This document shows, piece after piece, positions 1 through 64,000 of a stretch of 64,000 nucleotides of DNA; the stretch's first letter is position 1; each line of letters starts with the position of its first letter. This stretch comes from Bugula neritina (taxonomy: Eukaryota > Animalia > Bryozoa): NCBI GenBank assembly GCA_964035545.1, contig OZ037767.1:12819801-12883800 (forward strand). The letters run 5' to 3'. The translations under genes and the position numbers were made by a program. Below the pieces are notes generated by a model. That model was given only the letters and a program-made list of their open reading frames with translations, ran no database searches and was not told the origin of the DNA.

Positions 1-296
1 CATCGTTTTGTAATAATACTGATACTGGAATTTTGTTGTCCGAAACTCCGAAATTTGGAGTTCCGATTTTCGAACAACAAAGGATTCTTTTGTGTGCGTG
101 TTTCTTTGTCCTGTGTGTATAAAAGCAGGCGAGTTTCCAGTGTAAATTCAGTCTACCACTGGAGCTCGCCTGTTCAAGATTACCATATTATTCTGCAATG
201 AAGATTGATTCTACTGAAGACTACCCTGCATCTTGTTCTCTCTTACAAAGAGATATGTTCAGCACTTGGTTACATTCAACCCACAAAGTTATTACA
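1..296 (+). mobile_element. 3' part of a Gypsy LTR (solo or 3' LTR) related to the LTRs of the 27981-35332 element, in the opposite orientation; lies in intron 4 of the minus-strand protease paralogue
   Basis: Three blocks match the reverse complement of LTR 27981-28549: CATCGTTTTG..ATACTGATACTGGAA (1-30), TGTGTATAAAAGCAGGCGAGTTTCCAGTGTA..GGAGCTCGC (114-169) and CATTCAACCCACAAAGTTATTACA (273-296). It ends in CA and is followed by ATAT and host intron sequence, with no PBS. Confidence 0.8.
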
Positions 297-348
297 ATAT
301 TTGGTTTATATTCTCTTCTACCTCTGAAAGTTGTTTTAGTTGACCTAC

Positions 349-2737
<2,389 letters not shown>

Positions 2738-3719
2738 CACTTATCAGCTTCTTTATTAGGAATAAAAACTTCAATAAAAGTTGACAGCTATAATTTTTTT
2801 GCTTTTATCAAAATTTAATATTGATTGTTTGGGTAGAAAACTTTTTTATGCTCACATTGTAAGCGTAAGGCTAATTAATGATTTTTTGAAGATTTCAAGA
2901 TAAGAATTGTAATATTGTTAAGTTGCTTTACAAATATATTTTTAATTTAAATGTTTTCCAAAAATATATATTATAGTCCCTATAAGTTATAACTTTTAAA
3001 CGCTGGGGGACATGAATCTCTTAACTATTCAATCTTGGCTGAAAATCTTTTTCAGGAGATTATTAGGAATTTAACATAAAAAGTGGAGATTGCATCACAA
3101 CTTTCTAATAAGCTGAAGAGTCACTTATCTTTAATTATGTTTCAACTTGTTAATGCTTATTTATCTGCTGCAATTTACTTGTCGAGTTTGTAATTTATCT
3201 AAATAAAGTAATTATTGTAATATATTTTATTTAAAAACATGCAAGAAACTATCTCTCAAGAATGAAATCACAAAAACCAACAGCTAACTTTCAGCAAAAC
3301 TCTTCGTAAAACAAAAACTTCAAAAAACGGAACTCCGTAGTTAATCTTGTTTTAGTATAGTACATTGGTTTATGCTAATGTTTAATCTGTTTATAACTGA
3401 ATAGAATTGTTTATTATTCTTAATATTTATTCAGTACATCTAGCGCGTAAAACCCATAACCGTAAAAACTGATTTATAATGAATCCTTGATATAAAGAAC
3501 AGGAGAACACAATTACAAAGTATATTATAATAATAAGAGAAGACAACTGCAAATTACATAACATTACAACAAATCTTAAACAAACGCAGAACAAAATTGA
3601 AAAATTAGTATGACACAACAAAATTAAATTAATTAAAACTTTCTATAAAAAGACATGTCATGAATATTATTGCAATTAAACGAACTTGTTTTTATTTTCT
3701 TAGCTAACACAACCAGCAA

Positions 3720-4965
3720 TGTTTTTTCGTCTTTTATTTTGGAGTTGTCCACGTTCACTTCATTGCTCCCTCCTTTACCAAGACTTCATCCTCAAAATCA
3801 CACAGCAATTTATCCATTTGGTACTTGCCAAACCAAACAGGGGAATGTTTGGTTCGCGCTGACCTTCTCAACATTTCATTATCTGAGACACTTTGTTCCA
3901 GGGAGTCTGTCTTTTCATTACAGATGGTGTAAGTAGCAGTGGTTCCGGATCTGGCATCATTAAGGGTGGTAATCTTTTTCTGATTGAGTATCTATGGTTG
4001 CTGTGTCTGGAGGGTCTTGGCTTACTTCCGGAGGTGGAGCTGAGTGTCTGTCAGAAATCACATCTCCAACTACTAACTTTATCCGACCTTCGTGTTGCCA
4101 GACTTTCGCCCTTGTCGTTCCATTTCGTAGGTCTGGAAGGGAAGGGTTTTTGTGATAGTATAAGGTCTAAAATATTTTGGCTGCAACTTGGCTCCTCTGC
4201 CTCGCCCTTTATAAAATGATTTAAGCTAGACTTTATCTCCCACTTTAAATAATGGCTCTACATCTTTTTCTGCTCTAGGTACTTTGTTCTGGCAGTCTCT
4301 CGACATCTGACCCGCCACTTACTATCGCTCTTGTAAATTGACAACATAGTCTTCTTCTGTGTACTCTAGCTAAGTAATTGGGTGATGAATGTCAGGGTGT
4401 AATTGAACTTCTCTTCCTAGCATCATGTAGTTGGCAGTTTCTCCTGTGATGCGATGTAGAGTGGCATGTATAGAGAGGCGTATTATTTGTGGTAAGAATC
4501 GGTCCCACGACCGATGTTCACAACCTATCAGTAGAGATCTTAAGGAGTTTCCCGAGGTTTGGATGATTTCAAGAATTCCAAAAGCTGAAAATACTCTTAC
4601 TTTTAGAGCTCTGGCCACAGTGGTAGCTTTTCCATCAGGCAGTGAAATAGCATCGCTCCATCTGGTGAAATGATCAGTTAGGACAATTATTATGGCACTT
4701 TTGTATTCTGTCTCTGATAGCGGTTCACATAAATCAATGGCCACTATTTGCTATGGGCGTCCCGCATAAAAATGATTGTCCGCCCGCCTTCTCACAGTAT
4801 TATTACCTTTTGATTGTTGGCAGTCTTTATACGCTGCCCCATCAGCTGCCTAACTTGACTGGTCATACCTTACCAATACCATTTTAGTCTGAGAGCTGCC
4901 AGCACTTTATTGGCAGCCAAATGAACTTTGTTATGGAGGCTCATGATGACCTTGTGTCGAATCGA
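3720..4965 (-). mobile_element. Degenerate Ty3/Gypsy pol (integrase) fragment
   Basis: ORF 4370-4744 (IDLCEPL..VLTDHFTRWSDAISLPDGKATTVARAL..GETANYMMLGRE) aligns by eye with the integrase of the intact element (VDLVGPM..VLTDHFTRWADALAIPDATAPTVARTL..QETPNFLMLGRE). It has an internal deletion and stops; boundaries are approximate. Confidence 0.8.
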
Positions 4966-5082
4966 CTGCGAACAAACAGATCATAGAATAAGTAAAATAA
5001 GATGCTCTAACGTGTTGTGCTATATGCTGTCTTATGCAGTATTATATCAACAATTGAGATATATAGTATATATATTATATAT

Positions 5083-5280
5083 ATATCTCAATTTGTGTAC
5101 AGCAGCTGTTTCAAGATTTGTCCCTTCATCAGCACAGAAAAGAGTACTATTGACAACAGCTTTGCAATGGTAAAAACTTATAGATTTATGAAAGCATGTT
5201 TAAAAAGTATGTAAAACCAAGCCAGAGAGCTCATGTGACTCTAGGGGTTACCTAAAAGTCACGAGCCTTGCTGAATGCTT
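5083..5280 (-). mobile_element. Diverged partial copy of the 272-nt hammerhead-containing repeat; HHR at 5092-5138
   Basis: Colinear with 18962-19155. The minus strand reads UCUGUG-CUGAUGA-AGGGACAAAUCUU-GAA-ACAGCUGCUGU-A-CACAAA. Its 3' end abuts a TA tract. Confidence 0.8.
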
Positions 5281-5598
5281 TACATAGATGCAAATATGCA
5301 AATATACAAATATGTGTATGCGTGTATGTGTGTATGCTTATAATATATGTATCACGTATTGCAATAGAAAGTAAAAACTTTCTACATAAATGTAAAGAAG
5401 CCTAAAAATGGAACATAATATGCAAAGCTAAAAAACAAAAATTTTTGTGCATTTCATTACTTTATAGTTTTTAAATTTTACATTTTCTAGCTTTTATTAT
5501 GCGTTTAAACAATAGCTGCAAAGCATACAGTAGCGTTGGTCTGTTGACACAAAGTAAATGTTTGATTGCAGTTTGTATGCGTATTACAACAGAAGGTG

Positions 5599-8500
5599 AT
5601 GGAAATAACTCGACTAGTTGGTATTATTTTGAGTTTTTCTGGTCTTTTTTTCTGTTTAAACCATCCAGGTATGTCAGAGTAGTTAGCATTACAACAAATA
5701 CCTTGATTATAAATTATTTGTTTGATAAGTAACAGTATCTGCAAGTAAATATATAGAGCTATTCCAGCATCTTTGTGTATGTGTGCGTGTGTGTGTATGT
5801 TTGAGCGTGCACAATATTTTTGAATATACAACATATGCTCTTCGTGAAAATGCAAATATTAAAACAAAAACCTTTTTGATAACTTGTTAAAATTTGATCT
5901 AATAAGTGTAATTCTACTTCAAAGTTATAAGAATTTAAAAAAGATAAAGTTTGCAGGTAAATTTTTAATCTATTTAGGAATAGTATAATCAAAAATTTGT
6001 TGGTTTGTCTTCATCTCGATATGCATAGCATAACATTTTCATATGTTTGCAATAGCTTAGGATTTTTTAGATTTGAGCAAACATCTTGCATGGGATCACT
6101 TCAAAAACACCTCTTTTAGCTTGTGAAACAACAATTATAGTTGCAATATGGTGATAGTCAGTATAGCTATGCATCTTTGTTGTTTTTTATAATGTAGAAA
6201 ATTTCGTTAGTTAACTAACGACGGCAATTCAATGTTAATTGTTTTTGTTTTGCTAGAAATGAAAAAACTTCTTCAAGAATGGAAAAAGTTACATCACGTT
6301 AGAGATTCTTACACAAACTTTTCTGATAAGTTTACTAAAAGTCAAACAAAACGCAGAACAGCCTTACTCAACACAATATACACTGTTCAATTGTATATTT
6401 ATGTTGACTACAACCTGAAGAAAACGTAAGTCAATTTTAAAGCTATACATTAATCAGTTTGTATTATTTAAAATTGTCTTTTTGCTGCATATGATAAAAT
6501 AGTGATTACTACTTTCATGTGAAAAACAAATTTTAAAAGTTTCCATGTGACAAAAAACGACTAAATATACAAAATAACTAAAATATCAACATAGGTTATG
6601 GCTGTGTAGGCCAGTATAAAACTCTTTAATTATTTGCAATTGGTAAATTTTAAAACAAATAGCAAATTCTAGTTAGTCTACTATAACTTGCTATGACTTA
6701 CAGTCATGACACCTTGACATGATGACAGGAGGTGTCATGACAGTGGGTCATGACACACTGTTATGACAGTGTGTTATGACACATACAATAATCACGAATC
6801 ACAAGATGACACTTATTCAAAGCATGTTTTGATGGTTGTTCATACTTACCAGGTTGTCTGATTCAGCCAGGCGATTAGGTTGGCAAGGAACGGATGAAGA
6901 TTACATCAAATTTTTTGTTAGTCACCTAGTCAATGAGGTAACTCACGCAAGTTTATAGTCCCTATCCCTGTGAGAAACTCCTGATATGAAGGGTTTTTGT
7001 TAAAGCGGGCTATAAGAACTTATTCAGATGGGGCACAGGAGCAATTATGACTGGATGCTCTTTCTAACATCACCAATGGCCTTTGTCAGAGTTCAAAACC
7101 ATGACTCTGTGCTTACTATAGGCAAACGCTATAACGCTTAGACCACGGCGGCTCCCTGGATACTCATTTCATTAATTTTTCATCCCTTAAAATTTAAAGA
7201 GTATGTTTTGAAGTATTAGCTTTTGTTTCACTCATCAGTAGGATTAATTTCAAGTTTAAAGCACTGTTTATAGGAAAGTACAAAAAAATGATTGCTACAA
7301 TGCAAAGTTTTTATTGCATTATATTATCTATCGTTTTGTAGATTTTTATTTATTTGCAGGTAGATGTGCGGTATCAGAGCATAGATACAGCCAGTGTCAA
7401 CAGCAGACATAGTTGGGCTATACAAGTGAAACTTTCTCATATAAGCATCGCTACAGTATGTGCCTGTAAATTAAGTTTTTTTTCCAAGTTTAAAAGTTTC
7501 AAAATAGCTGTCTTCAATAATTCTTGAGTGGTTCATGATAATTACATATACTTGAAATATGAACTTCCGTAAAATGTAATTGTATTCCTTGAAATTGCAA
7601 AAAGCATTTTTGTATAACAGAACAATTTCTGATTACAGAATATTGTAAATTGTTGTAACTCAAATTTTTGAACGAACTGGTTTTTAACAGTCGAATGCAG
7701 ACTCTCCTTGGACTAATGCCAGCCCCACAGGATATGTAGATGCCCCCAGTGCTCTTCACTCTTTTACTCAATGGGTTATTAGGAATGATGGCAATCTGCC
7801 AACTGATGCTGACCACTTTATGCTGCTAACGAGGTTAGATATATCTAAGCATTCATAATTATTATTAATATAATGGACAAATTTAGGTTGCTTTTTCTAA
7901 AGTGTTTGATTAATCTAAACTTTAAATAATGACTACCTACTCAAGGAAAAAGTTCTCCAATAGCTAGACTGTTGTACTCTGTTTAGAGCTAAAGCCATAC
8001 AAAAAATATCTCAATATCTACTGTCAGCAGAAACTGTTCAAAAAGTTCAAAAGTTCAAAAATCACTTTATACCTATTTGACTGATCACTATTTAGTGAGC
8101 CGGTTTTTGCTTTTGATTCAGTTTTATTCCAATCAGTTGGGCATCATTGTGAATAGCGAGTGAGATTGAAAACATCTGGCAGTTCAGCTAATGGCAATTG
8201 ATATAGTCATGTTTTTTCTGACAACATAATAACTGCGTATAACAAGTAACTACACTAGTTAGTGGTAAAGTTTTAGGCAATGTAAAATTTCACTCATTAC
8301 TTTTTTCTGCTAGTTTACTGATAGTTACTGAGAAAAATTACTGCTTTCAGTGTTGATTTGACATTAGATGGTAATGCTGGTATTGCTGGGTACGCTTATC
8401 TACAGAGTATGTGTGGAAGTCAATCAACATCCATAATAGAGTATCACACATCCTCAACTTTGGCTCATGAGCTTGGTCACAGGTTGGTTAATTTCACTGA

Positions 8501-10965
8501 AAGTTTCTATTTTCAGTGAAATTTAAAACACATTTTACATGTTGTCTAAGTGTTCAAATCATTAAAAATCAAGCTTTTTTTTATTTAAAGTTAATGGCAC
8601 CTTTAATTAAATGTAAATATATAAATTTAAAGAAAAACTGAAAAATTTTTGAACTTGATTTTTTTGAGACAAATAAAAGCAATCTTAAAAAACTTACTTA
8701 CTTGAGTACAACTTGCGTTTTTGTAAATTTTAAAATAATAATAATTGCAAATTTTTATAATTTTGCTCAGCCTTGGAGCGTATCACGATGTTTATGAGAA
8801 CGGTTGTGATGGGAGAGAACAGTATGTGATGGCAGCAAGCGGTGACGACTTCTCCAAAGAGGTTGCAGGGAATGATTGGATGTTTTCTAAATGTTCTGTC
8901 AAATCATTTGATGCCTTCTTTACATCTTTAAACAGGTGAAGATATCAATGGGAGTCAATTAGTTTTTAATTAAATCAAATACTTAACTATGTTATTATTA
9001 CGCCAAAAGAAAGCATAATTGATTTAAGATTTTTCTTCTAAATTTTGAACAAAGTAGTATTGAGCAGACAATAGCTTAAATTTGTTAATATTTGATCTTC
9101 ACTCAAGTGAGAGAAGCAAACAAAGCATTTTATTTTCAAGTTCACTATAAGGAAGATGTCCCTGCATATGATATAAAATTGGTTAGCTGCAGCAACTAGG
9201 TTTTATTCGCTATACTAGTTTATATTCATATTTCGAAATGCTTATATATATATAGTGGATTCAGTAACTGCAACTCTATAAGACAAGGGCAATACTTGGA
9301 GACAATTCTGTTAGATTGTATCTGCTGTTACTCCAATAAGTATACTATTCCAATGCTAATAATCGAATATAACTTATACAATACTGTGATAATTTTATTA
9401 TTTGCCATTTTTTAGATTTGTAGCTATATGCATTCAATAGTAAAACATAATTAATATTTAGATGAACAAACAATAGTTTTTAAGTAATTTAATCTCACCG
9501 TATTATGATCAACTGTAAATTTAGCTGATAATAATCTGTTTTGTAAAAAAATTGCAGCAAGGATGAAAACTGTTTGCTTAATACTGGAAGGTATATTGAT
9601 ACATGGAGAGAAAACTCTCAACAAAAATTTGGACAATACGTAACATTACATGAACAATGCCGTTTATTTCACGGAGATAATTATTATTATATTGTATGTA
9701 TATGAAAAGAATATATATATATATATATATACTATACGATAATATTATTAAACACTACAATAATGTTTAATAAGTTCCACACAAAAATTAAATGTATAAG
9801 TAGTTTGAATTTAAAAAGTAAACATTGAAATATTGCTTTAAGCATATTATTATTCTGATCAAGTTAGCATATAAAAATCTGTTAAGAATAACTAAATAAA
9901 AGAATTGTGTACTTGAAGTAGACACTTATTTTGTAAAAATATTTCTTTGCATACTTGAGGTTCGAAGATTTCCAGACGTGTGCAGAGCTCTGTGGTGTAC
10001 TATGAATGGTAGAAATGCTTATACTAAACAGCCAGCTTTGCAGTACACTAGCTGTGGAATGAACAAGGTAAGACAACTACTAAAAATTTATGTAATTTAA
10101 GTAATAACAAAAATACTATTGAAATAACCTAAATCTAGTAATACACATAAATGTATGAGTCATACAGCATGTTTTCAAATCCTAAAATTGTGATATACAT
10201 AAAAAGAACAAAAGCCCATCTAATAAAATTTTACAAACTAGTAAATATTATGATGTTTTTATTGCAGTGGTGTGTAAAGGAAAAATGTGTGTTTGACGCT
10301 GTGGCACCGCAAATTGATGGTAAGAAAAATATTGCATCTAATATCAGATTTAATATTTTATTTTGTAAAACTGAAAAAAAAACTTAAAACTAACAATTAA
10401 CAAAACTAAAAGTTTTGTAAAAAAAATATATTTTAGCAGCCATGTTGAATCATTTAGTTTATGTATAATGAAAGCCCAAGACTTATACTTGAGTTTTAAA
10501 ATACTTTTAGCAAAGTGCCCAGCTGGAAATAAGCCAGGAAACTTTTTACTAAGTTCTCAAGTGATGAATTGCAAAACCGTTACATCTGAGGATTGCAACA
10601 GACATAATTTGGTACGACAATTATGCTGTAGCAGTTGCAAGAAATTTGCCACCCCTTGGCTTGGACCTGATTGCCCTTATGGAGACAAGAATCTGTTCCA
10701 TTCTATACACTCATATAAGAAAACCGTTTGTCCCGAAATTACTCTGTCACAATGCTCATACGATCCAGCTGTACAGACATCTTGCTGCCAAACATGCTGT
10801 GAGTTCAGCCGACCAGAGTTGCCTTTCACGTGTCTTGAAGAAGAATTTGTGACGACCACCTCTGAACTTCCAAATTCATTGGCTTCCTTCATCGACCCAT
10901 CTTTAACTTTAGTGTTGATATTGAATATCCAACAAGTTCTATTTATTGATATAATTTTTTTCTGA
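5599..10965 (+). CDS. Gene A: secreted, probably GPI-anchored MIG-17/ADAMTS-like M12B zinc metalloprotease (catalytic, disintegrin-like/Cys-rich, 2 PLAC-like modules), very short prodomain
   Basis: Phase-consistent exons: 5599-5668 (signal MEITRLVGIILSFSGLFFCLNHP), 6257-6425, 6853-6937, 7360-7455, 7691-7833, 8351-8482, 8771-8935, 9558-9693, 9960-10067, 10268-10319, 10511-10965. Zinc motif HELGHSLGAYHD, Met-turn QYVMA, CPYGD..CC..C modules and a hydrophobic C-terminus. Exon 1 is the least certain. Confidence 0.88.
6950..7156 (-). mobile_element. tRNA-derived SINE
   Basis: Minus strand has a GGGAGCCGCCGTGGTCTAAGCG head, a degenerate B box and the core GGCCATTGGTGATGTTAGAAAGAGCATCCAGTCATAATTGCTCCTGTGCC, shared with 12880-13068 and 35878-36080. 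Confidence 0.7.
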
Positions 10966-11082
10966 AAACAGTTGCAATTTGCATAAAAGTTTTGGAACTA
11001 TTGGTTACAGTTGATTGCCTGTTCAGTTGTCTTTTTCATATCATTAAACATGCTCTAGTAAAGAAAATCTAAGGCCTATATA

Positions 11083-11175
<93 letters not shown>

Positions 11176-11688
11176 TTATATTTATATGCATATGCATATG
11201 CATACTGTATTTGCAATAGAAAATAATGAAACAACATAGTATGTAGTATAAAGTAGTTGGATTATATAGTAAAGCATAGCACCCTATTAGCAATTATCAC
11301 AATATACAGCATAATACATATTATTTCAACCTAGTAAAGAAAATTTTAATTGAATTTCCATATTTCATGTTTCTATTTATTTTAAATGTATAAAAGTAAT
11401 TTTCAGCTTAGATTTAGTAGTTTAATAATATATTTTGGTTTGGCATTTGAAATTTATACTTGATAGGTATTATAATTTGTTTTGATGCATAATCTTTGAT
11501 TTGAAAATATTTGCATTGGAGATTACAAATATGCTTGCAATCTTGAAATATTTGAATAAATTCATCAACTTTATGCTCACAATGTAATCAAGAAATTCTT
11601 CCAACTCAACAATCAACATTAAAATTCAATGAAGGTAAAAGAAATTATAGCTGCCAGCTTTCATTCCTAATAAGGGAAAAAATAAGTG

Positions 11689-23827
<12,139 letters not shown>

Positions 23828-24534
23828 ATTTATTATAATATTTGAATTATTTTGCTGTCTATTTAGATAATTTGACAAATAAAGTTATGCAAGGATAAAA
23901 TGATGCAATATTTATTGTATTATTGTAGTAACGTTTTGCCATCCCATCATGTAGCAACATGATTAGTCATCTATAATCCTTTGATAGCAAAAGATATTTT
24001 ATTTTTAGTTGTCAAGCACTTGGATATACATTATAAGACAACATACTTTAACTGAAATGCTTTGTTATGCAACATTGTATTAGTGCTATAGATCTGATTC
24101 ACACAATTTTTATCTTTAGATATAAAGTTTTTCTAATGCTTCGTTCAGATTAGAATAGGTTGTCACAATATTGTTATAAAGACATATTTTTTATTACTTA
24201 TTTACAAACCATTAAAGCTTTGCATTACTGAATAGCATTGCAAGCGCATTCTTTCCCAGAGTAGGCTAGCTGCTGTTGTCTTCAGTCAACCATTTTCTTG
24301 TCAGATCTACTACAGCTAGCAAGCTGACTGACAAACCACCATTGTATATTTATAATTATACATATTACTTTTTTACGCTGCATCTTTTTGAAAATTTTAC
24401 CTACAATAGTATTATTTTCAAAATGTAATGTGCACCACATACCAAACAAGAATCACTATATGAAAAAGTGTAAGTTCATTTTAGATTATAGGTGTTTTGA
24501 TATCAGACTTGTTTGTAGTAATTCTCGGTAATTA

Positions 24535-24621
24535 AGTAGCAGCAGCAGTAGCAGTAGCTGTAGCAGTAGCAGTAGTAGTAGTAGTAGTAGTAGTAGCAGT
24601 AGCAGTAGCAGTAGCAGTAGC

Positions 24622-24659
<38 letters not shown>

Positions 24660-25000
24660 CAGTAGCAGTAGCAGTAGCAGTAGTAATAGCAATATTAGTA
24701 CTACTAAAAGCTGTTGTATTATAATGTACTTACTATATAATAGTTCTATGCTTTTACTAGATCAAGTTTACCTTCAGTTAAATAAAGTTATCGCCATCTT
24801 AAAAACTACACTTTCTCGTGTTCATTGTCTAACAAAATATAATCTACTGCATTCACAGTCATAATATTACAGTAGCAGCGGCAGCAGCGGTAGCTGAAGC
24901 GGTGGTGATGGTGGTGGTGATGGTGATAGTGATGGTGGTGGTGATGGTGGTGGTGATGGTGGTAGTGATGGTGGTGGTGATGGTAGTGGTAGGTGGTGGT
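24535..25000. repeat. (TAG/CAG)n and (GGT/GAT)n trinucleotide microsatellites between the convergent gene ends
   Basis: Directly visible at about 24535-24690 and 24900-25000. Confidence 0.95.
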
Positions 25001-27203
25001 AGATAGTAGTTGTAATTAATTTTTAAACCATCTGTAACTTTTATGAATGATTTGGCATGCCTGGGCTACCTCTGCCAATTGATGAATGGGGCGGGAAGAT
25101 ATTTTAACTGCTATTATATTATACTACTAGCTATAGCTCTTAAAATAATCAGCCCACATCTTTCAGATGAACTGAAAGGTTACAGATTGAAAGTGATTCT
25201 CATAACATTTATAAATTAGATAGAGATAGTACTGTGTTGTATGAATTACAAATATTTCACGCTGTTATTAAATTCAATAAAAAAAACATGTTGAATTAGA
25301 ATTAGTGAATCTCACTAACACAATCACATAGTACTATATAAAGTTATAGCCAGAAAGATAAAACCAATCAGAGGGCAATCTTCATAAATATGCCAGCTAG
25401 CAGTCAGCTTTAATTTTCTAAAGTATTAGGGGTAATAGTACTGACAGTGCCGAAGCCTAAAGGCGGCAGCTCCAGCAATAAGACCTTTGTTATCTTGTCT
25501 ATAGCAACGAGTGTTATTTTAAAGTTGATAATTTTTACTTATACTATCTGCATAAACACAATTACCACCTGTATTATACAAATTTTTATGTGCACAAATT
25601 AAGAATGAGTGGTAGCAAAACATTACGCTTGGATAATGAATTCGGTAGTTACTAAGTATGCTAGCCCGTCATTATATCTAGGTATCATATTATCAACAGC
25701 TAGCTTTAACATCTACAAATGATTCAGATATGCAGTTGTTTATACCATAATACAGATCATTATAAACAAGTAAATGTGTTGTTTGGAAGGCACCACAGAT
25801 GTACATGTTCAAAGCATGCCTACAATTTTATATTATACCAAACACATTTATAGGATTACAAGGTTTTTGTTGTATTTATATCTTTCATTGTCATTGTGAT
25901 TAGATTATTACCATTGATGATTGTTGATGAAGTTGCAATCTCTGTATTTTGCTGAACTATGTTTAACCTTTGTATTCATATGCGCTATTTTATAAACTTC
26001 TAAACCTTCAAAAATACAAGAAAACAGTTATATCATATATTCTGGAAACATAAATATTTAGTTAAATTATTGAACTTGCGTTATAAATTCCTTCAGTGCT
26101 TTGTGTCATCCCATTTTCTATTTCATGTTTTAAGGGCGTTTACTAAAAAACTCGAGATCCGATTAATATCTTTCACTTAAAAATTTATGTTTAGGTAAGT
26201 TGTAAATGGTCTCGACATAGATTCATGGAATATGATTAAAATGAAATTTTAATCATATAATATCTATTCATTTCTCTAAAAAATAGATTACAGCTATAGT
26301 CTCAAATGCTATTTTTTAATTAACTTCCTTTTTAGTTTACATTGCTCACAGATTTCCCACGTAACATAGTCACAAATCACAAAAGTACATGAGGGCTAAG
26401 CACTACAGCCCATTATGTTTGTTTCGTAATAAATCCATTTCCGTATCAGCGTTTTTTGTTCTAAGTACAGTACTGTGAGAAATTGTGTAATGGTGGGCAC
26501 ATATATCAGACAGGCAACTCTCTGTTGGACCGGTAGTATTCCACCTGTATTAGAGGCCAAGTATCTGGCCTAGTACAACGCCTACTAACACGCAGACAAT
26601 GGATAGTTATTTTACGATATGCATGGGACTCACTAATTGGAGTTGATTGACAGCGGCTTAGATAGCTGCAGTAAAATAGCAGCAGTGGATTAGTTAGGTT
26701 GTGTTTTTGCTAACATAACTATGTTAAGTTTTTCCTTTGTGTTTAGTTAGTTACTTTTTTATTATTCGTATAAATAAATTCATTCATACTCTAAGTCGGT
26801 AGCATTGCTTTTAGGATAACTACCCATAATAAGTAAATCATAAATACACAATGATACCTATAGGCTATATTTTAAATATAACTGAATTAAATAAAACAAA
26901 ATGCAAATTTTCAAAACTAGTACAATAGCAGAAAAACGCTTACCTAAATAGTAAAGAAGCTTGTTCAGAATAAATTAAGTTAACAATTTAATACAAAAAT
27001 CATTTTTGCTAACTTTCAAATATATGGTGCAAAATCATATTAGAAATATCCTAAAACATAAAAACTTTGAATTAAAATCAAAAAAGAAAATTAAATATAC
27101 TGACAAGATTTTTGCAAAAAAATCCTCATAAATATAAATAAAAGCAGCAGATAATAGTTTCATAGCAAAAACCGGGCTATGTTATTATAAGTATAAATAC
27201 TGC

Positions 27204-43247
<16,044 letters not shown>

Positions 43248-44900
43248 CTGTCTCGTTTCGTAGATAAATTCTCCTTTGTAAAGTGAGTTTTTAGACGAGG
43301 TGAGTCTTTGAGTCAGTCCATAAGTTTGCTGAACTTTGAGAAGTTACTGGCTCTATGTACACACGACAAAGTAATGCCTGCTAATTATCAAGAGCTGAGG
43401 GATTTCAATGGCTTCATACTACTATGTAAGTAAATGGGTCAGTGAACACAACTAATGAAAAGTCGTGTATATCATTATGTACAATATGACAAAAGCTATT
43501 TCATCTAACCATTTTACATGTATTGTTGCTTTCTTAGTTGAAGCAAGCATCAAAATTTTTGCACTGAATAGCACTGGTCATGTTTTATTAAAGCTTACTA
43601 TGATCACAATGGTCAATTTAAGCAAAGCATGTGACCAGACATATCCAGGTATAATCAGTCTAAAGAAAATAATATTAAGAATAGGTCAGTTTAGCTTTCC
43701 GTAAAACATTGTGCTTGCTCAGCGTGCTGCATACCAGGAATTACTTCCGGCTGACATGCTTTTGGCTAATGAGTTGATTTTTCTGCTCAGCACAAAATAT
43801 ATTTTCTATAAATAGGGTCTAAATGCACTAACATCATGGTTAAAGATCTGTGGTGCGTTACTCTACTTGGCAGCTTATGTTGATTAACACATGACTTTAG
43901 TTTTTAGTATTATGAGCAAATCAAACGCTTCCATCCTGTATTTCATAAAAATGTTTAATTTACCTCCATTTGCTTCATTCTAGATGAAACTATGACCATG
44001 TAACCATCAACAATAATTTCTACACTGCAATAGTTTATTTTAAATAACCAGGGGAAAACACATTAACGAGAAATATAAAAGCAATTGGGATACAAAAAGC
44101 TCTAACATACTTCAAAAGTTGGCAGATAAACATCAAATGAAACCATTTTCAACATTATTTTAAATATCAACAATTTGAAACTGAGCAAAATTCTACATTT
44201 TACTGCCTTTCGGAACCAAATCAATTTCTAAAGTCAAAAGTTTTCGCACTCAATCCAAGTAACAAATTATTGTTTGTCGAACCTAGTTTGACCCTATGAT
44301 TATGCTGTTAACATTCTACTACTGTTGATCTAAAATAGCATGCATTGCATTTAAGTGATTAAATCCATCATAGAGAAACCACAGTTGGAAATCAGCTGAT
44401 GATTCTGATTAAAACTATGATGCAAGAACTTAAAGTATTTAAACATTGAGCATTTTAGTTTTAAATTAAAATAAGCAAGTTTATTCCTGAATCGCCTACA
44501 AGTTACAATAGCATGCACTATATACAAATGTACAATCAATAACAAAATAAAACACCTAGATAGATGGTGTGGGTTAAAGGTTAGTAGACACTAGCAATAT
44601 AATATCATAACATGTCGTATAATGATAAGGTACAAAGCCAAAAAATACTGCAAAATTGTTGGCTGAAAATTTGAAATATTTCAACATCTCTATAAAAAAA
44701 ATGTTACACAATTGATCAGAATAAAAAGCATTGTATAATAATAAGTTCAAATATAATAGATAATGACAGTTTATTAAACAATGCTTACTTGTGAGTTTGC
44801 TGTACTGAAATTGATTAACTTCTACAGAATGAATTAAACAGATATAAAGTTACAAATCAATGACGTTATAGACAATTTGTTATACTGCACTGTCATATAG

Positions 44901-47900
44901 CTAGACACTCTCTCTTTCCTGTTTCACTCTAATGGATTGAAGCTCCTTGCTTTCATCTTCACTACCCGACACAACAAGTCTATCATTAGCCGACTTTTCC
45001 ACAGGCTTTTCCGAATATGACGGGCGACTTAGCACCCCCACTTCATTTTTATCAGAACTACCTTTACTAACTCTATCTTCTTTTTCAGCTCCCCTGTCGC
45101 CAGTAAGTTTCTCAGTCGTCATGTTTAACCGTTCACTGGGCACGCTCAGTCGGTCTGAAAGTTTCTCCTCACGGTGTGAAACTGAGCGGTCGTGATTGTA
45201 TTTGGGCGCGGTGTAAGTAGACAGGATGTGGGTAATCTCCGTCGGCAGAAACGCCCACGGCACCGAGCCTCCCTCTAGAGGGCATTGCTTGCCACTCGGA
45301 CAAAACACGTCTTTCTTTGTACCCACTAAAACCAAATGCAATAAAAATATAATTAACAATTGGTTATCCCTTCGAGGACACAAGGTTGACTGTCATGTAA
45401 CTGGCTCCACACAAAGTCAAGGTTGCGGGAAAGTGACCTACCTTGTTGATGTTTGATGCTGTCTTTGCTGCATGGGAAGCAGAACTTGTGTAGTTTGATG
45501 GTGGGACACTGGACGTAGTGTGCATCCTCCAGCTGGGAACAGCAGAGGTAACACTTCATCTTCTGATCAATACTCAGCCTCTCCTCACTCCCTGAGCTCT
45601 TCGACGAGCTCGCAGACGACCTGCAATACAACAGGAAATGGGCGTGACTCTGTGAATGACATCATGTCACGGGCAAGGTGAAGACAGAGACAAAATCAAC
45701 CGCCCACATGAACTAACCTGAGGCGATCAAATGCAAATTGAACACTGATTGGCTGTAAGGATTTCAAGAATACAAAAAGTTTAATCTAACCAATTTTCTT
45801 TCCCTATGAATACAAAACTATTGATTAGTTTATACGTACCTTTGGTACCAACACAGAGTAACATAGAGGAGTGATGTGCTAGTGAAGTGGTGGAGAGAGA
45901 GCAGGTCTTAGTTAACAACCAACTATTTAGTAGAAAATACTTTGTCAACAGTGATTTTAGCTTGCAATCAAATATTAAACCGCTACAAAGGTCACACTTT
46001 AATAATCAGAACCCACAAATGGCCTAAAAACTCGATAACCAAACATTGACATACTGGCTGGTTAGTATCTGTCCGGCATTGGAGAGGTTGGTGACTGAAG
46101 AAACCGAGCTATGGTTGTGAGTGACCTCAGTGGGAGTCAGTCGCTCTACCAGAGCATCTATACCAGACCTGGGACGACCTCCACTGGGTAAACCATTGGT
46201 TAAAGAGGAGGGGACAATTCCTAAAGCAAAAACATGTTTGCTCAAGATAATGAATTAATATATAGATATAATGCAAATAAGTGCAGTTGACAAAGCACAG
46301 ACTGTAGGCAGTGCATTAGAATGTGACTACTAGGGGAAGTAAGCAGAGCAACAGGATATAATTTACACTAACTTCATTAGAACAGGTAATGTGACCATTT
46401 CTACAGACAACTTTAAATGCTCACATACCCTAGAAATAAATAATACATCTTTTAAATTCGAACTGATGCCTTGAAAAATTAGAACAGGATAAAATTTATA
46501 AAAAAATGTAGTTTAACTGATTTTGCCCATGAGAAAGCTCTATAATATTTGACTGAAAAGATTAAAAGAAGATGAACGCCCAGCATTGCATTCAATTTGA
46601 GCATAACCCACCAGTTGAAATTCAAAGGCACCATAAAAGAAAAAACAAACTAATAATAGGAGAAAATTCCTTTTGATTATTCAAACAATGACCGCAAAGT
46701 GAGCTGAAGCATGGTGTCTCCATTGTGCATATCAACTCAGACTAAAACCCGCATTCATCTGTGAAATTGATGGAAGTTATCCTCCACACAATGAAAACAG
46801 ACACTTAATGGTGAAAACTGTAAGGGAATAGAATAGTACAAACCTCTACTAGTAGAAGGGCTGTCATAGGAAGGGGAAGGTGTGATACTGAGAGAGAGGC
46901 TGTTGGGACGTCTCGCCGCTGGACTCGGCAGGTGGGCGGGCCGTTTAGCAGCACTAGCCCCTAATGATGTCATATCACCCTGGCAAAGTATGCAAATACT
47001 TCAAGTGAAATAACAAACTAAATCACAGAAATTTAACAACAATACAAATACCAAAATAAAGTGAAGTTATACACATTTCACTAAGTCTATAAAAACAAAA
47101 CCTAACTTCATATGAGAATAGAAAGAGAGGAAAATCCCAAAAATATTTTTTATTTATAACACAGAGATGTGTAGCTATACCAATGGGTAAATACTATGTA
47201 TGTACATAATAGGTGTGTATGTGTGTATGTGTGTACGTACATAGGAAGTGTGTACTTACTCAACAGGTGTGTATAAGTGTTACCTGTTTTCTCTTAGGCG
47301 ATTTTCTGTCAGTCCCAGAATCGGAGCTGGTGGGAGGGGAGTTGTCATGACAGGACGTTACTGTAAACTTAGGTAGAGCGGGGTAGTTTGGATCCACTCT
47401 TGGCACTGGGAGGTACTCTTCTTTAACCACTTCCTAAACAAGCAATTTTAATCCTTTATCGAAATACAGAGTAAAGCTTAGTTGAAAAAATTGAACATTC
47501 CTGGAGTCTGATGCCTATTCTAATTTACTCAAATATTCCACCAGAAATGCAGCTCTTAATATTCACAACAAGCTGATATCAACAAATGGCAAGCAGCCGG
47601 CATTAAGCAAAATATGCACGTACATTTATGGAAAGACTGGGAATTCAAATTGCATTATGCTATGTACTATGTAGAGAGACGACTCCAAGGTCAATTTGCA
47701 ACAAATATAATTAGATGGTCATAATATTAACTAAAAGCACATTTTCTGGAATTAAAACTGGAGTTGAAATTGGAAATAAAGGTGTTGGCTTTTATTTTAT
47801 ATGCAACTGCACTACTTTCACCGATTGTAGGTAATTGAAGGTAAAACCATGACACTATCAAAGTGAGCAATCAGCACCACAGACTAGTCTCAACTGACAA

Positions 47901-50900
47901 TGCAACGGATACGACGCCCACCTTGAAAAAGCGACAGTTTTCAGGCAGGAGATCTCCGATAAGTCTCCAGTCGCCGGTGTCTGGTCTCACTTCATACTCG
48001 AGGTACTTGAAGCCCGAGGAGAGAGGGCGACTCTGTTCCTTCATGGAGTTGTAATACATCTGTTTGGCTACTCCAGAGGCGGATGTGTAAACCTACAGCA
48101 ATTCAGTTGCTCAATCTTCAGTGAGGTACATGGGGCACAATAAATGTGGCAACACGCAACCAACAACCTACGGATTATAATACAATGCTCCCTCAGTATC
48201 TCATGGTTCTATTTCTCACTAAATTCCATAAGTACCAAGAAGGGCTTTGAGTCGTATTTGTGGCTTATGTATGTGTGTAAAGACAAAACGGCCGAATTCA
48301 ACGAATCCGTGAGTCAAATCTGGTGGGAAGAATTGAGGTTTCAAGACCCACAGGCAAGTAACATGTGGAGGGAGCATTGTAGCAGCATCACACAACAAAC
48401 AAGTTATTGATCATAATAATAGGCTAAGTGGGGTTTTAGCCTTCTCTGACACAATATTCTTCTAATGTTAACATATATATGTGTGCTGGTATATGTTGAG
48501 TAAGTAGTATGCATAGGGTAGCATGCGTGGTTGTTGTAGTGTATTATGGGTGTGGTGTGTTTTTAAAGAATTCCTGACACACTTCATTAACTTTTATATG
48601 CTCTAAATATTGTTTTATAATTAATTTTGTGCTCATGTGGTGATGCTGCCATTATACTCTGGAGTGATTTGTATTATAAAACTAATACTATTTATTGCCG
48701 ACTTTCATTGAAAATATCAAATTTCAAGCCAGCCCAGTGATTAAGCTTGGTGTTGCAGAAGCCGACTGGAAACTTCACCAGCATGAGCACAAAACAAGAC
48801 TGCTTGAGCATACAATGCTCAAACAGTCTGGGAATGATAACTAAGATATATATGAACATTTAAAACTACATAATTGAAGGATGTCAGGGATTCGGTACAG
48901 AAATATGAAAAGTATGAATTTATCAAAATGTTAAAGTACTACTACGTAATGTATTGAATATTCACTGTAAATTTAAGAGTTTTCTGTCTATTGGTAAAAA
49001 CAACTCCTAACTGATATATATTTTCATGCTGTAAAAATCCAAACAGCAAATTGCCATACTATATATTTATAAAAGGTGTCTCCACTGCATAACACATAAT
49101 TAGCAGAATTACAAAAACCAAACATTATTCAAGGTCAACACATAATGACAGACTGTAGCTACAAGAAGTAGCCCGAGATCTGAACGGCACTACCGGGTGG
49201 CTATCACACAGTCCATTCTCACCTGCCCCGAGCCCAGTGGATACTCGATAAACAGCTTCAACTCGTAATCACAGCCCGTCTTGTGGCTGGCGTCAAATGC
49301 AAACACCCGGCCTCTTTCGGAGTGAGCCTTCTTGAACCTCACTTCAAACGGAGTGCATTTGGACAAACCCTGGAGGGCGGATATGATGTGCGCCGGCTAC
49401 AGAAATACAAATGAGAACTCAATAATGACATCACATCCTGTAAAGACTGAAAATAGGCTAGAGGGCAGAGTTGATTCACTGAAATCGAATGAAAGTATCA
49501 CCATAAATTTACTAATTTTACCTCATCAACTGAAACAGTAATCATGTTGCAAAAATGCTATAAAATAGTATGAAATACCGAAAATTTCAAACTTTATAGT
49601 TTTACAACAGCAAAATAGATTTTAAGTTTCTTATATGAAGCAGTTACGGTATACAGTACAGTATACACATGCATATAGTCCGATATAGTTGACTTTCTCC
49701 ACATATGAAACAGATTGACAATAGCATAACCTTTAAACTACAGCTCAATTGAAAGCAAGGTCAAGGTTGAATCTATAGCCTACTTTGGTTGAGTAGTCAA
49801 TAACCAGGGGCATCGAAAGGGGTTTGCTATCGTCACTACTAGGTGTTTGGGGTGAGTTGACTGCGTCCACACCAACATTCGGCGCAATGTTTAGTCCTGA
49901 GGCTATGACCGGGATAACTGGCAACCGGCTCTTTTGACTTCCCCAGTTAGCAGCAGCCATGCGAGCGGCGGCCATTCCTATCACAAAATACGTTACAAGA
50001 AATGTCACGGATATCAATGTTGATAGTAGCAATATGAAAAGTATTTTTACTCTAGAGTAGAGGGTGAGCTGATGGAATTAAAACAAAAAGATGATGATAG
50101 AATATACCAAGTTTTACTAAATAAACCAGGCAGAATAAATTGACTTACTACAATTCAGAGTTGTCTTCACTTATATGTGCATATATGAAACTAATCTTAA
50201 TTAGGAGTTGTCTGTACTTACATGCACAAAATTATTATTAATTTGGAGTTTTCTGCCCTTATATGCATAAAAACTAATCTCAATCAGGAGTTGTCTTTAC
50301 TTATATACACAAAACTAACCTTAATTAGGAGTTGTCTGTACTCACACACATAATTAATGAACTTACTAAAAGGGCCAAGAGAGAAACACTAACCCTGTTT
50401 GTAGGCTAAGCTGGCAGCGGGGGACATGAGTGGTGGAGCGGCAGCAGAGTGGGCCAGGGTGGTGGCAGGTAGAACCGGGAAGGATCGGGTGAGGTCTATG
50501 ATACCACCGGGTCTGACGGGACTGGGTGGTTCTATGGCTGGACTGGGCAGACTATCTGCAGCACACAGAAGTATCTGCTATACAATGGCTGCCGCCTAAA
50601 TTGTCCCATAAAGTATTCAGCTGACTTCAAAGCTCCAAGTTTAAACTTTGAAACGAGCTCAGTGTTGAGACAGCATGCAATGAAAGTCAGCAAGAGTTAT
50701 CATTAATTTCACAATACCACAGACTCCAGGGCCGACTGGAAACTCCGTCAGAAATCCAAATTAATTCAAGTCAGGTTTGCAAAAAAATTACTAAAAGACA
50801 AAAATGTTTGAGTATACAACCCTCAAACAGTTTGTAGATGATAGCTAAGATCATGTTATTACTGCATAAATGAAGCGCATCAAAGCTTTTTTACAAGTGT

Positions 50901-52980
50901 TGTACAAATTCAACCTCTACTAGAGAAAATAAAGCACCACATATACAATTGTCTAGCCGATAAGTTCAAGAGCAGAATAACCACAGTTGCTGCTACAGCA
51001 TCCCGGATGTTTATATTTCAACACAACAATTGTCACAACACCAGACTCTTCTCAGAGTCATAACATCAGCCACTGAAAGTGAGGTCTAAATTCCAGTCTC
51101 TAGAAATGCCTTTCAGTAAGTCAAACTTGTTAACAACCATGTTTTGATTTCATCTGAGGCCTTTTAGCCTGCACACCATCTACTATATACATACCAAAAT
51201 GTGTATTTGTTTAGACTTTATGGCATTTATGTGTAACCAGTGGCTGTTGGAAATAATATTCTTTATTGGTAATCTCTATCTGAACTTGTCATGCAACTGA
51301 TTGCGTGTCTTGCATAAAAATACGTGTCACACAATTGAGAAAACAAGATTCGCTGGCTGTGACATTAAACTTGACATTAACGCTGCCATGAAAAACATTC
51401 GGCTCCATTTAGTTTGAGCTTCATCCAAAATAAGTTATGTCACTAAATTCGGGTTTGGCGGTAAAGTAAGTAAAGCTGCTCCATCAAAGCATTCATTATA
51501 AAATTATTAAATTATAAAATTTACATCATTGTGAGAATATTGCTTGTGTGTATTATGAATACTAACTTATAGTTTACGCCATTACATGTCAATTTGATTC
51601 TATGCAAACTCCAAGCTTACAGGCGATAGTGTTTGGTGTTAGACGCCCTGAAAATGGGGTACTTCGGCGGTGCCGAGAGAAAGTGAGAAACACTCTCCAA
51701 ATATATATTATAAACGGCACATATTATAACACTGAAAACCAAAGCTGTTCTTTATATTCACAGCTACACATTGCGACACAACGGATGCTACATACTGACA
51801 CCAACCTGCAGGTATACTGCGACTGAATGACAGCTACGCACTTGACACCTACTTACAGGTGCACTGTGACATGACGACAGCTATACACTGACACCTACCT
51901 GCAGGTAGATTGCGAACAGGACTAGGTATGAGTTCAGATTTAGTGACATTGAGCTGACCTCCACTCAGCTCCACAGGCATGACTTTCTCTTTAGAGTTTC
52001 CACTCTCTACTCGCATAAAGGAGAGTAAAATAATAATATATATAATTATACACTAAAGAATTTATTAGAAGTTATAAAGCATTTTCTTCTTACAGATGAT
52101 GGCGCAATGTTACTTAGCACCGGCTGTCTACACATGCCCCATAGCTATGCTAAAGGATGTTGGAAAAACATGCAAAAACGAAAATTTATTCCAATTTTCA
52201 AAGAGAACATTCCACCAATCAACAAAGTCATATTTCTACAAAAAACACATAGTACTGAAAAAACTATGCTCAACTTTTTAAATGTTTTGGAACTTTACTC
52301 AACAAAGATTCCAAGTAGGATTTCCTTAAATGTTCAAGGCTCTGCGCTACTACGAAATAACAAGAGCTCTAAATTTCACAAAAGCATAGTTGGCAGCATT
52401 TTACTCACCTCGAGTAGAGTTCAACTTCTTCGACTCCAACTTATTGTCATTTCTTAAAGTTTTGCTACCATCTGCGGAGAGAAAGCCGTGCTGCAGCTTC
52501 AACAGCCGCGCCATCTGTATCACGTGATCAATACGATCAGTGCCTTCATAGTTCACACACCCCCTGCACACTGGTTCTAAAGCAAAGATAAATAAATCAC
52601 AAGTCGGAGAAATTTGGTTTTCATGGAACTCGCAGCGATTGAACTCAGCTGCCAACAAGGAAAACCTCTCAGATAATAAATACCGCTTGTCAGATAAAGT
52701 CAGCTGAGAAAACCATGAAATAAATGAATTAGTTGAGTTAGTACACTATTTTAATTTAATTTGGCCATCGCTGACCGTGTCAATGCTTAAGTTATCAAGT
52801 CATCAGGGATAATCATAAATATTAACACTTAAACTTTAGAAACCATCTCATACCAGAGAAATCATGAACCATAGCCCAGGGCATTCGAGGAAGGTCACAG
52901 AGAAAGCATAACTCCCGACCAGACTTGGAACCTGTTAGAGAGATGTTAGCTTTCCCAGAGCTAGACGATGAAGAAGACAT
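44901..52980 (-). CDS. IRF2BPL: Interferon regulatory factor 2-binding protein family corepressor (IRF2BP1/2/L, Drosophila Pits-like), multi-exon
   Basis: N-terminal C4 zinc finger [30 protein letters not shown] (exons 52980-52854, 52576-52409). Middle domain [56 protein letters not shown] (about 49396-49223 and 48092-47920). C-terminal [47 protein letters not shown]. About 12 exons. Confidence 0.93.
50150..50350. repeat. Degenerate minisatellite of about 40 bp, roughly 5 copies, in an IRF2BP intron
   Basis: Recurring TAATC/TTAATTAGGAGTTGTCTGTACTTA.A.GCACAAAA. Confidence 0.8.
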
Positions 52981-55479
52981 TTTCTCTCTAAACGCAAACA
53001 GGATACAAATTGAAAAAGAATATGGATGCTTGAAAGGTTTAGGTTAGAATACAAATCATCACACAAAATAATCTTCTACTTAAAAGAACTATAAAAATGT
53101 TGTTTAATATAATTTAGCAATAGAGGTTAAAACACATATGTGCTTTAAACATCAGAACTAATGTGAGTTGGCTCAATACACAGTCATAGTCAAAGATAAA
53201 TGATATTACTAACAGTATATAATTGGTAGTGATGACCATAAGAACTGCATAATTGCTTAAAACAAGGCAAAAAAGTTTATAAATATACATACTAGGAAAA
53301 TGATGCCAGTGTTACCACTTTGGCCTAGTGTATTTTCAATCTAACTTTAATTTTAAATTCAGATATGAAAATGCAGATTCCAATGAAATTTGTAAGGCTA
53401 GTGAAAAACAAATCCAATTGAACTTGAAAGAACGTTAGGAGGTAGGTACAGTAATGGAGAAATTGTGAAAAGAAGCTACGTTCTTGCAAGAGTTTCAACC
53501 TGTGCTCCAAACCGAAATTTAAAGAACTTAGGTTATCTCAATTTCTCCACTACCGCACCTAAATGGGCGCTTGGTAAAATGCTTAGACATAGATAAATGA
53601 CATAACTTGATCTTGAAAAGATATGATTGAAGAGTAGAGACTCCAGAGGCTCAGCTGTAACTATTCATATAGATATTGTGCATATTTTATTGAACTTACC
53701 TGGTTCTTTTTCTCAAGATTTCTACAAAATATTTCCATAAATTTATTATCAAATTGTGGTGCTAATACAAGATTTAAATCTTTCATACTGACTGGGCATC
53801 GAATCTAACAAGTAAATGACTCCATCAAAGATCTAAAACCTAACATGCTAAGAATAAAATGTCATTATGGTAATAATGTATAAATCACTGTGATTGAAAA
53901 GTAATATAATGATTAAATCATTGTTATTTAAGAAACTTAAACTTCAACAATTTAGAATTAAAAAAATGTTCAGTTTTTCATTAATAAAACTCTATAGATA
54001 CATTTTCACAAGTAGGGCATTTAGTGTTGATTAAACGATAGTGACACTTCAATACTTTATTACAATTATCCCTCAAGTTTCAAGTATTTATGAGTTTATC
54101 AATATCATTCATACACAGTTTTGTCCTAATTTAATTTAATTTTTAATTATTTTTAACTGCATATACATCAGACTTATAGTTACTGTTAGTAGTAGTACTA
54201 GAACTACAAATAAATTTAAAATTATCTAATATCATAATGATAATATAAGCTTGCAAATGTAAAATTTTAATGACTGTAAGTCGATGATAGTTAATTTTGC
54301 TTTTAGCCTTTGAACTGAATTCAAAATTGATTTAACAGTCACAATTGATATTAAAATTATGAATGACAAACATGGCAAACGTTTAACTAATAGTAATAAT
54401 AAAGATAATTGATAAATTATTATTATTAGACCAAGACTTAAGGGATTAAAATAACTGATTACAATTTTAATTACGAAATTTAGTTATAGGCTACTTATGC
54501 TTGTCTTAGTCTACGTCTTATATTTATACTTATACTTATAGTGATACTGATAGTCATACTTAATCTAATACTTATACTTATACTTATGTCTAATGTCTTA
54601 TAGTTATTGGTCAAACTGACATTGATTTAAATCATAAATGAAAAGTAAATGCAACAAGTATAACTTCACTATAAAATTAGGTTTAAGTTTAACTATTAGT
54701 ATTAGTATTACTATTACTATTAGTATTAGTATTACTGTAGTGATACTGTAACACTAACTGTAGCCAGTGTAAACTTACAGTGTAAGTTTATAACTATAAG
54801 TATAAGTTTATAATTATAGTATAACTTTATTATTATAATTATTATTTATATTATAAGAGTATCAGTATGAGTATGAGATTTAAATAGAATACACAACCCT
54901 AAGGCTAGGAGTAAGCTGGCTACTAAGCCTAGGCTATTACCATTACTAGGCTTATTACTATTAGTATTACCAAATTGAAATACCAAGTTCAATATTAGAT
55001 TTAGTATTAATATTACTATTAGTATTACCGATATAAATATTAAATTTAAAATCAGTAATATAATAATAAATTAAAATAATAAACAGATATTTCTTAAATA
55101 TAAAAGTTACCTTTCACTTTCAGTTCACTCTAGTTCAGCTTTATGTTCATATTAACACTGCCACTGAGAGTGAGTGGCCCACCAAATCTGAATAATTGCA
55201 AGTGAATTTCAATCTCAATTGAATCTCACTCTGACTTTAATTTTGATTTTCTGTCTCACTTTCAATCAAAAATGAATTAGTACTTATTAATATTAGGATA
55301 ACTGTTAAAGTTTGTAAATCACATCAAATTCAATAAAAATCTGCAACTCAGAGAATTTTGGTATGCAATTAACAAATTATAAATTCAGCTTTAGTATTTA
55401 TGCTACGTTTGTTTTTTGCAAGATTAGTGCAGAGCTAGAGTTAAAATCAGAACAACCACCAGATCCAGTATCAAAATGC

Positions 55480-55630
55480 AGGCCGACGACTAATCGACTC
55501 GCGGACTATCTACTACGCGACTTGCTATGACTAATAGCGGTCACGTGGTCAAACGTCATCACCCACTAATTTATCAATGAGCAATCTCGGCGGTGCACAA
55601 GCGGTCGGTATACGTCAACATCCGATGCCT
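55480..55630 (-). promoter_or_regulatory. Probable IRF2BP promoter: CpG-richer patch with an E-box (CACGTG 55542-55547) and CRE half-sites
   Basis: Local CpG enrichment in very AT-rich DNA, upstream of a putative 5' UTR exon (donor near 55110) and downstream of the C19orf47 3' UTR. Confidence 0.45.
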
Positions 55631-55785
55631 TAAAGAGGGAGTTGTCTTTCTCCGTGTGCTCTAATAAATACTTGAAAGTTATAGTATACCTATAACCGCA
55701 TCAGCACCTGTGTATAATTTACTATCTTCAACAACTATGGCAATATTTTGAAGTTTCAGAAATAAAAACTTCTGAGGTTCACAAA

Positions 55786-55879
55786 AAGCTGCTTCACACT
55801 TGCCCTTAGGGTTTGTTCAAATAATAACTGTTATTTGAACAAACTCTATAAGCTATAAGGGTAAATGTGAAGTAGCTTT
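55786..55879. repeat. About 95-bp imperfect hairpin (MITE-like)
   Basis: AAAGCTGCTTCACACTTGCCCTTA / TAAGGGTAAATGTGAAGTAGCTTT enclosing GTTTGTTCAAATAA / TTATTTGAACAAAC. Confidence 0.7.
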
Positions 55880-56415
55880 CTTCAACCTTCCAGCTCAAAG
55901 TTAAAATGTAAGCTGCTCTATGTCATCATCGTCTTTTTTAACATCTTAAAAAAGTACTTTTGACAGTTTTAAAAATATTTGTCTGGTCTAAAAGGCAATT
56001 GCATAACTAACAAAATTTAACAAGTACATCTCCGTATTATTTCTCTGGCATTTACCAACTTGTGACAGCAAAATTCATATTCCGAGTATGAAAACTTTCC
56101 AGTGCGAACTAAAGATACAACAAAGCCATTTACTACCCCTGTTTTATTTATTAATAACAAACTTTACAGCCAGTGAAAACATATTCACCAGAAAGTGTGT
56201 ATTTACATAAGGTGACAGAAACATCTCTCTATGAATAATAAACCTTCAAGTAAAATAAGGTACATTTATATTTTTAAAACTATAAGAGCATCACAGAGAA
56301 GGCAGTCAACTAAAGAAATAATAAAGCCAGTCACTCAGTATAATTCATTCTCATTCTGGCATCAGCAGCGTGACCACCGCTCTTCAAATTATGGTTAAAG
56401 TGATTAGTCACATGA

Positions 56416-58533
56416 TCAGTTTCTGTTACCAAGTCTACTAAACACGTCTGCTGATGTCGCTGCCGATGCAGACTTTACTGTGCGTGTTGAGACCATCACA
56501 GCTGACGTTGATCTGCCACTCTTCAGTCTGTCGGTGCTGCTGCTGACCAGGCTGTCACTAGTCAGACCAAGACGGGACTTTAGTGACGGGCCGGCTGTAA
56601 CAGGAAATGCTATGTTTTACTTGTATCTTACATTTCCATTAGCTACTTTAGCTTGCTGTGTATCTTGAGTTCCGTTTATACCTTCACAACTTTCAGTCAG
56701 AAATTCAATTTGGCTAAGTTGAAACTTTGCCAAGCTGCATTGAAATGTGAAAGTCACTCGTCAACATGTTTTATTTGTGATAACTTAATCGATCGATTTT
56801 AGAAGAACAATCAATGAGAATGATAACTCCTTATAGATTCCGGTATTCATGTTTATAATTATGCCTTTCTCTATTATTAATTTTGTGCTGTCAACTCTAC
56901 TAATTTATTACGTTTTCATCAAATAGGGATTAATCGACAAAGTGAGCCTCCGCTTCAATATGATTTCAACAACTTTCAGTAAAACTATAAAGGGGTACTC
57001 AGACGAGTGTTATCAACTGAAACTCTCAACTTTTTTAGTAAAGGTATAAACGCAACTTAATACTTTTTTCTAGCTATCTTTCATGATTGCTGTGATAGCA
57101 TACATTGCTATTTACGGAAAGGTTGTATATAAGCAAGGCAAAAAATTTTATTTATGTTCAGCAGTTTCGTAGGGTATTGTGAAAGAGTTCCTCTAGAGCC
57201 TTCATTTATCTTGAGTCCACAAACACCACACAAATGTTTATTCGAAGTCACAGAGTCAGTAAATGTATTCTTGTTGGTCAGAGCTTGTTTGCTGAGCAAG
57301 CAGATGTTAGCAAAAGTGCATTTTATGCAAATGGTTGTCTCTGTAGGATTATTTTACTCTTGTATAAAGTAAGAAAACTGGAAGATTACAGTAAATCACA
57401 ATAAAATAAGCTACATTTCTAAAAAAACATGTTACAGGAAACTCTTCCAAAAACAGATGCAGCGTGTACTGGGCATTAACTTGCATGCTGTTATAACACA
57501 CTCACCGCTTTTACCGCCAGAGGAGCCGATGGTTCTGGTTATTTTAACTGAAGATCCTGTTTTCGGCTGTCCTAGTCTCGACTTAGCGTTCTCCGTAACC
57601 AGGCGTGACGTGGCAAAACCAATCCTATCACCGGCACTCGCAGCTGTAGAATGACAATCATACTGAAGTAGGCTAAATTGCAGCATATTGATAACACTGT
57701 GAGGTCTTTAAGGTTGAATAGATGCTCAACAGATCTTTATAATCATATAGCAACTGTTAACTTTACAGAAATGCTGTCCTTTTTAAAAAAAAAGTAGCAA
57801 TAACTTCTGCCAACACCAGAGTTGAGTAATGAAGTCATAACAAACAAATAATAAAGATGTATTGTAATAATAACTGGACTATACCAAGTCTTAACTTTTT
57901 TGGAGATTCGGCATGGATGCCACCGTCTTTGAGCACCCCAATGTACGGGGCAGCGTCCACCATCGGGGGTTCAGAATCGTCTGGCTGAGTAGATGTAGCG
58001 GGACGTTTGATCGGTCGCCGTGTCTTCAGGGAGGAACTTCCTCCTAGTCTGTTAAACACTCCTTTCTCATTCTGCAAAGCATATCACTGTATCACAGTCT
58101 AAACAGAGTGCATGCAGACTAACTGAATAGTACTCAGACCAAAAGTAACACACCACACTTCATCAAATTTTGGGTATGTAATACACACTCACCGAGCTGT
58201 ATGTGTTGATTATGTGCTGAGGGTTGATTTTACCGAGTCCAGTAACAGTAAAAGAGATAGAATTGTCTCCCCGATTCTTCTGTGAGCTGATAATGTTAGC
58301 CTTAGTGAGAGAAGCAACAGCGTCCTCACTGCTTTTGAGACGTCCGGTTCGTTTCTGAACATCTGAATGTTTGGACGAACCGAGACGGTTGAAGACTTTT
58401 TGACCAGAAGAGTCTTTGACAAGTTTACTCTGACTACTGGAAAGTTTACCTGAAAATGAAAAATAAAGTATAAAAATCACAATACAAAATACCTTCAATA
58501 CTGTGTGTACTTACTTGCCACTTACTCCTGCTT

Positions 58534-58581
<48 letters not shown>

Positions 58582-61500
58582 GTAGTGTGTTCAGATTGTT
58601 AATGATACATATATATTTTATTTAAAAAATCTTACACGACTATATAGTTTCGTGCAGTAAACTGCACTCCTCAGGTGTTAGACTAAAAATAAATAAAATC
58701 TATGAAGCATACCGATTATTCAAATTTTTACATAAAGAAAATTATCATGCTAAACACAACGTAAAACGAAATGCAAACATAGTAGTGGATTTGGTGTTAT
58801 CTATTAATTAATTAAATTGCTCTTTTTCTAAAGGATTAAACTATAAAAGCTAGATGTTTGATGGAAAGGCTAATTTATAATAGGTAGTACTATGGTTGAG
58901 AGTTGTTAGTATTGTTATGTGATGTTGCCCAGGTAGTGTTTACGCGCATGTCTGCATGTGGATAGAATTTCATTTCTGTTATTAAGGGAAGATTTGCTGG
59001 GCTGGTATATTATGAAATATTTTTCCCATAGGCAGAGGTTGCATCTTTTAGTGACTTTGTTGTATGAGTTGGTCTTTTTCATAATTTTCCATGTTATGTC
59101 AAAATGGGTGTTCTTGTCTTTTAGTTTCCAGATATATTTGCTCAATTCAGTATGGTTCTTTTTTGTTTTGTTGTTAAAAGTTGATTTGTGGTTATAAAAT
59201 CTGGTTTTGAATTCTGTTTCTGATGTTCCCACGTAAGTCTGGGGTTGGCTGCCATCTTTGGTTGTAACTGTAGCTTGGTATATGATGCACTTTGTGAGGC
59301 ATTTTCCATCTAGTGGGCACACTGTGCTGTTTCTGCAGTTACATTCTCGAGGAGGTTGGTTTGCTGGGTTGAGTAATCTTTTATTGTGGCTGTTGATTAT
59401 GTTGTTTAAATTTCTGCAGCAGCTGTAACTGAGTTTTATGTTGTTTTTGTTGAAAATTTTGTAGAGTTTGTGGTTTTTGGGTATTTCTTCCTCCAGAATT
59501 TTAAAAAATTGTTTTCCCAGGTTGCTTGATACACTTTTGGAGAATGGGGGGTTATACCATGTGATGTTTCGTCGTCTTTCCCTTTTTGGTCTGCTAGTGG
59601 TGTGTGTTGGCTGGAATGTTAGGTTATGTGTGTATCCACTTTTACTTAGAGCTTCTTGGTGTATTTTTGTTGTTTGACTGAAGACTTCTTCGTTAGATGA
59701 GAGATTGGAGAGCCTGTTGTTTATGGCTTGTGGGATGTTTCTTGTGATATGGGGTGGATGGTTGGATTTGGAGTTTACATATAGGATTTCGCTGTTAGGT
59801 TTTACATGGGGTTTGTGTGTTCTTTTGCTAATGTCAAAATTTATATCTAGATAGTTGACGACTTTTTTGTTTACTTCAATGGTGATATTTAGATTATGTT
59901 TTTGGAAAATTTTGCAGATTGATTTTTTAATTCTATCTATATTTTTTGCAGTGTCGTTGATTACTCCTAGGCCGTAAATAAATAAAATATATATGTATCA
60001 TTAACAATCTGAACACACTACATTATATTAGCTCTGTCACCCGTGATATCGAGCACTTTACTTTGCTGGAACTCCAACTAGATTGACAATCAGCATACAT
60101 TATTATTGCTCCTAGAACACAGCTCTGTGAATAGTTGAGCACTTTGAATTATTCAGCAAACATGGAACCCATCAGATTTGACTATTCCACCAAATGCATT
60201 CCGATACCATCTAACAAAGACTATATCGTAAAGCTCATAGAAAAAACCGAACAACTCCTAAAAAGAATGAGATGGAAAGCCTTCTTTTACCTAAATCCAA
60301 AGGCTAATTCAAACCAACAGGACAACTATGGATTCAACACCACAAAAGCACCTCCTACCATCAAAGAGCTTGCCAGGTTCGAAATAAAAATTAGATCCAT
60401 GATTAAAAACATCAAATTTAGAAGAGTACACTGCCAATTCCAGAAAACAATAAAACAAGACCTAGCCCAAAAAATTGGCACCAATAGTTTTATTATACCT
60501 GCTGACAAAACAAATAATTTTTACAATATGGAAATTACCAACTACAGAGAACTATTGCACAACAACATCACTAAGGATTACAAAAAAATTGATCAAAACA
60601 CGCCCCAAGAAATAAACCTAGAAGCTAAACATATTGCCAAATCTCTACAAATCGAAGACAGAATCACGACCACCAACACAACTGAGGCATACATAACACT
60701 AAAGGACCACAAGCCTAATTTTATGAATAACCCTAAGTGCAGACTAATAAACCCAAGCAAAACTGAAATAGGCATCATCAGCAAAAGAATACTAGACAGA
60801 ATAAATAAGGCCATAACTCCAAAACTAGCTTTGAATATTTGGACAAATACTTCCGAGGTAATTAAATGGTTCACAAACTTAGATAACAACAAATGCTTAT
60901 CTTTTATTGTATTTGACATTGTCGACTTTTATCCATCAATAACTAATAATTTACTCCACACTGCAATTGATTTCGCAGCAGAGCATACTACCATAACAGA
61001 CACAGACCGCACCGTGATTTTCCATGCCAGAAAAATGTTGTTATACCATTCCGGCCAACCCTGGAGTAAAAAATGTAGCTCATTATTTGACATTACAATG
61101 GGCAGCTATGACGGTGCAGAATGTTGCACTCTGGTCGGCATATTCTTACTATATAAAATCAACCAAAAGTTTGGAAATACCTTCGGTCTATACCGTGATG
61201 ACGGCCTAGGAGTAATCAACGACACTGCAAAAAATATAGATAGAATTAAAAAATCAATCTGCAAAATTTTCCAAAAACATAATCTAAATATCACCATTGA
61301 AGTAAACAAAAAAGTCGTCAACTATCTAGATATAAATTTTGACATTAGCAAAAGAACACACAAACCCCATGTAAAACCTAACAGCGAAATCCTATATGTA
61401 AACTCCAAATCCAACCATCCACCCCATATCACAAGAAACATCCCACAAGCCATAAACAACAGGCTCTCCAATCTCTCATCTAACGAAGAAGTCTTCAGTC

Positions 61501-62671
61501 AAACAACAAAAATACACCAAGAAGCTCTAAGTAAAAGTGGATACACACATAACCTAACATTCCAGCCAACACACACCACTAGCAGACCAAAAAGGGAAAG
61601 ACGACGAAACATCACATGGTATAACCCCCCATTCTCCAAAAGTGTATCAAGCAACCTGGGAAAACAATTTTTTAAAATTCTGGAGGAAGAAATACCCAAA
61701 AACCACAAACTCTACAAAATTTTCAACAAAAACAACATAAAACTCAGTTACAGCTGCTGCAGAAATTTAAACAACATAATCAACAGCCACAATAAAAGAT
61801 TACTCAACCCAGCAAACCAACCTCCTCGAGAATGTAACTGCAGAAACAGCACAGTGTGCCCACTAGATGGAAAATGCCTCACAAAGTGCATCATATACCA
61901 AGCTACAGTTACAACCAAAGATGGCAGCCAACCCCAGACTTACGTGGGAACATCAGAAACAGAATTCAAAACCAGATTTTATAACCACAAATCAACTTTT
62001 AACAACAAAACAAAAAAGAACCATACTGAATTGAGCAAATATATCTGGAAACTAAAAGACAAGAACACCCATTTTGACATAACATGGAAAATTATGAAAA
62101 AGACCAACTCATACAACAAAGTCACTAAAAGATGCAACCTCTGCCTATGGGAAAAATATTTCATAATATACCAGCCCAGCAAATCTTCCCTTAATAACAG
62201 AAATGAAATTCTATCCACATGCAGACATGCGCGTAAACACTACCTGGGCAACATCACATAACAATACTAACAACTCTCAACCATAGTACTACCTATTATA
62301 AATTAGCCTTTCCATCAAACATCTAGCTTTTATAGTTTAATCCTTTAGAAAAAGAGCAATTTAATTAATTAATAGATAACACCAAATCCACTACTATGTT
62401 TGCATTTCGTTTTACGTTGTGTTTAGCATGATAATTTTCTTTATGTAAAAATTTGAATAATCGGTATGCTTCATAGATTTTATTTATTTTTAGTCTAACA
62501 CCTGAGGAGTGCAGTTTACTGCACGAAACTATATAGTCGTGTAAGATTTTTTAAATAAAACATATATGTATCATTAACAATCTGAACACACTACATTATA
62601 TTAGCTCTGTCACCCGTGATATCGAGCACTTTACTTTGCTGGAACTCCAACTAGATTGACAATCAGCATAC

Positions 62672-62766
<95 letters not shown>

Positions 62767-64000
62767 TAGAGATAGTTTATTGAACAAAATAGAAAAAGTC
62801 CTTGGCCAGCTTTAAAAAACTTTCTCCATTAAGGGTTCTCATAGGAATAGCGACTATTAACACACGTGAGTGTTTTTACTGGAAACATATTTAATCACTA
62901 TTAAACGTGATACTAAGATTGGCATTTTTACTATGAGTAGGCTGGCTTATTAATGTCCAATAACGTATGAAAAGCTTTAGTAGTTAAATTCTACTTGACA
63001 CAGTGTACAATGTAGTAGAAGAAAACCTCTACGAAAATAAGTATATCCTGAACGCAATTACATTCATGCAAATATTTAAGCAGCAAATGTAGGAAAGTAA
63101 AATAAAACAAATACATGTATGTGAATTCAAAACTATTAGATAACTTAGAAGTATATTGCAATCTGAAGGCATGTACTTGTGAGCTGATGTTCAGAAAGAG
63201 AGAACAAGAGAAAATATCAACAGAGTCATGCCATCAAAATTGTTACACCAATTAAAACCTTACACTTTTTATCCTCATTATCCATATGCAAGGAAGAACG
63301 CACGTGTTCTAAAAACAAAAACCGTTTAGAAAAAGTGAAGAATGTTTTAATTGGTTAGTTAGAAAACAGTGAAAAAGCAAGAAGCTATCAACATGTATGG
63401 GTATGGCTACAGAAATCTGAACTGTTTAGCAAACCGCTACCCCACACATAGAAGGCCAAAGCTAACTTGCCTACAGACGTGGAGCCACTTCCTGGATGAT
63501 ACAATGGTTAAGAAATGATGCAGCATACTGAAGCTACAATTTAGGCACTGAGGCTAAGCTATCACAACATCTAAATAGTAAGCTGATGCAAATATAGACA
63601 AAAAACACACATTATTTACTGAAGGCTGTACAACTATACTGTTAAATATGAATATTGTATCAAAAAGTATGGCTATTAACAGTTTTAATGCCCATCAAAT
63701 TGTTATATCATATGGTTGCAAAATCAAAAACTATTATATTGCCATTTACAGTATAGTGGCCAGCTGAGCTGTAGTTACCATAAGAATATTCTGTCAGAAG
63801 TCGAGAAAGAGCAACTGTACCCTAAGCTTACCCTCAGCTAAAAGTCTAGCCGTCTTTGGGGTAGAGCCACTAGGCATGGTTATCTTATACTTCCCTTCGT
63901 GCTCTGGCAACACCCGGCGACTCTTTGGAACCGGCACTTCCTCTTTCTGTACGACCTTTGACCGAGGGGGCGCGACTCTTCGTTGATGTGAGACTGCAGA
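56416..64000 (-). CDS. C19orf47: C19orf47 homologue, 3' exons (5' end outside the window)
   Basis: Exons >64000-63832 (KSRRVLPEHEGKYKITMPSGSTPKTARLL, compare human RRRVTAEMEGKYVINMPKGTTPRTRKIL as recalled), 58449-58193, ~58071-57885, ~57644-57475 and ~56595-56416. Repeated VFNRLG/VFSRLG motifs and YIGVLK. Confidence 0.8.
58634..58678 (-). ncRNA. Hammerhead ribozyme of the inverted PLE copy
   Basis: Exact reverse complement of 62498-62542. Confidence 0.9.
60162..62261 (+). CDS. PLE polyprotein: reverse transcriptase and C-terminal GIY-YIG endonuclease (699 aa from the ATG)
   Basis: Motifs PADKTNN, FDIVDFYPSI, ITMGSYDGAE, LYRDDGL and YLDINF; Cys linker CNCRNSTVCPLDGKC; GIY-YIG-like IIYQA..TYVGTSE..FKTRFYNH; CNLCLWEK..LNNRNE. 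The frame is uninterrupted. Confidence 0.95.
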   Translation: MEPIRFDYSTKCIPIPSNKDYIVKLIEKTEQLLKRMRWKAFFYLNPKANSNQQDNYGFNTTKAPPTIKELARFEIKIRSMIKNIKFRRVHCQFQKTIKQDLAQKIGTNSFIIPADKTNNFYNMEITNYRELLHNNITKDYKKIDQNTPQEINLEAKHIAKSLQIEDRITTTNTTEAYITLKDHKPNFMNNPKCRLINPSKTEIGIISKRILDRINKAITPKLALNIWTNTSEVIKWFTNLDNNKCLSFIVFDIVDFYPSITNNLLHTAIDFAAEHTTITDTDRTVIFHARKMLLYHSGQPWSKKCSSLFDITMGSYDGAECCTLVGIFLLYKINQKFGNTFGLYRDDGLGVINDTAKNIDRIKKSICKIFQKHNLNITIEVNKKVVNYLDINFDISKRTHKPHVKPNSEILYVNSKSNHPPHITRNIPQAINNRLSNLSSNEEVFSQTTKIHQEALSKSGYTHNLTFQPTHTTSRPKRERRRNITWYNPPFSKSVSSNLGKQFFKILEEEIPKNHKLYKIFNKNNIKLSYSCCRNLNNIINSHNKRLLNPANQPPRECNCRNSTVCPLDGKCLTKCIIYQATVTTKDGSQPQTYVGTSETEFKTRFYNHKSTFNNKTKKNHTELSKYIWKLKDKNTHFDITWKIMKKTNSYNKVTKRCNLCLWEKYFIIYQPSKSSLNNRNEILSTCRHARKHYLGNIT
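62498..62542 (+). ncRNA. Minimal type I hammerhead ribozyme of the PLE
   Basis: Stem I ACAC/GUGU, core CUGAGGA, stem II GUGCAG-UUUA-CUGCAC, GAA, palindromic stem III ACUAUAUAGU, GUC triplet (cut after 62538). Confidence 0.92.

Follow-up and report, generated by a model that had tools for sequence, protein, structure and literature searches.

Results

Elements at the locus

The DNA analysed here, hereafter the window, is a 64,000-nt stretch of the Bugula neritina contig OZ037767.1, and its relevant features are collected in Table 1. The largest element, a 4.1-kb insertion that we call family A, is a Hydra-clade PLE; the assignment is based on motifs, without placement in an RT tree among reference Hydra sequences. 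Hydra-clade PLEs have been described as units under 3 kb with a single ORF carrying RWK, DKT, CxCx5C and a C-terminal endonuclease, together with a hammerhead, (TA)n insertion, an inverted truncated copy and an optional tail (Craig et al. 2021; PMC8557442). Family A matches this description in unit size (2573 nt), in its one ORF of 699 aa and its motifs, in its pLTR hammerhead and (TA)n target, and in having the inverted copy and the optional tail. The ORF and the alignment reveal RWK (R37 W38) and DKT (D115 K116 T117); the RT core reads YRDD, and the CxCx5C linker (C558, C560, C566) and, around the endonuclease region, a CxxC (C658, C661) and a CxH (C687, H689) are invariant in the alignment. 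In the C-terminal region, where the clade is expected to have a GIY-YIG endonuclease lacking CCHH, IIY...YVG, R605, E664 and N678 are conserved and strands are predicted. A Pfam search of the protein gave nothing significant, including for the GIY-YIG-type C-terminal domain, and a whole-chain Foldseek search returned polymerases only, with TERT structures as the best matches (E 1.8e-9). The ORF was also found in contigs from runs that we guess to be RNA, in which strand, level and ends could not be determined.

At 41.4 kb, the palindrome represents a truncated member of another Hydra family, autonomous and related to family A. This family B has 53% protein identity to family A and 80% identity over 86 nt of the 3′ UTR; as a fragment of such a family, the palindrome was rejected as a separate small non-autonomous one. 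The 272-nt repeat is a non-LTR retrozyme: it forms tandem arrays of up to four 271-nt units (300 exact anchor matches) and fulfils the criteria of a 170–400 nt tandem unit, absence of an ORF and one type I hammerhead per unit, although there are no data on self-cleavage or circular RNA. The first-pass annotation had spoken of three families sharing little other sequence, which holds for the retrozyme, unrelated outside the motif, and not for the two PLE families, which are relatives.

Table 1. Coordinates of features within the window. Sites 1 and 2 are the insertion ends before hairpins 1 and 2.
Feature	Position	Strand	Remarks
Older retrozyme copy	5083–5279	-	85% identical; ends at site 1
Degenerate hairpin 2 in older retrozyme copy	5266–5226	-	
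Retrozyme, non-LTR	18960–19280	-	1.2 units of 271–272 nt repeat
Retrozyme hammerhead core	18986–19009	-	
Retrozyme hairpin 2	19103–19143	-	Pattern match, folding; no preceding AU-alternating tract
Retrozyme hairpin 1	19185–19228	-	Folding
Family B, head-to-head pair of short 3′ fragments	41324–41615		
Family B hairpin 1	41366–41398	-	Pattern match, folding
Family B hammerhead core	41464–41489	-	
Family B hammerhead core	41528–41553	+	
(TA)n tract, left flank of family A insertion	58538–58579		
Family A inverted arm, 5′-truncated	58575–59975	-	Copy of 61201–62601; 1401 nt, 100% complementary
Hammerhead core within inverted arm	58648–58674	-	
Head-to-head inversion joint	59975–59979		Few bases inserted
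Decoy tract	59987–59994	+	Perfect 8-nt AT-alternating tract, ~30 nt before site 1
Family A hairpin 1, internal pLTR copy	60031–60057	+	Pattern match, folding
Family A hairpin 2	60108–60143	+	Pattern match, folding; 18 nt before ATG
Intact Hydra-clade PLE ORF	60162–62261	+	699 aa
Type I hammerhead ribozyme	62494–62546	+	Short palindromic helix III; structure read from sequence
Family A hammerhead core	62502–62528	+	Predicted cleavage after 62538; structure read from sequence
Family A hairpin 1, 3′ pLTR	62604–62630	+	Pattern match
(TA)n tract, right flank of family A	62674–62766		Site 2 junction 62676, 4 nt before would-be hairpin 2

A tandem pair of bulged hairpins

Between the hammerhead and the start codon lie two tandem copies of a motif, GCUC-stem-UH-GAGCACU. 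Its pattern matches the window six times against 0.04 expected, a number that none of 100 shuffles reached, and skips retrozyme hairpin 1 for its length only; this excess, together with a total of 817 matches where the reversed pattern gave 65, led us to reject a chance origin. Every hairpin folds with a 2-nt 3′ bulge (z from -1.4 to -5.2), as the first-pass annotation had proposed, and the positions that it gave for the three hairpins of family A, the two of the retrozyme and the one of family B were correct. Its spacing of 41–50 nt agrees with measured spacers of 50 and 41 nt, and the junctions at 58575, 62676, 18960, 5083 and 41615 indeed lie 2–4 nt before the GCTC of the read-through sequence. 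The second hairpin that it expected in longer family B copies is present in two loci (L070 and L076), 3–4 nt past the 41323 junction point and followed by the ATG of a Hydra-type ORF. Rfam gave no match at any hairpin with E up to 1; its only hits were sub-threshold miRNA models, on palindromes and TA tracts. We found no description of the hairpin pair in Rfam or in the literature searched.

Insertion ends at fixed and coupled sites

The sampled PLE 3′ ends in this genome lie 2–4 nt before hairpin 1 or hairpin 2. At site 2 of family A, 86 of 87 exact genome matches stop, read-through occurring only at the window copy of hairpin 2; at site 1, 53 of the 100 copies listed stop. The tail of family A is the 75 nt from site 1 (62601) to site 2 (62676) and contains the 3′ copy of hairpin 1. 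Its inverted arm has its 3′ end at site 1, 2 nt ahead of where hairpin 1 would start, and the family B palindrome likewise ends with site 2 near 41323 and site 1 at 41615. All 45 copies examined read through the decoy before site 1, a stronger (TA)n match that was never used, and the TATATA tract before site 1 of family B was unused in the fetched loci. Many copies are not inverted pairs; among inverted insertions, site 1 forms one end and not the other in 53 of 54 (26/27 and 27/27; p 2e-7 and 7e-9). The first-pass annotation considered the hairpins singly; they form a unit of two in tandem, and use of one site is coupled to use of the other. The counts of stops at each site and of read-through are pattern counts, since DNA-search queries ending at a junction bias the numbers; genome-wide junction classes depend on one diagnostic letter, with a full check only in the fetched loci.

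Microhomology of 3–5 nt with TA was present at every junction. In other species, 25 of 29 ends fall 0–13 nt before a hairpin GCTC, 21 of them within 8 nt. Junctions are fixed next to the hairpins genome-wide here and also in other species, as the proposal had predicted. Some relatives are inserted next to microsatellites other than (TA)n, (ATTT)n and (TATC)n among them, for which there are no empty-site data; this leans towards pre-existing targets over flanks made by reiterative copying of the RNA tract.

Not every hairpin marks an end. The retrozyme in the window meets (TA)n 3 nt before its hairpin 1, but hairpin 2, although conserved, was read through in 100 of the 100 copies listed.

Conservation and covariation

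Both hairpins were found in 36 of 62 Hydra-clade families and at least one in 55, many contigs being incomplete; a hammerhead core lies near the ORF ends in 52. Families with the tandem pair have 41–55% protein identity to family A and spacers of 33–64 nt (median 40), and in all families hairpin 2 precedes the ATG by 12–46 nt. Sequence was taken from 90 loci of this genome, whose further Hydra families are known through pattern matches only. Above the bulge of hairpin 1, the first pair is Watson–Crick in 40 of 40 cases (TA 23, CG 16, AT 1) against 19.6 after shuffling, the second and third pairs likewise score above every one of 10000 shuffles, and no comparable signal appears when the bulge is offset by 1 or 3 as a control. 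On the protein tree this first pair changed seven times, each time on both sides. A tool count gave 89.8% paired, which none of 500 shuffles matched and which slid controls (24–54%) did not approach. The upper stem thus covaries, an outcome on which the first-pass annotation had made its proposal depend; the four basal pairs have no covariation support because they are invariant. G-U exceeds A-C in the stem only modestly (18 against 8), and a reading at the DNA level is therefore not fully excluded. TA-like 4-mers precede 63 of 85 hairpins, compared with 13 of 128 control windows.

Hairpins in published retrozymes

Non-LTR retrozymes are tandem repeats of 170–400 nt with a type I hammerhead, for which PLEs have been proposed as the mobilising partner (Cervera and de la Pena 2020, PMC7229834; bioRxiv 10.64898/2026.07.22.740005). 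Ours has the same unit size and hammerhead, and neither publication names a shared cis signal. The published coral retrozyme Amil224 has both hairpins, unremarked in its publication, whereas the mussel and axolotl constructs do not; hairpins in the printed supplement sequences were judged by eye, neither folded nor aligned. This distribution points to a specific PLE clade as the partner of a subset of retrozymes. The first-pass annotation suggested that small RNAs borrow the hairpin; we consider it more likely that the retrozyme inherited the whole hammerhead-hairpin-hairpin module than that it borrowed a loose hairpin. On our reading, retrozymes that keep the module would be mobilised in trans by Hydra-clade proteins.

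Discussion

The hairpin pair, conserved across a PLE clade and some retrozymes, is probably a signal for the start of RT, given that the hairpins lie just beyond both points at which copying starts; no binding or priming data are available. We observed directly the hairpin structure, its conservation and fixed 3′ ends just 5′ of each hairpin, and we infer the following steps. The protein would recognise the motif by its invariant GCUC/GAGC stem, its 2-nt bulge starting with U and its ACU tail, and would require of the upper stem only that it pairs. The GIY-YIG domain would cut within a (TA)n tract, and the 3′ end so released would pair with the short AU-alternating tract held 2–4 nt 5′ of the hairpin. 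The RT would then copy away from the hairpin, which leaves the hairpin itself uncopied. For this proposal, in which the tandem hairpins are the cis signal for template and start-site choice by the Hydra-clade protein, we estimate a probability of roughly 0.75. A signal located past the end that is copied requires a template RNA in tandem or circular form, and such a template would explain the pLTRs, the partial tandems and the hammerhead. The best reading of the PLE tail is that it results from two RT start sites set by the protein-bound hairpins, again in the absence of data on protein binding.

We are only a little more inclined to accept than to doubt the further inference that a single RNP, probably dimeric with each hairpin bound by its own subunit, may use site 1 for priming one target strand and site 2 for priming the opposite strand, and that the two cDNAs may join head to head via 1–4 nt of microhomology, so that the insertion is inverted and has the tail at just one of its ends. 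More speculative, and in our judgment somewhat short of an even chance, is a general programme of dual priming: a dimeric RT-endonuclease on two hairpins of one RNA would prime both strands at fixed sites, the cDNAs would serve as each other's second-strand templates, the hairpin pair would be the passport of a class of circular ribozyme RNAs, and equivalent paired signals would lie behind the tail in all endonuclease-bearing PLEs.

Related arrangements are known from other retroelements. In LINE/SINE pairs with a shared 3′ stem-loop and in the R2 3′ UTR, an RNA structure common to non-autonomous partners is read by the element protein beside the priming site; there, each new insertion receives a copy of the signal, which is located 5′ of the start, whereas the Hydra-clade hairpins are paired, lie 3′ of the start and are left out. 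In L1 twin priming, both target strands prime on one RNA and the inversion is joined by microhomology, but L1 uses an arbitrary upstream position as its second site and yields arms without overlap, whereas in our elements the two sites are fixed and the 3′ end is present in each arm. In hepadnaviral epsilon, the bulge is the template for protein priming, and in telomerase the template boundary helix, located 5′ of the template, brings copying to a halt. Both analogies were drawn in the first-pass annotation, and they remain apt in that a bulged stem-loop or helix positions the RT, as we propose here; they need adjusting, as our hairpin is 3′ of the priming tract and uncopied at that end. Epsilon-like priming inside the bulge was not met, the ends mapping 2–4 nt 5′ of the stem and not to the bulge, and nothing here so far points to telomerase-type repeat synthesis.

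An experimental parallel is Poseidon_Ac, whose RT starts in vitro at two internal RNA sites matching the genomic tail (Frangieh et al. 2024; PMC11167929). The reaction depended on RNA located 3′ of these sites, both strands were cut, and the protein was modelled as a dimer (PMC11167929). Two start sites bounding a tail, cutting of both strands, a dimer and a need for RNA 3′ of the start are features that we infer here as well; Poseidon_Ac primed without target homology (PMC11167929), whereas microhomology is inferred here. The earlier description of the Hydra clade (PMC8557442) includes neither the conserved hairpin pair, nor the position of the Hydra tail, nor the coupling of ends.

Among other explanations, a host or element nuclease might cut 5′ of each hairpin, the RT starting from the resulting RNA 3′ ends by ordinary TPRT. 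Fixed ends 5′ of the stem would give the same genomic picture and RNA ends are unmapped, but this model has to postulate a nuclease that is not known, does not on its own account for insertions with one end of each type, and differs from the Poseidon protein, which initiates internally on uncut RNA (PMC11167929); we regard it as improbable. We give still less weight to a DNA-level motif, an inverted repeat read by the GIY-YIG domain or a transcription factor that cuts or bounds the pLTR. The invariant sequence of basal stem and tail would suit it, as would the need of the Drosophila virilis Penelope endonuclease for tail sequence to recognise plasmid DNA (cited in PMC11167929); however, the half-sites are separated by 8–40 nt that include a covarying stem, the bulge is asymmetric and G-U pairs are tolerated, all of which is typical of RNA, and copies ending at site 1 have no hairpin at that end. 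Equally little weight attaches to cis control of translation or packaging, with the ends as a side effect of bound protein: the proximity of hairpin 2 to the ATG and its retention in the retrozyme without an end there fit this view, but ORF-less retrozymes keep both hairpins, and base-precise ends at both sites argue for active-site positioning. A second role of the hairpins, in translation, is compatible with the start-site signal that we favour. That ends fall passively at any AU-alternating tract able to pair with cut (TA)n, the hairpins being merely nearby, is scarcely credible and was rejected, for although it agrees with the microhomology at all junctions and with the disuse of retrozyme hairpin 2, which lacks such a tract, it is largely refuted by the longer, perfect decoy that 45 of 45 copies ignored, and by the unused TATATA of family B, the coupled ends and the end-to-hairpin offset retained in unrelated families.

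The choice of template and start site by the RTs of PLEs, which are the nearest relatives of telomerase, is an open question; the tail, the head-to-head inversions and the animal retrozyme partner had been described without a mechanism. At 25–45 nt and nearly invariant over dozens of families, the motif offers a minimal substrate for binding, priming and cryo-EM studies, and it gives a means of assigning retrozymes to a PLE clade from sequence. If a movable hairpin sets the start site, it would also serve as a compact tag for cargo in TPRT into (TA)n.

The DNA pattern can also serve as an annotation marker. Prokaryotic genomes gave 119 background-like pattern matches (second pair Watson–Crick in 33/121) except for L228, a Hydra element that the pattern alone detected in an unrelated assembly, that of a bivalve symbiont, and that is most likely host DNA. 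Viral contigs gave no related protein; the hairpin pattern matched five times there.

Results

The elements of the window belong to known kinds. The family A Penelope-like element (PLE) at 58575-62676 contains an intact 699-aa ORF, a pseudo-LTR-type repeat (pLTR), a type I hammerhead and an inverted arm of 1401 nt that is 100% complementary; alignment of its protein reveals the RWK, DKT and CxCx5C motifs by which the Hydra clade of PLEs is defined (PMC8557442), and telomerase RTs are the best matches to its predicted fold. This copy is 125 nt longer than one unit, and some family B copies span about two. The 41.4-kb palindrome consists of 3' fragments of family B paired head-to-head, and the protein encoded by full-length family B copies shares 53% identity with that of family A. 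The 271-272 nt repeat, whose units each carry a hammerhead and form short tandem arrays, meets the criteria for a non-LTR retrozyme; the hairpin motif (GCUC-stem-UH-GAGCACU) is the only sequence that it shares with families A and B.

The first-pass annotation had placed hairpins of one shape in these three elements, and every position that it claimed is indeed occupied by a hairpin whose fold has an upper stem set off from a basal stem of 4 bp by a 2-nt bulge on the 3' side. The second hairpin that it predicted past the 41323 junction point was found in full family B copies, with the ATG 19 nt further on. The hairpin pattern matched 6 times in the window (0.04 by chance) and 817 times in the 216-Mb genome, against 65 matches with the reversed pattern; Rfam contains no family at the hairpin positions of the window. 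In a third family of the genome, one hairpin directly precedes the ORF and the 3' half of another lies ahead of it; 7/8 genome matches to this family's hairpin pattern lie ~20 nt upstream of a Hydra ORF start. A further perfect hairpin variant (upper stem AATTTTC/GAAAATT) is present in three copies on one contig (G000 C1:12251491, 14571025, 35498350).

Relatives at 41-55% protein identity were gathered from metagenomes and assemblies and merged, where loci were near-identical, into 62 families. At least one hairpin was found within 200 nt upstream of the ATG in 55 of these families and two hairpins in 36, and those without two are mostly contigs cut short or rearranged in that region; as a control, the same search of the ORF interior gave 7 matches in 129 kb. 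The order hammerhead, hairpin 1, hairpin 2, ATG is invariant, with 33-64 nt between the hairpins and 12-46 nt from the end of hairpin 2 to the ATG. Among 92 hairpins, the bulge is TT, TC or TA in 90 and the 3' side is GAGCACT in 81. The pair is found in Watersipora subatra, a bryozoan, and a blind DNA pattern scan added one Hydra-clade PLE with both hairpins (L228:1351-1417) on a contig filed under a gill symbiont of Solemya, a bivalve, which is most likely host DNA inside a bacterial assembly. The covariance model that had been called for, trained on the hairpins of other species with the window sequences excluded, recovered the window hairpins as its five top matches, with the sixth at rank 7.

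Covariation of the upper stem, which had been named as a test, proved significant when base pairs were set from two anchors without folding. The first pair above the bulge of hairpin 1 was Watson-Crick in 40/40 cases (TA 23, CG 16, AT 1), against a mean of 19.6 and a maximum of 33 in shuffles; the second (28/39) and third (24/32) pairs, like the first, each exceeded all 10000 shuffles. Hairpin 2 gave the same signal at its second and third pairs, its first being almost always CG, and offsetting the bulge by 1 or 3 nt yielded no comparable pairing signal. When mapped onto a 34-family protein tree, from which six broken-frame families and those without hairpin 1 were left out, the first pair of hairpin 1 changes 7 times, with both partners changing every time. 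Across the alignment, 89.8% of cells were paired and covariation was 0.241 vs 0.106, while slid controls gave 24-54%. The four basal pairs do not vary, so that complementarity and stacking are their sole support. In hairpin 2, U stands opposite U at the second position above the bulge in 15/49 cases, chiefly in short loops; the two hairpins may not be fully equivalent.

Genome-wide, 3' junctions are tied to the hairpins, as had been predicted. Among the 87 family A copies that reach site 2, the end just 5' of hairpin 2, 86 stop at one and the same base, the single exception being the window's own pLTR-ORF junction. For site 1, just 5' of hairpin 1, 154 family A copies carry the preceding anchor; among the first 100 matches listed, 53 pass into (TA)n and 47 into hairpin 1. 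Exactly one site-1 end was present in 26/27 outward-facing inverted pairs of family A and 27/27 of family B, where independent choice of ends predicts about half. Family A inversion joints mostly show 1-4 nt microhomology or short insertions. In other species, 25/29 mappable 3' ends lie 0-13 nt upstream of a GCTC of either hairpin, 21/29 within 8 nt.

The claim that the hairpin marks the insertion end held for families A and B and for hairpin 1 of the retrozyme, before which 81/100 of the matches listed stop, the remainder being read-throughs, but not for retrozyme hairpin 2. The latter was read through in 100/100 of the matches listed; this pattern is blind to junctions further upstream, and none was seen in the fetched loci. 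No AU-alternating tract precedes it. Conversely, a perfect 8-nt AT-alternating decoy tract (59987..59994), 30 nt upstream of family A site 1, was read through in 45/45 copies, so the site is not set by microhomology alone. Since retrozyme hairpin 2, lacking the tract, is no stop and the decoy tract is unused, the start requires both hairpin and tract. Short retrozyme fragments in the TA tract adjoining family B ends (L068, L083, L088), all of which end at site 1, represent nested use of the same targets.

Discussion

The hairpins form a conserved, covarying pair, and element ends are fixed just 5' of each and coupled within one insertion. We infer that each hairpin is bound by the PLE protein, which would keep the neighbouring AU tract placed on a (TA)n end opened by a cut; copying would then proceed away from the hairpin. 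A single RNP may prime one target strand at each of the two sites, and the resulting cDNAs would be joined head to head. An invariant basal sequence below an upper stem that is free to vary matches the expectation for a protein-read RNA site, although we have no binding data. Because copying at an end leaves out the signal that defines it, a competent template must exceed one unit; it might be a tandem transcript or a hammerhead-made circle, and circular templates have been proposed for copies of more than one unit (PMC4209133). Ends at the hairpins might instead reflect RNA cleavage there, for which RNA-end data are lacking, or recognition of the motif at the DNA level, and the hairpins might have a translational role. 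The bypass of the decoy tract all but rules out passive microhomology.

It has long been known that one end of inverted pLTRs may be extended by a tail of 30-40 nt (PMC3846280; PMC8557442). In vitro, a Poseidon element uses two internal RT start sites, matching the tail; both strands are cut, RNA 3' of the start sites is required and a dimer is predicted (PMC11167929). The hairpin pair opens a long-standing question to direct test in an assay that already exists. In the Poseidon_Ac consensus (PMC11167929 file S1), a hairpin is discernible by eye at nt 121-148 (5-bp basal stem, 3-nt 3' bulge, 4-bp upper stem), starting 3 nt past the reported +111-118 start region; its sequence is unlike the Hydra-clade motif, and it is possibly an analogue in another clade.

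PLEs have been proposed as both movers and ancestors of retrozymes (PMC7229834; bioRxiv 10.64898/2026.07.22.740005). By eye, the published sequence of the coral retrozyme construct Amil224, whose self-cleavage was shown in its source paper, has both hairpins 3' of the hammerhead and an AT-alternating tract ahead of the first; its authors remarked only that a central region is conserved among corals. The hairpins are absent, by eye, from the published mussel and axolotl constructs. None of the papers cited here describes the hairpin pair, and a literature search that did not extend to subscription journals and Repbase reports found no other that does. In the literature searched, the pair appears to be undescribed, as do its tie to the two ends and the fact that some retrozymes carry it.

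Other features of the window

Other features of the window, with positions and strand
Feature	Position	Strand	Remarks
Ty3/Gypsy LTR retrotransposon, intact-looking	27981-35063	-	terminal repeats identical over at least 300 nt
gag-like ORF of the Ty3/Gypsy element	33811-34713	-	
pol ORF of the Ty3/Gypsy element	28736-33664	-	
Inverted arms flanking the family B insertion	40945-41324 and 41632-42011		380 nt, 96%, TA-rich centre
Three paralogous exons with cysteine-rich repeats	10468-10965, 23138-23827, 39138-40658		
Inverted repeat pair	1726-2008 and 12071-12353		283 nt, 87% complementary, 10 kb apart

No env was seen in the Ty3/Gypsy element. The arms around the family B insertion look like a fold-back element serving as target. 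The paralogous exons, whose cysteine-rich repeats we take to resemble ShK domains and two of which are followed by long Thr-rich stalks, probably encode membrane mucins. A 24-nt antisense match (92%) links the family A 3' UTR (58809-58845) with the stretch before family B site 1 (41585-41621), and an additional match to a hammerhead-core-like pattern lies at 20045-20069 (+).
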